Position numbers and translations under genes: made by a program
NCBI GenBank assembly: GCA_963715865.1
Contig: OY970280.1
Location: 512,001 to 576,000 of the forward strand
DNA: 64,000 bases
Direction of reading: 5' to 3'
Origin: Candidatus Bathyarchaeota archaeon
GTDB taxonomy: Archaea > Thermoproteota > Bathyarchaeia > Bathyarchaeales > Bathycorpusculaceae
Part shown: piece after piece, positions 1-64,000 of the stretch
Position numbering within the stretch: position 1 is the first letter of the stretch
How the letters are laid out: the number at the start of each line of letters is the position of its first letter
The notes under the pieces: generated by a model
Told to the model about the DNA's origin: nothing
The model's input: only the letters and a program-made list of their open reading frames with translations
The model's database searches: none

Positions 1-175
1 TTAAGGACGACGAACCCAGAGGCTTCACTAGCTTGTTCGTGTCGGGGCAGCGTCTTTTCGGGTACTGCTTTGACAACGGGTGAAACTCTATAGCCGATTT
101 GCATTTGGATACTTCTCTGATCTTTTTTGCAGGTTCAAAAATAGTTACTTCCTAATAATTCCCAACGTTCAGTTT
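1..175 (-). pseudogene. Decayed C-terminal remnant of an NAD-dependent sugar epimerase/UDP-glucuronate decarboxylase
   Basis: Minus-strand translation LNVGNY*EVTIFEPAKKIREVSKCKSAIEFHPLSKQYPKRRCPDTNKL resembles the family C-terminus (NIGNP.E.TI.ELA...DDP.RRCPDI.K); in-frame stops. Confidence 0.45.
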
Positions 176-283
176 CTCTCATCAGAAGACGCCATGCCAG
201 CCATGCGAAAATTGAAATCAAAGTTGCCCTCAACTTCAACTCGCAAACTATTAATGAAGGCATTTACATACATGTTTATGGTG

Positions 284-484
284 ATGTTCACGACCAAAAA
301 AACAACAATAACGCTAAGAGACGACGTTTACCAAAATTTAAAGGAGAAAGCGGGCGCCAGAAACATCTCAAACCAAATAAACAAAATACTCATCGAGTAC
401 TTCACCAAAAAAGACAGCATGTTCGGCGTTATGAAACAAACGGACCTAACCGACCTCCGCGACCACAAGGACCGTTGTCTATGA
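284..484 (+). CDS. VapB-like antitoxin
   Basis: MFTTKKTTITLRDDVYQNLKEK...SMFG pattern; overlaps the start of a PIN toxin (ATGA). Confidence 0.65.
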   Translation: MFTTKKTTITLRDDVYQNLKEKAGARNISNQINKILIEYFTKKDSMFGVMKQTDLTDLRDHKDRCL

Positions 485-594
485 AATATGTGATCGATTC
501 CTACGCGTGGATAGAATACTTCATGGGAACCAAAACAGGCGAAAAAGTCAAACCCACCATCGAAGGCCAAGAAGAAAAAATGGGAAGTTTTTAA
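481..594 (+). pseudogene. vapC: Truncated VapC PIN-domain toxin (37 aa)
   Basis: MKYVIDSYAWIEYFMGTKTGEKVKPTIEGQEEKMGSF*; PIN strand-1 Asp (VIDS) and IEYF helix present, remainder missing. Confidence 0.7.
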
Positions 595-1220
595 TGATGC
601 TGCAAATTGTATCTGGGTTTGACGAAACTCAAGCTGAATTCTTGGCGGGTTTTGCGAGACAAAATCTAAGCGGAAAAATCGTACTAGATCTTGGATGCGG
701 ACCCGGTGAAAAAACAAGACTTTTCTGTGATGTAAGCGAAGTAGTCGGAATTGATATAACGACTAGAATTAGTAAGGAGCAAAAACACAAGTTTACTTTT
801 TTATTGGCTGATGCTACAAGACTACCGTTCAAAGATGATTATTTTGATGCTGCGGTGTCATTTGACGTCGTTGAGCATATAGCAGATGATAAGAAGTTTG
901 TTGCTGAAGCATTTCGAGTATGCAAGAAGAACGGCTATATCATTATGGGAACACCTAATCTACTAAGGTTGTCGAACAGGCTAAGAATTTTGCTTGGGCA
1001 ACAGATAGTCTTTCCATGTTACATAGCAGCTGATGCAATTCATTTTAGGGAATATACATCAGAACAACTTATCTCATTAGCGGCAGGAGCGGGTTTTTTG
1101 GGTAAATGTACGTTTATGTGGGTAGGACTATTCGGTAAATTCGATAAAGGTCTTGGAGTATTCCCAACCTTTCTTAATCCCTTTGCACAGCATCTTTTTT
1201 TCATCGGTCGCAAACCCTAA
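594..1220 (+). CDS. Class I SAM-dependent methyltransferase
   Basis: VLDLGCGPG motif I, DATRLPFKDDYFD, FDVVEHI. Confidence 0.85.
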   Translation: MMLQIVSGFDETQAEFLAGFARQNLSGKIVLDLGCGPGEKTRLFCDVSEVVGIDITTRISKEQKHKFTFLLADATRLPFKDDYFDAAVSFDVVEHIADDKKFVAEAFRVCKKNGYIIMGTPNLLRLSNRLRILLGQQIVFPCYIAADAIHFREYTSEQLISLAAGAGFLGKCTFMWVGLFGKFDKGLGVFPTFLNPFAQHLFFIGRKP

Positions 1221-1629
1221 TTCAAAATAATTAATGTTGTGTAGTTAGCTGCCCGTCTTTATTCTTATCAATAGCTAAATCTATCAATCCTAAATGTATT
1301 GTTATTCTGGTCTTTTTTTAAAAAAAGAAACTTCAAAGCGGCAATTGTCAGCTATTTGTTAAGTTGGTGAAAGGTATTGCTTTGGGTTGTCGTAGCGCGC
1401 TGCCTTGTCCCGATATTACGTGTTGAAGAATGTTGGTGAGACTGCTTTGTCTGGTCTTCCAAAGTTTTCGGCTGCCTCTCTATTCAGAACCAAGCACAAC
1501 AAGCTGTAGAGCGCATAGGAAGCGCGCGCTCAAATGTTTTCTGCTTTATCTTCAAGCGGTCAGGCTCTCCTAATATAAGTCACAATTATTTAATCAGCCT
1601 GCGCGCCTGCCAGAAGCAAGGTTGTATCC

Positions 1630-2661
1630 CTACTTGTTAAGGTGTTGGGACCCGATTCGCCGCCAAAGTTCTATAGGGTTAATCTTCACCATATGACTTA
1701 TGATTTCCTTATCTGAGACTTTTCTTATGTAGTACTTAATCTTTAGATGTTGAGCCCACATATACCTGAAATGCTTCATGTTCCACATTAAAGCCCGCCC
1801 TATTGCCGAAAACATAGAGAAATTATTGGTAAATGCAAACCATAGTAACTGCGATAAATCAAACGACAAAATAAGAGGTAAAAATCGGAATTGATAGGGG
1901 ATGCTATAATTTTTAATTGTCGTCATTATCCTATTCTTTTCTCGGTGAAAAAGAACATGTACCAACTTTCGAGTGGTACCCGAAACTTTGTGGTACATAG
2001 TACATCTCGACACACAGACTACCTTGTACCCACTCAGCCATACCCGCCAGCATAGATCAACATCGTCAAAGCCGAAATCGTAGTTTGAATCAAGCAGCCC
2101 TATTTGCCTAAGGAGATCTGTTCTAATAAACAATGCAGTTGTTCCAGCGGCGAAAATTTCCGATGTGTCACCGTCGTATTGACCAGTATCAATTTCATAT
2201 TCTCCAAGTTGGTAGTTAAACCCACATGGATCGATGAATGAACCAACTCCTTGAAGCCGTGTGCGGTCATCCATCAGCAATTGTTTAGAACCAGCAGCGC
2301 CAATTTTTGGGTCACTCTCCATCGCATTGATCATACAATATAACCAGTTCACGGTTAGTTCAGTATCATTATTTAGGAGAACAATATATGGTGTCCGCCG
2401 ATTTACAAGCCGAATACCAACGTTATTTCCTTCTATAGGTCCAGAGTTTCCTTTGTTTTCAACAATTTTAAGGCGAGTATCATGACCGAAGCGTGTTTTA
2501 ACATAGTCGACACTTCCATCAATTGATGTGTTATCAACAAACACGATTTCAAAATTAGAAAAACTTTGGTTAAAAATCGAAGTTAGACATCTATCGAGAA
2601 ACTGCTTACCATTGTAATTTAAAATCACTATTGAAACTAATGGATATCTTGCATCAGCCAT
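1630..2661 (-). CDS. GT2 glycosyltransferase (WbbL/RfbF-like)
   Basis: VSIVILNYNG, FVDNTSIDGS, LLNNDT, DDVDLCWR. Confidence 0.9.
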   Translation of the reverse strand: MADARYPLVSIVILNYNGKQFLDRCLTSIFNQSFSNFEIVFVDNTSIDGSVDYVKTRFGHDTRLKIVENKGNSGPIEGNNVGIRLVNRRTPYIVLLNNDTELTVNWLYCMINAMESDPKIGAAGSKQLLMDDRTRLQGVGSFIDPCGFNYQLGEYEIDTGQYDGDTSEIFAAGTTALFIRTDLLRQIGLLDSNYDFGFDDVDLCWRVWLSGYKVVCVSRCTMYHKVSGTTRKLVHVLFHREKNRIMTTIKNYSIPYQFRFLPLILSFDLSQLLWFAFTNNFSMFSAIGRALMWNMKHFRYMWAQHLKIKYYIRKVSDKEIISHMVKINPIELWRRIGSQHLNK

Positions 2662-2683
2662 ATCATATCTTCCTTAGACCCTA

Positions 2684-4930
2684 TTATATCAAATGACGAG
2701 AATAAACTAAACCTTGGTCCGTATTAATTTTATGTAAACATGCTTGATTGTTTTTCACTTTGTGATTCCGCCTTACTTTTCTCACGGTTGCAAGAATTAC
2801 ATAAAGAGAAACCGAAAGTATCACTACAATTGAAACAGTCAGGGCGGCGATGTAAGTTGTCTGCGGCTCATAGTATATGTCAACTGTCATGGTTCCTGTG
2901 TAATTTATGTACCAACTGTTAAACCCGTTGCTGTCTTCGATGTGAGTTGCTAATTTGGTTCCGTTAACTGAGGCTGTCCAACCTGTAGCGTAGACTTGAT
3001 TAAGTACAAGGAAATATGGCGAAGTAGAAGTAGCTTGAACTTTGTACATGGTTGGGTCATGATATGTGATTTCCACGGTAGCGTTCGAGCTGTCCGCATA
3101 AACAACTGGCTTTGCGTATTCGTCCTGGTAAACAACTACGTCAGAAAAGCTCGCAACTTTCATTATACCCGACTGTGTAGAGAGGTGGCTCAATATGTCA
3201 GTCACATTGTACGGAGCTCCCACATTGGTGTAAACTACAATGTACTTTATACTGAAGGAACCCCAAATTTCTCCCACTTGCGAGTTGCCGTCAAGAAGCT
3301 CATTCAGAAGCAAGCTGCTGTTCGACGACGAAACGCAAGGCAGATTATTGACCTCAGAATAGATGACTCCATTAACCTGTCCATAGGGCCCATAGGACGG
3401 TGAGAAATAGCCGGTATTCCCGATGAACGCGCTTCCTCCACCAGGTAGACAAAGCACAAAGTGTTCGTTATCCCCCGCGACCACATTGCTCCATTCCGTG
3501 TAGCCAGAAGGAATCTGGTAAAGGTTCAGCTTCAGTGCCGGGCCAAAAATTGGCTTGCCCGAAGTCTGCCCTGTCCACCATGGAATGCTCGCTGAAATTA
3601 CTAGAATCAAAATTATGATAAAACACACATTGCGGACTAGATGCTTGGACACTCCTTTACCAAATTTGGTAAATGCGCGAGAAATGCCTTGGTTCGCGTA
3701 TCCTATTAGTAAGGCTAAACCAAGACTTGCTGGAACTAGGAAGATGCTTGGCGCCTCGAATATAGATCCGTATGGTAAGTTGGAGACGAGGTAATGTAAA
3801 TTAATGTATGACAGATATGAAACTAACACAAAAAGGTAAGCAAGTGAGCAAAAAAGAACGCGCCTATCACGTGGTCTTAATAATAGACCTATTGCAGCCA
3901 ACAGAAGTGGTAAGAAAGAAAGCAATATTAGCTCTTTGGGAAAGTAGGTTTCAAACTGGTAATTAAATGTACTTCCCCATAACCTGATGGGATCTATTAG
4001 AGACGAAAAATGATAGAATTGGCTCACCATTACATTAAAATAGTTACCTTGATAAAAGGACAATGCGGCTGTACGTGATGTGAAAAAGCTTAGCGCGGTC
4101 AAGACCCAAATAGATAAAGAGATTGCAGTAAGGATTAGTCCTCTTCGAATGATTTTTAGACAACCTCTGGACTCAAATAAAACAAACAGAAAGCCCAACA
4201 AAGGATAAATTAGAATAGATGCCGGTTGTGCCATAGCAATGGATAGTATAATACCATTGATTAACGCATACCGTAAATCATTTGTTTCTAAGAACTTCTT
4301 GGTGGTTAAAATCATAAGCGGTAGAAGATCATAAGCAATTAAATAAAATATATAACCCTGCATGAGCCAATTGAATACGACACCTGTAGTCATGAAAAAT
4401 AGTCCAGATAAAAAAGAAGAGAGGAAACCCAGACCAAATGATCTAGCGAGAAGGTACATAGTTATTCCCGCTATAGCAACAAGTGAAATCGATAACAACT
4501 TTATTTCAGCCCCACCGACAAAACCAAAGGGAGCCAAAGCGGCATTTAGAAGTGGGAAGAAGGGAAAACCATAATTCCCAATATTTACGTAGCCGAAGCC
4601 GTTATATGACCAAACAAACAGGAGGGAGTGAAAACCGTTTAGCGCCGCGCTGGCTGTCAGAGGTATACTCCAGTCGGCTTCTGCTACGTTCCCACGACTA
4701 GTAACCACTCCAAAGAGAAAGAAGACTGAAAGAACCACATAGGTAATTGCAGCTATGAAAAACCCACGAATTCCATCAACAATGGTTAATGCTTTCTTTG
4801 GGCTTTCTTGTCTCCAATGCGAATCTAACTTTGCATGAAGCCTTATTGGCAAAGACTTTAGAGTAAATGATATGGCATCGCATCTTCGCCGGACTGTTTC
4901 AAGTGGGAATATTGTTGTTATATTAACCAT
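2684..4930 (-). CDS. Large polytopic membrane protein, GT-C/YfhO-like
   Basis: More than 10 TM helices followed by a soluble C-terminal domain (FLVLNQVYATGWTA..NGFNSWYI) and terminal TM; glycosylation-cluster context. Confidence 0.6.
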   Translation of the reverse strand: MVNITTIFPLETVRRRCDAISFTLKSLPIRLHAKLDSHWRQESPKKALTIVDGIRGFFIAAITYVVLSVFFLFGVVTSRGNVAEADWSIPLTASAALNGFHSLLFVWSYNGFGYVNIGNYGFPFFPLLNAALAPFGFVGGAEIKLLSISLVAIAGITMYLLARSFGLGFLSSFLSGLFFMTTGVVFNWLMQGYIFYLIAYDLLPLMILTTKKFLETNDLRYALINGIILSIAMAQPASILIYPLLGFLFVLFESRGCLKIIRRGLILTAISLSIWVLTALSFFTSRTAALSFYQGNYFNVMVSQFYHFSSLIDPIRLWGSTFNYQFETYFPKELILLSFLPLLLAAIGLLLRPRDRRVLFCSLAYLFVLVSYLSYINLHYLVSNLPYGSIFEAPSIFLVPASLGLALLIGYANQGISRAFTKFGKGVSKHLVRNVCFIIILILVISASIPWWTGQTSGKPIFGPALKLNLYQIPSGYTEWSNVVAGDNEHFVLCLPGGGSAFIGNTGYFSPSYGPYGQVNGVIYSEVNNLPCVSSSNSSLLLNELLDGNSQVGEIWGSFSIKYIVVYTNVGAPYNVTDILSHLSTQSGIMKVASFSDVVVYQDEYAKPVVYADSSNATVEITYHDPTMYKVQATSTSPYFLVLNQVYATGWTASVNGTKLATHIEDSNGFNSWYINYTGTMTVDIYYEPQTTYIAALTVSIVVILSVSLYVILATVRKVRRNHKVKNNQACLHKINTDQGLVYSRHLI

Positions 4931-5078
4931 TTTTTAGATTCAACCGATTCTGTCAAAAACGGTTCTTCTCCAAGGATGAACTAGCTTGTAGTACATTAAA
5001 GTATAAATGAATTATACAATATCCCTCTAACATAAGATCAAGATATGGATTAGTAGAGTCATGTTACAAATTTAGGTC

Positions 5079-5693
5079 TCAATGCGCGTTTTGTGAAATC
5101 TTCCGTGCTTTGACTATTAATTGATGGGCAAATAGACCTTTCCAAATTCTCCCGAACTTCTTCATAAGCCTATTATAGCTGCCAATGTAAACTATTTCAA
5201 AACCCGATTGTTGAACGAATTTCTTTGCAGTGGCTAATGTGAAGAAGTGAAGATGAGTTTTATCTAGTATACCTGATTCTTGGTAATCGAACTTTCCAAA
5301 CAGAAGCTTTAGCCTAATCATCCAATTCGCTATATTTGGCAAAGAAATGAGAAAATAACCATCAGCATTGAGGTAATTGCTCAACCGCTGCAATGTGGTC
5401 ATAGGATATCGTAGATGTTCCAAAGAATCTGCAAAAATTATCGCGTCAAAGTGCCCATAACGTGCAAGGTCGTCAATAAGTTCTATATCTGAATTAATTA
5501 CGCCATCAAGCTTCTCTCGCGCTTGATTAGCTTTATCTTTGTCTATTTCGACACCTATAACGAAGCAATGTTTATCAGACTTTAATCGTTCGCCAAGGTG
5601 ACCTGCACCACATCCAACATCTAAAACTCTCCAACCATCCTCCACTAAACGGTATATCTCCTCGTTATAAGAAACCATCTTGTCGGAGTTCAT
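5079..5693 (-). CDS. Class I SAM-dependent methyltransferase
   Basis: VLDVGCGAG, FADSLEHL, GILDKTHLHFFT typical of glycan-cluster methyltransferases. Confidence 0.85.
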   Translation of the reverse strand: MNSDKMVSYNEEIYRLVEDGWRVLDVGCGAGHLGERLKSDKHCFVIGVEIDKDKANQAREKLDGVINSDIELIDDLARYGHFDAIIFADSLEHLRYPMTTLQRLSNYLNADGYFLISLPNIANWMIRLKLLFGKFDYQESGILDKTHLHFFTLATAKKFVQQSGFEIVYIGSYNRLMKKFGRIWKGLFAHQLIVKARKISQNAH

Positions 5694-5788
5694 GTTTTAT
5701 TTGTCCCCCAATTTATTCCCAAACTGTTCTGTTGTATAGTTACAAACGATCTTGCTAGACTTGGCTACTTTGGTCCATTCGCGCGCGC

Positions 5789-6472
5789 TCATTTTATTCT
5801 TTTCAGGTAGCCTTTCGGATTAAAGGTCAGGTAGAATTTCTCTCTACTTGTATCCACCACAAAGTTTGCGTTTTCAACTAAAAATTCATCAATGGCTTCC
5901 ATAGGACCTGGCCCGAAAACTTTTAGAACGGGATGACCGTTTATGTTTGAGTCTTCCACGATAAGATAGTAGCCTTTACTTACATATCTGCTGTAAATTC
6001 TTAGCTCTTTTATGACGTGGTTTTTGTGATGGTCAGAATCTAGGATCACCATTACTTTGTCTTTATCGTCTATGAATTTTTCAATGCATTCCACAGTTTC
6101 TTTTGATGTTGATGAACCGATTACGTAGTTAATTCTTTTGTGTTTGGGTCTACCTTTCACGTCAGCTATGTCGATAGTGATGATCTTTCCATTGCCGAGC
6201 AAATCGCAAATTGAAGCCAGAAACAGAGCACTTCCTCCACTTGCAGTCCCGCATTCAATTATCGTATCAGGTTTGGTTTCAAAAATAATTTCTTGATAAA
6301 TCATAAGGTCTAACGGGCACTTTTGGATAGGAACCCCTAGCCAACTGTTTTTTTTCCAAACCAACGAGTTATAGTAGAATTGGTGAAATTGTGCGACTAT
6401 GTTTTTCCGGAAGACTATCTCATAATTGAGAAAATTGATCTCAGCATTTGCCAGAGTCTTTAATGGATTCAA
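5789..6472 (-). CDS. CmcI (cephalosporin hydroxylase) family / rhamnosyl O-methyltransferase-like
   Basis: WLGVPIQKCPLDLMIYQEII..KPDTIIECGTASGGSA, VILDSDH, IVED, FNPKGYL. Confidence 0.85.
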   Translation of the reverse strand: MNPLKTLANAEINFLNYEIVFRKNIVAQFHQFYYNSLVWKKNSWLGVPIQKCPLDLMIYQEIIFETKPDTIIECGTASGGSALFLASICDLLGNGKIITIDIADVKGRPKHKRINYVIGSSTSKETVECIEKFIDDKDKVMVILDSDHHKNHVIKELRIYSRYVSKGYYLIVEDSNINGHPVLKVFGPGPMEAIDEFLVENANFVVDTSREKFYLTFNPKGYLKRIK

Positions 6473-6827
6473 AGGTTTTCTTACCTATATTAGTGAATAG
6501 TTTTATTTAGTGTATCCGCATTGCTATTAACGCTTTTGGCAGGTTAGCCCCACGGTGCCCGCATGCTCGTAGTAATCAACAGAAAAATGTTGACTCAAAA
6601 AACTGACATGGTATACTTGTAGTATCCGCTGAGTTATAGGCATTTTTCTGGTCAGTCTAAGTATGAGTACGTTCCAATTTAAAACCATCGAAGAGCCATC
6701 AACCGAAAGTTGACATGAACCATCATCAACCGAAGACTTGAAAGAACTGCACTCAGAAAGAAATGAAAAAGAGGTAACAGACAAAATTCACCAATCCTTC
6801 CCTAATTGTTACTGTCCATTTTTTTCA

Positions 6828-7862
6828 TCATATTATAAACCTACCCATAAACCATTGCCTAAGAATAGTAATCTTTAAACTTTTCTTAATCATCTCTTTT
6901 TGAATGACATCATCACTCGCAACTCGTATTTTCTGAATCCTAACGCGTAGATATAAAGCGCTTTTAATGTGCGTAATGTTCCATATGACCGACTTTACTA
7001 GCGCTAAAGCCATATCAACTCTTCTTATGGCCAAGTAAAAAACCATTTCACCCGACAAAATTGCAATATATTGAGGAAGTATTCTGATCAGTGTTGAGGT
7101 TGAATAATTCTTCAGCAGAGTCCTCAGAATATTCTTTTCAGCCAAGAATCTTATACCCCCTCGATCAAAAATAGATCTGACGGTTGCCGAACCTTTATGA
7201 TAACTGATAGCAGATGGATTAACTGCTATTTTATACCCGGTCAATTTAACCCGCCAACAAAGGTCTACGTCCTCATAAAGTGCAAAGTATTCAGGATCGA
7301 AACCGCCTACCTTGTCAAAAACTTCATGCTTTATCAGAGATGGGCAACCATAGGCAAAAAAAACAGTTGTCTCAAAATCCCATTGCGTTTTATCTACCTC
7401 ATTTGCGCCTCTCGGTATGCCAAAGCCTAGTATATCTAGTTCGCCACCTACATTATCAATGATTTTAGTTCTCCTATTGTTAACACCAAGTTTCAAGGTT
7501 TTAGACGCGCAGACGCCAATAGCAGGATCAGACTCCACCATTTTCACCATCTCCTTGATTAAGTTGGAGTCAACCTCCATGTCGTTGGCCAAGAAGAGGA
7601 GATAATCGCCAGATGCGTGCTGTGCCCCGATGTTACACCCTTTAGAAAATCCCACATTCGTCTCATTTTTGAAAATGGTAAATTCAGGAAAATGGTTTTT
7701 CACGAAATCAACACTTCCATCAGTAGAGCCATTATCTAGAATAATCACTTCATAGTTACTGTAATCTAATTTCTTAACTGATGACAAGAATTGCTCCAGA
7801 AGTCTCTTGCCATTATAGGTCAAAATAATTACACTTACCTTTTTTACCTGTGAACTGGCCAT
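6828..7862 (-). CDS. GT2 glycosyltransferase
   Basis: VSVIILTYNG, LDNGSTDGS, FLANDM, EDVDLCWR. Confidence 0.9.
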   Translation of the reverse strand: MASSQVKKVSVIILTYNGKRLLEQFLSSVKKLDYSNYEVIILDNGSTDGSVDFVKNHFPEFTIFKNETNVGFSKGCNIGAQHASGDYLLFLANDMEVDSNLIKEMVKMVESDPAIGVCASKTLKLGVNNRRTKIIDNVGGELDILGFGIPRGANEVDKTQWDFETTVFFAYGCPSLIKHEVFDKVGGFDPEYFALYEDVDLCWRVKLTGYKIAVNPSAISYHKGSATVRSIFDRGGIRFLAEKNILRTLLKNYSTSTLIRILPQYIAILSGEMVFYLAIRRVDMALALVKSVIWNITHIKSALYLRVRIQKIRVASDDVIQKEMIKKSLKITILRQWFMGRFII

Positions 7863-8124
7863 TTAAACCACCGTTTTTTTTTAGCGCACGCTTACCAACG
7901 AAGATCTCAGTACCAGAAGAACACTTGAACGGGTCAAATCTAACTATGAATAGGATATGCATAAGAGATTAGCTTCATTTCTTTATGGGCGGTAATTGCA
8001 ATTTGTAAGATATAAGGTCTTATCAGAGAATTGAGGGAGGGGAGAGCACACACTTGTTGATTGTTCAAATTGGCAGTTACTTGATTGAAATTCCTGTTTT
8101 GCAAACATTTATCGTACAACACAT

Positions 8125-9327
8125 TCATTTTTGTAAGCCTTCTATCAGCAGTATTTCTTGTTTTGCAACTTTGTCCCAATCATATCTTTCCATGAATTTC
8201 TGACCTGCAAGGCCAAAAATTCGTCTCAACTCGTCATTAGTGAGAAAATTCATGATGGCATCTGCGAATTGCTTCAGATCGCCTAAAGGAACCTTCGAAA
8301 TATTTTCCCCGTATAAGTCTTTGTATATGGGCAGATCATAGGCGACTACAGGTAGTCCACAAGCCATCGCTTCAGCTATGACAATTGCAAAACTTTCATA
8401 GTGACTTGGGCATAAGAAAATGCCGCTCGATTTTAGCAATAGAAACTTCTCATCGCCAGTTTGGGAGCCAACTAGGACTACATTATCGGAAAGACTGTTT
8501 TCTGTTATTGCCGCCGTGACTTTTTCTGTTATCGATGCTGAACCACTTCCTATTATGCATAATTTGGCGTTTGGCTTCTTTTCACAGATCAATTTCCATA
8601 TTCTTATTAAATCAAAAATGCCTTTTTGCGGATGAAAACGTCCAAGAAAAACTCCATCGTATAGCTTGACATCAGTTTTTAAACTGTTTATGTGATCATA
8701 ATCTACGCCGCCATTAACCACGCTCACTTTAGACTCATCAACGCCTTTGTTGTATACTAGATATTCTTTGTCCATCTTGTTCAGAACCAACATTTGATCA
8801 GCCCAACGTTTTCCCCAGGATATAGTGAACTGTTGACTTAAGAAATAAAGCAACCGCCGAGGTGTTGGCACCGAAAGTCGATTATTTTTGTCAAAACTTT
8901 GGGTGTAATCTCTAAATAGATTTGGAACAACCAAAAAGATACAGGTAATCCATTTCATTTTTCTTTTTCTCAACTTCCAAACGAAAGCAGGAAAAGCATC
9001 CCACAAAAAGTCCGAAGGAGAATATAAAATACCCTTTTCAGTTGGTAAGCTGGAAAGACTTACCCGAATAGTACGAAAAACAGAATCAAGAAAAGAACTG
9101 AAATAGCTTGATGTCCTTTTTAGAAAAAACGGTGAAACTTTGTAGTTCGCGTTTATACCATTTTTCATAAAAGTGTTGCATACGCCTTTTGATGAAATCA
9201 CATATAGATTAACACCTTTTTCTCTACTGATCCTTTTCATAATCTCAATCAGACGAATAGTTCCACCACTTAAATACACAGTATCTGGCGGTTCTGGACC
9301 TTGACCATTAATTATTATGTTTAACAT
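8125..9327 (-). CDS. GT4 glycosyltransferase
   Basis: FLGRFHPQKG, PSHYESFAIVIAEAMACGLPVVA. Confidence 0.9.
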   Translation of the reverse strand: MLNIIINGQGPEPPDTVYLSGGTIRLIEIMKRISREKGVNLYVISSKGVCNTFMKNGINANYKVSPFFLKRTSSYFSSFLDSVFRTIRVSLSSLPTEKGILYSPSDFLWDAFPAFVWKLRKRKMKWITCIFLVVPNLFRDYTQSFDKNNRLSVPTPRRLLYFLSQQFTISWGKRWADQMLVLNKMDKEYLVYNKGVDESKVSVVNGGVDYDHINSLKTDVKLYDGVFLGRFHPQKGIFDLIRIWKLICEKKPNAKLCIIGSGSASITEKVTAAITENSLSDNVVLVGSQTGDEKFLLLKSSGIFLCPSHYESFAIVIAEAMACGLPVVAYDLPIYKDLYGENISKVPLGDLKQFADAIMNFLTNDELRRIFGLAGQKFMERYDWDKVAKQEILLIEGLQK

Positions 9328-10106
9328 TATAAAATCCCATTATCTTGAGTTTTAATTACGGGATATTCAAACTTTAAGAGTAATTTCGTTGCAACCATAA
9401 GATCTGAAGAAGTGTTTACGTTAATATTCATCCCATTGATTAAAGCGGCATAGGCCCGTCCTTTTTTTGCAATCAGTCCTATAGTATCGGTAATTTCTTT
9501 TTCGTTACGTTTACTCGAAGCGGGGGTTATTTCAATAAAATCAAAAACTTTGGGATCAAACAGATACACTCCTACGCCGCGTAGATTAGATTTTGGAGCC
9601 GAAGGCTTTTCAATGATTTCCTTTATTTTGCCGGCATTACCCAAAGCAATACAACAAGCTCTCTTAATTGCCTCAACATTATTTTCAGGTACAGCACCCT
9701 CTACAACCCACGCATTTTTTTCCCAAAAAGTCTCAACAAGATTGCTAAGAGAACTTGTAATTGTTAGGTCGTCGCCTAAAATTACCGAAAAAGGCTCGCT
9801 AACGAAATTCTTTGCCAAGCTAATTGCATGCGCGATTCCTCTCAGAGGGTTCTGCTCTATATATGTTATATGTAAACTAAAATCCTCGCCGTTGCCAAAG
9901 TACTCTTGGATTATTTCTTTCTTGAATCCTACAATCACATATACGTCCTCAACGCCCATTCGTTGCATATTCTCTATTACATACTCCAAAATTGGCTTAT
10001 TCAGAATGGGCAGCAAACACTTAGGAAGCACGCGCGTTAGGGGAAGACTGTTTAAACGACGACCATACCCTGCAGCGGGAATAACTCCTACCTTAATTTT
10101 TTTCAT
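9327..10106 (-). CDS. Sugar-phosphate nucleotidyltransferase (RmlA/glucose-1-P thymidylyltransferase-like)
   Basis: IPAAGYGRRL, LPKCLLPI, GIAHAI, ILGDD, IIEKP, EITD. Confidence 0.85.
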   Translation of the reverse strand: MKKIKVGVIPAAGYGRRLNSLPLTRVLPKCLLPILNKPILEYVIENMQRMGVEDVYVIVGFKKEIIQEYFGNGEDFSLHITYIEQNPLRGIAHAISLAKNFVSEPFSVILGDDLTITSSLSNLVETFWEKNAWVVEGAVPENNVEAIKRACCIALGNAGKIKEIIEKPSAPKSNLRGVGVYLFDPKVFDFIEITPASSKRNEKEITDTIGLIAKKGRAYAALINGMNINVNTSSDLMVATKLLLKFEYPVIKTQDNGIL

Positions 10107-10123
10107 CTAATCAGGCCTCACCT

Positions 10124-11181
10124 TTATTGGAGGATTAGAATGTAATACGAGTCGCTCCGCCTTAGATTGTTTTTCAAGAAACAGCCGGAGAAGCCAAGGA
10201 TTAAATGGATGCATAACCTGAAGGATTTCTTTATCAGAAACGGTCCTAAAACTTGAAGTTTCCGACCTTTTTCTGTAAAATAACCCTGAGATCTGTCATA
10301 ACTTGCAGAATACCCTTTAATGCTGCATATGATATTTTCAAGTTTTTCTTTACTGTTAGCTAAATAAACGATTTTTATCATCTCTACCGTTAAGATTATT
10401 GGCGAAAGTTTAAGCAGAGTTTCTATTTCATAATTTTTTATGAGGGTAACAAGGTGATTTCTAGTATACCACGTAACATTGTTAATTCTTTGAAAGTATG
10501 TAGCTCCGACAGTGCCTCCTCTGGCATGATAAACTATTGCTTTTGGAACGAAAAACACTTTATAACCGCCCAAACGGGCTCGCCAAGAAAGATCCATATC
10601 ATCATATTCCATAAAGAAATAGTCGTCAAATACGCCTACTTTGTTAATAACTTCCCTCTTGATCGCGAACGCCATTCCTTCTGCAAAGAACACTTCATAA
10701 TTTATTTTTGAGGAAGCATAACTATAGGAATAGCCAAACCTGTCTAGATAATTCATTCCAGAGTCGGGAGTTCTTCGATCCCACATAGAGAGAGAGTTAC
10801 ACTGAACCATACCAATATGTTTGTCTGCTTTCATGACCTTGGCAATTTCTTTGATCCAATTGGATCTCGACTATCATGTCATTGCTTACGCATACAATTA
10901 TTTCGCCCTTCGCAATTCTCATGCCCTGATTGTTGGCAGGAGACCAGCCTAAATTCGCAGTATTCTGAATTATCTTTAAACGTGCATCGTTTGTAAACAT
11001 GCCTTTGACGAATCCAACACTCCCATCAGTGGAACCGTTATCCACAAAAATTATCTCCAATTTGTCTCTCAGGATAATTACTCGCCAAAATAGACTCAAA
11101 CAACTGTTTAAGCCACTTTTTCCCATTTAAACTAACGGTTATTACAGAGATTGTTGGCCATTCCGTCTTGATTTCTTGCAC
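10124..11181 (-). pseudogene. GT2 glycosyltransferase broken by several frameshifts
   Basis: Pieces WPTISVITVSLNGKKWL / IIFVDNGSTDGS / EYDDMDLSWR lie in different frames (ORFs 10797-11126 and 10124-10834). Confidence 0.75.
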
Positions 11182-11315
11182 GGTTCACCAGTCCAGTTGT
11201 TTTTTAAGTACTTCTTTTTCATCAAATAATAAGTTATTGCCTTGAAGAAGGAAATAACTGGCAGATTTGGCCAGAAAATTCAATTCTTTATGAGATATGT
11301 ATGGTAACTGCAAAA

Positions 11316-12185
11316 TCATGGTAAGTGCCGTACAAAAGCTCCCAATGCGACAGAAACCGTTTGCACAATTTTCATGACGAAAATTCCAACGTAATGCAAT
11401 GGGTCGGTAATAAAGTAATTACGATGTCTGAAAAAAGAAGGTCGAATTATTGATATTTGCTTCAATCCGCTTAAACCATGCTTTTTGGTGAACAAACCCA
11501 GCGAACCAGTTTTCCCATAGCTAAACATTCTTATTACAACTTCGCCCAGAGAAGAAGGCTCACCAAGATGCCATAGGGCAGAATCCTGCAACGAAGACAC
11601 CCGACACCCTGATTCAAGCAGCCTATTATGGAGATCATAATCTTCCCAAGCAACAATAGTTTCATCATAGCCACCTACCGCCAAGAAAACACTTCGATCA
11701 ATGAATCGTGGGGCAACATTAACCATATCATCCAACAACATTTTCTGTTCCAACATCCTACAGGATACCCAAAAATTATTCGGCCCATTCGGATGTGGCA
11801 AAACTGGAACCACAATAGCCTCAGCCCCCTTATGGCAGAGCTTGAGACATTTTTCTATAAGGTCCTTGTCCAAAACCATGTCTGAGTCGACGCGAAGAAT
11901 GTATTTCCCACTCGCGTAGGATACACCGTGATTCATTTGAGCTGATCTTTCTGGTCCTTTCGTTAAAGTTTTCACTCCGAGACTTTCAGCCATTCTTTTT
12001 GTTCCGTCTGAACTATAGTTGTCAATGACGATTATCTCAATATTCTGATAAGTTTGCGCCTTAACTGATTCAATGCATTTCTCTATTGTGCTACCTGAGT
12101 TATATGTTGGAATTAAAACGGAAACTAACGGTTTATCCTCCGGAAGGTTGACTTGATTTCTCAGAGAATTATTTGTTTTTTCCAA
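11316..12185 (-). CDS. GT2 glycosyltransferase
   Basis: VSVLIPTYN, IDNYSSDGT, RVDSD, WEDYDL. Confidence 0.9.
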   Translation of the reverse strand: MEKTNNSLRNQVNLPEDKPLVSVLIPTYNSGSTIEKCIESVKAQTYQNIEIIVIDNYSSDGTKRMAESLGVKTLTKGPERSAQMNHGVSYASGKYILRVDSDMVLDKDLIEKCLKLCHKGAEAIVVPVLPHPNGPNNFWVSCRMLEQKMLLDDMVNVAPRFIDRSVFLAVGGYDETIVAWEDYDLHNRLLESGCRVSSLQDSALWHLGEPSSLGEVVIRMFSYGKTGSLGLFTKKHGLSGLKQISIIRPSFFRHRNYFITDPLHYVGIFVMKIVQTVSVALGAFVRHLP

Positions 12186-13641
12186 AATCTTTCACGTGCC
12201 CTAAGACTTTTGCTGCACCCTTAACTGAATATTTAACATCTCTGAGTGAGCGTATTCTAACAAGTTGTTTGAGCATGTATTGTGGTGTTAAGAATACTTT
12301 GTATATTTCGTCGCAGAGTTTCATTACTTCTTCAGGCGTCATATCAGGCGTAGTCATGACAGGTTCTTTCATGTCGAAACGTTCATAATCCTTCGGGTCA
12401 ACTCGGAACCACCCATTCTTCAAGGCTTCAGCGTACAATTTACTACCTGGATAAGGAATAACAACGGTAGACTGCAGGGTAACAGCCCAGCCTTTCTGCA
12501 TCATCGTTTTTGCAACATTCAAAGTACTTAAGGCGTCTTGGCGTGTTTCCCATGGATAACCCACCATAATCGTTATGTGCGGTTCTAACCCTTCTTCTCG
12601 GGGTATTCTGCACTCGTTCATGATATCGTCGATTCGTGTTCCTTTGTTAAGCCTGTCAAGTGTAGCTTGGCTTCCAGATTCCACACCGAAAAGAAGCATT
12701 CGGAAACCCGCCTTCTTCATTAACCGATAATCATCCCGTGTTAATGCTCCAAATCGCATGTTGCAGCTAAACTGGACTTTTTTGTTATATCCTCGTTCGA
12801 TCATCAGGTTGGCGAAGCGTCTAAGCCATTCTCCCGCTGGAAAACAGCCAGTGTCATCAAACACTGACTTAACGCCGTAATTTTCAATTAACAATCCAAT
12901 CTCGTCTGCTAATCGTTCAGGCTTCATCGCTCGGAAAGTGGGATACAAGGTTGGCCAGGAGCAGAAGGTGCAGCCACCGTCTTTCCTCCACCAACAGTCG
13001 CGACCTGCCATAGTGTAGGCGCCTGGAGTAACCTTGAAGTTGCCGTTTCGCTCGTTGTAAAGCTGCCACTTCGTCAAGTCACGATTAATATGTGGTAAAT
13101 CGTCCAAACTATGATTTAATTTGAACTGCCCAGTATTTTTTATGTTTCCATTTTCTCGATACCAAACTCCAGACTCAAGCTGCTTCACCTTGCCACATAG
13201 AAAGTTAACCAAGTTCAGCAGCAGAAAGTCATAGTCGCCACCTGTGAGAACAAAATCAACTTGACTTTGCTCCATTGATTCCTGAGGCAATGCAGTAACA
13301 TGATCGCCAACCAAAACAACTTTTGAAGCGGAAAGAACCTTTTTCACATCACTAATCATAGCCCAGTGCTTTTTAACCACAGGAGTTTTGGTCTCAATCA
13401 TGATGACATCGGGACTACTATGCTCAAGGTCGTTTAGCCACTGGTTGTAACTTTTCTCTTCGGCAATACCGTCATCCCATATAACTTCATAACCTGAGTT
13501 ATCCAACATCGTTGCGGCATATGCGGGAACAACAGGGTAAATGTAGGTTGGTGATTTGAAGTATTGAAATTGCCTGTTTTGTGATAGGAGCGGAACTCCT
13601 TTATCTGAATTTATTGGGGGATAAGAGATGCTGATTTTCAT
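12169..13641 (-). CDS. B12-binding domain radical SAM protein (class B-like)
   Basis: N-terminal cobalamin-binding region (P..PAYAATML; LVGDHVTALP), CWWRKDGGCTFC cluster motif, FGVESGSQ..L..LNKG, IMVGYPWET. Confidence 0.85.
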   Translation of the reverse strand: MKISISYPPINSDKGVPLLSQNRQFQYFKSPTYIYPVVPAYAATMLDNSGYEVIWDDGIAEEKSYNQWLNDLEHSSPDVIMIETKTPVVKKHWAMISDVKKVLSASKVVLVGDHVTALPQESMEQSQVDFVLTGGDYDFLLLNLVNFLCGKVKQLESGVWYRENGNIKNTGQFKLNHSLDDLPHINRDLTKWQLYNERNGNFKVTPGAYTMAGRDCWWRKDGGCTFCSWPTLYPTFRAMKPERLADEIGLLIENYGVKSVFDDTGCFPAGEWLRRFANLMIERGYNKKVQFSCNMRFGALTRDDYRLMKKAGFRMLLFGVESGSQATLDRLNKGTRIDDIMNECRIPREEGLEPHITIMVGYPWETRQDALSTLNVAKTMMQKGWAVTLQSTVVIPYPGSKLYAEALKNGWFRVDPKDYERFDMKEPVMTTPDMTPEEVMKLCDEIYKVFLTPQYMLKQLVRIRSLRDVKYSVKGAAKVLGHVKDFGKNK

Positions 13642-14594
13642 CGTTTCAAATCACGCTTCGCTAGGCCAGATAAAAAGAAGGATCCGTAGACTAAGTGTGT
13701 TGCGATTATGCCTAACCATACTGAAAGGAGAAGCTTCATGCCCTTCACCTGCAACGCCGCTGCAGTTAAACTCAATACAAGGTACAGTGCTACACCTAAT
13801 AGTACAACATATGCAAAGAGCGGAAAAAATACTGAAAGGACTATTCCTACGATAAGAGAGGAGACAAGCAGGGACGGAAAGAAATAAGTGAGCTTCGCGG
13901 AGTTCTCTGGGAACCTTTTGGCAAAGAATCCTCTGTGTTCCCCAAATCTTGAAACTTGCCTGAGGTGTGGTTTAAAAAGTGAACGCCGATGATGATAGAC
14001 CGCTACATCAGATGATTCAATCAATTTTCTGCCTATTTTTCTTATTGCCAAGCACATGAGCGTGTCTTCACCTGGCCAGTATTTTTCATTCCATCCACCA
14101 GCCTCTTTTATTATCGCTTTTCGAGCTATGAAATTGCATGAGTGTATGTCGTCTGATTCGAAACAGCTTTTAGTTTTGTACCTACTCGATAAATTGCCGA
14201 CCATAAATGACGAAAGAACGTAACCGCCAGCCTTTTGAAGCAAACCATCTGTTTCAGGTGTTAATCCAGGCCCCCCGACACCACCAACCTGTGGATCTTC
14301 AAGATGCTTTAAAGCGTTGGTTAACCAGTCACTTCGGGGATAAGCGTCGTTATCGATGAAAGCACAGAACTCGCCATTTGAGCTTTTAACGCCCATGTTA
14401 CGTTTGACTCCTGGAGCTACCGGTCCAGTGGCTATGACTCTAACGCCATCAATCGCTTCGGTGGGATAATCAGGTAACAATATTATCTCAAAATTTGGGT
14501 AATCCAAGCGTCTACAATATTCAATACATTCTCTCGTGTAATCGTCCACGTCTTTGCAAGGAATAATAATTGAAACAAGTGCCTTTGAGGACAT
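13638..14594 (-). CDS. GT2 glycosyltransferase with C-terminal TM helices
   Basis: VSIIIPC, FIDND, GEDT; three C-terminal hydrophobic segments. Confidence 0.85.
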   Translation of the reverse strand: MSSKALVSIIIPCKDVDDYTRECIEYCRRLDYPNFEIILLPDYPTEAIDGVRVIATGPVAPGVKRNMGVKSSNGEFCAFIDNDAYPRSDWLTNALKHLEDPQVGGVGGPGLTPETDGLLQKAGGYVLSSFMVGNLSSRYKTKSCFESDDIHSCNFIARKAIIKEAGGWNEKYWPGEDTLMCLAIRKIGRKLIESSDVAVYHHRRSLFKPHLRQVSRFGEHRGFFAKRFPENSAKLTYFFPSLLVSSLIVGIVLSVFFPLFAYVVLLGVALYLVLSLTAAALQVKGMKLLLSVWLGIIATHLVYGSFFLSGLAKRDLKR

Positions 14595-15367
14595 TAAGGT
14601 TCACGAAGAACAAATGAAACCATGTTTTGAAAACCGTTTTTCTTAGAAAGCGGACGCTGATACCAATGTATGATCCGAAGTCTGTACGCTATTCCAAGCA
14701 AATCAACAAACATGTGCAACATCTCCTTTGGCTTAAACGAAGCATCTAACTTGATATTTACAGGCATCTCTACCACTTTTAAGCCATAAAGATGCGCCAC
14801 AGATAACAACTCAACATCGAAAGCATAACGCTTCACAGCCAATCTGGGGAAAATGTCAATGAACGCACTCTTTTTCATTGCTTTAAGCCCGGACTGGGTA
14901 TCTTTGAGAGGCACGCCGGTGAGAAGACGAACTAAACCATTGAAGCCTTCACTCAAAATTCTCCTAGACACAGGCACCTTCACATGCGAATCCCTATGCC
15001 TTTTAGAAGCGATAACGATGTCACAATGCTTCAAAGCCTCAAGATATTCTGAGATTGCGCTAAAATCAATTTCCATGTCACTATCCGCAAAAACCACGAT
15101 GCTCCCATTAGCCTTCGTAAAACCAGTCTTAACCGCAAACCCTTTCCCCACATTCTTGGTGTAGCTTACCACCCTGACATGCCCATTTTTCCCAGCGTAC
15201 CTCCTCGCTTTTGCTAAAGTGCCATCTCTGCTCCCGTCATCCACAACAACAATTTCATACGGCAAATTCTTATCCGCAATAACCGCCTCTATTGACTCAA
15301 GCATGTCCTCAATGAAGTCTTCCTCATTGTATGCTGGAATAACAAAAGATAATTCTACTTGCTCCAT
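14594..15367 (-). CDS. Polyprenyl/dolichyl-phosphate glycosyltransferase (GT2, DPM1/AglJ-like)
   Basis: VIPAYNEE, VVDDGSRDGT, GKGFAVKTG, FADSD, DTQSGLK, FDVELL. Confidence 0.85.
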   Translation of the reverse strand: MEQVELSFVIPAYNEEDFIEDMLESIEAVIADKNLPYEIVVVDDGSRDGTLAKARRYAGKNGHVRVVSYTKNVGKGFAVKTGFTKANGSIVVFADSDMEIDFSAISEYLEALKHCDIVIASKRHRDSHVKVPVSRRILSEGFNGLVRLLTGVPLKDTQSGLKAMKKSAFIDIFPRLAVKRYAFDVELLSVAHLYGLKVVEMPVNIKLDASFKPKEMLHMFVDLLGIAYRLRIIHWYQRPLSKKNGFQNMVSFVLREP

Positions 15368-15618
15368 TAAACAGCCACCTCATCATCGCTTTTTCCGCGA
15401 TATTTCAGAAAGCAAGAAAGTTGGAGAAAAACTCCAGCGATCAGGGCATAATACGCGTAAACGGCTACAGTGTCAGCTAAGGAAGACAAGCCTGCAGATA
15501 AGGAAACAGCCGCACTGAGCAAAAGCAGCATAAACCCAACTATAAAGGGAGAGCCCCAATTCTCCTTAACGTACCCTTTAACTTTAACCGTAATCTTGTT
15601 GAAGCCAATTTGAGTCAT
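15367..15618 (-). CDS. Small two-TM membrane protein
   Basis: 83 aa, two hydrophobic helices, abuts the downstream GT gene. Confidence 0.6.
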   Translation of the reverse strand: MTQIGFNKITVKVKGYVKENWGSPFIVGFMLLLLSAAVSLSAGLSSLADTVAVYAYYALIAGVFLQLSCFLKYRGKSDDEVAV

Positions 15619-15758
15619 GTTATAGAGGCACTGTTCTTCTAGTTTAAAAGCGAAGCTCAGAATTTAACATTTGCTATAATCTCGGAGCACCGTTAAACGA
15701 AAAACCTCTAAAGATCCAGATAAAATAGGATCATGGCATAAAAATTTTAGAAACATTG

Positions 15759-16154
15759 CTATCTTTTGAATATTTTAACATTATTAATATGCATAACAGC
15801 TAAAAAGACTGCGAACGAAGAATCAAATACCCAACCACCAGCAGAAATATTTCCTAACTTCTGAGCCGTGAAACTTATTTTTTGAGCCAGAGGCAAACCA
15901 ATTTCCCTCAAACGACTTGAAAAGCTGCTTTTTATAGCATCTTCCAGCTTCCTTGTGAGCACAGCGATACTTTTTGCTAACTTTGCACTTCGGACGGTAT
16001 CTACAACTCTTATTGTTAAATCAAAGAGTACTCTGTCTATTCTCTGCAATGCTTTGAACCATGCGCCAGAACGCATAGCTTTAGTTTTCAGATTTACCAA
16101 TTGTTTTTTATCAAGGAAGCGAAAAACACCACCATTTTGTGCAACTTTAGACAT
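15759..16154 (-). CDS. Hypothetical basic protein
   Basis: 131-aa ORF on the operon strand; no recognised motif. Confidence 0.55.
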   Translation of the reverse strand: MSKVAQNGGVFRFLDKKQLVNLKTKAMRSGAWFKALQRIDRVLFDLTIRVVDTVRSAKLAKSIAVLTRKLEDAIKSSFSSRLREIGLPLAQKISFTAQKLGNISAGGWVFDSSFAVFLAVMHINNVKIFKR

Positions 16155-16337
16155 CGTTTGTTTCCTTTCTCATACGGTTATTTTTAGCAACACTCTTTGT
16201 GAGTATTTATGAATTATGCATGTTAAATGAAATTTAACCTTTCAGTATTTAGGCTCAGAATATTATTTAAGTCTTGATTTACGCAATTTTTCGTAAGCTA
16301 AACCATATCTTGAAATTTCGTCATATTCGAAGCTAAT

Positions 16338-17869
16338 TCACGTAACTACATTGGTCATATTGTAACTGTAGACTGCAATTTTTCCACTATGATAGACTTC
16401 GTGAAATGACGGTGACACAGTTGGTTGCCCATACCATCCTTGTCCATTTACCCACCATAAAAGGTATATTTGTGTATGTCCTTCTTGAGCAGCTGTCATT
16501 GCCGCCTTCGCAGAGTCGTCAAATCCGTAGTTCCTGACCTGATTATTATTGAGCGTTAACAATGCCCAACTATAAAACACTGTATGCGTAAGCAAAAGCG
16601 CACTGCTATTCACGTTATCTTTGAACCATTGGAGAACGTTGACTGTGTCTTGACAGTCGGTAATTGAAATCGTATTCTGCAACATTGAAGATGGCATTTG
16701 GTATATGTATTTGTTGCATTGCTCTGGATTAAAGTACAAGAAGGGTTTTTCCGAAGTCATAAATATGAAGCCAAAACTTAGAATAGCTGTTGATAAAACG
16801 AGGTATAATACCGCAATTCTACGCACAGTAAACTTGAAACGTTTCCATTTAATTGACTTGAGCCTGCTTAGAGCGTCCGTCGCGTAAAATGCAAGCGGAT
16901 ACGTAAGCATTAATACCCAACGATAAGGGCTCACAGAAGCGATTGGAAGCAACAACAAAATCAAGCTCAAGAGAAGCCAAGACCTAAGTTGAAGATTTCC
17001 AAGTCGCCACAGACTTACCAGCACCAAGGGCAGTATAGGCAAGAAACAATACAAGAAGAAACCCCCTGCGCTTATCAACATAGATTGATAGGAAGTAAAG
17101 CCAGTCCAGCTAGCCAAGGGCGACCCAACATTCGTTGAGTAATTAAGAAAGCCAGACTGCGCCACACCACTTAAATAAACGATGACAAAATAAAGCGCCG
17201 CAGGCAAAGAAACCACAATCAGATCAATTGACCCAATAAAATCTTTACGGAACAAGTTATAGGCAACTGTAAAAACAATAACTCCAAACATAAGTACCGA
17301 TACAAGTTGATGAGATAACACCACGGTCATCATCGCTAAAGAAAGAACAACATAACGTTTCCACGAACTGTCCTTTCGGTTGATAAGCAGAACATAAGGA
17401 CAACAAAAAAGAAAACCAAACCAAGCTCTTCTCGAAGTTGATCCCAAGAAGCTCTTAAAGCCACAAAATAAACCGTCCCTAAAAGAGCAACAAACGTACT
17501 TTTAGATGGCGACCAGCCCAAGCCTCTCTTGGCATACGCAAATATTGATAGCCCTAAGAAACCGAGAAGCAACGGCGAAATTATCTTAAGCACTAAAACC
17601 GGTGATCCGCCAGCAGCAACTATTGACATGAAGATGGTGTAGAATAGCGGAGCAGTTTCAAGGTAGCCCCATAGGTTTATGCCACCATGTAGCCACAACA
17701 GAGTGTTTGGAACATAAAAGCCCATGGTATCGAAGCCGACGACGTAGGGTCCCATTAAAATCTCAGGTATAGCCCTCACAATTAACGGTACGACAAATGC
17801 CAGAAAGGGAAAAATAATATTCCGATTTCGGGTAATCCAACCTTTTACAGGATTACGAGCTTTAGTCAC
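16338..17869 (-). pseudogene. Polytopic membrane protein (GT-C-like), one frameshift near 17390
   Basis: ORFs 17336-17869 and 16338-17447 join into one ~510-aa protein if one base is restored at ATGTT|CTG (LMFLLINRK); GFDTMGFY loop after TM1. Confidence 0.6.
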
Positions 17870-18023
17870 TTTTTATTCTCCAACGTTACGAGCAAATTAT
17901 AGATTTATTAAACTGTTGATTGCCATCCTAAATGCCTTGCGCTTGTAAAAAGATAGATATGGAAAAATTCCAGAATTATAAAGATAGGAATTCACTGACT
18001 GCTCAATCTACGATAACCATGCG

Positions 18024-19438
18024 TTATGGATTATTCTGTATAGCGTACAGTGCGGCATCTAAGATTAAACCATTCGTATTACTGCCAACCTGATGAAACC
18101 AAATTCCCACTATTATCGCACCGTCAGAGTAACCATTTGTAGGGTCAGGAAGACTTTGCTCAAGATAAACAACCATATTGCGGGCAAACGTCGTGTTGTA
18201 AAGAGCCAAGAAACTAAATGCCACCTTATTATAAACAACAGGATTCATATCCAAATATGAACTGCTCCCAGATTGAGTTATTTTCCATGTATCGCCGCTG
18301 CCTGTAGTCACCCACTCCCATACGAAACCGTTTGGACTATTTCCTTCGCTAAAAGCTACATATTGTCCTGTCGCATTATAATAGGCTTCATGAGCCAAAT
18401 AAACTTGCTTCGACAAAGCCAGCAACCTAGAATCATTATTATTAAGCTCAAAAACAGAACAAAGCAACGGGTCACCAGTAATCGCAGCATTAGGCAATGA
18501 AACATTACCATAAGGTGTGTAACATTTCCAGAATTAACAATGTTACTCAATATTGTACTAGGAACATTTGCAAGTTGTTGGGCCAAAAACTTGCAAAACC
18601 GCTATCAAAATAGTAAGCATAAATACTATTCGAACTCAGCACCATTGGCGATGCTAGGCACTAAAGCAGTATAGTTAGATCTCCCATAAAGCTGCCCATT
18701 AAGAGCTATGTTATTTATACGCGGCGCCAAACTACTATTGAAAGCTCTAAGATTGTTAAGAGCAACAAACAATCTCCCAGTATCAACAACATCAACAGTG
18801 TCCGTTGACAAATCTGATAGTGCATGATAGTCTAATCCAGTTGTCGCATCGTAGAACCAGAACGGATAACCAGTAGTAGCATTAACCTCGCGGGTTTCTA
18901 GAAACCTAACAACCTTCTCCAAACGTGCACTAGAACCCCAAGCGCCGTCATTGCCTATCAAACCTGTTTTATTTGCATCAATGACAGCTTGAATATAAAC
19001 ACCTAAATCCCAATCAGTAAAATAGTGAAAACCTGTAGCACCTCCGGCGTAAGGAAGCCCAGTATTAGAATCCACGCCCACACCAGGTTGAAAATATTGC
19101 CAAGCATTCGCCGCCACCTGCATCCAGACAGTACTATTGATGGTTTGAGCCGACTCTATTAAGCCGGGAGGCGTGCTATTGTTCAGTTTTGGCAAAATTG
19201 CAAAAATAGAAACTAACATAACAGTTATAATCGCGAACACTATCAGACACTTCGCCTTTTTGCTAAATCGCCACCGATTCTGCCTGAAAAAGCCTTTTTT
19301 ACGCTCAGCCTCAAGAGAAGCCTCTAAAGCAACAAGCCTAAGGCATAGAAGAGAGCGAATTTTTTTGTAATTAACCAACCTTTGCGTCACCGTGACAGGA
19401 TTGTTTCGTTTTAAGTAAGTGGTAATTCCTCTCTCCAT
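18024..19438 (-). pseudogene. DUF3131-like membrane-anchored glycoside hydrolase/transglycosylase, frameshifted
   Basis: N-terminal TM anchor, AANAWQYF..GVD..TGLP, FTDWDLG, DTGRL, C-terminal NTNGLILDAALY; 2-3 frame changes between 18500 and 18630. Confidence 0.55.
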
Positions 19439-19574
19439 AGAGAGCCAACCACCCTATCGGTGGGAACAATGAATGAATATGCGAAAGTTTAATTTAAAAT
19501 TATGTTAAAAGAAATCCAATCCTATTGAATTATTTTTTAATGTACTTAATCAATTTTTATGCATGTAAAGCAGG

Positions 19575-20807
19575 CTAGTTAGCCAAGTTTGAAGTTATGA
19601 ATCCCTTTTTAACTGTTTTACTCCAAACCCTTTTTCGTCTAAATATTAATTTTAGAAATGCCCAGCCAGCAATAAACATCTGAATAAGCCAATAAAGGTA
19701 AATTGAAGGTACCCAGAGAAGGTTTCGAAGTTTAATAGGCTTTTCAGATGCAGTTAACGCAATGCCGATTGAAAATAAAGAAACAGCCGTTAAAGCTATT
19801 ACTAGCCCTGTGAAGTCTAATATGGGGTTGCTTTGGGAGAGGAATAACGTGACAAAGAACCAGTTCAAATAGCTGAGCAATGATACAACCATCATAAATG
19901 GTCCAACAAGAGAGATTTCTGCATCCACAGTTTTTCTATTAAGGCTATCAAGAAGACGCCCATATTTTAGAGCCGTCTCCATGTACCCCCTATACCAACG
20001 GACCCGTTGCTTGACTAGGTCTCCTAAACCGTTCGGTGTTTCCTGTCCTGAGCAAACGTCAGGAGCATATTTTATCAGATGATTTTTTTCAACGAGCCGT
20101 AGTGCTAATTCCACATCTTCTGTAAGGGAAGTTTCATCCCAACCGCCTAACTCTTCTAGCACGTTGCGCCTTATGAACTGGCAAGTTCCATTTAATGGAA
20201 CGAATAATTGGAGCTTTTCTCTTCCGCTAAGTAAAGCTTGGAACCAAGCTTTCTCTTCCATCGCGATAACCCTTGTTAAAACGTTCGTTTTCTCATTTAG
20301 CGAAGTAGTTCTGCCTTGCACAGCCATTAATTGTTTATCGTTAAGGTATGATGCAACTTTTCTTAGCACTTCCTTTTCAGGAACACTATCAGCATCGAAA
20401 ACTCCCACGATTTCTCCCGTTACGTAAGGCAGGGCAAGGTTGAGAGCCGCTGGCTTGCCTTTGGATTCTTTTTCATTAATAACCTTGAAAATCTGAGGGT
20501 ATTTCGCTGAAAATTCCGAGCATATTTTGCATGTGGAGTCAGTTGAATTTCCATCTACGACTATTATTTCCATTTTATCCTTTGGATAATCTACATTTAG
20601 GAGACCGTTTAAACAGCGACCAATAACTGCTTCTTCGTCCTTAGTTGGCACTATAATTGAAAACTTTGGAAATTCCTCGTTTTTACCATCATTTAGAGAA
20701 CGCTTATGTTTACTTCTTATACCGACGTATATAATTGAGCCATTGTACACTGCCCAAAAGAGCAAAACTGCAAGCAGAAAAATTGAAAAGATATCAAAAA
20801 TTATCAT
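19575..20807 (-). CDS. Cellulose-synthase-like processive GT2
   Basis: N-terminal TM, VDGNSTD, GKPAALN, FDADS, TED, QRVRW (QxxRW), C-terminal TMs. Confidence 0.9.
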   Translation of the reverse strand: MIIFDIFSIFLLAVLLFWAVYNGSIIYVGIRSKHKRSLNDGKNEEFPKFSIIVPTKDEEAVIGRCLNGLLNVDYPKDKMEIIVVDGNSTDSTCKICSEFSAKYPQIFKVINEKESKGKPAALNLALPYVTGEIVGVFDADSVPEKEVLRKVASYLNDKQLMAVQGRTTSLNEKTNVLTRVIAMEEKAWFQALLSGREKLQLFVPLNGTCQFIRRNVLEELGGWDETSLTEDVELALRLVEKNHLIKYAPDVCSGQETPNGLGDLVKQRVRWYRGYMETALKYGRLLDSLNRKTVDAEISLVGPFMMVVSLLSYLNWFFVTLFLSQSNPILDFTGLVIALTAVSLFSIGIALTASEKPIKLRNLLWVPSIYLYWLIQMFIAGWAFLKLIFRRKRVWSKTVKKGFITSNLAN

Positions 20808-21245
20808 TCATGTTCCAGCTCAATTAACCTTCTACTAGATATTAAGAGTATGTTTTTGAGTAATTGGGCTGCTATATTTATCTCTGACAAGGCTCTGAAC
20901 CACGCGCCAACACTAATAGCTTTAAACTTTACCACTATATTTTTACTGAGAGGAAACGGAAGCATTTTTCACTACAGCTCGAATATTTGTTTTTAACCTT
21001 TTAAGTTTTGTTCATCTGTTACTAATTTATAGTTATTAAGCTATAGTTTAGAACCCAAGCAATAAAAAAGTATCTGAATAAACCCTATTTGCCTAACATT
21101 ACTCAACCAAGCGTTTACCAAGAAAATCCAATAAACTGCTGGCTTACTCACGAAACAAACAAATTTAGCTACTTAGCAATAATTGCTAACGCTCGTGAGA
21201 AAACTTAAAAGGGGTCAAACACATTTTTTTCTAATAGGAAAAGGC

Positions 21246-22145
21246 ATGCATAAGTTTTTTTTATTGTTTTTATTATTCTCAAGTTTATTTTTAACGGCAG
21301 GTATTTCTGCAATAAGTCAAGTGCAAGGGCAGAATCAAAACAATTATTCTTTGCAGATTCAGGGGCTTGCTTGGAACCGAACAACACTAAACGTTCTTCT
21401 CGTCACCCCAAATAACGTTTCATGGTGGAACCCCATCTATGTGAATTCGACGTTGCGAGCCATAGGCCAATGGAATGACGCGATTCGTTATTTTGCATCT
21501 AATTACTCCAACTTTGGATACCTTTCAAGCTTGAAATTTGAGCCGGCAGTTACGAATGAAACAAAAACAGGTTTTGATATCTGCCTTAATTGGACGGAGA
21601 CTACGCTAGACAATACCGCCGATGAAGTAGGGCTAACATCAACAACTGACCTCGTCAACGCCATAATAAACTGTACCATTAATCTTGCTGCACATACAAG
21701 CCATGGTGATGCTTTAAGCGATGGTGACATGCAAAATATTGCTCTTCACGAGTTGGGGCATAGTTTAGGTTTAGGGCATAGCAATTACACTGGCGATGTA
21801 ATGTATCCAGCGTATACTTTGCTAGGTTCTGCTGAATCAATCTCTACGCTTGATGTTTATGGAGTAGCCACTGTCTTTGCATGGATGTTAAATCCACCCA
21901 AGTTTTATCCAGTTAACGAGTGGCTGCAAAGTAATTCCGTGATTTTACCGTCAAATCAATATGAATATTTACCAGTGTCTCCTCAAAACGCTCGCCCCCA
22001 AACGCTCGCCAATAATCCTATTGTTCAAACTTTGATTTTAATGTTCGAGATTCTTATCCATCCTGAAATCCTAGCTATCGTGTTATTGTTTATCATAGTC
22101 CTGATTATTATCGCCTTAATTCCAAGCAAAAAGAAAAAGACCTAA
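21246..22145 (+). CDS. Membrane-anchored matrixin (M10) zinc metalloprotease
   Basis: Signal peptide, HELGHSLGLGHS, Met-turn DVMYP, C-terminal TM plus KKKK. Confidence 0.85.
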   Translation: MHKFFLLFLLFSSLFLTAGISAISQVQGQNQNNYSLQIQGLAWNRTTLNVLLVTPNNVSWWNPIYVNSTLRAIGQWNDAIRYFASNYSNFGYLSSLKFEPAVTNETKTGFDICLNWTETTLDNTADEVGLTSTTDLVNAIINCTINLAAHTSHGDALSDGDMQNIALHELGHSLGLGHSNYTGDVMYPAYTLLGSAESISTLDVYGVATVFAWMLNPPKFYPVNEWLQSNSVILPSNQYEYLPVSPQNARPQTLANNPIVQTLILMFEILIHPEILAIVLLFIIVLIIIALIPSKKKKT

Positions 22146-22756
22146 GGCTGCTTCATAAATTCGATAAAATCTTCAAGGCTTCTCGGCTGCAACGTATAGT
22201 TTGACTTTTTTTCTTCGCCAATAGTTGATGAAGGCTTCGGTCCATAGTCATGTCCGGGGTAAACTTCCACGTCATCGTTTAGTTTTAAGAGCTTAATGAA
22301 TAAGCTATCGTACATGCTTTTGGAGTTGCCGCCTGGCATGTCTGTTCTTCCGCATTCGCCAACAAATAAGGTGTCACCTGTCAACAGTTTCTTGTTATCA
22401 ACTAGCAGGCAGATACTGTCCATGGTGTGTCCTGGCGTATAAATTATCTTTATTGAGACTTTGCCAACAGTCAATACGTCGCCATCTTCAACTGCAATAT
22501 CAAAGTTAACTTTTGATAGTTTATAAGCAATTATTTTCGCTCCAAAAATAGAACCCAACTCAATGTTGCCAGCCGTATGGTCGGAGTGCCCGTGTGTATT
22601 TATGATAAATTTTAGATTCAGGTTTTTAGCTTTAAGGATATGAATTATTTCGCTTGCGTTAAAGCTTGAGTCAACAACGGCTGCTTCTTTAGTATTTTCG
22701 TCTGCTATGATGTACGAAAAGTTATCGCCATGCTGTTGGATTTGCTTAAAAAACAC
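22142..22756 (-). CDS. Metallo-beta-lactamase fold hydrolase (glyoxalase II/persulfide dioxygenase-like)
   Basis: THGHSDH, TPGHT, TGDTLF, PGHDY. Confidence 0.9.
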   Translation of the reverse strand: MFFKQIQQHGDNFSYIIADENTKEAAVVDSSFNASEIIHILKAKNLNLKFIINTHGHSDHTAGNIELGSIFGAKIIAYKLSKVNFDIAVEDGDVLTVGKVSIKIIYTPGHTMDSICLLVDNKKLLTGDTLFVGECGRTDMPGGNSKSMYDSLFIKLLKLNDDVEVYPGHDYGPKPSSTIGEEKKSNYTLQPRSLEDFIEFMKQP

Positions 22757-22843
22757 AAGTTTTACCCATTTTGTTCTTTTCTTCTTTGTCTACTTGCGTT
22801 TTTCTCGCCAAGCGCTCATCCAAGTAGTATTGAAACTTTTCTA

Positions 22844-23371
22844 TCATTGCAACACCTTCAAGAATCCGGAAACAACGGTTCCGTTTGCCAAGTTGTTTAA
22901 AAATTCCTTTTCAGCGTTACCTATTTGGATTTCGTATATGCTGATTTTCCTTTTTAAGTATTTTTCGAATTCCTTAAGGTTCAATTGAGCCTCCTTTTTT
23001 GTCACAACTGCAATATCTATGTCGCTTTGTGAAATGTCTTCACCTTTTGAATAGCTGCCAAAGACCACTATTGCTTCGGGTTCTTCATACTCGTCTCTTA
23101 GAAACTTTATTAATCCAGACTCAAAGAGAGAAAGGTTGTTGTAAGCTTTCTTAAGGATGAAGAACTTTTCGTTTCTCGAAGCCTTTACGTTTATTACCAC
23201 GTTTTTCTTTTCGGATACCAGCAGAGTTTTTTCTTTAAGTTTTTTAAGTATCTTAAGAACCCCAGGCGCAGATAAACCGGTTTGCCTAGCGATTTCTCGC
23301 ACATGGAATTTCTTGTCTGGGTTGTCGAAAAACAACTTCATAACTTTGTAATTGTTATCTTTAGTTAACAT
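22844..23371 (-). CDS. Winged-HTH + minimal nucleotidyltransferase (MNT) protein
   Basis: FHVREIARQTGLSAPGV HTH; VFGSYSKGED..SDIDIAV (GS..DxD). Confidence 0.85.
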   Translation of the reverse strand: MLTKDNNYKVMKLFFDNPDKKFHVREIARQTGLSAPGVLKILKKLKEKTLLVSEKKNVVINVKASRNEKFFILKKAYNNLSLFESGLIKFLRDEYEEPEAIVVFGSYSKGEDISQSDIDIAVVTKKEAQLNLKEFEKYLKRKISIYEIQIGNAEKEFLNNLANGTVVSGFLKVLQ

Positions 23372-23411
23372 CTGTAAATAATGGTTAACAACTGTTATTT
23401 AAAGTTAACAA
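23352..23411. promoter_or_regulatory. Three tandem 20-bp quasi-palindromic repeats over the wHTH-MNT promoter and start codon
   Basis: ttgttatctttagttaacat / ctgtaaataatggttaacaa / ctgttatttaaagttaacaa; GTTAAC at 23364, 23384, 23404. Confidence 0.65.
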
Positions 23412-23475
23412 GATTTTTTCCTATGACGAGGTAGTGGACTAAATACACACCTTTTTGGTTATGGCTAAAATAATC

Positions 23476-24219
23476 TTACGCTAAGAGACTTAAAAGTAAA
23501 TTTACATCTGAAGGAGGATAACCTGAGTAATACTTGCCGAAATAGCCGAAAACCTCCATTTGCTTGCTTACGAAAGGCTTTATTTTGTCCGCCCATAACT
23601 TTAGGTCTCCTCCTCTATCAGCTTCTATCTTGCCCAAGGTGCCTTTGACTTTTCTTCGGTCTCCTTCCCACCTAACGTAAATAAAATCAGAGGTTACCTC
23701 GTCGATTTGCGGCATTTGAGAGCTATCCACCCATGCCAAAACAACATTGTATTCCTTGAGAAGCGAATAAAAATCGTTGTTCAGTAACTTTTTAGTTCTA
23801 ACTTCCACCACATAACGGTGCTCCCTCGGCAAGTCCCTGAGAAAAACCTTCAAAAGAGGAAGAACCCCGTTTCCAAAAGCAGGCGGAAACTGAAGCAGCA
23901 GGCAACCGAGCTTCTCCTTTAACAACGCAACCTTGCCGAGAAAAGCGTTTGTTTCATCTTGGCAGTCTCTTAACATTTTAATGTGAGTTATAACTTGCGG
24001 AAACTTTAACGAGAACAAGAAGCCATTGGGCGTTTGCTTTTTCCAGTTGGTTATGGTTTGCTGGTTTGGGATTCGATAAAATGTGTTATCAACCTCAACC
24101 GTATTGAACTTTGTTGAGTAGTAAGCCAAAAAATCTTTAGAAGCAGTTTTATCTGGGTAAAAGTTTCCTTTCCAGAAATTGTAGCTCCAGCCTATCGTGC
24201 CAACATGAAGGTTATGCAT
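23476..24219 (-). CDS. DUF72 family protein
   Basis: GTIGWSY..W...FYP, VEVDNTFY, FSLKFP..ITH.K.L, LLQFPP, VEVR, YVRWEG. Confidence 0.9.
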   Translation of the reverse strand: MHNLHVGTIGWSYNFWKGNFYPDKTASKDFLAYYSTKFNTVEVDNTFYRIPNQQTITNWKKQTPNGFLFSLKFPQVITHIKMLRDCQDETNAFLGKVALLKEKLGCLLLQFPPAFGNGVLPLLKVFLRDLPREHRYVVEVRTKKLLNNDFYSLLKEYNVVLAWVDSSQMPQIDEVTSDFIYVRWEGDRRKVKGTLGKIEADRGGDLKLWADKIKPFVSKQMEVFGYFGKYYSGYPPSDVNLLLSLLA

Positions 24220-24220
24220 T

Positions 24221-25645
24221 TTATTCTTTCCCTTTTAGCAGTAGCCAATCCTTATCTCCAGCCTTCTTCAAACGCACCAGAATATAGCGTCCTTTGAGCC
24301 TTTGACCGTTAAGCGCGAACTCGATTTTGTTTTCATCCCAAACTTTAGCTTCATAATGTCCTTTATCCCAGATTTTAACTGTTCCAGCGCCATATTGCCC
24401 CTCAGGGATTGAACCTTCAAAATTAGCGTACTCGATAGGGTGATCCTCCGTTTCCACCGCCAAACGCCGCTGGCGAGTGCTTTCAGGCATTCCTTTCGGA
24501 ACAGCCCAACTTTTCAAAACACCACCATTTTCTAGTCTTAGGTCATAGTGAAGTCTTCTTGCATGGTGTTCTTGGATTACAAAAATTAAGTTGCCGCCCT
24601 TTTTCTCTCCACCCGTAGGTTCGGTGGTAACTTCAAAATTGCGTTTTGAGGCGTATTCTGAAAGTTTATCCTCAACATCTGTAACCTGTCTTTTACCTTC
24701 GATTATTTGGTCAAGAGTGCATTCAGCGGGCGATTTATCGTCTCTTAAACGTTGGAAACGTGCCATTCTCAGTTTGATATCACGTGTTACTACTTGATAA
24801 ATGACTTCGCAAACCAGCTTAGGCTCAAGCCAAGTTACCACGTCACCGACTTCTGGCTTAAAGAGAGCAACATCTGTTTTTAACTTTTCAAATTTATCAG
24901 TTAAAATTCCAAGCATCTCTTGTGAAAAACCCGTTCCAACCTTGCCAACATAAACAGGTTTACCATCTTTATCATAAAGCCCCAAAAGTAATGCCCCGAA
25001 AGTTTTTTCTCTAGAATCTGCCCCTTTTGTGTAACCAAAAATTACGCAGTCACAAGTCCGAAGTTTTTTAATTTTCAACCAATTCCCAGTCCGTAAACCT
25101 TCTTCATAATAACTATCCTTCTTCTTCGCCATTACCCCCTCTAAGCCTTTATCCAAAGCCAGTTGGTAATAGGCTTCGCCCTTCTCTTCTATAAAATCAG
25201 ATAACAAAACATTATTGCCTTCTTTTAATGAATCCTTCAAAATTTTTTTCCTCTTCATCAACGACAACTTAGTAAGCGGGTTCCCATCCTTCTCTAAAAC
25301 ATCAAAAACAACATAGATTGCTGGTGCTCGCCGAGCCTGCCTTTGAATTTCATTTGGCGAGACAGCTTGACCCCGCTCAAGCAAAGCTTGAAAGTCAGGT
25401 TTACCTTCGCGCATAACGACGATTTCGCCATCAAACACTACATTGCTGCTTAACCTGTTTAGTTCCTCTAACTCGGGAAAATTATGCTTGAGCTCTTTTC
25501 CGTTTCGGCTCTTTAAACTGTACGGTTCCTCTACGTAGGCGATTGCTCTAAAGCCGTCCCATTTTATCTCAAAAATCCAGTCCTTATCGGAAAAAGGTTT
25601 AGGGGCAACCCTTGCAAGCATAGGCCTGTAAATGTGGCGGCTCAT
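24221..25645 (-). CDS. ligD: NHEJ ATP-dependent DNA ligase fused to a C-terminal LigD 3'-phosphoesterase
   Basis: EIKWDGFRA, DGEIV, VFDVL, EGVMAK, WLKIK; PE: LSEYASKRNF, QEHHARRLHYDLRLE, SWAVPKG, TEDHP, GQYGAG. Confidence 0.92.
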   Translation of the reverse strand: MSRHIYRPMLARVAPKPFSDKDWIFEIKWDGFRAIAYVEEPYSLKSRNGKELKHNFPELEELNRLSSNVVFDGEIVVMREGKPDFQALLERGQAVSPNEIQRQARRAPAIYVVFDVLEKDGNPLTKLSLMKRKKILKDSLKEGNNVLLSDFIEEKGEAYYQLALDKGLEGVMAKKKDSYYEEGLRTGNWLKIKKLRTCDCVIFGYTKGADSREKTFGALLLGLYDKDGKPVYVGKVGTGFSQEMLGILTDKFEKLKTDVALFKPEVGDVVTWLEPKLVCEVIYQVVTRDIKLRMARFQRLRDDKSPAECTLDQIIEGKRQVTDVEDKLSEYASKRNFEVTTEPTGGEKKGGNLIFVIQEHHARRLHYDLRLENGGVLKSWAVPKGMPESTRQRRLAVETEDHPIEYANFEGSIPEGQYGAGTVKIWDKGHYEAKVWDENKIEFALNGQRLKGRYILVRLKKAGDKDWLLLKGKE

Positions 25646-26463
25646 TGCTGCTTTTCCAACTGTTTGAGGGTTTCTCGCAGGGCAACCATGAGACTTTTAG
25701 CTTCAACTTCTGGAGGCTTCTCAACGCGGATTTTTTCGCCTTTTAGCTTCTGTTCTATGATTTCTTCAACTTTTTTCTTGTAGCTATCCTCAAATTCGGT
25801 AATATCAAACTCGCCTGAAAGGTCAGTGACAATTTTTATAGCCAGATCTAACTCCGTTTTGCTTGGCTCCTTCAGCTTCTTTAGGTCTTCAAAATACTGA
25901 GGATTCACAACATCGTAGGCATAACGTAATATTGTTAAAACGAGTGCGCCTCTATACGCGTGCAATAAGGCAGGATATTCTTTAGTACGTAAAGTTATTC
26001 GTCCAGCACCAGCTTTGTTCTTTCTCTCAAGCGCCGTTAACAATAAACTGTAGGCTTCTTTGCTTTTATCAGGCATCAAAGCGTAGGTTTTATCAAAATA
26101 AATAGGGTCAACGGAGAAATAATCAACAAACTTGCTGATTCGGATTTGCCTGTCGGATTCTGGTTTGATTGCATCAAGTTCTTTCTTGTCAAACGTGACA
26201 TACTCGTTTTTAGCAACCTCATAACCTCTCACGACCTCGTCCCAAGGCACAATCTTGTCATCTTTAGTGCACACTTTCACGTATTTTAACGGTTGACCGT
26301 CAACCTTATGCAGAAAGCGAAATGATACTCCTTTGTCGTAAATCATAGGGTATAGTTTAACAGGAAGGTTAACTAAGCCTATAGTGACGCTTCCCGACCA
26401 AATTGGTCTCCTAGGGACGCTAGCACTTACGCGTTCTTCTTTCTCTAAATTTTCTTGAGCCAT
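25642..26463 (-). CDS. ku: Ku protein (prokaryotic NHEJ)
   Basis: RPIWSGSVTIGLVNLPVKLY, VVRGYE, IDPIYFDKTY-like, FEDSY, LMVALRETL; no basic C-tail. Confidence 0.95.
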   Translation of the reverse strand: MAQENLEKEERVSASVPRRPIWSGSVTIGLVNLPVKLYPMIYDKGVSFRFLHKVDGQPLKYVKVCTKDDKIVPWDEVVRGYEVAKNEYVTFDKKELDAIKPESDRQIRISKFVDYFSVDPIYFDKTYALMPDKSKEAYSLLLTALERKNKAGAGRITLRTKEYPALLHAYRGALVLTILRYAYDVVNPQYFEDLKKLKEPSKTELDLAIKIVTDLSGEFDITEFEDSYKKKVEEIIEQKLKGEKIRVEKPPEVEAKSLMVALRETLKQLEKQQ

Positions 26464-26465
26464 GA

Positions 26466-27353
26466 TTACACCTCAAGTTTGCATCTTTTTTCAAAAATGT
26501 CCTTCCACGGATTGCTTTTCCGTTTAACTACATTAAAGATAGTGAAATCCGAGGGGTTTATGCCTTTCTTTACTTCAGCCCACTCTAACGGCGTAGAAAC
26601 CGTCGCATCAGGCGTAGACCTTAAACTGTAAGGAACAACCATTGTCCGTAAAGGCGAATTCTGAAGGTAATCAGCGAAAACTTTGCCGGGCTTTTTTGTA
26701 TCCTTAAACTCTGAAACTACCATGTCACTTTCTTTAGCTAAGTTTATTCCGATTTTATGCACAAAAGCCCTTGTTTTCTCAAACGTATGTTCCGGAACAA
26801 TTGGAATTATGACGTGGAGGCCTTTTTTGCCTGAAGTTTTAACGAAAGGCGTAAGCCCTAAATCGTAAAGTTTGTCTTTAAGCAAAAGCGCAACCTCTGC
26901 GGCATCGCTTAACGTGGCTGGCGGTTCAGGGTCAATATCAAAAAATAGAAAATCAGGCTTGTCTAGAGTGTTAACTTTTGAGAATGGCATGTGGATTTCT
27001 ATGGCTGCCAAGTTTGCAAGCCAAATGAGCGTGTCCAAGTCATTGCAAATGACATAATCGATGTCTCGCTTGGTTGTTTCAGAATAAATCGTTTTTGTCT
27101 TAACCCATGGAGGTGTGCCTTCGGGGGCGTTCTTTTCAAAAAAACTTACTTTTTCTTTGTCCACACCATCAGGGTATCTGGTTAAAACTAACGGTCTGTC
27201 TGCTATAATCGGGAGCATTTTGGGAGCCATTTTAATGTAGTATTCGACAACTTGCCCTTTAGTAACGTTAATTTTAGGGTAAAAAATCTTGCCTAAGTTT
27301 TTTAGTTCAACTTTGGTTAATTCTTTAAGCTCTTCCACCATAATTTGCACCAA
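26466..27353 (-). CDS. LigD polymerase/primase domain (stand-alone NHEJ polymerase)
   Basis: LTRYPDG, FFEKN, WLANLAAIEIH, FDIDP, KTSGKKGLHV, DYLQN, YSLR. Confidence 0.93.
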   Translation of the reverse strand: MVQIMVEELKELTKVELKNLGKIFYPKINVTKGQVVEYYIKMAPKMLPIIADRPLVLTRYPDGVDKEKVSFFEKNAPEGTPPWVKTKTIYSETTKRDIDYVICNDLDTLIWLANLAAIEIHMPFSKVNTLDKPDFLFFDIDPEPPATLSDAAEVALLLKDKLYDLGLTPFVKTSGKKGLHVIIPIVPEHTFEKTRAFVHKIGINLAKESDMVVSEFKDTKKPGKVFADYLQNSPLRTMVVPYSLRSTPDATVSTPLEWAEVKKGINPSDFTIFNVVKRKSNPWKDIFEKRCKLEV

Positions 27354-27621
27354 AAATTGTTCAAGTTCAAACTTAACTCACTTAAATGTAATGTTTGTGA
27401 AGTCTAGCATTTTTCTTTTTTGGAAAAAAGACACAACCATGTAAACTAAACGTCTATATTTGCATGGCAAAAATACGATTTTTGGCAGCTACACCTATAT
27501 AGTCAACGTAGCATTAATAAATTGTCGAATTAATCTAGAGAAAGTAAATTTTGAAAGAACCATCACAGTTTGCTTTTTTCAAGATAATTCGCTAGGTAAA
27601 GAAGGAGAAAAAAAGAGTAGC

Positions 27622-28254
27622 ATGAGAACAAAAAAGCCCACACTAGAAGACCAACTTGCTTTTCTTTCGGCAAAACATAGCGTTTACCCTGCAGAACTCT
27701 TTCAGGCTTTGATCCAAGCAAAAGAACAGGGCAAATCAGTATGCGAAGATTTAACGGTTGAATACCGAGGAAACGTAAATGACCAGGCGATCTTTCTGAT
27801 TAAAAAAGACGATAAGGTAGTGGCACAGTTCCGGGTTCCCGAAGAAACGCTCTTAAAAAGGGACGTTTCATTCGACAATTGGATGGATACCACCAAAGTC
27901 CGCAAAGAGATAGCCAAGCAAAACCCCTCACCTGCACACATCAAGATAGAGGATTTACGTGTAGGCATGAAAAAAGTGAATGTGATTGCGGAGGTGTTGG
28001 AAACTTCTGAGCCATCCAAAGTTCACACTCAATTTAGAGATAACGCTCTTGTTTCTAACGCATGGATAGGGGATAAAACGGGAAAAATTATGCTTTGCCT
28101 CTGGGACCAACAAGTAAACGCTGTCTCTGTAGGGGACTGCATAGAAGTGAAAAATGCTCATGTAGCTACGTTTAAAGGAGAAAAACAGCTGCGCCTTGGA
28201 AAAAACGGAACAACCAAAATACTGGAAAAGTCCCTTCCAAGCGAAACAGCATAA
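27622..28254 (+). CDS. OB-fold ssDNA-binding (SSB/RPA-like) protein with N-terminal extension
   Basis: KIEDLRVGMKKVNV, IGDKTGKIMLCLWD, VGDCIEVKNA, FKGEKQLRLG. Confidence 0.75.
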   Translation: MRTKKPTLEDQLAFLSAKHSVYPAELFQALIQAKEQGKSVCEDLTVEYRGNVNDQAIFLIKKDDKVVAQFRVPEETLLKRDVSFDNWMDTTKVRKEIAKQNPSPAHIKIEDLRVGMKKVNVIAEVLETSEPSKVHTQFRDNALVSNAWIGDKTGKIMLCLWDQQVNAVSVGDCIEVKNAHVATFKGEKQLRLGKNGTTKILEKSLPSETA

Positions 28255-28298
28255 AAATTAAAAAAAAATAAAAACGTTTGATGATATTTTATCTTTTG

Positions 28299-28682
28299 TT
28301 AAACGTATTTCTTGTCGTTGTAGCAGTACCATCTTTTGTATTGCGGAATCCATGTGAGAGGTTGATTGCATGTTGGGCAAAGTGGCTGAGTGGATTGTTG
28401 CTTGGGCTCTGTTTGATAAGTTTGTTGCGTTTGTTGTTGGGGTTGCGCTTGATAGGCGCTTTGTGGAACTGGCTTTAGGATTATGAAGTCTGATGCTGCT
28501 TGAACGTCTTCCCATCCGATGTTTTGGATTTCCCCATCCTCATTCTCCACTGACAGTGAAATGCCAATCTTTCCAACGGCGAAAGCGACATCTTTTACCT
28601 TTCCAATTAATCGTCCTTTTGCGTCTATGACTTGCATTGAGACTAGTGCATCTCTGGTTAGAGGTTTATCGGTTTTTTCCAT
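28299..28682 (-). CDS. PRC-barrel protein with Gln-rich linker and C-terminal Zn-ribbon-like motif
   Basis: MQVIDAKGRLIGKVKDV, WEDVQAASDFIILK; CPTCNQPLTWIPQYKRWYCYN. Confidence 0.7.
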   Translation of the reverse strand: MEKTDKPLTRDALVSMQVIDAKGRLIGKVKDVAFAVGKIGISLSVENEDGEIQNIGWEDVQAASDFIILKPVPQSAYQAQPQQQTQQTYQTEPKQQSTQPLCPTCNQPLTWIPQYKRWYCYNDKKYV

Positions 28683-28760
28683 CTTAATACAACTCTGATT
28701 CTGAATAGGGGCAACTTGTTTAAAGAATTTTCGTTTCTTACTCAAAGCAGTTTATCAACC

Positions 28761-29285
28761 CTATTGCAGTGGGATTTCCCAGTAACTGATAATGTCGCCT
28801 TTCACCCATTTGCCGCCTAAACTTCGGACAACCTCATTGATATCTTCCCATTCAGCCTTCAAAAATTGAATTGGCTTTACCACAACGTAATCTCCCTTAA
28901 CTGTGAAACTGAGCAGTTTGCGCTGTTCCGGACTGAATTCATTTTCCATTTTGATTGCGGTTTTGCTTGGTTGAGTTGGCTTTGCACTTGTAGGTTTAGG
29001 TTCGGGCTTGGATTCTGGTTTAACGGTTGCAGTTGGCTTAGGTGCTGTTATAGACCCTGCAGTTTTTGTTAGGTTAAATTCTGGGATTGGATAGGATTCG
29101 GCAATGTCCTCGAAACTGTCGCTTCTAACTATTGCGAGCACTTGCTTGGAAAACAAGTCAAGCTTTAAGTCTAATAGTTCAATGTCGCTGGGCAGGTTGG
29201 AAGTGAAAGAGGATGCTTTACCTTGCAATAATTCAACGAGAAATTCAGGCGTTAGTTTTATTATTCTTATTTTCATATTTGGCAC
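28761..29285 (-). CDS. Hypothetical protein with Pro/Thr/Lys-rich linker
   Basis: 174-aa ORF, two domains joined by TAPKPTATVKPESKPEPKP. Confidence 0.6.
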   Translation of the reverse strand: MPNMKIRIIKLTPEFLVELLQGKASSFTSNLPSDIELLDLKLDLFSKQVLAIVRSDSFEDIAESYPIPEFNLTKTAGSITAPKPTATVKPESKPEPKPTSAKPTQPSKTAIKMENEFSPEQRKLLSFTVKGDYVVVKPIQFLKAEWEDINEVVRSLGGKWVKGDIISYWEIPLQ

Positions 29286-29416
29286 ACAGAACTGCCTTTA
29301 GGTGACAGATAACTTAAAAGCATTGCCTATCACTCAGGCGCAAACCTTTTTGCTATTGTTACAGTAGAGTTCAAGTTAACCGATTAATTTTGGTAAAAGA
29401 GAGGGTTAAAGAAGGT

Positions 29417-30043
29417 TTATGCTTTCTTTACTTGGGAGTTGGCTCTGAGGCTTCTCCATTCCGCAAAGTTGCCAGAGTACACTCCCCAGCTCTTCAGCCT
29501 CGGTGTCACCGTCCTAAGCAAAGCCGGGCATACGGCAAATTGGATAACCAAGTTCAGACCATATGTTGCAAGAAGAACAATCCCGAAAGAGAACCCGCCG
29601 AGAATATTTGTTGTGAGAACTCCAAGGCTAAAGAGGTATGTATATTGCCACAAGATATAGGCAGTTCCTACGAAAAGAGTGACAGCATAGACAATCATAA
29701 GCAGAACAAGATTTCTTTTTGCCCTACCTTCTGCAGCGTTCCGAGGTATGAGCAGCCAATTTAAGGTGAAGATAATTAACGCGGTAACAGATTCCACCCA
29801 TGCAGCATAAGGAGGCACCTGCTCGACGTAAACTCCTCCAATAAAAGCGCCAATCATAGAGCCTACAAGTCCGCTCCATCCGAACCATAGAGGAAGGGTG
29901 CCTAGCAGAATAACTGGAAGGTAAAGGAGCGTAAATCCTGGTAACATACTTGCTGATGAACCATAGAATAATATGGCATAAAGTGCTGCTACCATCGCCA
30001 TTATTGAGACTTGCTTAGCTTTACTTTGTTTTGGCATTGTCAT
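29417..30043 (-). CDS. ECF S-component / QueT-like membrane protein
   Basis: AMVAALYAIL N-terminal helix, G..GSMIGAFIGG, ~6 TM. Confidence 0.55.
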   Translation of the reverse strand: MTMPKQSKAKQVSIMAMVAALYAILFYGSSASMLPGFTLLYLPVILLGTLPLWFGWSGLVGSMIGAFIGGVYVEQVPPYAAWVESVTALIIFTLNWLLIPRNAAEGRAKRNLVLLMIVYAVTLFVGTAYILWQYTYLFSLGVLTTNILGGFSFGIVLLATYGLNLVIQFAVCPALLRTVTPRLKSWGVYSGNFAEWRSLRANSQVKKA

Positions 30044-30253
30044 TTATCATTCAATCCTTATTTTTGAGCATTTAACGGCTTCAAGCCAGAAATCCAATAA
30101 AAGCATTGTCCCTTGTATTACAATAGTAATACAACGACCTAAAACCAGCCCATTAGGGCATAACGAGCAAAAGTGTGACGCGACAATACAGCTAAAGTTT
30201 AAAAGTTCCACCAAAATGAGTATTAAAATAAAACTTGCCAATCGCGGATAAAG

Positions 30254-31180
30254 ATGACTGCCAAACCACCATTAACCAAAATCATTTTCATTATAGGAAT
30301 CGCCGTGATTATCGCGTTGAATTTGTACACTTTCATAATAGCTTATCCAGAGACTTACGCGATCGACGGGGGCATTACTTCAGGCACCATACTGGCAAAA
30401 GATTTCTCAGCCTATTACATTGGCGCTTGGAGACTCTGGAATAATCCATTGCACATTTACACTTTCGGAGCATTAGCCGGCGGAGAACCAGTCATCCTTC
30501 CTCATCCTGAAGCCTACAAGTACCTGCCGTCTTTCCTGCTAATTATCTCGCCTTTACTTTCGTTGAATTATCAGCAGGCACTGTTAGCCTTCGACATAGT
30601 CCAGTTTATGCTTCTTCCCGCAATGGCGTATCTGCTCTACAGGCTCTTAGATAACAAGCATCTTGCAGTAACCTTCGTGGTTATGACTATCGCTTTGCTA
30701 CTGCCTTTCCCCACCTTGCAGTGGGGCTTCTCGCCAAGCTACTATTGGCAGTGGGGCGAAGGACAAGCCAAAGTGTTCGTCACCTTTCTGCTTCTCCTCA
30801 GCTTCTACTTCGGCAAGCGAGGCAGACTAATCCCGTCTGGAATTGCCTTGGCATTTGGGTTTTTTGACCCAAGGTTCGGACTGTTGGCGCTGCCTCTCTT
30901 CATAATGTACAACCGCAAAAACCTCAAAGCTGCAACGGCAAGTGCAATCAGTGCGTTGGTCTTTTCAAATCTGATGCTTCTTTATCCGGGCATGGGCTCT
31001 GGGTTCATAGGCATGGTTTTTGCCTCTGGTGTCACCACGCCTCTTTACTATTATTCTCTCATACCCTTCTTCACTTTACTGTCTCTTATCGTTGTTAACT
31101 TCAAAGAATTGGTTGCCGCATTCGATTACAAAGAAATCTTTGCCAGCTTCACAGGTGCATCAAAACGGCAAGAAAAGTAA
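30254..31180 (+). CDS. GT87 (DUF2029)-like GT-C glycosyltransferase
   Basis: KDFSAYY..A, YKYLP..L, WGEGQ; polytopic. Confidence 0.65.
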   Translation: MTAKPPLTKIIFIIGIAVIIALNLYTFIIAYPETYAIDGGITSGTILAKDFSAYYIGAWRLWNNPLHIYTFGALAGGEPVILPHPEAYKYLPSFLLIISPLLSLNYQQALLAFDIVQFMLLPAMAYLLYRLLDNKHLAVTFVVMTIALLLPFPTLQWGFSPSYYWQWGEGQAKVFVTFLLLLSFYFGKRGRLIPSGIALAFGFFDPRFGLLALPLFIMYNRKNLKAATASAISALVFSNLMLLYPGMGSGFIGMVFASGVTTPLYYYSLIPFFTLLSLIVVNFKELVAAFDYKEIFASFTGASKRQEK

Positions 31181-31252
31181 CCCAATGTTTTCCTAAGCAT
31201 TTCTTTTTAGCAGTATGCTAAAATACACTATATTGGCTACTACCGCGCTTTT

Positions 31253-31492
31253 TCATGTTTTGTTGACCTGTTCAAGCATCAATTGTTTCCTGACCTGGCG
31301 CTTGGACAAGACTAAGACTATGATGATTATTGCAGCCCCAGAAATGATGGCACAATAGGCAAGCCAGTAGTTTGAACCAATTCGATCCAGAATATCCACT
31401 GTGGCTTCGTTGAACCCCAAGATTATGGTAACGATCCCTAAAGCTAATCCGAGAATTTCTAGTGCCAGAGATACTCTTCGTCCAAACCTCAT
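31253..31492 (-). CDS. Small two-TM membrane protein
   Basis: MRFGRRVSLALEILGLALGIVTIILG...AIISGAAIIIIVLVL. Confidence 0.45.
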   Translation of the reverse strand: MRFGRRVSLALEILGLALGIVTIILGFNEATVDILDRIGSNYWLAYCAIISGAAIIIIVLVLSKRQVRKQLMLEQVNKT

Positions 31493-31818
31493 AGTCCCAG
31501 TGTTCTCCTTTGATTGGCCATTTTCAATGTGATCTAAGTCGAGATTCTTAAAATATAAGTATTTTTTTCTATTTCGGAGGTTATTGCAGTCTGTTAGCGC
31601 GATAGCTTGTTGCAAAATTGTTTTAAGTGGTATTTTTTTCGCCTTTTAGGATTTGTGGGAGTTTTGAGCAGCCAAGACGGTGGTTCTTCAACTGGGAAAA
31701 CGTTCCGTCTCAATATAGAATACAAACTCAAATGTTAAATCCACGGAATGCAATACCTATAGATGGGCTTTTATGGATGGGCTTGGCTGGCATCTAGAAG
31801 AATAAGCATGGTGAGGAA

Positions 31819-33153
31819 ATGGAGACACCCGCAAGTACTAAGGAGAAAAGTCAAGAATCCCTCTCTGGCAAGACAAAGGCAATTACCATTGGATTAGTTC
31901 TAGCTATCATTGGCTCCATAATATCTAGTTCTTACGCGAAAGACACAATAACAAATTACACAGGCTTCTTCATGCTACTTGCAGGAATAGCCACCTTCGT
32001 TTTGGGTATATTTGCAACAGCCACAGCAACCATAAAAACTCGTTTAAGCCAAGAAGCGCCAGGAAGTATTAAAGTTAACAAACCGAAGGTCCTTTTTCTT
32101 AGCATATGGGCAATCGGCATCGGCATAGTTCTGGCTGTGATTGGCTCCATACTGGGCAGCACCTATGCAAAAAACACAATAATAAACTACGCAGGCTTCG
32201 GAATGCTATTAACGGGAATATGCGTTTTTGTCCTCGGCATATTCGGAACAGCGTTAGCAACCCTACAAACTCGCTTAAATGAAACTGAAAAACAATCAGG
32301 CGTTAAGGTCGATAAACCAAGGTTTCTATTTTACAGCATATTATCGATTGGCATTGGAATAGTTCTAACTGTTATCGGTTTCATTGTAGCTGGCTCTTAC
32401 GCAAAAGAAACAATATTGAACTACACTGGTTTTGGAATGCTACTAGTAGGGATAGCCATCTTCAGCATAGGCATATCAGGAACGGCTATAGCACTCATAA
32501 ACAACCGCTGGTGCCTAACTGGAAAACGCACAAGCGAGGGCAGACCAAGAGTTCTATTGGGAGGCATATGGGCAATCGGCATTGGCTCAATGTTATTCAT
32601 TAATGGTTCATTAATAGCTAGTTCCTATGCAAAAAATACGCTAATGAATTACGCTGGGTTTGGAATGTTTCTAGCAGGTACAGGCGTTTTTGTTTACGGG
32701 ATATTTGAGACGGCTCGAATTTCTGCAATGGGTTACTTGAGTAGCAGGCGTAACAACACTTGTAACGAAGATGTTGAAGATTTGGCTTTAAAGAAAAGAG
32801 AAAAATTTTCTAAGCGCTCGAGAAACTTTTGGAACTATCTCGTAACCACGCGTGCCCTTCTTAACATTGCAGGCATAATGGTTGCTATGGGTTTGCTTTT
32901 CTTTAGTCTCTGGCAACTGGACCTTATCGTCTCGGGTCCAGTTTGGTGGGAGTCTAGCCCCAAGGGCCAGGGATGGAGTTGGAGCGGTCCTGGTGCATAC
33001 GCAAACGATTACTTCCAATGTTTCCTCTGGAAAACCACTATTGGACAGGCATATGACACCTTGTTTTTAATGATATTCATTTCGTTCATAGTGCTTTTTG
33101 CAAGCGCATTCTTCTGGCCACGATGGCGAGTCAAAAATAATGAATTAAATTAA
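31819..33153 (+). CDS. Polytopic membrane protein with four internal helical-hairpin repeats
   Basis: Four copies of IG..L..IG.....YAK.T..NY.GF.M.L.G...F..GI. Confidence 0.75.
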   Translation: METPASTKEKSQESLSGKTKAITIGLVLAIIGSIISSSYAKDTITNYTGFFMLLAGIATFVLGIFATATATIKTRLSQEAPGSIKVNKPKVLFLSIWAIGIGIVLAVIGSILGSTYAKNTIINYAGFGMLLTGICVFVLGIFGTALATLQTRLNETEKQSGVKVDKPRFLFYSILSIGIGIVLTVIGFIVAGSYAKETILNYTGFGMLLVGIAIFSIGISGTAIALINNRWCLTGKRTSEGRPRVLLGGIWAIGIGSMLFINGSLIASSYAKNTLMNYAGFGMFLAGTGVFVYGIFETARISAMGYLSSRRNNTCNEDVEDLALKKREKFSKRSRNFWNYLVTTRALLNIAGIMVAMGLLFFSLWQLDLIVSGPVWWESSPKGQGWSWSGPGAYANDYFQCFLWKTTIGQAYDTLFLMIFISFIVLFASAFFWPRWRVKNNELN

Positions 33154-33411
33154 GGAGTCAAACCTAAGTAACAACATGCTTGCTTGTTATCGTTATTACA
33201 ACCAATTTTTCTCGCTTCTTAAGCTTTCATCATTTAAAGCTATAGAAGTGCAGTTTCTATCTTTAAGATACTAACATTCTACCTTGCGAGCGCCCATTAG
33301 TTTAAGCCCTTGACTGGCAAATTAATAATATATTCTATATTGATCATATCATTTAACTAATTTACTAATACGAACAGCTAATTCTACTTGAAATTCTGAA
33401 AGAAAAGGTTA

Positions 33412-33504
33412 GGTGAGTTTCCTACTCAACGATTGGAAAATAAAAACCCCTAATCCAGGAAGAGAGGGGAAATTTGGTTCCCAACCGTTGAGTAGGCGCT
33501 CACC
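33412..33504. repeat. ~93-nt long inverted repeat/hairpin (candidate ncRNA or MITE-like element)
   Basis: ggtgagtttcctactcaacgattgg pairs with ccaaccgttgagtaggcgctcacc; inner cccct/agggg. Confidence 0.55.
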
Positions 33505-33801
33505 ACCAAGTTAATGCTTGCTCGCTTGATTTAAATTTTAGCCAACCAATCAAGCGCGTGTGATTGGACAATGTGAATACTAACAGCATATTTTTCTTTG
33601 CGCACTCACCAGCTCCGCCACCTGTAAGATAAGACAAATTATTCTTTGCAAGTTACGTTACGGTTCAAAAAAGAGAAAAGGAAAATAAAGAAAAGTCTAT
33701 TTCGGCTTTTTAAACAGTTTAACCCATTCCACCTCGCGAACAAACTCAAAACTTTCCTCGATTTAACATCACATATTCTATCGCATCTTTAGTGATTGTT
33801 A

Positions 33802-33826
33802 TGGTGCGAGGGGTGAGACTTGAACC
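33802..33826 (-). mobile_element. att-like 3' tRNA-Leu fragment
   Basis: Minus strand GGTTCAAGTCTCACCCCTCGCACCA (T-loop, acceptor strand, CCA); 22/25 identical to the 3' end of the tRNA-Leu at 36258. Confidence 0.65.
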
Positions 33827-34039
33827 GTAAAAACGGATTCGCCTTGGCCAAATTAACTGACTGTTTCCAAACCACTGAGAGAATAAGTGCAATTAATAAA
33901 GTTGCTATAGAGAAAGCTTTTCTTACCGCCGACCAATTATACATTATTTTTCCTCTTGCAAACTCTTTCTTTGTGATTAAATTAGTAGGCAGTATAGATG
34001 AAATTTGGGTTTATCGGGGATTATAGATATTAGGTTAGC

Positions 34040-34495
34040 TTGTCCTTTACTATGTGTTGGTTTGTTATGAAATTTAAGTTACAGATATTTACTCAAGATG
34101 ACATTGAGGACAATTATTTGGGGAGGCGCTATCGCTTTGCTGTGGTTGACTCAGACAAGTCTAAGGGTTATCCATCTAATTTCATCTGCTTGTTGCCTTC
34201 TCAGATAAGCGTTGAACAGAAAAAGAACAGTGTTTTCTCAAAGCTTTTCGGAGAAAAATGTGAAGAGCAAGCTAAAACACTGTTAACGCATGCTTTAGTG
34301 AGTGAAAACAATTCCGAAGTTAAAACTGAAATTGAACGAAGACTAAAGCTGCTTGATCCTAAAACAGTTAATCAAATAAAATGTAGTTCATGCGGAAAAC
34401 TCTTCCAGCCCCGGCGAATAAGAAGGCTTAAACGGAATTTCTGCCAAGACTGCATGAATAGAAGTTATGGCAACCGAGGAGAAGAAACTCAATAA
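34040..34495 (+). CDS. Hypothetical protein with C-terminal Zn ribbon
   Basis: CSSC...CQDC at the C-terminus. Confidence 0.55.
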   Translation: MSFTMCWFVMKFKLQIFTQDDIEDNYLGRRYRFAVVDSDKSKGYPSNFICLLPSQISVEQKKNSVFSKLFGEKCEEQAKTLLTHALVSENNSEVKTEIERRLKLLDPKTVNQIKCSSCGKLFQPRRIRRLKRNFCQDCMNRSYGNRGEETQ

Positions 34496-34808
34496 AACAT
34501 TTTTCCAAGTGTTTTTTCACCAAGCTAAGTTCGGGGTCTCCTACGTCAAAATGTATATCCTTTAGATTTCTCCAAGTGAAATCCTTACTTCTGCCTTCAT
34601 CGTTAGGATCTACCCAAAGAGAAAGAGATAGTCTAACTCATTCTCTTAAACAAACTGAAAGGAAAAAAAGCAATACAGCACCCCACCCGTAACAGGGTTA
34701 TGCTGTTTCAAAATATCGACATATTCATGCGGTCGAAATATGCTTTAAATTTTGAGTTGAAACTATGGGAATACGGGCGCATCAGACATTAGTACGGGGT
34801 GAAAGAAG

Positions 34809-34892
34809 ATGGATTATACTCCTGCCAAGACGTGGTTCGGAATACTTGGTGTTTGCATAGTCTTCGCAATCATGCTTTGGTTGTTAATTTAA
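34809..34892 (+). CDS. Possible 27-aa single-TM peptide
   Basis: MDYTPAKTWFGILGVCIVFAIMLWLLI*, preceded by SD-like GGGGTGA. Confidence 0.3.
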   Translation: MDYTPAKTWFGILGVCIVFAIMLWLLI

Positions 34893-35398
34893 TGATTAAT
34901 GATTAATTTAATGTCTAAGACCCCCAAAAAGCTAGGTTGCGATAGAAGATTTTCTTATCAACCGAAAGGTAACAACCACACGGAATAGATGAATCAACCG
35001 AAGAAGTAACAGAACCTTCGCATGGGTATATTTCCTTTGATAAGGAAGGTAAATCACCCCCTCAATGTACTCTGTAAAACTATGGAAAATCAATCAGCAA
35101 AAACCCCCTATCCCTTGACCTTAGCAAACGAAAAGTAACAGGGAGACGAAACCGACTCAGAGGTAACAGAACCCTTTTTTTGGTTCTGTGAAATCTTCGT
35201 CACTCGACCTGAAATGAAGCCTTCTCAGAATTTTTGTGAAAAATCGTCACCTACTGATAGGAGGTGTTTCTAACCATAAATTTTAGGCAGACAATTTATT
35301 AGGCGTTCATGAGGTTGCGTCTTTGGTGTAAGTTAGGGCTATTGATATGGCGTTGCCTTTGCCGGTGTCGTTTTGTTGAAGTGTGTTGCGTTTTTTGG

Positions 35399-35611
35399 TT
35401 ATTGAACGTCTCTGCTTTTTCTCCAGTTGTCTGGGTATTGATAGACTGTTTTGGGGCCTTCCTTCCAGATTGTGTCGTAGACCTTTAGGAATTCTTGGCT
35501 GGAGAGTCTTTTGTGCTTTTGAATTTTAATCATGGCTTGAACCGTTTCTTCGTCGGGGTTGTTCCCGTTTTGAGAAAGCTTTAGTTTTTTGAGCAATCTC
35601 TTTTTGAACAT
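35399..35611 (-). CDS. Small hypothetical protein (element cargo)
   Basis: 70-aa ORF directly downstream of 35621-35827. Confidence 0.4.
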   Translation of the reverse strand: MFKKRLLKKLKLSQNGNNPDEETVQAMIKIQKHKRLSSQEFLKVYDTIWKEGPKTVYQYPDNWRKSRDVQ

Positions 35612-35620
35612 TTTTTCGCC

Positions 35621-35827
35621 TCAGAACAGTTTGAATTTTTTGCGTGTTGCTCTTTTAACCCTGCATTTTGGCATTGGAAAATCAACGCCGTAAGCTTTTT
35701 CAAGTGCTTTTCTGCATTTTTCAGCAAATTCGCCATCAAGATTTTGGGTGAATTTTTGGTTTATCATTTTTTTCTCTGATTGAGCACTGGAGGAACAGAA
35801 TATAAAAGCAGTATTTCTAGCATACAT
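35621..35827 (-). CDS. Small hypothetical protein (element cargo)
   Basis: Short basic ORF; start uncertain. Confidence 0.35.
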   Translation of the reverse strand: MYARNTAFIFCSSSAQSEKKMINQKFTQNLDGEFAEKCRKALEKAYGVDFPMPKCRVKRATRKKFKLF

Positions 35828-35829
35828 AT

Positions 35830-36207
35830 ATGCCGAAAATGGAAATATTGTTGGAATCGTTGCTTTTCAGAACGAGAATATGTTGGCAATTGGATGTTGC
35901 GCTATATGCAGATACCGTTATTGTTAAAGATAATATACTAAATCGATTGAAAACCTCAAACTTTGGAGCTAAAATTCCCAGGCGGCATACCGATAGTCAT
36001 GTGGGTACGGTTCAATATTGGAAAAAGGGTTTGATTTATGCTCATGATACTCTCATCCACCAAGCGTTTCATCTATTACAGAAAAGAGCATCTTATTATT
36101 TATGCTCGGCTAAAACAGAAGCTGAAGCATGTGTACTAATTGAAGCAGGATTTGAGTTTGTGTGTGATTTCAATGGGCATAAAATATTCAAGAAGAAAAA
36201 ATATTAA
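35830..36207 (+). pseudogene. Remnant C-terminus of a tyrosine integrase
   Basis: Tail AKTEAEACVLIEAGFEFVCDFNGHKIFKKKK resembles PQTPKEEDELITAGFEFVRFDQALNVPIYRKRK of the intact integrase at 51856; catalytic motifs decayed; ends 50 bp from the tRNA 3' end. Confidence 0.6.
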
Positions 36208-36257
36208 ACCAAGTGAAATTTATCGCCAAGACAAACTCCTCGTACTTTTCAACATAG

Positions 36258-36377
36258 TGGTGCCGGGGGTGGGACTTGAACCCACGAAGGCCTGCGCCAG
36301 AGGATCTTAAGTCCTCCTCCATATCTTAGGCAATCTGAATCTGGCCGCCTATTTAGACCTGGCTCGGATACCCCGGC
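36258..36377 (-). tRNA. tRNA-Leu(UAA) with encoded CCA and a 32-nt non-canonical D-arm intron (36321-36352)
   Basis: Acceptor GCCGGGG/CCCCGGC, anticodon arm GAGGA-CTTAAGA-TCCTC, long variable arm, T arm GTGGG-TTCAAGT-CCCAC; removing the intron restores the D stem TCC/GGA. Confidence 0.92.
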
Positions 36378-36768
36378 ACCAGCAACGTAAGTGACAACAT
36401 GGTATTGTTTAAGTTTTTTGCATCCGCCTTGCTTGCTGTTTCTTTGTTTGTAGCACGAAGGTGACAACATAACATTATATTATGATGAGTGAAGCAATAT
36501 TTGCCAGTTGAGGAACACGCTCTACTGTGGCATCTGTGCTGGTCTTTAAGAAACTGCCAAAGGGTTGTCTGAGATAACATCAAGGGGAACTTTTTGGCAA
36601 GTGCTAACGGCTAGTCTGAGGTCGCTGTGGGGTTTAGACTCAACTTGGCTTATTTTTTTCTGCCTATAAATCACTCTTAACACAGGATTCGCTAATTTTT
36701 TGCTTGAAATTATGTTATGCTTATATGCGGGGATTGTTGTATTTTGTTTTTAAGGAGACTGAAAAAGG

Positions 36769-37047
36769 ATGCCCGCTATAGAAGTTGGCAGAATATGCGT
36801 AAAACAATCAGGCCGAGAGAACGGCAAAAAATGTGTCGTAATAGATGTAATGGATAAAAGTTTCGTTTTAGTAACTGGTCCAAAGAAAATTACAGGAGTC
36901 AAGCGGAGAAGAGTCAACATAAACCATATTATGCCTCTCCAAGACAAGATTGAAGTTAAACGGGGAGCATCAGACGAGGAAGTTGCCCAAGTTTTAGAGG
37001 CTGCAGGCAAACTGCAAGATATGACGCAGACCGTTAAAACCGCGTAA
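36769..37047 (+). CDS. rpl14e: 50S ribosomal protein L14e
   Basis: [49 protein letters not shown]. Confidence 0.95.
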
Positions 37048-37110
37048 TTTTAAACTTTAATTACCTCAAACTTCTTTTTCTTACAACATGTTAGGAGAGA
37101 AAACGTATAG

Positions 37111-38157
37111 ATGCCTAGAATAATCCCTCCATGGGAAATCAAACGTGAACTGTTGACTAAAGCAGAGGACACGACCAACCCAAAGTATGGGCACAGGCCC
37201 TCTGAAAGACCAGCAAAAGAATACATCCAATACGGCACAATAAACCTTGACAAACCAGCTGGTCCAACAAGTCACGAAGTTGCCGCATGGGTAAAAAAAA
37301 TCATGCACCTGAACAATATCGGCCACGGCGGAACTCTAGAGGCTTAAGCAACAAGCCAGAGAAATCCCAAAGTGACCGGCATTTTACCCATCACCTTAGA
37401 GGATGCTACGAAGGTGGTTCAGGCGTTTCTCTACAGCGGCAAAGAATACGTTTGCGTAATGAAACTTCATGGAGATGTTAAAGAAGAACAAATTAAACCG
37501 GTTCTCAAAGAATTTGAGGATGAAATTTACCAGCGTCCACCTTTGCGTTCCTCAGTTAAACGGCAACTAAGAACCAGACGCATATACTACATAGACTATC
37601 TGGAACTTGATGGGCGCAATGTTCTTTTCAAAGTTGGCTGCGAAGCGGGAACATACATACGCAAACTCTGCTTTGACATCGGCGAAATCCTAGGCGTCGG
37701 CGCTCACATGCAAGAACTGCGCAGGACACGCTCAGGATCATTCATTGAAACTAGCGCTACAAAAGTTACCTTGCATGATGTGGCTTACTGGTTTGGGGAA
37801 TGGGAACAGAAAAAAGACGAAGCAATCCTGCACAAATTCATTGAACCTATGGAAAACGCGTTAACTTTGCTTCCGAAAATTGTGGTTCGTGACTCAGCTG
37901 TTGATGCACTTTGTCATGGTGCAAACTTGACTGCTCCAGGCGTATTGTCGGTTGAAGCAGGCATCGAGAAAGGTTCGATTCTGACTATTTTCACGTTGAA
38001 AGGTGAAGCAGTGGCGTTGGCGAAAGCGCTTGCCTCGACCGAGGAAATGTTAACTTTAAAGCATGGTGCTGTTGCTGCTCTCGAGAGAGTGCTGATGCTG
38101 AGGGGTACTTATCCGAAGGTTTGGAAAAGCGGTAACGTGAATGAGCAGAGACAATAA
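37111..38157 (+). CDS. cbf5: H/ACA RNA-guided pseudouridine synthase Cbf5, two exons (37111-37339, 37364-38157)
   Basis: NLDKPAGPTSHEV, GHGGTL|DPKVTG, KEYVC, YQRPP, CEAGTYIRKLC, ELRRTRSG, PUA domain; follows rpl14e. Confidence 0.93.
37340..37363 (+). other. 24-nt bulge-helix-bulge mRNA intron in cbf5
   Basis: CTCT-AGA-GGCTT...AAGCC-AGAG-AAA; cleavage after the 2nd nt of each bulge gives CTA GAT CCC (L-D-P); unspliced frame has TAA at 37345. Confidence 0.9.
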
Positions 38158-38764
38158 GGGCTTTGAACATTATTTTGCATCTGCGCCTAAGTCTGAAGCA
38201 AGGTTCGGTTTAGTTCGAACTTGTCTGTGTGGAACATTCTTCGAGTTTTTGACTGCTTCAAGCGTTTTTTCGAAGAGACGAGTTGATTTAGGCACCAGAC
38301 TATTAATCGAATCGATGGTTCTGCCGAAAGCAGGCTATGTTCTTGATATTGGTTGTGGGTATGGTGTTGTTGGGATAGTTGCAGCCGCTCTTAATGCAAA
38401 GCTAAGTGTAGTCATGACGGATGTGAACATGAGGGCTGTGCGTTTGGCAAGAAGAAATGTTGAATTAAACCAGGTGGTTAATGCTGAAGTGCGTTATGGT
38501 TACTTGTATGAGCCTGTTGAAGATTTAGTGTTTAGTTGTGTTCTTTCGAATCCCCCTGTAAGTGCGGGTATGGACACGGTAAAAGCCATAGTGAAAGAAG
38601 CCCCAAAAATCATGGCAGATAAAGCCAGTTTCCAAATGGTTATTCGATCTAAAATCGGCGCTAAAGTGTTTCCTTCCGTTTTCAACGAAACCTTTGGGAA
38701 CTGTACGGTTCTTGCAAGAGAAAGCGGGTTCCGAGTGCTCATGGGGCAGCATTTGGCAGTGTAG
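38141..38764 (+). CDS. RsmC/MJ0882-like class I RNA methyltransferase
   Basis: SVFSKRRVDLGTRLL, LDIGCGYGVVG, SNPPV. Confidence 0.85.
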   Translation: MSRDNKGFEHYFASAPKSEARFGLVRTCLCGTFFEFLTASSVFSKRRVDLGTRLLIESMVLPKAGYVLDIGCGYGVVGIVAAALNAKLSVVMTDVNMRAVRLARRNVELNQVVNAEVRYGYLYEPVEDLVFSCVLSNPPVSAGMDTVKAIVKEAPKIMADKASFQMVIRSKIGAKVFPSVFNETFGNCTVLARESGFRVLMGQHLAV

Positions 38765-39223
38765 GTTTATTTGTTAGTCTTTGTCAAAACAAAACTACAG
38801 TAATGCCAAGGAAATATGATATGCTTTGCTAGCATGCCTCTTAATTGGTTAATGAGGTCCCAGTAATGATAGCAGCAATTTTGCTTTGGTGTTTGAGTAG
38901 TAAAATGAGGGGAGGGGGTAGGGCCTGTTAGGCAAGTTTTAACCTCATTACAAAGCTCATTCACGGGCTGAACAGATAACCAGCCAGCGTTGGCGTATTG
39001 GATAAATACCCGTTTTAACATTGAATGTTTGCATGCAAGGGGCTAAACTAAAGCGGTCATAGCGCCTTAAAGTCATTCTTTCGCCATTCTTAGTGTCTCT
39101 GGTTGCTACTACGCTTCATTTTGGCAGACAAACAGTTTACGTTTATCTGACAAGGACTTATATGGTAAGCTTCTTGCATTTAACCAAATTGACCATAAAT
39201 CAGCGGTTTACAATGGTGACAGC

Positions 39224-39445
39224 TTGATGTCTGATGATAACAAGAGAGAGCGCATCACAATTCGACTTACGAAAAGGTATCTTGACTTGTTAAACTTGTT
39301 AATTGAAAAAGGCGTTTACAACAGCCGTAACGAAGCCATCAGGGATGCGCTCAGGATCCTTTATGAGTATCATGGGTTGAAAGTTTCGCCAGAAAAAAAG
39401 CATGCGTTTAATCAGGCTAAAGCGAATGATGTTTCCAAGGAATAA
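39224..39445 (+). CDS. Ribbon-helix-helix (CopG/CdrS-like) regulator
   Basis: ERITIRL...LIEKGVYNSRNEAIRDALR. Confidence 0.8.
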   Translation: MMSDDNKRERITIRLTKRYLDLLNLLIEKGVYNSRNEAIRDALRILYEYHGLKVSPEKKHAFNQAKANDVSKE

Positions 39446-39708
39446 GTTTGACTTTAAAATGCCTCGTGGCTAAAGCTGATGCTTCAGATAAGTATTGACT
39501 GCTGCTGCGAAACGGGGCGTTAAAGGCTCATGCGTCACCTGAGACCACAGCGCCTACTGCCACAGCCGATGGAGTCACGGAGCAGGACAAGGCGAAAGTG
39601 CGCAACTTGGAAAACACAGGATTTGATGGCTGAATACTTTGATTTTCAAGAAAAATCGCTGTTTTCACCTTAAAATTACTCGCCTTTTCTTTGCGGTAAA
39701 CCGTAAAA

Positions 39709-39996
39709 TTGAATAAGCCTTTTGTGCCATACAAAAGGAAACAACACAAGACGCAGGTGGTCAATGTGAAACTGAATAAGACTGATGAATTAGTCGTTAA
39801 AACCTTAAAGACTGAAGGTAAAGCGTTAACTCTTCAAGAAATAGCGGACAAAACAGGCGAAACAACCAAAAAAATCTTCAAGTCACTCCGCAAACTCTTC
39901 GAACACGAAATCATAGAAACAAACGCACACAAATACAAACTTACAGGCAAAAAACCCGACGGCGCCAAGGAAGACGAGCCTGAATTACCAGAATAA
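39709..39996 (+). CDS. Small winged-HTH protein
   Basis: ALTLQEIADKTGETTKKIFKSLRKLFEHEII. Confidence 0.6.
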   Translation: MNKPFVPYKRKQHKTQVVNVKLNKTDELVVKTLKTEGKALTLQEIADKTGETTKKIFKSLRKLFEHEIIETNAHKYKLTGKKPDGAKEDEPELPE

Positions 39997-40006
39997 AATT
40001 AAAAGG

Positions 40007-40080
40007 AGCCTCGAGCGGGCCTTGATCCCGCGGCCTGCTGCTTACAAGGCAGCCGCTCTACCGGGCTGAGCTATCGAGGC
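40007..40080 (-). tRNA. tRNA-Thr(UGU)
   Basis: Acceptor GCCTCGA/TCGAGGC, D stem GCTC/GAGC, anticodon GCTGC-CTTGTAA-GCAGC, T stem GCGGG/CCCGC; CCA not fully encoded. Confidence 0.93.
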
Positions 40081-40157
40081 ACATGCAGTTCTTAGTTTAC
40101 ACCATGACATAAAAGATTAACCAAATAAAAGTTACTGCTTCTCTTTAAAAATTTCAT

Positions 40158-40463
40158 TTACTCTTCATTAACAGTTACAGGATAGACGCCATCACCTTTT
40201 TGACCAAAATAAATTTTGTATTGTGGGTCTGTATGGTGCTTGATTATATGTACCTTTATCAATTTTCTACCATTATAAAGTTGATAAGTAGCGTTCATAA
40301 TTCGGTCATACCACTCTTTTTCATTTAGTCGTAAAACAGCTTTGCCAATTGTTTCAATTCCATCGTCATCATTTAGAACAAAAGTAATCTTTGACTCCCT
40401 CGTCATCCAATTTTCAGGGCTGCTAAGATTATACCACCAAGTGTCTTGATTTCCAGTGGACAA
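40158..40463 (-). CDS. Hypothetical protein
   Basis: 101-aa ORF downstream of hsdR. Confidence 0.4.
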   Translation of the reverse strand: MSTGNQDTWWYNLSSPENWMTRESKITFVLNDDDGIETIGKAVLRLNEKEWYDRIMNATYQLYNGRKLIKVHIIKHHTDPQYKIYFGQKGDGVYPVTVNEE

Positions 40464-40627
40464 CTTTTTTGATGAAAGTATTTTAAGTTCTTTAATTCTA
40501 CCTTCCCCTCTTATATTTAGAGCTTGGTTGTTTCTTAAGCCTTTTTAAAATTTTATATAGTACTTCCAGACGCTCTATTAGCGCTTGGCTATCAAGAATA
40601 CCATTTATATTAAAAACAGTCGAGGCT

Positions 40628-43600
40628 TTAGGAGAGTGTTTCTGCCAAGTCTTTGCACACTAGTTTTGCTTGTTCCAGTACAGTGTCGGTTGCTTTTTCT
40701 TGTTTGTCTGGTGGGTAGCCGTATTTTTTGAGTATGTGTTTGACCAGTACTCTCAGTTTTGCTTGTACGCTGTCTCTTATTGTCCAGTCTATGGTCACGT
40801 TTTTCCTTACTGTTTCGACGAGTTCTCTAGCCATGGTTTTTAGGGTTTCGTCTCCCATGACTTCTTTGGCGCCTCGGTTGTCGGCTAGTGCGTCGTAGAA
40901 TGCTACTTCGTCTTCGGTTAGGTTTAGTTTTGTTCCTCTTTGTTGTTCTTCTCGCATTTTTCTTGCTAAGTCAATAAGTTGTTGGATTACTTGGGCGGTT
41001 TCTATGCTTTTGTTGGTGTATGCTTTGATGGCTTTGTCGAGGAGTTCTTCAAAGCTGCGGGCTTGGATGAGGTTCTTTTTCTGTCTGAACCGGATTTCGT
41101 CGTTGAGGAGTCTTTTGAGTGCTTCAAAAGCGAGGTTCTTTTGCGGCATCTCTTTTACTTTTTCTAAGAACTCTTCGGATAGGATGGAGACGTCTGGTTT
41201 TTTGAATCCTGCGGCGGCGAAGATGTCGATGACTCGGTCGGATATGATGGCTTTGGATATGATTTGTTTGATGGCTGTATCTACGTCTTCTGTTTGGGTT
41301 GTTTTGGTTTCGGTGTTTTTGACTATGGCTGCTTTTACTGCTTGGAAGAATCCGACGTCGTCTCTTATTTTGAGTGCTTCGTCGTTTGGTACGGCGAGGG
41401 CAAAAGCCCATAGCAGTGTGCTGACTTCTTTGAGGTATCTTTCTTTGCCTTTTTCTTGCTTTAGAATGTGGTCCATTGCTTGGAGCATGATTGACATTCT
41501 TTCGTTGGGTGATGCTGGGAAGAATCTCTTGTAATCGAAACCGTGGAATAGTGCTGAGACGATTTCGTATTTTTCCTGCATTTTGGCTACTGCGATTTCT
41601 TGTGGGATGCCTGTTAGTTTTTTGTCGCTTTCCGTGTATTCTGCGAGGGCTTGTCTTAGGTCGTTGGCTATGCCGATGTAGTCAACGATTAAGCCGCCTT
41701 GTTTGTCTTTGAAGACTCGGTTGACGCGGGCGATTGCTTGCATGAGTGTATGTCCTCGCATTGGTTTGTCGAGGTACATGGTGTGGAGGCTTGGAGCGTC
41801 AAATCCCGTGAGCCACATGTCGCGGACTATGGCGATTTTCATGGGGTCAGATGGGTCTTTCATGCGTTCGCCTAAGTCGTGTCTGCGTTGTTTGTTTCGG
41901 ATGTGTTCTTGCCATTCTGGTCCGTCGTCTGCTGAGCCTGTCATGACTACTTTTAGGATGCCTTTATCGTCGTCTTTGCTGTACCATTCTGGTTTGAGCG
42001 CTCTGATTTCGTTGTGCAGGTCAACGCAGATTCGTCGGCTCATGCAGACAATCATGGCTTTGCCGTCTAAGACTGATACTCGGTTATCCCAGTGGTCAAC
42101 TATGTCTTTGGCTATGCGTTTGATGCGTTCTGGGCTGCCGACGACTTTTTCGAGTCGTGACCATTTGCTTTTGAGGTATTCTTTGCTGTCGATTTCTTCG
42201 CCTTCAGTGACTTCCTCAAATTCTTCGTCTATGTAGGGTCGTTCTTCTGGTTTAAGTTCGAGTTTGGCGAGGCGGCTTTCATAGTAGATTCTTACGGTGG
42301 AGCCGTCTTCTACTGCTTGTTCGATGTCGTAGATGTCTACGTATTTGCCGAAGACTGCTGGTGTGCTTCGATCCGCTTTTTCTATGGGTGTTCCGGTGAA
42401 GCCGATGAAGGTAGCGTTGGGAAGTGCGTCTCGGAGATATTTTGCGTATCCGTACTTTAGAGCTTCTTTGTCAAGGTTCTTTGGAACTTTAAGTCCGAAG
42501 CCGTATTGGCTTCTGTGTGCTTCGTCAGCTATGATTATAATGTTTTTTCTTTCCGATAGCAAGGGGTATTCTTTGGTTTTGCCTTCAGGGAAGAATTTTT
42601 GGATTGTTGTGAATATGATTCCGCCTGAGGAGACTTGAAGTAGCTCTTTTAGTTTTTCTCGTGTTGTTGCTTGTTCGGGTTTTTGCCTTAGTAGTTCGTG
42701 GCATCTGCTAAAGGTTCCGAATAGCTGGTCGTCCAGGTCGTTTCTGTCCGTTAAGAGAACCACTGTGGGGTTTTCAAGCTGAGGCTCCAACACCATCTTG
42801 CCCGTATAGAAAACCATGGTTAGGCTTTTGCCTGAACCTTGCGTGTGCCAAACGATGCCGGCTTTCTTATCTTTCTTTGTGGCGTTGACTGTTGAGGTGA
42901 GAGCTTTTTTGACGGCGTTGTATTGTTGGTATTGGGCGATTTTTTTGGAGATTTTGACGCTGCCGTCTTTCTTTTCTTTTTCAGCCTCGAAAACCACAAA
43001 GTGCCTAACCAAGTCTAACAGGGTTTCTGGGTTAAGCATGCCCTTTAGAAGAACCTCAATTTGGGGTGCAGATGTTGATGTTTTTTTGGTGTTGATGGTT
43101 TTCCAGGGGGAGAAGCGTTCCTCTTTAGCGGTCAAGGTTCCTGCTTTCGCGTAGGTTCCGTCGCTTATGACTAAGACTTCGTTGTACCTGAAGACTGAGG
43201 GAATCTCCTGCTGGTAAGTTCCAAACTGCTTAAAGGCAGTCGAAATTGTTGCGTTCTCGTCTGCAGGATTCTTCAGCTCGATCAGAACTAAGGGCAGCCC
43301 ATTAACGAATAAGACAATGTCTGGTCGTCGGTTGTGGCGCTCCTCAATAATCGTAAACTGGTTAACAGCCAAAAACTCATTATTGCTTAAGTTTTGAAAA
43401 TCAAATAGCCAAACTAACTCGTCCTTTATGCTTCCGTCCGCTCTTTTGTACTGAACATTAACTCCACTTGTTACTAACCTGTGGAAAAGCTGATTGTTAA
43501 CCACCAAATCTTGGCTCTCAGTTCTCAAAATCTTCTTAATAGCCTCATCAATCGCACTGTCAGGAATAGACCTGTTAATTCGCCTAAGAGCATCCACGCA

Positions 43601-43751
43601 GCCTGCTTACAAGCACGACCTCACTGTACTTTCGCTCTTCCGCAGGGCCTCCTTCAGAAATATCAGGACCATAACATAAGCCATAACCAAGGTCTCTCAG
43701 CATGCCAAGGCAAGCGTCTTCAACTTCTGATTCAGTTATTATTTTAGACAT
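40628..43751 (-). CDS. hsdR: Type I restriction enzyme subunit R; one extra base near 43596
   Basis: [56 protein letters not shown]; N-terminus [15 protein letters not shown] lies in an adjacent frame from ATG 43751. Confidence 0.92.
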
Positions 43752-45070
43752 AATGATGCCTCCACGTTTTCTTTCTGAATAGGAATTCTGATTTTTCCAG
43801 ACATGAGCTTCGGTAACAATAAATCTCGAATTTCCGAAAGGACTTTCGTTTCGACTTTTATCCCGCTTATTCTCTCCAGTATCGGAGCTAACAGTTTGTC
43901 CATTCTTTCAAGGGTTTTATCGTCTGGAACAATTACTTGTGAAGCTGTTAAATGGTGTCTTTGGATATGCCCCATGGTGGTTGCTTTGCCAGCGGCTATT
44001 TGTCGGAATTCTGGTAAGTAGTGAAGAACCCAATAATAGAAGAACCATTTTGAGTATTTTGAAGACGTTACCTTAAACAAGTGTTGGTTTAAAGCGCCCT
44101 TACCAAAGCCCCAGATAACCACTTCTAAACTGCCAGACCACGAAAACAAAACGTCGCCATTATTTACAATGTACTCTTCGGGTAGGTCAAGATTCGCTTT
44201 GTCGCTTGATTCCGTAATCCCCTGTCTTAATTCCCTAATTTTAATGACTGGCAAATATTCTTCGCCCTCTCTGGCGGGAAATTTCTGCAGCGCGAGTCCA
44301 TTAAGAAAATCGGCAATTTCATCTATGGGTTTCACTTTCCACCCTTCTGGAACCTCTTTGCCCAACTCTTCGCTGAAAACTATTTCTCCGCCTGATGATT
44401 TGTAGGGCTTGCCTTCTTCATTGGGAAACTCAAAATCGACAAACCAACGCTCATAAGCAGCTTGTCCAATCCCTTCGAGTGTGGTGTTCATTTTTTTGTT
44501 TAGGTCAATTTTACAGTTTAATACAGACAGTATTCTAGCTATTTGTTTCTGTTCTGCAAGAGGCGGAAGCGGTATCTTAATGCTTGTTATCGCTTCTGAA
44601 GAAATGTTGGCTTGATTAGCACTACCTGCAGCACTTTTTGCGAGATAGTATTGAACCTTTTTTGTAGATAGAAAAAGGTATATGTAATCCTTGTCTGCAA
44701 TTGCTTCATCTACTATTATTTTGGCAATTCTTTGATTCAATAATGCTGGATTATTAGAATTAAATCTTGCGACCTTTCCAACTGCGGAGGCGAATTGGTT
44801 TACATGTGACCCTGTCATCGATATTAATATGTCACCTTTTTGCAATAAGAAAGGTTTTAGCTTTGTATCTACAAAGCCACCATAGCATTTAATTTCTTGA
44901 AATGTTACCTCTGGAGGAGTTATATTTTTAATTTTTATAACGGCAATGCCCTTATTTGTAAAATCTGAAGATTTAAAAGCGAAGCCATTTAAGACTTTAA
45001 CAAATTCGCCTAAGCTCTTTAATTCCCAGCGTTCGGGAAGAATAATGTTTAAGTCAGTTTGAAAAGTCAT
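43739..45070 (-). CDS. hsdS: Type I R-M specificity subunit
   Basis: Two TRDs, IPLPPLAEQKQIA..L, RDLLLPKLMSG. Confidence 0.93.
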   Translation of the reverse strand: MTFQTDLNIILPERWELKSLGEFVKVLNGFAFKSSDFTNKGIAVIKIKNITPPEVTFQEIKCYGGFVDTKLKPFLLQKGDILISMTGSHVNQFASAVGKVARFNSNNPALLNQRIAKIIVDEAIADKDYIYLFLSTKKVQYYLAKSAAGSANQANISSEAITSIKIPLPPLAEQKQIARILSVLNCKIDLNKKMNTTLEGIGQAAYERWFVDFEFPNEEGKPYKSSGGEIVFSEELGKEVPEGWKVKPIDEIADFLNGLALQKFPAREGEEYLPVIKIRELRQGITESSDKANLDLPEEYIVNNGDVLFSWSGSLEVVIWGFGKGALNQHLFKVTSSKYSKWFFYYWVLHYLPEFRQIAAGKATTMGHIQRHHLTASQVIVPDDKTLERMDKLLAPILERISGIKVETKVLSEIRDLLLPKLMSGKIRIPIQKENVEASLCLK

Positions 45071-45082
45071 TATCGAACGGTC

Positions 45083-45695
45083 TCACGTTTTCTTTTTCAT
45101 TTTCTTTTTAGATTGGATTTCATCTAATTGATCTTCACAGAAGTCATTTAATATCAAACGTTTCATTGCTTGAAAGGTTTCAAGGACTTGGCTCTCACTC
45201 TTGCCACCAACCGTTATTACTTTTCCGCTCGAAAAGACTAAACATGTTACTGCTGTGCCTAGAGGCTTGTAGATTAAACCGGGAAATTGCTCTGGTTCAT
45301 AAATCGGAGAAGGAGAAGACAAGCTCTCATAGAGCCTCTCTAAATCTATTTTTTTGCCACCACAAACCGTTCCAACACCTACAACGTTTTCAATTCTTAT
45401 CCATTCCACGTTCTTGCTACTAATTATAGAGCCTATTTCGTCAATTTTCTTTATAGTATCGAATATGGCTTGTTTTGCAATTTCTTCAGTTTTGGCTCCA
45501 TGGCTTGAAATTTTCCCGCTTTCAAACATGATGATAGTAGGATTGGGCTTTTTTTGCCTATAAATTAACCCAGAGAAAATTTCTGGATTATATTCTGCAC
45601 CTGGGAGTGCCTCCACTAAAGCTTCGATGTCAATTGAACTTTGCATTTTTGCGGAAGCAATTATGTTAACTATTTTCAGACTTGTACGACCCCAT
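45083..45695 (-). CDS. tbp: TATA-box-binding protein paralog (annotated ORF starts 45646)
   Basis: Two TBP repeats: YNPEIFSGLIYR..IMFESGKI..GAK and IENVVG..YEPEQFPGLIYK..LVFSSGKV..GGKS; first strand KIVNIIASAK is in frame upstream but its ATG (45695) is one base out in a G run. Confidence 0.88.
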
Positions 45696-45753
45696 TTTTC
45701 TCAAATATTTGAATTTTTGAGTATTATGCTGTAGAAAAGAAGCTAGTCTAACA

Positions 45754-47346
45754 TTAGATATTATATCCAAGCTCTCCTAAGTTCTTTTTTATTTTTTCTT
45801 CCAACCGCTTAGACTGTTCAAACTGCTCCGAGAGATTAGTTGTCAGACTTTTCATTTTTTCTTCAAAATCTTCTTCGTTTCCTTCATCTTCTTCAGTGCC
45901 CACGTATCTACCAGGAGTTAGTACATATTCTATTTGTCTTATTTGTTCGATTTTTGATACGTTAGAAAATCCAGCAATATCTGTGTATTCTATTTTAAGT
46001 CCTTCTATGGGTTCGCCTCTCCAAGCATGATAGGTATCCGATATTTTTTTGGTGTCTTCAGCGGTTAGTTCTCGATGTCTTCTGTCAACCATTATTCCTA
46101 GTTTTCGGGCGTCTATGAATAGGACTTCTCCTCTTCGGTCTCGGAATTTGTTGTTTTGTTTGTCTCTGGCTATGAACCATAGGCATGCTGGTATCATAGT
46201 GTTATAGAATAGCTGTGAGGGCAATGCAACCATGCAGTCTACTAAGTCTGCTTCAACTATGTTCTTGCGTATTTCTCCCTCATTTGACGTGTTCGAGCTC
46301 ATAGAGCCATTGGCAAGGACAAAGCCTGTAATCCCTCTCGGCGCCAAATGGTGTATAAAGTGTTGCACCCATGCAAAGTTGGCGTTTCCAACGGGGGGAA
46401 CACCAAACTTCCACCGGATGTCTTCTCTGAGCATTTCGCCTTTCCAGTCAGAATCGTTGAAGGGGGGATTGGCAAGAAGATAGTCGGCTTTTAGGTCTTT
46501 ATGGGCGTCGTTTAGGAAGCTGCCCTCGTTATTCCAAACAACAAACTTCGACTCGATGCCTCGGATGGCGAGGTTCATTTTGCACAGACGCCAAGTTGTC
46601 TGGTTTGACTCTTGACCATACACGTTTATGTCGTCAAGTCTTCCTTGGTGGACTTGAACGAATTTCTCGCTCTGAATAAACATCCCTCCCGAACCGCAGC
46701 AGGGATCAAAAACTCTTCCCTTAAACGGCTCAATCATGGCCACAAGCAACTGCACTATGCTTCTGGGCGTGTAGAATTGCCCGCCCTTCTTGCCTTCAGC
46801 ATCCGCAAACTGTCCAAGGAAGTACTCGTAGACTCTGCCCAGAATATCTTTGCTTCGACTTTCCTTATCACCCAAACCAATCGTACCGATTAAGTCAATC
46901 AATTCGCCAAGTCTCTGCTTATCCAACGCTTCTCTCGCATAATTCTTGGGCAAGACGCCTTTCAGGGAACTGTTATCACCTTCAATCGCATCCATCGCAT
47001 CGTCCACAATTATGCCTATTGTTGGCTGCTTGCCGTTCTTCTGCAGGTTATGCCATCTTGCTTTTGGAGGAACCCAGAACGCATTCCGCGCCTTGTACTC
47101 GTCTTTGTCTTCGGGGTCAGCGAGTTTTTCAGGGTCATTCTTCAACTCGTTATAGGCTTCTGTGAAGGCGTCGGAGATGTACTTGAGGAAGATAAGCCCC
47201 AAAACAACATGCTTATACTCAGCCGCATCCATGTTGTTTCGCATCTTATCCGCAGCCGTCCACAACTTCTGCTCAAAACCCAAATTAGCTCCGTTGGAAC
47301 CGTTAGCTTGTTTTCCATTCAAATTCTTTCCTGCCAAGCCCTGCAC
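45754..47346 (-). CDS. hsdM: Type I R-M methyltransferase subunit M
   Basis: [30 protein letters not shown]. Confidence 0.95.
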
Positions 47347-47487
47347 TCTTCCAGACCTCTTTGTGGTTGTTTGTGTATATAGAGGTGTCGAAATAGGGTT
47401 GCAAGTGGTTTTTCAATAGGTGTTCATAAGCCTTCAAATGGAAGAAGTTTTTGCCATTTGGAAGGAAAAAATAACTCTTCAAGCTTG

Positions 47488-47784
47488 TTAGGTTTTGATT
47501 AGTTCTGGTGCGTATTTTTCTAGTGTGTAGTGGATGCCTTTGTGTTCGTATGTTCTGACGATTTTTGATAATAGCACTGCTAGGTCTATTAGTGGTCCTT
47601 CGTGTTCTTCTTCGCCGACCCATGCCAGTTCCTTTAAGGCTTGTTTAAGTGGAGTTAGTTCTTTGATGGTTTTCACCTCTTTTGTTTGCATGCGTCCTGG
47701 CCATTTGAGCGGACAGGCTATAAAGTTTTGTGTGAGGGTAGCATTGGTAAGAATTCTTACCATATGGAAGAAAAAAATTACCAA
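47488..47784 (-). CDS. Hypothetical protein upstream of hsdM
   Basis: Short ORF, probable start at MQTKEV; same strand as the hsd genes. Confidence 0.4.
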   Translation of the reverse strand: MVIFFFHMVRILTNATLTQNFIACPLKWPGRMQTKEVKTIKELTPLKQALKELAWVGEEEHEGPLIDLAVLLSKIVRTYEHKGIHYTLEKYAPELIKT

Positions 47785-48090
47785 TAACGTTTTCGAAATA
47801 CTTAACCATATATTGAGTCAACTGCTCAGCAAGCATGCACATAAGAAAATGGCAAAACTCATAGGGACAAGTCACGGAATTTTAGTGGAGGTGATGCATT
47901 GAAGGTTTTTTGCAGGCTTAATTGTTTGAACAAAACTTTTACGCGATCGAACAAATCTAGCCTACTCCTCAATTGTCTCGACAAAAGAATCCAGCCCTCT
48001 CACCACAAATTTACTATGTTCAACTTGCTTGTTTACAGCATCAACCATCCTCTTGGGAGGGAAAAGTGCGCACTCAAAAATCAGGCTTAA

Positions 48091-48185
48091 TAGTTGCAAC
48101 TATTGATTTTTGATTAGTCGCAACTAAAAAATCTAGATTAAGCTATATAGGGGGCTATAATTTCTCAGAGCACTAGAGTTCAAGG
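48091..48185. promoter_or_regulatory. Tandem TAGTTGCAACTA palindromes plus TATA/GAGCACTAGAGTTC element
   Basis: Palindromes at 48091-48102 (perfect) and 48115-48126 (1 mismatch); 48144-48185 recurs at 60850-60894. Confidence 0.5.
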
Positions 48186-48465
48186 TAGCAGTAAACAGCA
48201 GGAATACACAGACAGCAACACTCAGCAACCAGCCGCAACCAAAAAGACCCAAATTACAAAACCAACCCTCAAACCATCCAAAAAAATCTCACACCATTAA
48301 AAACCCTTTTTCAAGAAACCTTATTATCTTTCAACGTAATCCTTATATTAGCGAAATCCGCTTCTAATGCAATTCAGCAAAAATGGGTTATACCATCAAC
48401 ATGATGCAACTCCCCACCACATCGATGAGGAGTGAAGGGTGAACTGACTTCGCAAACACGCGCGA

Positions 48466-51685
<3,220 letters not shown>

Positions 51686-51855
51686 ATTTCAATTATAATC
51701 AGCATTCTAACTTAATTTACTTCAATTGTTTACGTTACGATAAATTCAAATTTCTAAACCAGCACAAGGCTTCTTGAGCATGCATGAGTGAGAAAAAGCG
51801 GGGTATCTTCCATTTAGAAGGTGACGATTTTTTGCGGAAATAGACCATTTTTCCA

Positions 51856-53136
51856 TTATTTTCGCTTCCTGTAGATCGGCACGTTAAGCGCCTGGTCGAA
51901 CCGCACAAACTCAAATCCAGCTGTTATCAATTCATCTTCTTCTTTGGGTGTCTGAGGTCGCTTAGTGACGTATTCAGCATTTGAATAACTGCCATGCTGA
52001 TATCGGTCAGTATTTGAAACGCATTTATGCCCAGTAAGTTTCTTAACTTCGTATATGTCGCCTGTTCTTTCAAATTCCCGTGAAGCTCGCCAATGTCGGC
52101 ATGTATGAAAATGTATCTGCAGCAGTCGGGGATTGCCCGTTATCCTCGCCATTTTTTCCCTTGTTCGGTTGAAGGTTTTACGCTGGGATACAAAGAGGGG
52201 GTTAAAAACGTGCTTGCCGTGATTCTTTTTAAGGTTCTTAACCATCGCTATAGTTTTCTCTGGTACTTTAACGGTTCTTGCTTTGCTGCCTTTTTCTGGG
52301 TGGTTGATAGCTATAGTGTTGTTTTTGTCGTCGATGTCTGTCCATTCGATTTTTCTTATTTCCCCTACTCTCGCGCCTGTGTCTTTTGCTACCTGTAGGA
52401 ATGTTGCGGTTACTTTGCTGCAAGCATTGATCAGTAAGTCAATTTCTTCTTCCTGTGGATAGAAGGGTTCTTTCGGTTCATAATGTGTCTCTAAGGGTTC
52501 CCACTCGATTTTGAAGGCTTTAGTAAACGCTTTGTACGCCTTAACTGCGTTATATTTAGTGGCGTCCGTCCATTCTTCAGTGCAAAAAACGGTTTCGACC
52601 GTTTCAGGGTTTCTTAGGTCCGCGCCTAACTTCACTATCCTAGTAAGATACAGCGTACGGTTCTGGATTGTTGACAGGGCCTTGTTGCGTTTCTTCATTT
52701 TCCATTGAAAGTCAAAGATTAAGCCTTGCTGGGTTTGGTCTATTTCACCCGCGCAAACAGTCTTCATTTCTGCTTGCGTGTCCAAGTTTTTCGTCTCCTT
52801 ATCGTTGTCGACGCATATTTGGCAAGTAGTAGCTATATCGTTGGTGCTTTTTAATTTCATCGATTCAATAGTTTGAGCTTGTTGAAACGCTTTTCTGGCA
52901 TTTTCAACGTCAACTGGATCGCTAAACTTGTAACTGCAATCACGGCAGCTCCATCGCTGAATAGGTTGTCCAAACATCGGTGTCCTATGGCCATCACGCC
53001 AGACTTTTTTGCTGCCGCATTGTGGGCATAGGGGGCTGGTGCCGGCGTCCCCTTCAAGGGGCGACTTACAAGATTTGGAACCGGCTTTACCAAATATGCA
53101 ATCTGGGAGAGACGCCTTTGATGTAAGCTCAGCCAT
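51856..53136 (-). CDS. Tyrosine recombinase/integrase with N-terminal Zn ribbon
   Basis: CPQCGSKKVWRDG..WSCRDC; R (GARVGE), K (EKG), HTCRH, TGH, Y (TDRY); SD GGTGGGAGG before ATG 53136. Confidence 0.9.
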   Translation of the reverse strand: MAELTSKASLPDCIFGKAGSKSCKSPLEGDAGTSPLCPQCGSKKVWRDGHRTPMFGQPIQRWSCRDCSYKFSDPVDVENARKAFQQAQTIESMKLKSTNDIATTCQICVDNDKETKNLDTQAEMKTVCAGEIDQTQQGLIFDFQWKMKKRNKALSTIQNRTLYLTRIVKLGADLRNPETVETVFCTEEWTDATKYNAVKAYKAFTKAFKIEWEPLETHYEPKEPFYPQEEEIDLLINACSKVTATFLQVAKDTGARVGEIRKIEWTDIDDKNNTIAINHPEKGSKARTVKVPEKTIAMVKNLKKNHGKHVFNPLFVSQRKTFNRTREKMARITGNPRLLQIHFHTCRHWRASREFERTGDIYEVKKLTGHKCVSNTDRYQHGSYSNAEYVTKRPQTPKEEDELITAGFEFVRFDQALNVPIYRKRK

Positions 53137-53150
53137 TCCCTCCCACCTCT

Positions 53151-53306
53151 TCAGCACTCAAGCGTTAATGAGATTGGCTCAGCTTGGAGAATGATGGCTC
53201 TGATTTTTTCCGCATAAACGATTGCCTGCTTATTGCAGTCGGATTTCTCAATCTCAAGGAGCAATCGGTTGATTTCGTTTACCTGAGGGTCGGTTAAGGC
53301 CTTCAT
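53151..53306 (-). CDS. Small helical protein upstream of the integrase
   Basis: MKALTDPQVNEINRLLLEIEKSD..., 51 aa. Confidence 0.45.
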   Translation of the reverse strand: MKALTDPQVNEINRLLLEIEKSDCNKQAIVYAEKIRAIILQAEPISLTLEC

Positions 53307-53313
53307 TTTTTGA

Positions 53314-53532
53314 TTAAGCCTCACAGTCGTATTCGTCGATTTCGTTTTCTTCAAAATCCTTGGTGTGTGCTTTGCCGTGGAGTTTGCCTTGGCATTTGCA
53401 TTTGCATTTTTTCTTGTCTGATTTCGCCTTGTAGCAGCCAGAACTGCATATACCCCTCCAAGCATCAGCCTCAGAGGCTTCCTGTTCGCTTTCATTTTGA
53501 AGGGTTAAATCGCGGGATACAGCTCTGGCCAT
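53314..53532 (-). CDS. Small Cys/His-rich protein
   Basis: CSSGCYKAKSDKKKCKCKCQGKLHG. Confidence 0.55.
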   Translation of the reverse strand: MARAVSRDLTLQNESEQEASEADAWRGICSSGCYKAKSDKKKCKCKCQGKLHGKAHTKDFEENEIDEYDCEA

Positions 53533-53547
53533 CGGTTAAGCCTCAGT

Positions 53548-53835
53548 TTACTTGAAGAATTCTTCGTCTCGGAGTTTACGGCTGACTCTGATATAGCCAT
53601 GTCTCCTGCAGAAATCGAGGATTTTGTTTAGCTCCGGATCGTCGCCAGACGCATACTCTTTTTTGAAGCCCACCCTTCCAGTTTGTACACGGATTTCAAA
53701 CATTCCATCAGTTGCGAGGAGCTGGTAGAAACCCAGCTTTTCTCCAGCATATTCCTCAAGGACATCCCAGTCCTCAATGATGTTTACCAAGTTGTTGTCA
53801 CCTTGAACTATCGTGAAGCCTGAATTCAAAAACAA
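53548..53835 (-). CDS. Hypothetical protein (first gene of the integrase operon)
   Basis: 95-aa ORF, tightly spaced with downstream ORFs. Confidence 0.55.
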   Translation of the reverse strand: MFLNSGFTIVQGDNNLVNIIEDWDVLEEYAGEKLGFYQLLATDGMFEIRVQTGRVGFKKEYASGDDPELNKILDFCRRHGYIRVSRKLRDEEFFK

Positions 53836-54015
53836 TCTGGCACCTTCAAGGAAACTCCTCGTAACCCCCCTTCACGGAGTTTCCTTGTGAGGGGGTCTCA
53901 CGGAAACTACCCAAAACAGTCAAAACAAGCTTATGTTGCTTCTGTGATGTTGAGAAAAATTGCCTGTTTTATCTCAAAAAAACAATATAAGCAAAATTTC
54001 TTACTTTTCTGGTTG

Positions 54016-54123
54016 ACGTAGAAGAGTTAGCTTCTACTACTTGCCAACGGGATGTCCTTCAAAGAACCGGATAAGATTGGACGCCACAGGCAGTTAGACC
54101 CGGGTTTAGCTAACTTTCTACGT
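54016..54123. repeat. ~108-nt element bounded by 16-17 bp inverted repeats, with internal pairing
   Basis: acgtagaagagttagct ... agctaactttctacgt; inner tgcc/ggca and gtcc/ggac. Confidence 0.55.
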
Positions 54124-54137
54124 TACTCACTTATAAC

Positions 54138-54803
54138 CTAAGAACCACTCAATATTGAAGCGAGCAATCTGCGTTCTGCTTTTCTTCGATGTTCTATTAA
54201 AGCAGAGCTTTTTAACCCTAATTTATTTGCAAGTTCCTTTGACCCGATTCTTCTTGGAACATCATAATACCCCTCTTTGAAAGAGGTAACAAGCACTTCC
54301 CTTTGTTTTTGTGTCAAGCAGGAAAGAGGTGCACTCGGAGAAAAACTTGCATCTGTAAGCAATACTACTTTATAATGCAAACCGATGTTTTCGAAGGCTT
54401 TAAGCAAAGTCTTGAGCTGCTTGGGTTTTCCCAGAAAAGTCATCCTAATCTTGCCATCAGTTATTTCTAATGGAGTTAGGAAGTAGCCTCCAAACGACAA
54501 CCCAGAAGACGTGAGTTTTTGCTGCTTGGTGCCTTTGGGCAATTCACCTTTAACAAAATAGGTAAACCCACCATTTTTATCCTGTTCTAAAAGTTCAATC
54601 TTGGCGTTAGTAAGATGAGTGTAAGAGAGCATGTCTTCAATTTTGAATGAAGGGTCTTTGAATTCTATTCGCATAACTGCTGCGAATTCTTTGTCGTTAA
54701 ATCTTAAAAGACGCAAGATTTCGTTTGACTTTACCATATGGACAGGGGTGTTCGGTAATTTCTCGATTTCTGTTTCTGAAATCTCAAGGACCATTTTTCG
54801 CAT
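54138..54803 (-). CDS. Bacterio-opsin-activator-type HTH (HTH_10) regulator
   Basis: LTQKQREVL..S...GYYDVPRRI..KELA.KLG...S.L.EH.RKAERRL. Confidence 0.85.
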   Translation of the reverse strand: MRKMVLEISETEIEKLPNTPVHMVKSNEILRLLRFNDKEFAAVMRIEFKDPSFKIEDMLSYTHLTNAKIELLEQDKNGGFTYFVKGELPKGTKQQKLTSSGLSFGGYFLTPLEITDGKIRMTFLGKPKQLKTLLKAFENIGLHYKVVLLTDASFSPSAPLSCLTQKQREVLVTSFKEGYYDVPRRIGSKELANKLGLKSSALIEHRRKAERRLLASILSGS

Positions 54804-54929
54804 GAGTCTTGAGTATCTGTGATTTGATAATAAGGTTTGTGAATGAAAATTGCTGAAAAAGCCGACCTTAAGCGGTACAACTGTAATCCGTTACGATGCG
54901 ATTAAGGTAGCTTCATAAAAGGTGAAAAG

Positions 54930-55625
54930 ATGAACAATGAAATCAAGAAAACAGTTGTTGAAGCTGTCGATTTAAGAAAAACCTATACTATAGGAAAGAT
55001 TCCAGTTGAGGCATTACGTGGAGCGAACCTTCGAGTAGAAAGTGGCGAGTTTCTCTCAATTTTGGGTCCTTCAGGAAGTGGAAAATCAACTCTTCTCAAT
55101 CTAATTGGAGCATTAGATAAGCCAACTTCAGGTAGACTGCTCATCGATGGAGTTGACCTCTCAACACTCAACGATAATCAATTGACTGATGTAAGACTAA
55201 GGATTGGGTTTGTATTCCAATTCTTCAACCTCATTCCGAGATTTTCTGCTCTGGATAATGTCGAATTACCCATGTCAATCGCTGGTCTGAACAGAAGTGA
55301 ACGGAGAAAACGTGCAGAACAACTACTCGAAAATGTAGGATTGCGAGACCGTATGAACCATAAACCAACTGAACTAAGTGGTGGTCAACAACAACGTGTT
55401 GCAGTAGCAAGAGCATTAGCAAACAACCCTACTTTCTTGCTAATGGATGAACCAACAGGAAATGTAGACTCAAAGACTGCAAGTGAAGTTATTGCATTAG
55501 TTAAAAAACTCAACAATCAAGGAGCAACTATAATCATGGTAACACATGACCAGCGTCTTGCAATGGAAGCAAATCGTACTGTCAAGGTTCTTGATGGAGT
55601 CATTGCTTCGGATATGGTGAATTAA
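54930..55625 (+). CDS. ABC exporter ATPase (MacB/LolD family)
   Basis: GPSGSGKS, LSGGQQQRV, LMDEPTGN, VTHD. Confidence 0.95.
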   Translation: MNNEIKKTVVEAVDLRKTYTIGKIPVEALRGANLRVESGEFLSILGPSGSGKSTLLNLIGALDKPTSGRLLIDGVDLSTLNDNQLTDVRLRIGFVFQFFNLIPRFSALDNVELPMSIAGLNRSERRKRAEQLLENVGLRDRMNHKPTELSGGQQQRVAVARALANNPTFLLMDEPTGNVDSKTASEVIALVKKLNNQGATIIMVTHDQRLAMEANRTVKVLDGVIASDMVN

Positions 55626-55626
55626 C

Positions 55627-56937
55627 ATGCAAACAAGAGATGTGTTTTCATTTTCCTTCAGTGCTATTAAACTGCGAAAACTTCGCGCTGGTCTTACAAT
55701 ACTTGGCGTTGTCATTGGTATCGCTGCAATTGTAGCATTACTTTCGATTTCGCAAGGTCTTCAAACTACTATCACAAATCAAGTGGAAAAGGGTTTAGGA
55801 GCTAACACTCTAATAGTCACTTCTGGTACAGGTGGAGTTTTAGGGAGTGCATCAGGAGGTCTTAGCGGTGGGTCTCTTATTCCTTCAGCTCCATCATCTC
55901 TATCGGGAACAGCTTCGGCACCTAGACTGTACCTAAACTATACTAACGAAATACAGGCACTTTCACCAGATATTAAATCAGCGGTGGCTGTAGTTCAGCA
56001 GTCGGGATTCATCCAAAACGGAGACAAAGTCATCCAAATCAGTGGTGGAATCGTAGGCGTCAATTTCTCGGAGTATGTCGATACATATGGCGACACCTTC
56101 AAAGCAGAGAGCGGAGCTATACCCTTGAGTCCTTCGGATAATGATATTGTTATAGGTCAACGTATACATGACCCATCACTGAACGGGACAATATTTGCAG
56201 ATGTCAACAATGAAGTTAATGTGCTTTGGACAAACACAACTCAACTTCCATACACAAACCAAACTTATACTGCAAAGGTTGTAGCAGTGCTTCCTAAAAT
56301 TGGAGGGTTCCAGATTAGCGGTCCTTCAGACACTGGTGTTTATATTCCGATCGCAAAAGCTCGTAGCTTCTTTGGGACAGATGAGGCATCTTCAATTATT
56401 GTTACATTAAAGAATAGTGACAACACGACAATCACAAATGTTTCGAAACTCATAACCAACTACTTTGATAACCAAGTCACTGTCACCTCTGCTGCTGATA
56501 TTTCATCCACCATATCGACCTTATCTTCCACATTGAATCTTTTCCTTGGAGGAGTTGCAGTCATTTCGTTGTTTGTCGCAGGGATTGGCATAATGAACAT
56601 TATGATAGTCTCTTTGATTGAGCGAACCCGTGAAATAGGAATACTCAAAGCATTAGGAATGAAAAGCAGAACGGTTCTCGCCATCTTTCTGGGTGAATCT
56701 GTAATAATTGGCGTAATCGGAGGAGTTGTAGGCATCATCCTAGGTTGGGTCTTATCAAACGGTGTTGCTCTGGTCTTCAGCGCTGGAAGTAGCGGGATTA
56801 CAATAAGTCCCATCTTGACGCCTGAAGTAGCTCTGCTTGCGTTAGGATTCGGTGTATTGGTGAGCACAGTATTTGCTTTGTATCCAGCTTGGAGAGCTTC
56901 AAAATTGAGACCAGTAGAAGCATTGAGATACGAATGA
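55627..56937 (+). CDS. ABC exporter permease (MacB/FtsX family)
   Basis: LTILGVVIGIAAIV, GIGIMNIM..S..ERTREIGILKALG, PAWRASKL.PVEALRYE. Confidence 0.93.
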   Translation: MQTRDVFSFSFSAIKLRKLRAGLTILGVVIGIAAIVALLSISQGLQTTITNQVEKGLGANTLIVTSGTGGVLGSASGGLSGGSLIPSAPSSLSGTASAPRLYLNYTNEIQALSPDIKSAVAVVQQSGFIQNGDKVIQISGGIVGVNFSEYVDTYGDTFKAESGAIPLSPSDNDIVIGQRIHDPSLNGTIFADVNNEVNVLWTNTTQLPYTNQTYTAKVVAVLPKIGGFQISGPSDTGVYIPIAKARSFFGTDEASSIIVTLKNSDNTTITNVSKLITNYFDNQVTVTSAADISSTISTLSSTLNLFLGGVAVISLFVAGIGIMNIMIVSLIERTREIGILKALGMKSRTVLAIFLGESVIIGVIGGVVGIILGWVLSNGVALVFSAGSSGITISPILTPEVALLALGFGVLVSTVFALYPAWRASKLRPVEALRYE

Positions 56938-57042
56938 GTGAAACCGAAGGTCTAACACATTGACTATGTCGAGGAGTTCAAGAATCTCCCTGTTTCTTTC
57001 CTTTCTTAATCCCTCATTGCATCTTTACCAATCAGAGGCTGT

Positions 57043-57453
57043 TTAGAGATTGTCTTGATCTTTTTCAGGCAGCACAACGTTTAGAAGCGCTAATAAGATA
57101 TGTGCTGCTTGCTTGTCTGTTGCTTGGTCAAGGATATCTTGCATGCTGTGTTCTTTGAGAAACATAGCAAGGTAAGCTTTCATTCGCAGTTCGTAACTCA
57201 TCTGGCCTTTGGAATCCTCTTTTGCGGGTTTTGTTTCTCCAATGTAGCCCTTTTCCTGCAACGAGTGCAGCCGTTTGGTTAGGCTTGCGTAGTATGTTTC
57301 CTCGAGGCCTTCATATTTGCCTATTTGCTTGAGTAGTTGCTTGATCGTCTGGGGACTTTCTTTGACGAGGATATCAAAGATGGCATCATTAGCCCTAGCT
57401 GCTCTGTCAACAAACACTTCAAGCTCGGTGCCTTTGTTTTTCTTCCGCGCCAA
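57043..57453 (-). CDS. Winged-HTH-like hypothetical protein
   Basis: IFDIL..ESPQTIKQL....SLTKRLHSLQEKGYI...YEL. Confidence 0.55.
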   Translation of the reverse strand: MARKKNKGTELEVFVDRAARANDAIFDILVKESPQTIKQLLKQIGKYEGLEETYYASLTKRLHSLQEKGYIGETKPAKEDSKGQMSYELRMKAYLAMFLKEHSMQDILDQATDKQAAHILLALLNVVLPEKDQDNL

Positions 57454-57782
57454 AGTTTTCAGTTCGCCTCCAACGCTGAGAGCAAAAATTAGGGCTTTCG
57501 GAACTAGCTTATCACATTATTCGTGGCTGTTTTTGCGTTTTTGACCGAGGCAAAATCTTTCTTCGGCTAGAAATGCCTTGGGTAAATTTTTTCTGGAGAC
57601 CCTATTTATGCAAAATTTGAGTTTGGATGGACCAAGTTAGGTTGGGTCTGGGTTTTTTGCCGCGTTTTGACGGGGTGTTTTCTAGCCGAAGAAACGTTTT
57701 TCCCATCACATTTCTTCGGGTGAAAAAGCAAACTGAAAGAAAAAAATTTGTTTGCGGGGGCGCTTCCAAAAGCAGATTTAGA

Positions 57783-58040
57783 TCATATGCGTTTTTCGCT
57801 GCAAACTTGCTTGGCGGTTTTGTTTCTTGTCATTGTGATAGTTATGATTTCTTTCTCAGCTGTTTCTCTACTTGCGAAGTCTAACTCAAAGTCTTTTTTC
57901 TCATGAGGCTCAATTTTACCATTAAGTTTGGTAGGCAAGCCTAGGTCGTAGTGTTTGTAGCGGTATTCTTGCCTTTTCTTATAACGTTTCTTTATCCAGC
58001 GCACTCGAAATCTTACCAACTTCAAAATCTCCAAGAACAA
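57783..58040 (-). CDS. Small basic hypothetical protein (possibly AbrB-like)
   Basis: RWIKKRYKKRQEYRYKHYDLGLPTKL. Confidence 0.4.
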   Translation of the reverse strand: MFLEILKLVRFRVRWIKKRYKKRQEYRYKHYDLGLPTKLNGKIEPHEKKDFELDFASRETAEKEIITITMTRNKTAKQVCSEKRI

Positions 58041-58377
58041 CCTGAAATCTATCTTTGAAAGGCCTCAAGCTCGTGCTTATGGTTCGGATCGCTTAAAAGA
58101 TAAGTGAACAAACTGCTCAGCTGCGCAGTGGAGAGGTAAGTGAAAGTGAAAATCTATGTGCATAATTGACTTTTTAGTGAGGTTTGCTGAGGCTCTGGAC
58201 CATTTTTAAGGAGAAAAGAAAAATGATAGCTTGCTAAAGGCTATTGCTTTTCGTGAATTTTAACCAGAGCCTTCTCAGCCTTATCTCTTCTCCATTGCTT
58301 TCTAGAAACTAAAAAAGGGGGAAATGTTGTTTCTGTTTGGCGTTTTTACGGTCGTTTCCTGAGCATCAGTATTATTG

Positions 58378-60303
58378 CTACTTTATCTGCCTAGGCTCAA
58401 CAGCATAAACAGATCGTTTCCTAAGGAACAGTAGTATTACTAGAGCAAGGGTTATGATGATTAGAACGAATAGGCCGGCGATTGCAGGAACAAAGTACTG
58501 TTCAGAGACTGGCATTGGAGTAGATGTGGGTGTTGGTGTTGCTGGATTAACCTGAACTGCACTGGTTTCTGCACTAGACCAGCAGTAGGCGTTGTTTCCT
58601 TCGAACCGTGCCACAAATGTGTAGGCGCCTGTGCTTGGAGGAGTGAAACTGTACGTGAATTGTCCTGCGGAGTTTGTGGTTGTGTTGCCGAAGTCTGTCC
58701 AAGTTCCATCTGATGCAATATAGCTTAAGATAACTGGAACCCCACTTACACATGGGGATTGCAGTGTCGGATTTTGTTGGCTGAACGGAGACTCATCAGT
58801 TACCGAGCCCGAGAGGACTACCGCGCCGCTCCCAGCAGTCATATAATTCGTGGAAGCTGCGAGAGTTGTGGTTGTAGGACCTGCGCCAATACAGTAAACA
58901 TAGTGAAGCTCTGCGGTGACGTAGCCATATCCATCAGCAATGGTAAGCTTTTTAGGCTCATAAGGAAATGCCATTTTCCATACTAGGTTGCCTGTAAAAG
59001 CATTCACACAAAACAAAACCCCTGGGTAAGTGCCTGGAGCGGGATAGCCCGTGACGGTAGAGGCCCAAGAGGGAAAGTAGATATTACCGGCAGCAATGGT
59101 AGGCTGTAACCAGTCCATGCTTCCTTCTGCTTTGAATGTCCATAATAGTGTGCCGGTCGTTGCATTCAAAGCATAGAGATTCCCCTCCTCGCCACCCGCT
59201 AAGTAAACTATGCCGTAGGCACTGGATATTTCATCCAGGTAGGCGCTTGGAGTAGCAACATACGTCCACAGTAGGTCTCCAGTCGTAGCGTTCAAACAAT
59301 AAAGAGTGTTCGTGTTGCCCGATGGTTCGTAAACCCTGCCATCAACAACGTTTATTGTTTGCCAAAAAGTCTCGTTAGCAACGCCTGGCGTGAATTTCCA
59401 TATCAATGTGCCAGTTGTTGCATTAAGACAGTAGATATTGTCAGCCCCGAAATCACCAAAGTAGACTTTTCCATTGTCGACACAGAGGGCATGCTCCCCC
59501 ATACTAACTGAAAAATTCCATAATTCCACCCAATACTGATCCCCACTTGCTATCGTATTCACACACCCATACGCTCCTCTTTCTTCGTAGCAAATGACAT
59601 AAGATGGGCCAACGCCAACATCAGTTTGCACAGTAGCATATATCATTGAACCATTGACAACAAGTACTCTCGTCATCCCAGTTGCTGGCAAAACAGTAAG
59701 ATCTTGACCAGCGGGCACCGTGGAATTCCATATTTGCGGAGAGCTCCACAGCAGAGCTCCTGTATTTTCACTGAAAGCGTAAACACTAGTATCGCCTGCA
59801 CCCGACCCTACGTAAACGATGCCATTGAGCGGTGAGACTGAGACAAATTCCGCCCCAAAAGCCCAACCGGTTGGGTTTTGGGCTTCCCAAATTATGTCTC
59901 CCGTATAGGCATCACGACATTCTAGAGTATTTCCCTCGGCCATAAAAACTCTGCCTTTGTCGATGGCACACATTTCAGCTGAACGATCGACACGCCATAG
60001 TATGTGGGTGCTGTTTGGCGCGTCGCTTGGCGTGTAGGATGTACCCTCCTGGTCATAAAGTTTAGATAGGAGCCAAGGATAGTTTGTTACGCCAGACTCT
60101 GGGCGATATTCGCCATTAGGTGTTGTAGTTATAAGGTTTATCCAGCTGCTCGGCGTCGCTGCCGGAAAAGGCCCCGTAGTTTGAGTAGTCGCTGGCGGAA
60201 CGCTGGCCGCAGCTTGAGGAATAGCAGTCATAAACGTTGAAGCAGCAAACATCAGAATCAAAGCAATCGTAATAGTTGCAATTTTATTTTTAGCAATTTG
60301 CAT
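58378..60303 (-). CDS. Surface protein with PQQ-like beta-propeller repeats, Ig-like domain and C-terminal TM anchor
   Basis: Signal peptide; repeated (C/A)LNATTG.LLW.(F/Y); Thr/Pro linker, C-terminal TM plus RKR. Confidence 0.88.
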   Translation of the reverse strand: MQIAKNKIATITIALILMFAASTFMTAIPQAAASVPPATTQTTGPFPAATPSSWINLITTTPNGEYRPESGVTNYPWLLSKLYDQEGTSYTPSDAPNSTHILWRVDRSAEMCAIDKGRVFMAEGNTLECRDAYTGDIIWEAQNPTGWAFGAEFVSVSPLNGIVYVGSGAGDTSVYAFSENTGALLWSSPQIWNSTVPAGQDLTVLPATGMTRVLVVNGSMIYATVQTDVGVGPSYVICYEERGAYGCVNTIASGDQYWVELWNFSVSMGEHALCVDNGKVYFGDFGADNIYCLNATTGTLIWKFTPGVANETFWQTINVVDGRVYEPSGNTNTLYCLNATTGDLLWTYVATPSAYLDEISSAYGIVYLAGGEEGNLYALNATTGTLLWTFKAEGSMDWLQPTIAAGNIYFPSWASTVTGYPAPGTYPGVLFCVNAFTGNLVWKMAFPYEPKKLTIADGYGYVTAELHYVYCIGAGPTTTTLAASTNYMTAGSGAVVLSGSVTDESPFSQQNPTLQSPCVSGVPVILSYIASDGTWTDFGNTTTNSAGQFTYSFTPPSTGAYTFVARFEGNNAYCWSSAETSAVQVNPATPTPTSTPMPVSEQYFVPAIAGLFVLIIITLALVILLFLRKRSVYAVEPRQIK

Positions 60304-60362
60304 TTTTTTGTTCTCCTTTTTTCTGTATTGTTTTTCGCATTTTTTTTCTTTCCTTTTTTCTG

Positions 60363-60473
60363 TGAGACACTATTGGTTTGGGTTGTGTATATATAATTTG
60401 TGGCACTAAAGTGGTGTCTCAATTTGTGTCTCAGAAAGTATCATGTAAGCGTTTTAGAAGATTTTTGTGGCAC
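60363..60473. promoter_or_regulatory. Cluster of GTGTCTC/GTGGCAC heptamers in a divergent promoter
   Basis: GAGACAC ~60364, GTGGCAC ~60400, GTGTCTC ~60414 and ~60426, GTGGCAC ~60467. Confidence 0.45.
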
Positions 60474-60679
60474 CAAAGAGGAAAAACAGAATGCAGAAAG
60501 GTAAAGGTAGATTCATCAACAGACCCACAAGAACCGGAGGACGTAATTATGACAAATTCTTCATATATATTCCAACAGAAGTTGCAAGAGATGGAACATT
60601 TCCCTTCAAAGAAGGAGAAGAAGTAGCACTGCACATAGAAAACAAAAGGGTAATAATAGAGAAAACAGAACGAAATTGA
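60467..60679 (+). CDS. AbrB/MazE/SpoVT-type DNA-binding protein (start may be ATG ~60490)
   Basis: YDKFFIYIPTEVARDGTFPFKEGEEVALHIENKRVIIEK. Confidence 0.75.
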   Translation: MAPKRKNRMQKGKGRFINRPTRTGGRNYDKFFIYIPTEVARDGTFPFKEGEEVALHIENKRVIIEKTERN

Positions 60680-61028
60680 AATAAATTCAGCAGTTCCGTC
60701 TATATTATAGAGTATATTAGAGAAAATTCTGAAAAAAGATATTTTCATAACATTTGATAAAGCACATGGGAAGAGTTCTCTTAAACAGGTTGCAAGGTTG
60801 AATTCATTATTGACCCATGACTAAGCCCTAAAGCTAACACATTTCCCTTTATACAGAGGGGATATAAACTGCTCCGAGCACTAGAGTTCCAAGGCTTTTT
60901 ACAACATAAAACAAGGTTTAACTTTCATTATATGAAGTTTGTGTTGATGAAGACAATCTTGCTGTTTGCTTGATAACCGTAATTGATATTAACCGATTAT
61001 CTAAAGTATCAGAAAAGCAGCTCCTAAG

Positions 61029-61283
61029 TTGGTGACAAACGTCTTCAACATACTAATCGCCATCATCATACTGGTTTTAGCCATAGTGTTAGATTTGGTT
61101 CTTGGCGACCCATCACCAAATTATCCTGCCAAATGGGTTTTCAAGTTGCACCCAACCGTCTTGATGGGCAAATTCACTAAAAAAATCGAACCCTACTTCA
61201 AAAACAAAGACCCAAAAATAGAAAAGCTCCTAGGCGTTTTCTTGGCGTTAACAGTAAGTGTTCATTCAATAGGTTGGCTGTGA
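61029..61283 (+). pseudogene. cbiB: N-terminal fragment of cobalamin biosynthesis protein CbiB/CobD
   Basis: LAIVLDLVLGDP.......HPTVLMG; similarity ends after ~77 aa of a ~320-aa protein. Confidence 0.75.
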
Positions 61284-61708
61284 ACTTGAAGGCTTTGCTG
61301 GAAACCTTTCGCTCTTTCGATTTACGTTTTACCGTGTTAGTATAAGATCTCAAGTAGGCGCACTAAAGTAATATTATCAAACTCTTAAGACACTTTTCCA
61401 TCTACTGAAGATGGTGATTACGACAAGAAACGAACAAACACTTTGCCTTCGAGATAAATTAAATTAAAAAAGAAAGAGGTTTTGCTTGAGGTTTTGGCGC
61501 TATGGCTTTTTTCTCAGCATTAGTAAGCCGACCTAAGCGCTTGGTCCTGATTGACTATGCACTTTCTGTTCTTACTGTTATGCCTTGGAATTGAACCAAA
61601 ATTACTTTTCGCTAAACACTTGAAATCAATGCTTTCCTACGGATGGTTAAGAGATAGTCGATAAAAATAGGAAAAATCAAAATAATACTAAGCCGCTAAA
61701 AAAGTATT

Positions 61709-61900
61709 ATGAAATTTGACGGCTTTCCGGGAGAAAAGACGATCTTATCGTTTAAGATAGCAAATGGTGTGGACTGGTTAACCACTCATCGCCTCATCAT
61801 CCAAAAGGAGACGCATAACCCGCGCTTTAACATCATGGAGAGGCAAGACCCTGAAATGTACCTTTTACGCGATTTTGAGAAAGCCGAAATAAAAGGATGA
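61709..61900 (+). CDS. Small hypothetical protein or fragment
   Basis: 63-aa ORF. Confidence 0.3.
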   Translation: MKFDGFPGEKTILSFKIANGVDWLTTHRLIIQKETHNPRFNIMERQDPEMYLLRDFEKAEIKG

Positions 61901-62052
61901 AAAGAAGCCCCCACCTCAAGGGATAAGATTACTTGGGGAAATCTATGGCAAAGCAAATTTTAAGGCACTGTGATTCTGCATATAACTTAAAAGAACACAG
62001 ACATAATAGTCAGTTGCTCTGGATGAAAAAAGCTGAAAAAGAGTGAAAACTC

Positions 62053-62544
62053 ATGGAAGAATCAAAACTTAGAGAAATTGCAAAAGAGTATCTGACAAGA
62101 GAATTTGAGAAAAGTCGCTTTCATATGCCATTTGAGATTTTTCATGGGAAAGGACCTCTTACCATGCATCTTAGGAGAAAGTTTCACGGAGATGATTTGA
62201 CCACAATTCCAAACTTTGATGTTGCCAACGTAGAGCCTGATATTGCAGGAATAATAATTTCCTCAATTAATGACCAGAAATTATGGATAATTGCAGAAGT
62301 GAAAGCCAACGAGCAATCAGTTTCGCAAGGCGACCGCAGACAAGCTGTAGATTATGCCAATGCAACGAATGCTTTCAAGGCGTTTCTAATTTCCGACGGT
62401 CAACTAGGGCAAGATGTTAAGAAAGACCTCAAGGTTGGTCTGCACAAATATAATGGCATGTTTGAAACTGGTCAGAAAGGTAATGGTTATTTAGTCTTTA
62501 TCAGATATTTAGAGAGGACTGGACAGTTTGCCCCAAATCGATGA
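62053..62544 (+). CDS. PD-(D/E)xK nuclease-like protein
   Basis: VEPDIAGII...IIAEVKAN...QAVDYANA (PD..ExK..Q..Y). Confidence 0.65.
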   Translation: MEESKLREIAKEYLTREFEKSRFHMPFEIFHGKGPLTMHLRRKFHGDDLTTIPNFDVANVEPDIAGIIISSINDQKLWIIAEVKANEQSVSQGDRRQAVDYANATNAFKAFLISDGQLGQDVKKDLKVGLHKYNGMFETGQKGNGYLVFIRYLERTGQFAPNR

Positions 62545-63499
62545 CATATCTCCAAGAAATGAAGAAGCTAACGGAACAAATATAGCGAGAGCGAAAGAAG
62601 AAGACGCACTCGATACGAATGGCGAAGCAGAGAAAGTGATGCCAGAAAAAGGTGCCAAACGGTTAAATGATTTGAATGGAGCCACTTGGCTTCAGTGGTC
62701 AAAATCAGTTTGGCGGTTTAAAACTCCCGTCCTCAATAATTTTGGGCACCCCGCTATTTTTCCAGATTTTGTGGCAGAGAGACTTATAAAAATCTTCACA
62801 AAAAAGAATGACTTAGTATTAGACCCTATGGCTGGCATAGGAACAACTATTTGGGTTTCCAAGAAACTCGGTCGGAATGCAGTCGGGATAGAACTATCAC
62901 CCAAATACTGTGAAAAAGCAAACTCAAGATTGAAGGATTCGCAAATAACCAGATTTTTGTCTGAGAGTTCTCTTCAGAAGACACTTGCAGAAAAAGAAGA
63001 GCCGATAACCGCTGGTCTCTCTCAAAAGATAATTTGCGACGATGCTCGAAATCTCCTAAAACACGTTTGTCCAGATTCAATCGATTTTTGCGTAACTTCT
63101 CCACCATACTGGATTGGTCTTCATGGCGTAAATGGAAAATACACGGGACAGACCCAGAAGGAATGGAAAATTTATGGCAATAATGAAAAAGATTATGGGA
63201 ACATCGAGGACTATCAGAAATTTGTTGATGAGCTTAAGAGTCTTTTTTTAAACGTGTTTAAAGTCTTAAGAGAAGGCAAATACTGCGTTGTTATTATTCA
63301 GGATTCCAGAAGAGGGTCTACCGTATATCCTTTGCATATGGATTTCTGTTACGCAATGAAATCAATAGGATATAGCTATCAAGACTCGATCATATGGGAA
63401 CACCCAACTTATACTACACGCCCACTGGGTTACCCTTCGACATTTGTAATATCACGTGTTCACGACTTTATAATGGTTTTCAGAAAACCGAAGCTGTAA
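62528..63499 (+). CDS. Amino (N4-C/N6-A) DNA methyltransferase
   Basis: HPAIFP, VLDPMAGIGTT, IELS, CVTSPPYW, IIWEH. Confidence 0.88.
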   Translation: MPQIDDISPRNEEANGTNIARAKEEDALDTNGEAEKVMPEKGAKRLNDLNGATWLQWSKSVWRFKTPVLNNFGHPAIFPDFVAERLIKIFTKKNDLVLDPMAGIGTTIWVSKKLGRNAVGIELSPKYCEKANSRLKDSQITRFLSESSLQKTLAEKEEPITAGLSQKIICDDARNLLKHVCPDSIDFCVTSPPYWIGLHGVNGKYTGQTQKEWKIYGNNEKDYGNIEDYQKFVDELKSLFLNVFKVLREGKYCVVIIQDSRRGSTVYPLHMDFCYAMKSIGYSYQDSIIWEHPTYTTRPLGYPSTFVISRVHDFIMVFRKPKL

Positions 63500-63548
63500 T
63501 TAACAAAATTCATATAGCAAAAACTCTGCATATGCAGTTTAGAGTCCC

Positions 63549-64000
63549 TTGCAACATAAATCAGAAGAATGCTATTTCATTGGCTTGTTAATAGGCAGAG
63601 GGTCATTAGAGAACAGTACTTCACTCTTCGCACAGAGCGAACCCTATGGCAAATACGTACTACGCGTTCCGTCCTTTAAACACTCATCTCTTGGAAAGGC
63701 AATAGTTCAAACTCTAATATCTCATCCCAATGGACTTGATTCTAAAGAAATAATTGACAAAACGCCTAAATTGAAGGCTAATCTCAGTCTAACCCCAAAG
63801 GTCGTCGGTCAGTTTTGCGGAAGGAACCTTCAGAACTGGCATCCAATCAGTTTAGAGGTTAGCAGGCCCCTGCTTGAAAGAAAAGGGAAAAAATGGGCAA
63901 TTAGCGACAAAACCTTGGCGAATAGGTACTTGGAAGAACAAGAAAAATACTTTGAAAGAAACAAGAGGAGCTTAGATTTTGTTCTTAATTACATCCAGGA
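63549..64000 (+). CDS. Partial ORF running off the window; LAGLIDADG-like N-terminal helix
   Basis: Frame open from TTG 63549 to the end: QHKSEECYFIGLLIGRGSLE...; not in the supplied track. Confidence 0.45.
   Translation, partial: MQHKSEECYFIGLLIGRGSLENSTSLFAQSEPYGKYVLRVPSFKHSSLGKAIVQTLISHPNGLDSKEIIDKTPKLKANLSLTPKVVGQFCGRNLQNWHPISLEVSRPLLERKGKKWAISDKTLANRYLEEQEKYFERNKRSLDFVLNYIQ

Follow-up and report, generated by a model that had tools for sequence, protein, structure and literature searches.

End-joining systems described in archaea and bacteria

To our knowledge, reviews regard complete non-homologous end joining (NHEJ) in archaea as extremely rare, with one characterised example. Published surveys agree with the original prediction on this DNA that Ku together with LigD is rare in these organisms: Ku-containing NHEJ was found in 10 of 243 genomes (PMC7719229), and a later collection holds 19 archaeal Ku sequences in a text that names no Bathyarchaeia (PMC11936186). 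In the AP-NHEJ system of Methanocella paludicola, Ku, ligase (Lig), polymerase (Pol) and phosphoesterase (PE) are separate operonic proteins (PMC4797286), as the prediction had also stated. In bacteria, homologous modules are joined in LigD, ordered PE-Lig-Pol in Pseudomonas (PRK05972) and Pol-PE-Lig in Mycobacterium (PRK09632), with Ku as partner. Within the phylum studied here, an NHEJ complex has been inferred in the ancestor of Nitrososphaerales, a mesophilic soil lineage, and attributed to acquisition from bacteria (PMC7554672). Free-standing PEs unlinked to Ku have been described in Korarchaeum cryptofilum and Methanosarcina barkeri (PMC3082917).

Organization of the operon

The window analysed, a stretch of 64,000 nucleotides from a Bathyarchaeia chromosome, contains four consecutive open reading frames on the minus strand, which encode Pol, Ku, a Lig-PE fusion and a DUF72 protein. 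Their coordinates and those of the fusion domains are as follows.

27354-27459, no strand assigned: intergenic region common to the operon and a divergent SSB-like gene
26466-27353, minus strand: Pol, a stand-alone LigD-type primase-polymerase (NHEJ Pol), 295 aa
25642-26463, minus strand: Ku, prokaryotic homodimer type, 273 aa
24221-25645, minus strand: Lig-PE fusion, 474 aa
25067-25624, minus strand: ligase nucleotidyltransferase domain, residues 8-193 (PF01068, 2e-33), with motif I KWDG (K28)
24734-25012, minus strand: ligase OB domain, residues 212-304 (PF04679, 7e-24)
24665-24733, minus strand: linker from OB to PE, residues 305-327, short and variable
24227-24664, minus strand: LigD 3'-phosphoesterase domain, residues 328-473, N-terminal peptide included
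23476-24219, minus strand: DUF72 protein, a TIM-barrel protein and fourth gene of the operon, 247 aa

Pol and Ku are separated by 2 nt, Ku and Lig-PE overlap by 4 nt, and a single nucleotide lies between Lig-PE and DUF72. The predicted contiguity of the first three genes, with gaps of at most 2 bp or overlaps, is thus borne out; the fourth gene, which lies inside the span first reported, had been left unnamed. For Pol, the ATG at 27341 is the more likely start compared with the TTG at 27353, since the former is preceded, 8 nt upstream, by a GGTG. The intergenic region is A/T-rich and carries, about 40 nt before this ATG, an element of the TTTAAG type, and is likely to be the operon promoter region, judging from its sequence. 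In some congeners an unrelated aldo-keto reductase gene stands between the Pol and Ku genes; the strict co-transcription of Pol is thus not a conserved trait.

The best reading of the locus, to which we assign a probability of roughly 85%, is a chromosomal, vertically maintained archaeal AP-NHEJ operon (Pol, Ku, Lig-PE and DUF72) whose fusion protein belongs to one archaeal clade widespread in Bathyarchaeia.

Catalytic components and the Lig-PE fusion

Pol is an AEP-type primase-polymerase (PF21686, 5e-82; TIGR02778, 252.1 bits against a cut-off of 214.7) that, among solved structures, comes closest to the NHEJ polymerase of Methanocella paludicola (5DMU, 1e-47). Its catalytic aspartates are found in the motifs FDIDP and DYLQN, the DxD and the later Asp, which align to 5DMU and 6SA0. 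Ku contains the Ku70/80 beta-barrel core (PF02735, 3e-41; TIGR02772, 249.6 bits against a cut-off of 150), is closest to the bacterial Ku structure 9VNQ (5e-43), and represents the single Ku match in the whole genome.

The fusion protein begins with an ATP-dependent ligase of nucleotidyltransferase and OB domains (TIGR02779 over residues 8-310, 265.4 bits against a cut-off of 227.75), whose motif I lysine, K28, aligns to 1VS0, the ligase domain of M. tuberculosis LigD. The PE that follows is recognised by TIGR02777 (residues 328-473, 193.6 bits against a cut-off of 144) and PF13298 (residues 358-458, 2e-42). It retains the His-His-Asp-Arg-His-Tyr 3'-phosphoesterase active site, in which H360, H366, D368, R370, H402 and Y406 align to H42, H48, D50, R52, H84 and Y88 of the Pseudomonas PE. 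K28 and these six residues are invariant in an alignment with 14 relatives. Three structural claims of the original prediction therefore hold: the catalytic motifs are intact, the PE N-terminal peptide SEY..KRNF..T.EP is present at residues 328-343, and PE is fused C-terminal to the ligase while Pol is encoded separately. Among solved structures, the PE comes closest to 3P43 (1.5e-46), which we take to be the stand-alone PE of Korarchaeum, and more distant from the Methanocella paludicola PE (5DMP, 8e-35).

The two halves are joined by a linker that varies in length in the same alignment. The AlphaFold2 model places three confident modules around a low-confidence linker, with pLDDT below 50 at residues 317-322, and at one congener locus (L033) the gene is split exactly at the linker into a Lig and a PE reading frame. 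In one congener (G024), Lig and PE are separate overlapping frames and DUF72 is absent, indicating that neither the fusion nor DUF72 is indispensable. A replicative-type ATP ligase is encoded elsewhere in the genome, and Lig-PE is therefore an additional, dedicated ligase.

Comparison with described systems

The operon resembles that of Methanocella paludicola in being archaeal and operonic, in encoding the same four activities and in its stand-alone Pol. It differs in that Lig and PE form one polypeptide, Lig then PE, followed by a DUF72 gene. A second Bathyarchaeia operon type, found in family f35 and composed of Ku, a 318-320 aa Lig and a divergent Pol, is more Methanocella-like than the Lig-PE operon; in one genus of that family (g104) it is also accompanied by DUF72 and a convergent stand-alone PE. 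The PEs of Korarchaeum cryptofilum and Methanosarcina barkeri, the closest solved structures, share the beta-barrel phosphoesterase form and the six catalytic residues with the domain described here, but are free-standing and unlinked to Ku.

Relative to the LigDs of Pseudomonas and Mycobacterium, with which it shares homologous modules, catalytic residues and a Ku partner, the archaeal system has an unfused Pol and a PE that lies C-terminal rather than N-terminal to the ligase. Accordingly, Lig-PE falls short of the three-domain LigD models (PRK05972, 405/895 bits; PRK09632, 429/989; TIGR02776, 229/373). The contrast in domain order that the original prediction drew with these two LigDs is real, but the order is not unique, as a few bacterial Lig-PE-Pol LigDs, known from databases only and with their order confirmed by Pfam, also place PE after the ligase. 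Examples come from Parapedobacter lycopersici (WP_257658088.1), Opitutia (OAI50838.1), Blastocatellia (HYE74803.1) and a Bacilli MAG (locus L040). These proteins differ from the query in having Pol fused at the C-terminus and are 35-46% identical to it, and their PE domains group within a well-supported clade of bacteria to which the fused PEs of archaea do not belong. AU tests of a single origin of the Lig-to-PE order gave p=0.084 for the ligase domain and p=0.042 for PE, so independent fusion is favoured, not proven. The one Nitrososphaerales locus recovered (L041) likewise belongs to a lineage with a complete NHEJ gene set, but there PE, Lig and Pol lie on one strand in the bacterial order, and the ligase, 39% identical, falls outside the archaeal Lig-PE clade.

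Proposed mechanism and the DUF72 partner

By analogy with the NHEJ systems of Methanocella and mycobacteria (PMC4797286, PMC8656161), a Ku homodimer would thread onto the broken ends, and the stand-alone primase-polymerase would bridge them and fill gaps mainly with ribonucleotides. The PE would then trim the ribonucleotide tract or a 3'-phosphate to leave a ligatable 3'-OH, and the ATP-dependent ligase module would seal the nick. With Lig and PE fused, trimming and sealing would be carried out by a single polypeptide, at a fixed 1:1 stoichiometry. The fit to slow growth or dormancy that the original prediction put forward is a conjecture.

The DUF72 protein belongs by sequence as well as by fold to the DUF72/UPF0759 family (PF01904, 7e-55), that of TM1631 and EF0366. 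Its homology to TM1631 (1VPQ) reaches 1e-16, and the AlphaFold2 model (pLDDT 93) aligns to 1VPQ over 239 residues (Z 25.2, rmsd 2.6). Apart from DUF72 structures, the model is nearest in fold to TIM barrels of the xylose-isomerase-like kind, among them endonuclease IV (5ZHZ, Z 12.9) and UVDE (4GLE, Z 12.9), with which sugar epimerases of the superfamily tie (Z 12-13.6); the proposal that TM1631 is a nuclease is a purely computational prediction (PMC3828134). Of 25 related archaeal loci, 19 have DUF72 downstream of the ligase, and in one of these 19 the DUF72 frame is split. The operon-linked copies constitute a distinct subfamily, forming clades of their own apart from unlinked paralogues, and this subfamily also adjoins LigD/Ku in many bacterial phyla.

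These observations allow a broader, tentative reading, somewhat less probable than its opposite. Here, Pol-Ku-LigPE-DUF72 would be a distinct archaeal NHEJ module, common in a major uncultured archaeal class. The linked DUF72 would be its fifth enzymatic component, a metal-dependent TIM barrel of the endonuclease IV/UVDE superfamily that may clean damaged ends or abasic sites before ligation, with the same subfamily serving bacterial LigD/Ku.

Conversely, the module might mainly serve end or gap repair other than that of chromosomal double-strand breaks, for instance ribonucleotide-dependent gap filling, as in mycobacterial LigC/Prim-PolC, or the handling of foreign linear DNA, with DUF72 perhaps a passenger. 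Stand-alone PE genes are far commoner than Ku in the class (226 versus 75 of 301 genomes), which implies Ku-independent roles for PE, and this genome carries a second PE, compact and free-standing, elsewhere on the chromosome. DUF72 is nearly ubiquitous and multi-copy, being found in 263 of the 301 genomes, and NHEJ has reportedly been tied to mycobacterial antiphage defence (PMC12848934). Nevertheless, the operon includes an intact Ku whose translation is coupled to that of the ligase and, like the Methanocella locus (PMC4797286), it brings together the full set of four defining AP-NHEJ activities; the operon-linked DUF72 copies, moreover, fall in clades separate from the unlinked paralogues. 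Such an alternative role is therefore unlikely, and chromosomal AP-NHEJ is the preferred reading.

Distribution and inheritance

The original prediction had proposed a survey of Bathyarchaeia and allowed that the architecture might already be documented as common. Ku was detected in 75 of 301 sampled species, belonging to 15 of 107 genera, and in about two-thirds of these Ku-bearing species it is of the type paired with the compact Lig-PE operon. The archaeal two-domain Lig-PE clade, as defined in this analysis, comprises proteins of 457-499 aa with nucleotidyltransferase and OB domains, a short linker and PE, encoded directly after Ku, an arrangement that the protein described here shares. 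More than 120 protein clusters of 457-490 aa have the Lig-PE architecture, in addition to one 397-aa fragment, and they are already named LigD or NHEJ ligase by NCBI or JGI. The condition raised in the original prediction thus applies by half: the architecture is common in the lineage and its proteins carry such names, but our literature search found no paper describing NHEJ in Bathyarchaeia. The order Pol-Ku-LigPE-DUF72 recurs in at least five families (f1, f7, f24, f31 and f35, genus g97), in family f46 of another class, an mcrA-bearing Thermoproteota, and in two MAGs with methanogen labels, Methanosarcinales and Methanoregula (labels as given). Since the same four-gene set is common in the lineage, the operon represents a known repair system in a form typical of that lineage rather than an isolated oddity.

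A tree of the ligase domain unites all 22 archaeal Lig-PE-type ligases in one clade (SH-aLRT 98), whose sister group (support 80) is the other type of NHEJ ligase found in Bathyarchaeia. The topology within the Lig-PE clade tracks taxonomy loosely, with genus g97 of f35 beside f31 and f7 and with f46 nested inside, which makes transfer among archaea also likely. A recent acquisition by this genome from bacteria is a different matter. It would fit the patchy distribution (15 of 107 genera; an order-level sample adds just 1 of 16 genomes from outside the genus), the bacterial LigDs that are the closest non-archaeal ligase domains at about 35-45% identity, and reports of inter-domain transfer of Ku and LigD (PMC7719229, PMC7554672). 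Against it, the operon shows no compositional anomaly: G+C is 0.385-0.413 over positions 22001-28000 and 0.37-0.45 in the remaining window, the rRNA gene excepted. Orthologues at 50-75% identity keep their gene order across several families, and the archaeal Lig-PE clade is not nested within any particular bacterial group. Sister genera hold decayed remnants that speak for inheritance followed by loss: in the PE tree, truncated PE stubs lacking Ku group with intact genes of their own genera. A recent transfer is accordingly very improbable. In the family as a whole, the operon seems to have been passed down and lost more than once, and this genome owes it to an ancestor no younger than that of its genus. 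The lateral acquisition suggested originally survives at most as an old event: an ancient inter-domain transfer is possible, in either direction given that the trees are unrooted, and any transfer into the lineage was old, not recent.

Host DNA

The host, a peat archaeon, belongs to Bathyarchaeia, in agreement with the original prediction. The operon lies on a closed 2.35-Mb archaeal chromosome, assembled as a single contig and 97.9% complete, and the same window holds an archaeal 23S rRNA gene at 48559-51585, 21 kb from the operon. The original prediction had raised a bacterial contaminant or an assembly chimera within the archaeal bin, to which the LigD family lends some colour, being overwhelmingly bacterial (137 of the best 150 representatives at 50% identity show one of the known orders PE-Lig-Pol, PE-Lig and Pol-PE-Lig, and nearly every member that was examined, or encountered in a named genome, was bacterial), but this was rejected with a negligible residual probability on the closed contig, the archaeal rRNA, the absence of a G+C shift, the presence of Ku in 20 of 24 congeners, the synteny there of the operon and the flanking MBL hydrolase and SSB-like genes, and nearest proteins (75-97% identity) that carry a Bathyarchaeia label wherever the source names the organism.

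Implications

Nothing in the operon is mechanistically new and its proteins were already machine-annotated, so the value of the locus is comparative and modest. Fused Lig-PE, the split Lig and PE of a congener, and the separate genes of another family form a natural series, which offers a comparison for what fusing end healing to sealing buys. Among the leads, the operon-linked DUF72 is the most novel; this partner recurs in archaea and many bacterial phyla and is a testable candidate for a missing end-processing activity. Finally, about one quarter of the sampled Bathyarchaeia species encode Ku, against the prevailing picture of rarity, and this alters the view of the means by which archaea abundant in sediment and peat may withstand double-strand breaks when they lack a sister chromosome.

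Operon Genes, Domains, and Active Sites

The NHEJ operon is formed by four open reading frames that fill positions 23476-27353 of the minus strand and meet, in gene order, at a 2-nt gap, a 4-nt overlap, and a 1-nt gap.

26466-27353, minus strand: ORF 1, LigD primase-polymerase domain (Pol), 295 aa (PF21686, 5e-82; TIGR02778 above its cut-off)
25642-26463, minus strand: ORF 2, Ku, 273 aa (TIGR02772, 250 bits against a cut-off of 150)
24221-25645, minus strand: ORF 3, Lig-PE, 474 aa, with a ligase NTase domain at residues 8-193, an OB domain at 212-304, and a LigD 3'-phosphoesterase (PE) at 328-473 (Pfam and NCBIfam)
23476-24219, minus strand: ORF 4, DUF72, 247 aa (PF01904, 7e-55)

These frames, their family matches, and the alignment of catalytic residues bear out the original prediction of the genes, the ligase-phosphoesterase fusion, and its intact motifs; the interval it proposed does cover the operon, but DUF72, which lies inside that interval, was left unnamed. 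The ligase motif KWDG is present with K28, and TIGR02777 scores 194 bits over Lig-PE residues 328-473 against a cut-off of 144. PE residues H360, H366, D368, R370, H402, and Y406 align with Pseudomonas H42, H48, D50, R52, H84, and Y88, and the catalytic residues of both ligase and PE are invariant in an alignment of 14 relatives. Pol retains its DxD motif as well as the later aspartate; as its start codon, the ATG at 27341, with a GGTG 8 nt upstream, is more probable than the TTG at 27353. An AlphaFold2 model of Lig-PE (mean pLDDT 88, pTM 0.61) displays three confident modules, with a low-confidence linker at approximately residues 317-322. A sequencing artefact as the source of the fusion is ruled out, as more than 120 clusters share the same architecture, nearly all of them 457-490 aa in length, with a conserved junction.

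Host of the Operon and Its Surroundings

Contamination or a chimeric assembly, the reservation originally attached to the locus, is excluded by several lines of evidence. The window is part of one 2.35-Mb contig that is 97.9% complete, it carries an archaeal 23S rRNA at 48559-51585, and the G+C content of the operon is the same as that of its surroundings. Furthermore, the closest Lig-PE proteins (75-97% identity) are labelled Bathyarchaeia wherever the source names an organism.

Besides Lig-PE, the source genome encodes a second ATP ligase of the replicative type. It also contains, outside the window, a second compact stand-alone LigD-type PE (G000:C1:1111224-1111577, L030; 132-aa open frame), which does not have the N-terminal peptide and groups with Ku-independent stand-alone PEs widespread in the class. 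Upstream of Pol and divergent from it lies an SSB-like OB-fold gene (27460-28254, plus strand; PF21473, 4e-10), syntenic in two of the three congeners examined (L027 and L033) and not seen beside the operon in other families. Downstream of the operon are a protein combining an HTH with a minimal nucleotidyltransferase (22844-23371, minus strand), whose gene is preceded by the TATA-like TTTAAATA, and a metallo-beta-lactamase-fold hydrolase (22142-22756, minus strand) that is syntenic with the operon in congeners.

Distribution and Gene Order in Archaea

Ku-type NHEJ had been described as rare in archaea, and published surveys agree: Ku was found in 10 of 243 archaeal genomes (PMC7719229), a later survey gathered 19 archaeal Ku sequences and does not mention Bathyarchaeia in its text (PMC11936186), and the NHEJ set of Nitrososphaerales was called extremely rare in archaea (PMC7554672). 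This rarity does not extend to the sampled Bathyarchaeia, where an even draw of species genomes placed Ku in 75 of 301, representing 15 of 107 genera and six families. Closer to the source, Ku is present in 20/24 congeners and, in one draw, in only 1/16 other genomes of the same order. Among genomes of the order-level sample that are at least 90% complete, those with Ku mostly measure 2.0-3.2 Mb versus 1.2-2.0 Mb (mostly below 1.7) for those without it, a comparison confounded by relatedness. The PE domain is more widespread (226/301 class genomes), mostly as free-standing genes with open frames of about 150-220 aa.

The archaeal loci retrieved for comparison comprised 18 Ku loci of the class and two of another, together with an additional congener, three PE remnants from genomes lacking Ku, and three loci from named MAGs. 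Families f1, f7, f24, and f31 and genus g97 of family f35 share the order Pol, Ku, Lig-PE, DUF72, as do two genomes of f46, a family of another class in which mcrA was detected in 5/5 tested members. The same order is found on a contig labelled Methanosarcinales, and Pol, Ku, and Lig-PE without DUF72 on another labelled Methanoregula (both known by label only). The architecture is common within the lineage, as shown by its presence in these families of the class, by the 75/301 frequency of Ku, and by the number of clusters that share it.

A second operon type, found in f35 genera g78 and g104, combines Ku with a 318-320 aa ligase that has no PE and with a divergent Pol; assigned by Ku score, it accounts for 21 of the 75 Ku-positive class genomes. 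Both g104 loci add DUF72 and a convergent stand-alone PE, an operon that resembles the Methanocella arrangement.

Domain Order Compared with Bacterial LigD

An exhaustive search of 1.84 billion representatives returned 3320 matches at E <= 1e-30, and domain orders were established for the best 150.

Table. Domain orders among the best 150 of the 3320 matches
Domain order: number of proteins
PE-Lig-Pol: 84
PE-Lig: 44
Pol-PE-Lig: 9
Lig-PE: 8
Lig-PE-Pol: 4
Lig alone: 1

The few bacterial Lig-PE-Pol proteins (from Parapedobacter lycopersici, Opitutia, and Blastocatellia) have the Pfam-confirmed Lig-to-PE order of archaeal Lig-PE. In a Bacilli MAG (CAJUPN010000001.1, locus L040), Ku is followed on one strand by Lig, PE, and Pol; the usual LigD schemes do not include the order Lig, PE, Pol, which is the one seen in the Parapedobacter, Opitutia, and Blastocatellia proteins. 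Restriction of the Lig-to-PE order to archaea is therefore ruled out: PE placed C-terminal to the ligase is rare, yet not archaea-only.

A per-domain tblastn scan of named genomes points to the same rarity, with PE before Lig in 65 of 76 bacterial loci and no PE in 10; among the named-genome loci, Lig followed by PE was found only in L037-L040, one of which (L040) is bacterial. This per-domain order overturned an apparent occurrence of Lig-PE in about 80 named organisms, which had come from matches over query residues 6-474.

Natural Variants and Probable Decay

The Lig-PE fusion is not fixed in its lineage. In the congener G024 (L033, G024:C2), a 319-aa Lig and a 160-aa PE are encoded by separate, overlapping ORFs and DUF72 is missing, while in G129 (L026, G129:C1; family f26) the ligase has no PE and is itself split into ORFs of 91 and 215 aa. 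In one f7 locus (L012, G228:C7), it is DUF72 that is broken into two ORFs.

Neither is the compact Pol-Ku junction universal, since an insert of about 1.4 kb parts the two genes in congeners L027, L028, and L033, and an AsnC-type regulator gene occupies the gap in L020. The insert content was scanned in L027, where it includes an aldo-keto reductase fused to a 4Fe-4S ferredoxin domain (L027:6809-8032).

Several Ku-less f1 genomes (L034, L035, and L036) keep only PE with a stub of the ligase C-terminus, in some cases with an internal stop. These stubs look like decaying remnants of Lig-PE in genomes that have lost the other operon genes; their position in the PE tree, beside intact genes from the same genera, points to an inherited gene that later decayed. 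A different history is suggested for the stand-alone PEs of f24 genus g64 (L133 and L134; open frames of about 220 aa), the top-scoring TIGR02777 matches of the class. These cluster with the PE domains of bacterial LigD, apart from other archaeal PEs, and may therefore represent a separate acquisition.

Phylogeny and Origin of the Fusion

The 22 archaeal Lig-PE-type sequences all fall together in the ligase-domain tree, in a clade (SH-aLRT 98) whose sister is the Bathyarchaeia ligase-only type (support 80). Branching next, with support of 86, are the Opitutia and Bacilli Lig-PE-Pol ligases in an unresolved fork, and the remaining bacterial Lig-PE(-Pol) ligases are placed elsewhere. In the tree of the short PE domain, the PEs of bacterial Lig-PE-Pol proteins all fall in a starred bacterial clade, with the archaeal fused PEs outside. 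When a single origin of the Lig-to-PE order was put to AU tests, with groups named after the trees had been seen, the outcome was p=0.084 for Lig and p=0.042 for PE. Independent fusion of Lig to PE in archaea and in bacteria is favoured, not established.

Within the archaeal clade, f1, f7, and two f24 genera are each coherent; however, f35 genus g97 clusters with f31 and f7, and f46 branches from within the clade, making some transfer of Lig-PE among archaea likely. As both the Lig and PE trees are unrooted, no direction is readable for any inter-domain transfer.

DUF72 as a Candidate Accessory Factor

DUF72 follows the ligase in 19/25 archaeal NHEJ loci examined (one of the 19 with a split frame). 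Among the bacterial loci, which represent at least eight such cases at the level of phylum groups, 11/76 have DUF72 no more than 3.5 kb from LigD or Ku and mostly right beside it (L049, L062, L066, L072, L077, L078, L090, L105, L107, L113, and L108, from eight or more phylum-level groups); L108 comes from a genome flagged unpublished (G671), and without it the linkage is 10/75. Co-occurrence of DUF72 and Ku across the class is uninformative, because DUF72 is near-ubiquitous (263/301 genomes) and often multi-copy. In genera g1, g16, and g21, Ku-less genomes are without any DUF72, with one exception.

A DUF72 tree, built without the unpublished row, places the archaeal operon-linked copies in one clade (support 99/98); a second clade (96/90) unites the f35-type archaeal copies with LigD-adjacent ones of seven bacterial lineages. 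Neither clade includes the 19 unlinked Bathyarchaeia paralogues or the second copies carried by those bacterial genomes; a single clade for all NHEJ-linked DUF72 is neither shown nor rejected (AU p=0.063). The AlphaFold2 model of DUF72 (pLDDT 93) matches DUF72 structures at Z of about 25, and in the tier below nearly all matches are xylose-isomerase-like TIM barrels (Z 12-13.6), among them endonuclease IV and UVDE, both at Z 12.9 and level with sugar epimerases. For TM1631, another DUF72 protein, a nuclease role has been proposed computationally (PMC3828134). DUF72 is thus a good candidate for an accessory factor of NHEJ, no more.

Proposed Mechanism and Significance

All four AP-NHEJ activities are encoded in the operon with intact active sites. 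By analogy with AP-NHEJ (PMC4797286, PMC8656161, PMC3082917), the most likely scheme is one in which Ku would bind DNA ends and recruit the enzymes, Pol would synapse the ends and extend them with ribonucleotides, PE would resect the ribo-tract or a 3'-phosphate to a ligatable end, and Lig would seal the nick. The Lig-PE fusion may couple end-healing to sealing, although the congener with naturally split Lig and PE indicates that it is dispensable. In light of the bacterial literature, the originally proposed link of the operon to slow growth or dormancy is a plausible hypothesis.

A literature search, with subscription journals outside its coverage, found no paper on NHEJ in Bathyarchaeia or on the Lig-PE architecture. 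Even so, the system rearranges known modules, and Lig-PE relatives have already been named by the NCBI and JGI pipelines, so the operon is of modest interest, and its link to DUF72 is the most promising lead of the locus.

Follow-up and report, generated by a model that had tools for sequence, protein, structure and literature searches.

A probable bulge-helix-bulge intron splits the catalytic aspartate codon of cbf5 in Bathyarchaeia

Results

A 24-nt insert divides the catalytic aspartate codon of cbf5

The DNA analyzed here, referred to below as the window, is a stretch of 64,000 nucleotides from a Candidatus Bathyarchaeota genome assembled as a single 2.35-Mb contig and 97.9% complete. Positions are those of the window, and the cbf5 features described lie on its plus strand. 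The cbf5 gene spans positions 37111-38157, and its reading frame is broken by a TAA codon at 37345-37347. Its identity is given by the Pfam domain DKCLD in the first open reading frame (ORF) piece and by TruB_N, TruB_C_2 and PUA in the second. Exon 1 (37111-37339), which comprises 76 codons plus the G of an Asp codon and holds DKCLD (7e-20) and the start of the TruB fold, aligns with residues 8-81 of P. abyssi Cbf5 (PDB 2aus) and ends in GHGGTL. Exon 2 (37364-38157), which consists of the AT of the Asp codon, 263 codons and the stop, aligns from the CCC at 37366 with residues 83-334 of the same structure (E value of 1.7e-91). Since exon 1 reaches residue 81 and exon 2 resumes at residue 83, the catalytic Asp alone is split.

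The exons are separated by a 24-nt insert at positions 37340-37363, located between the first and the second base of the catalytic Asp codon, the junction reading GGC GGA ACT CTA G / AGGCTTAAGCAACAAGCCAGAGAA / AT CCC AAA GTG ACC GGC. Excision of the insert joins G to AT as GAT (Asp), restores GHGGTLDPKVTG and yields an uninterrupted Cbf5 of 340 amino acid residues; the catalytic Asp of GGTLD is encoded only after such splicing. With an A at position 37340 and another at 37364, the insert may equally be drawn one base farther right (37341-37364), the product being unchanged. The insert keeps the frame by its length, and GTG at 37372 starts a second ORF. As a preliminary description of this DNA had stated, the unspliced message terminates, the in-frame TAA being the third codon past the exon 1 junction. 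The same description expected annotation pipelines to misread the gene, and callers indeed split it into a 78-aa ORF and a C-terminal ORF of 257 or 261 aa; the latter (257-261 aa) is annotated as “H/ACA ribonucleoprotein complex subunit 4”.

Upstream of cbf5 lies a 92-aa ORF (36769-37047) that we take, judging by eye, to resemble ribosomal protein L14e. Downstream, a 207-aa ORF (38141-38764) overlaps the end of cbf5 by 17 nt and, again judged by eye, presumably resembles a methyltransferase. The neighbourhood also contains a tRNA-Thr(TGT) gene on the minus strand (40005-40080).

The junction folds into a bulge-helix-bulge motif

RNAfold was run on positions 37318-37382 and returned a fold of the bulge-helix-bulge (BHB) type as both the minimum-energy and the centroid structure. 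The fold has the hBHBh′ architecture, with two 3-nt bulges on opposite strands, a 4-bp helix between them and flanking helices that contain one outer mismatch. In the central helix, CTCT of exon 1 (37334-37337) pairs with AGAG of the insert (37358-37361), a pairing found in the minimum-energy fold and by covariation. The bulges, AGA on the 5′ side (37338-37340) and AAA on the 3′ side (37362-37364), are unpaired in the minimum-energy fold and carry the predicted cuts at 37339/37340 and 37363/37364. Within the insert, GGCTT (37341-37345) pairs with AAGCC (37353-37357) in a hairpin (37341-37357) with a 7-nt loop, AAGCAAC. This is the geometry that the preliminary description had read from the letters, including the imperfect outer helix.

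The motif is flanked by helices made of exon sequence. In the proximal helix, GGAA (37330-37333), which is GGGA in relatives, pairs with TCCC (37365-37368). The window copy has GGA instead of GGG, giving one A·C mismatch or, in the minimum-energy fold, a bulged A, and this defect makes the motif slightly relaxed compared with most relatives. The distal exon-exon helix, which sits past a 3×3 internal loop, pairs TCGG-C-CAC (37319-37326, Gly-His codons) with GTG-A-CCGG (37372-37379, Val-Thr-Gly codons) in the minimum-energy fold.

Archaeal EndA cleaves after the second base of each BHB bulge, and this rule applied to the window bulges yields the same junction as the protein alignment demands. 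The fold z-score of the window sequence is modest (−1.95), with 10 of 200 shuffles folding at least as well. When the same pairing criteria were applied with fixed geometry to the whole genome, 79 of 2.35 million positions complied, a chance rate of 3.4e-5; a BHB located exactly at the site of frame repair is therefore not a coincidence.

Inserts at this cbf5 site recur across families of the class and of the phylum

We searched genomes, arranged by the taxonomy of GTDB release 232, using exon 2 and an intron-less full-length relative as queries, and located the exon 1/exon 2 junction in the loci of 165 relatives. The closest cbf5 relatives of the window are Candidatus Bathyarchaeia/Bathyarchaeota records from peat and soil, and the same-genus genes cluster with Bathy6 and Candidatus Bathycorpusculum records. 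At the same cbf5 site, relatives carry 71 distinct inserts of 11-75 nt, and nearly all relatives fold individually into a BHB. One relative with an insert identical to that of the window, in a separate metagenome-assembled genome (MAG), SPRUCE 274, is hereafter called L033.

The distribution is uneven. Within the genus of the window, 18 of the 20 other readable genes are intron-less, the only carrier named being G023 (L014). In other families of the order, six of nine loci contain an insert, and among the best 80 genome records 27 do (17-32 nt). At class level, inserts of 11-23 nt were found in 15/15 families, each represented by one genome whose gene gave two matches, and five more family codes of the class have in-frame inserts with stops. 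With five families of the window's order added, at least 25 family codes of Bathyarchaeia have an insert at this site; a survey of MAGs of this class for inserts at the Asp codon had been proposed in the preliminary description. Intron-less cbf5 genes were fetched from f24, f21, f31, f33, f27 and f13. Twenty families of the same phylum were fetched from beyond the class. The 19 chosen because the open frame preceding exon 2 is short all have a BHB-folding insert (11-75 nt), and the twentieth, f69, has a long open frame and is intron-less. Further phylum families also seem intron-less by their long open frames, and these include two large families with complete genomes of about 1.6 and 2 Mb. 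Because family selection in the phylum was biased in this way, these data speak for the breadth of the intron and not for its frequency.

Several loci stood apart in the survey. At the size extremes stand an intron of 75 nt, whose fold is branched, and mini-introns of 11 nt (L155 G439:C10, L127 G043:C39, L151 G329:C20). Two genomes encode cbf5 in a single open frame of 873 aa (G032:C66:1837-4215) and 797 aa (G048:C11 near 292005-292640), respectively; in G032, residues near 100 of exon 2 are separated by about 1.5 kb, which could represent an intein or some other large insertion in frame. Bathyarchaeal cbf5 genes also occur in two records with bacterial titles, L074 (DATGZD010000062.1, Candidatus Sulfotelmatobacter sp.) and L094 (CAWKDO010000012.1, uncultured delta proteobacterium), which are probably mislabelled or mixed bins.

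Covariation, exonic constraint and stop codons

We aligned 30 distinct intron-bearing junctions and scored their pairing. Paired bases fill 95.6% of the cells, and double changes occur at six pairs. The central helix is paired in 30/30 junctions, with UA-to-CG double changes at one of its pairs in 12 of them, and four of the five pairs of the intron stem show compensatory changes. None of 500 shuffles reached the covariation score, and sliding the partner strand by one column lowered pairing to 53-56%. Sequence, fold and covariation thus uphold the original proposal that a BHB intron divides the catalytic Asp codon as G/AT.

The exonic parts of the structure are conserved as well. The proximal helix GGGA/TCCC is fully paired in 43/71 intron-bearing genes versus 2/84 intron-less genes, and the distal helix GGTCAC/GTGACC has at least five of its six core bases paired in 47/71 versus 15/84, counts whose direction is clear and whose independence is overstated by the relatedness of the sequences. 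Since codons make up both the outer helices and the 5′ strand of the central one, their synonymous sites are constrained. Comparison of the window gene with that of L033 gives a dN/dS of 0.08 with a dS of 0.47 and shows that the gene is under purifying selection. In this pair, dS is 0.18 in exon 1 and 0.58 in exon 2, and the intron is identical at 24/24 positions (L033:1462-1506 versus 37327-37371); the low exon 1 dS together with the identical intron suggests either strong constraint or recent exchange at the junction.

An in-frame stop, read in the frame of exon 1, is present in 50/71 distinct inserts, compared with 15 and 15 in the other frames, and in 33 of the 50 stop-bearing inserts it is the third codon, as in the window. 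Such a stop closes each of the 21 inserts with a length divisible by three, and each of the 21 stop-free inserts shifts the frame. Every insert is therefore either stop-bearing or frameshifting, making it impossible to obtain a full-length, Asp-less protein by read-through. This closure may reflect selection against a dead Cbf5 that still binds its partners. The in-frame stops may also follow in part from the stem-loop sequence itself (GGCTT-AA), and the trinucleotides TAA and TAG are frequent in the intron hairpin loops.

The genome encodes a candidate splicing machinery

Two EndA-family genes are present in the genome. The first paralogue, L001:1462-2013:-, retains the catalytic His together with the crenarchaeal loop GYYGKPLGIPKPK, and its best PDB matches are crenarchaeal chains, 2cv8 from S. 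tokodaii and 3p1z_B from A. pernix. In the second (L002:1234-1782:+; G000:C1 near 1187157-1187705), Thr replaces the catalytic His, for which reason it is probably a structural subunit; the best match of this paralogue is the homotetrameric M. jannaschii enzyme (1a79) and not a crenarchaeal beta subunit. Together, these features point to a putative host EndA of the heterotetrameric, (αβ)2 type, which the literature associates with relaxed motifs and with the cbf5 intron (PMC5829648; PMC2738675). RtcB is intact, Nop10 and Gar1 are encoded, and about seven tRNA genes contain short introns in the anticodon loop. ARAGORN also called tRNAs with “introns” of 2043, 1229 and 427 nt (G000:C1 338177-340318, 1015542-1016861 and 598507-599029, respectively), which may be spurious, large tRNA introns or split genes.

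Based on these results, positions 37340-37363 are very probably a BHB intron in the pre-mRNA of the only cbf5 gene of this genome, the cleavage and ligation of which we infer. This reading rests on the sequence and the fold, on conservation with covariation, on constraint at exonic synonymous sites and on the presence of the enzyme genes. No RNA run was listed as containing the whole gene. Three metatranscriptome runs, selected from six RNA runs in which a small share of the sampled words occurs, gave 0 contigs on cbf5 and are uninformative on its expression. Proteins of 341 aa from a 90% cluster were considered as candidate products of spliced transcripts and rejected; their identity to the spliced product does not exceed 91%, and they represent intron-less relatives.

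Alternative explanations for the insert

One alternative accepts splicing as described, yet holds that the intron is kept as a regulator, Cbf5 synthesis being dependent on, or throttled by, EndA and RtcB; the in-frame stop would then block production of a catalytically dead, partner-sequestering protein from unspliced RNA. A role as a negative regulator was proposed by Watanabe and Yokobori (PMC2738675), and the identity of the intron between the window and L033 despite an exonic dS of 0.47, the enrichment of stops in frame 0, found in every insert that is a multiple of three, and the conserved exon helices are all compatible with it. On the other hand, the many intron-less genes in the window's own genus indicate that any such regulation is dispensable, neither the sequence nor the length of the loops is conserved, and the stop enrichment is partly tied to GGCTT-AA, with related sequences overstating its independence. 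We therefore regard a regulatory role as rather unlikely. Autoregulation through mimicry of a T-arm or of an H/ACA substrate was rejected as unsupported, because the hairpin loops of the minimum-energy folds range from 3 to 16 nt and differ in sequence, leaving no conserved T-arm-like element. The preliminary description's suggestion that the exon side might bind Cbf5 or serve regulation finds no support in these loops.

The broken frame and the automated calls of 78 and 261 aa would also be expected from a pseudogene created by a small insertion, Cbf5 function being lost or otherwise supplied. This is highly improbable given the low dN/dS over both exons of two intron-bearing genomes, the retention of Nop10 and Gar1 and the maintenance of the BHB, with covariation, in dozens of families. 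Moreover, a second cbf5 copy was not found in the 97.9%-complete, single-contig genome.

Alternatively, the insert could stay in the RNA, with ribosomes bypassing it or reading through it, or with the two ORFs translated apart and assembled. The window insert is in frame and GTG at 37372 opens the second ORF, as such a scheme would need. By either route, however, the protein would lack the catalytic Asp, and the conserved BHB would be left without an explanation. Insert lengths also fall into the three classes modulo 3 as 21, 21 and 29 of 71, a distribution incompatible with read-through. We give this possibility scarcely any credence.

An assembly or sequencing artefact, for which nothing speaks except that the genome is a metagenome assembly, can be dismissed with near certainty, since a contig from an independent peat metagenome run spans 37128-37412 gap-free (about 70% of the sampled words occur in 14 DNA runs, and the source sample may be among them), the L033 MAG has the identical insert, and the exact 78-aa ORF ending within the insert is recorded from 47 contigs of several sources.

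The insert probably has a history of repeated losses or regains

In the Cbf5 tree, the basal grade of the window's family consists entirely of intron-bearing genes. It is followed by a well-supported clade of 79 rows, 75 intron-less and four intron-bearing, in which the window and L033 (support of 97) are nested among 50 intron-less rows (support of 98). A single loss in the family was rejected by the AU test of a tree uniting all 75 intron-less rows (p-AU of 0.0036), a group defined after the trait had been seen and tested on the tree of the cbf5 gene itself. This rejection implies either some seven precise losses or a single loss with three regains; the rarity of the intron in the window's genus likewise requires several losses or regains. 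In sliding windows, the window gene is nearer to intron-less relatives except over 60 nt around the junction, a pattern that a short conversion tract and structural constraint explain equally well.

Two introns of different families, L072:1456-1506 and L025:2269-2319, are alike in their central helix, CCTT/AAGG, which is unusual, and in an ATA bulge, although the gene of L072 belongs to the mostly intron-less clade. This likeness is perhaps a hint that the junction region was exchanged laterally.

With respect to common descent with the crenarchaeal introns versus independent insertion, the same site is filled in many families, and the intron is too short for phylogeny. Our results indicate that the cbf5 intron is probably old in the phylum and has undergone repeated precise losses or regains.

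Discussion

The data presented here lead us to propose the following pathway for cbf5 expression. The transcript would fold so that CTCT of exon 1 pairs with AGAG of the intron between the two 3-nt bulges. An EndA of the (αβ)2 type, encoded elsewhere in the genome, would then cut at the two predicted positions, and RtcB would ligate the exons, rebuilding GAT and hence a Cbf5 of 340 residues, which serves the H/ACA pseudouridylation complex as catalytic subunit. Unspliced RNA would give at most a 78-aa stub because of the intron TAA.

Yokobori et al. (2009) assigned the gain of the cbf5 intron to the ancestor shared by Desulfurococcales and Sulfolobales, linked it to heterotetrameric EndA and reported no such intron in the Thermoproteales, Cenarchaeum, Nitrosopumilus and Korarchaeum that they sampled (PMC2738675). 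Its presence in at least 25 family codes of Bathyarchaeia and in 19 other families of the phylum indicates a much older origin or repeated gain. Tentatively, we envision a scenario, possible rather than probable, in which the intron predates the split between the bathyarchaeal and crenarchaeal classes, or repeatedly re-enters the site, and persists because the codons of GGTLDP supply the BHB helices. Its closure to translation would protect against a dead Cbf5 sequestering Nop10, Gar1 and guide RNAs, and in the window's genus the intron would have disappeared on several occasions or come back through recombination with neighbours that carry it.

In the literature searched, no archaeal intron within a coding sequence has been published except that of cbf5, which has been viewed as a curiosity of two hyperthermophilic orders. 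That the intron occurs in the majority of the bathyarchaeal families sampled, and in many others of the phylum, replaces the inferred history of one gain in one clade by that of an element which is old or keeps recurring and has often been lost precisely. Provided that splicing proceeds as we infer, mRNA splicing by the tRNA machinery would be a normal part of the expression of an essential gene in abundant environmental archaea. Because gene callers split cbf5, marker-gene sets, completeness estimates and pseudogene counts of these MAGs are affected. The occurrence of intron-bearing and intron-less alleles among close relatives in the window's genus also offers a natural system in which to study intron loss and regain.

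Three known systems resemble the one described here. The BHB intron in the 5′ UTR of HVO_1309 in Haloferax volcanii is also an mRNA substrate of the splicing endonuclease; it lies in an untranslated leader and is processed by a homodimeric euryarchaeal enzyme, whereas the window intron splits a codon within coding sequence (PMC7714728). Archaeal tRNA introns are likewise short and hairpin-forming, with two 3-nt bulges on either side of a 4-bp helix and cleavage behind the second base of each bulge, and they are processed by EndA and RtcB, the enzymes presumed to act on the cbf5 insert. In contrast to tRNA introns, the substrate here is a coding mRNA whose helices are built of codons, and no tRNA body aids its recognition.

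The closest parallel is the cbf5 intron of crenarchaea such as Aeropyrum pernix and Sulfolobus spp., whose pre-mRNA was reportedly the subject of earlier studies by Watanabe in 2002 and Yoshinari in 2006. It interrupts the same gene at the same nucleotide position of the catalytic Asp codon, as is apparent from Yokobori et al. (PMC2738675), and it has the BHB cleavage motif in common with the window intron, often in a relaxed form. The published crenarchaeal introns are non-coding and 16-44 bp long, a range into which the 24 nt of the window fit and which the 11-75 nt of its relatives widen (PMC2738675). Its hosts have a hetero-oligomeric EndA with the crenarchaeal loop, as is likely here judging from the two EndA genes, and its spread is patchy with secondary loss, which is also what we observed. 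The two differ in that the crenarchaeal hosts are hyperthermophiles (Desulfurococcales and Sulfolobales) and the host of the window intron is a mesophilic member of Bathyarchaeia from peat, and in that splicing was demonstrated experimentally for the crenarchaeal intron and is predicted in the present case. Papers of 2020 and 2025 cite only the crenarchaeal cbf5 studies for introns in coding sequences and, in agreement with the preliminary description, we found no published report of a cbf5 intron in Bathyarchaeia in the literature searched. The element in the window is the known cbf5 intron, here in a new lineage.
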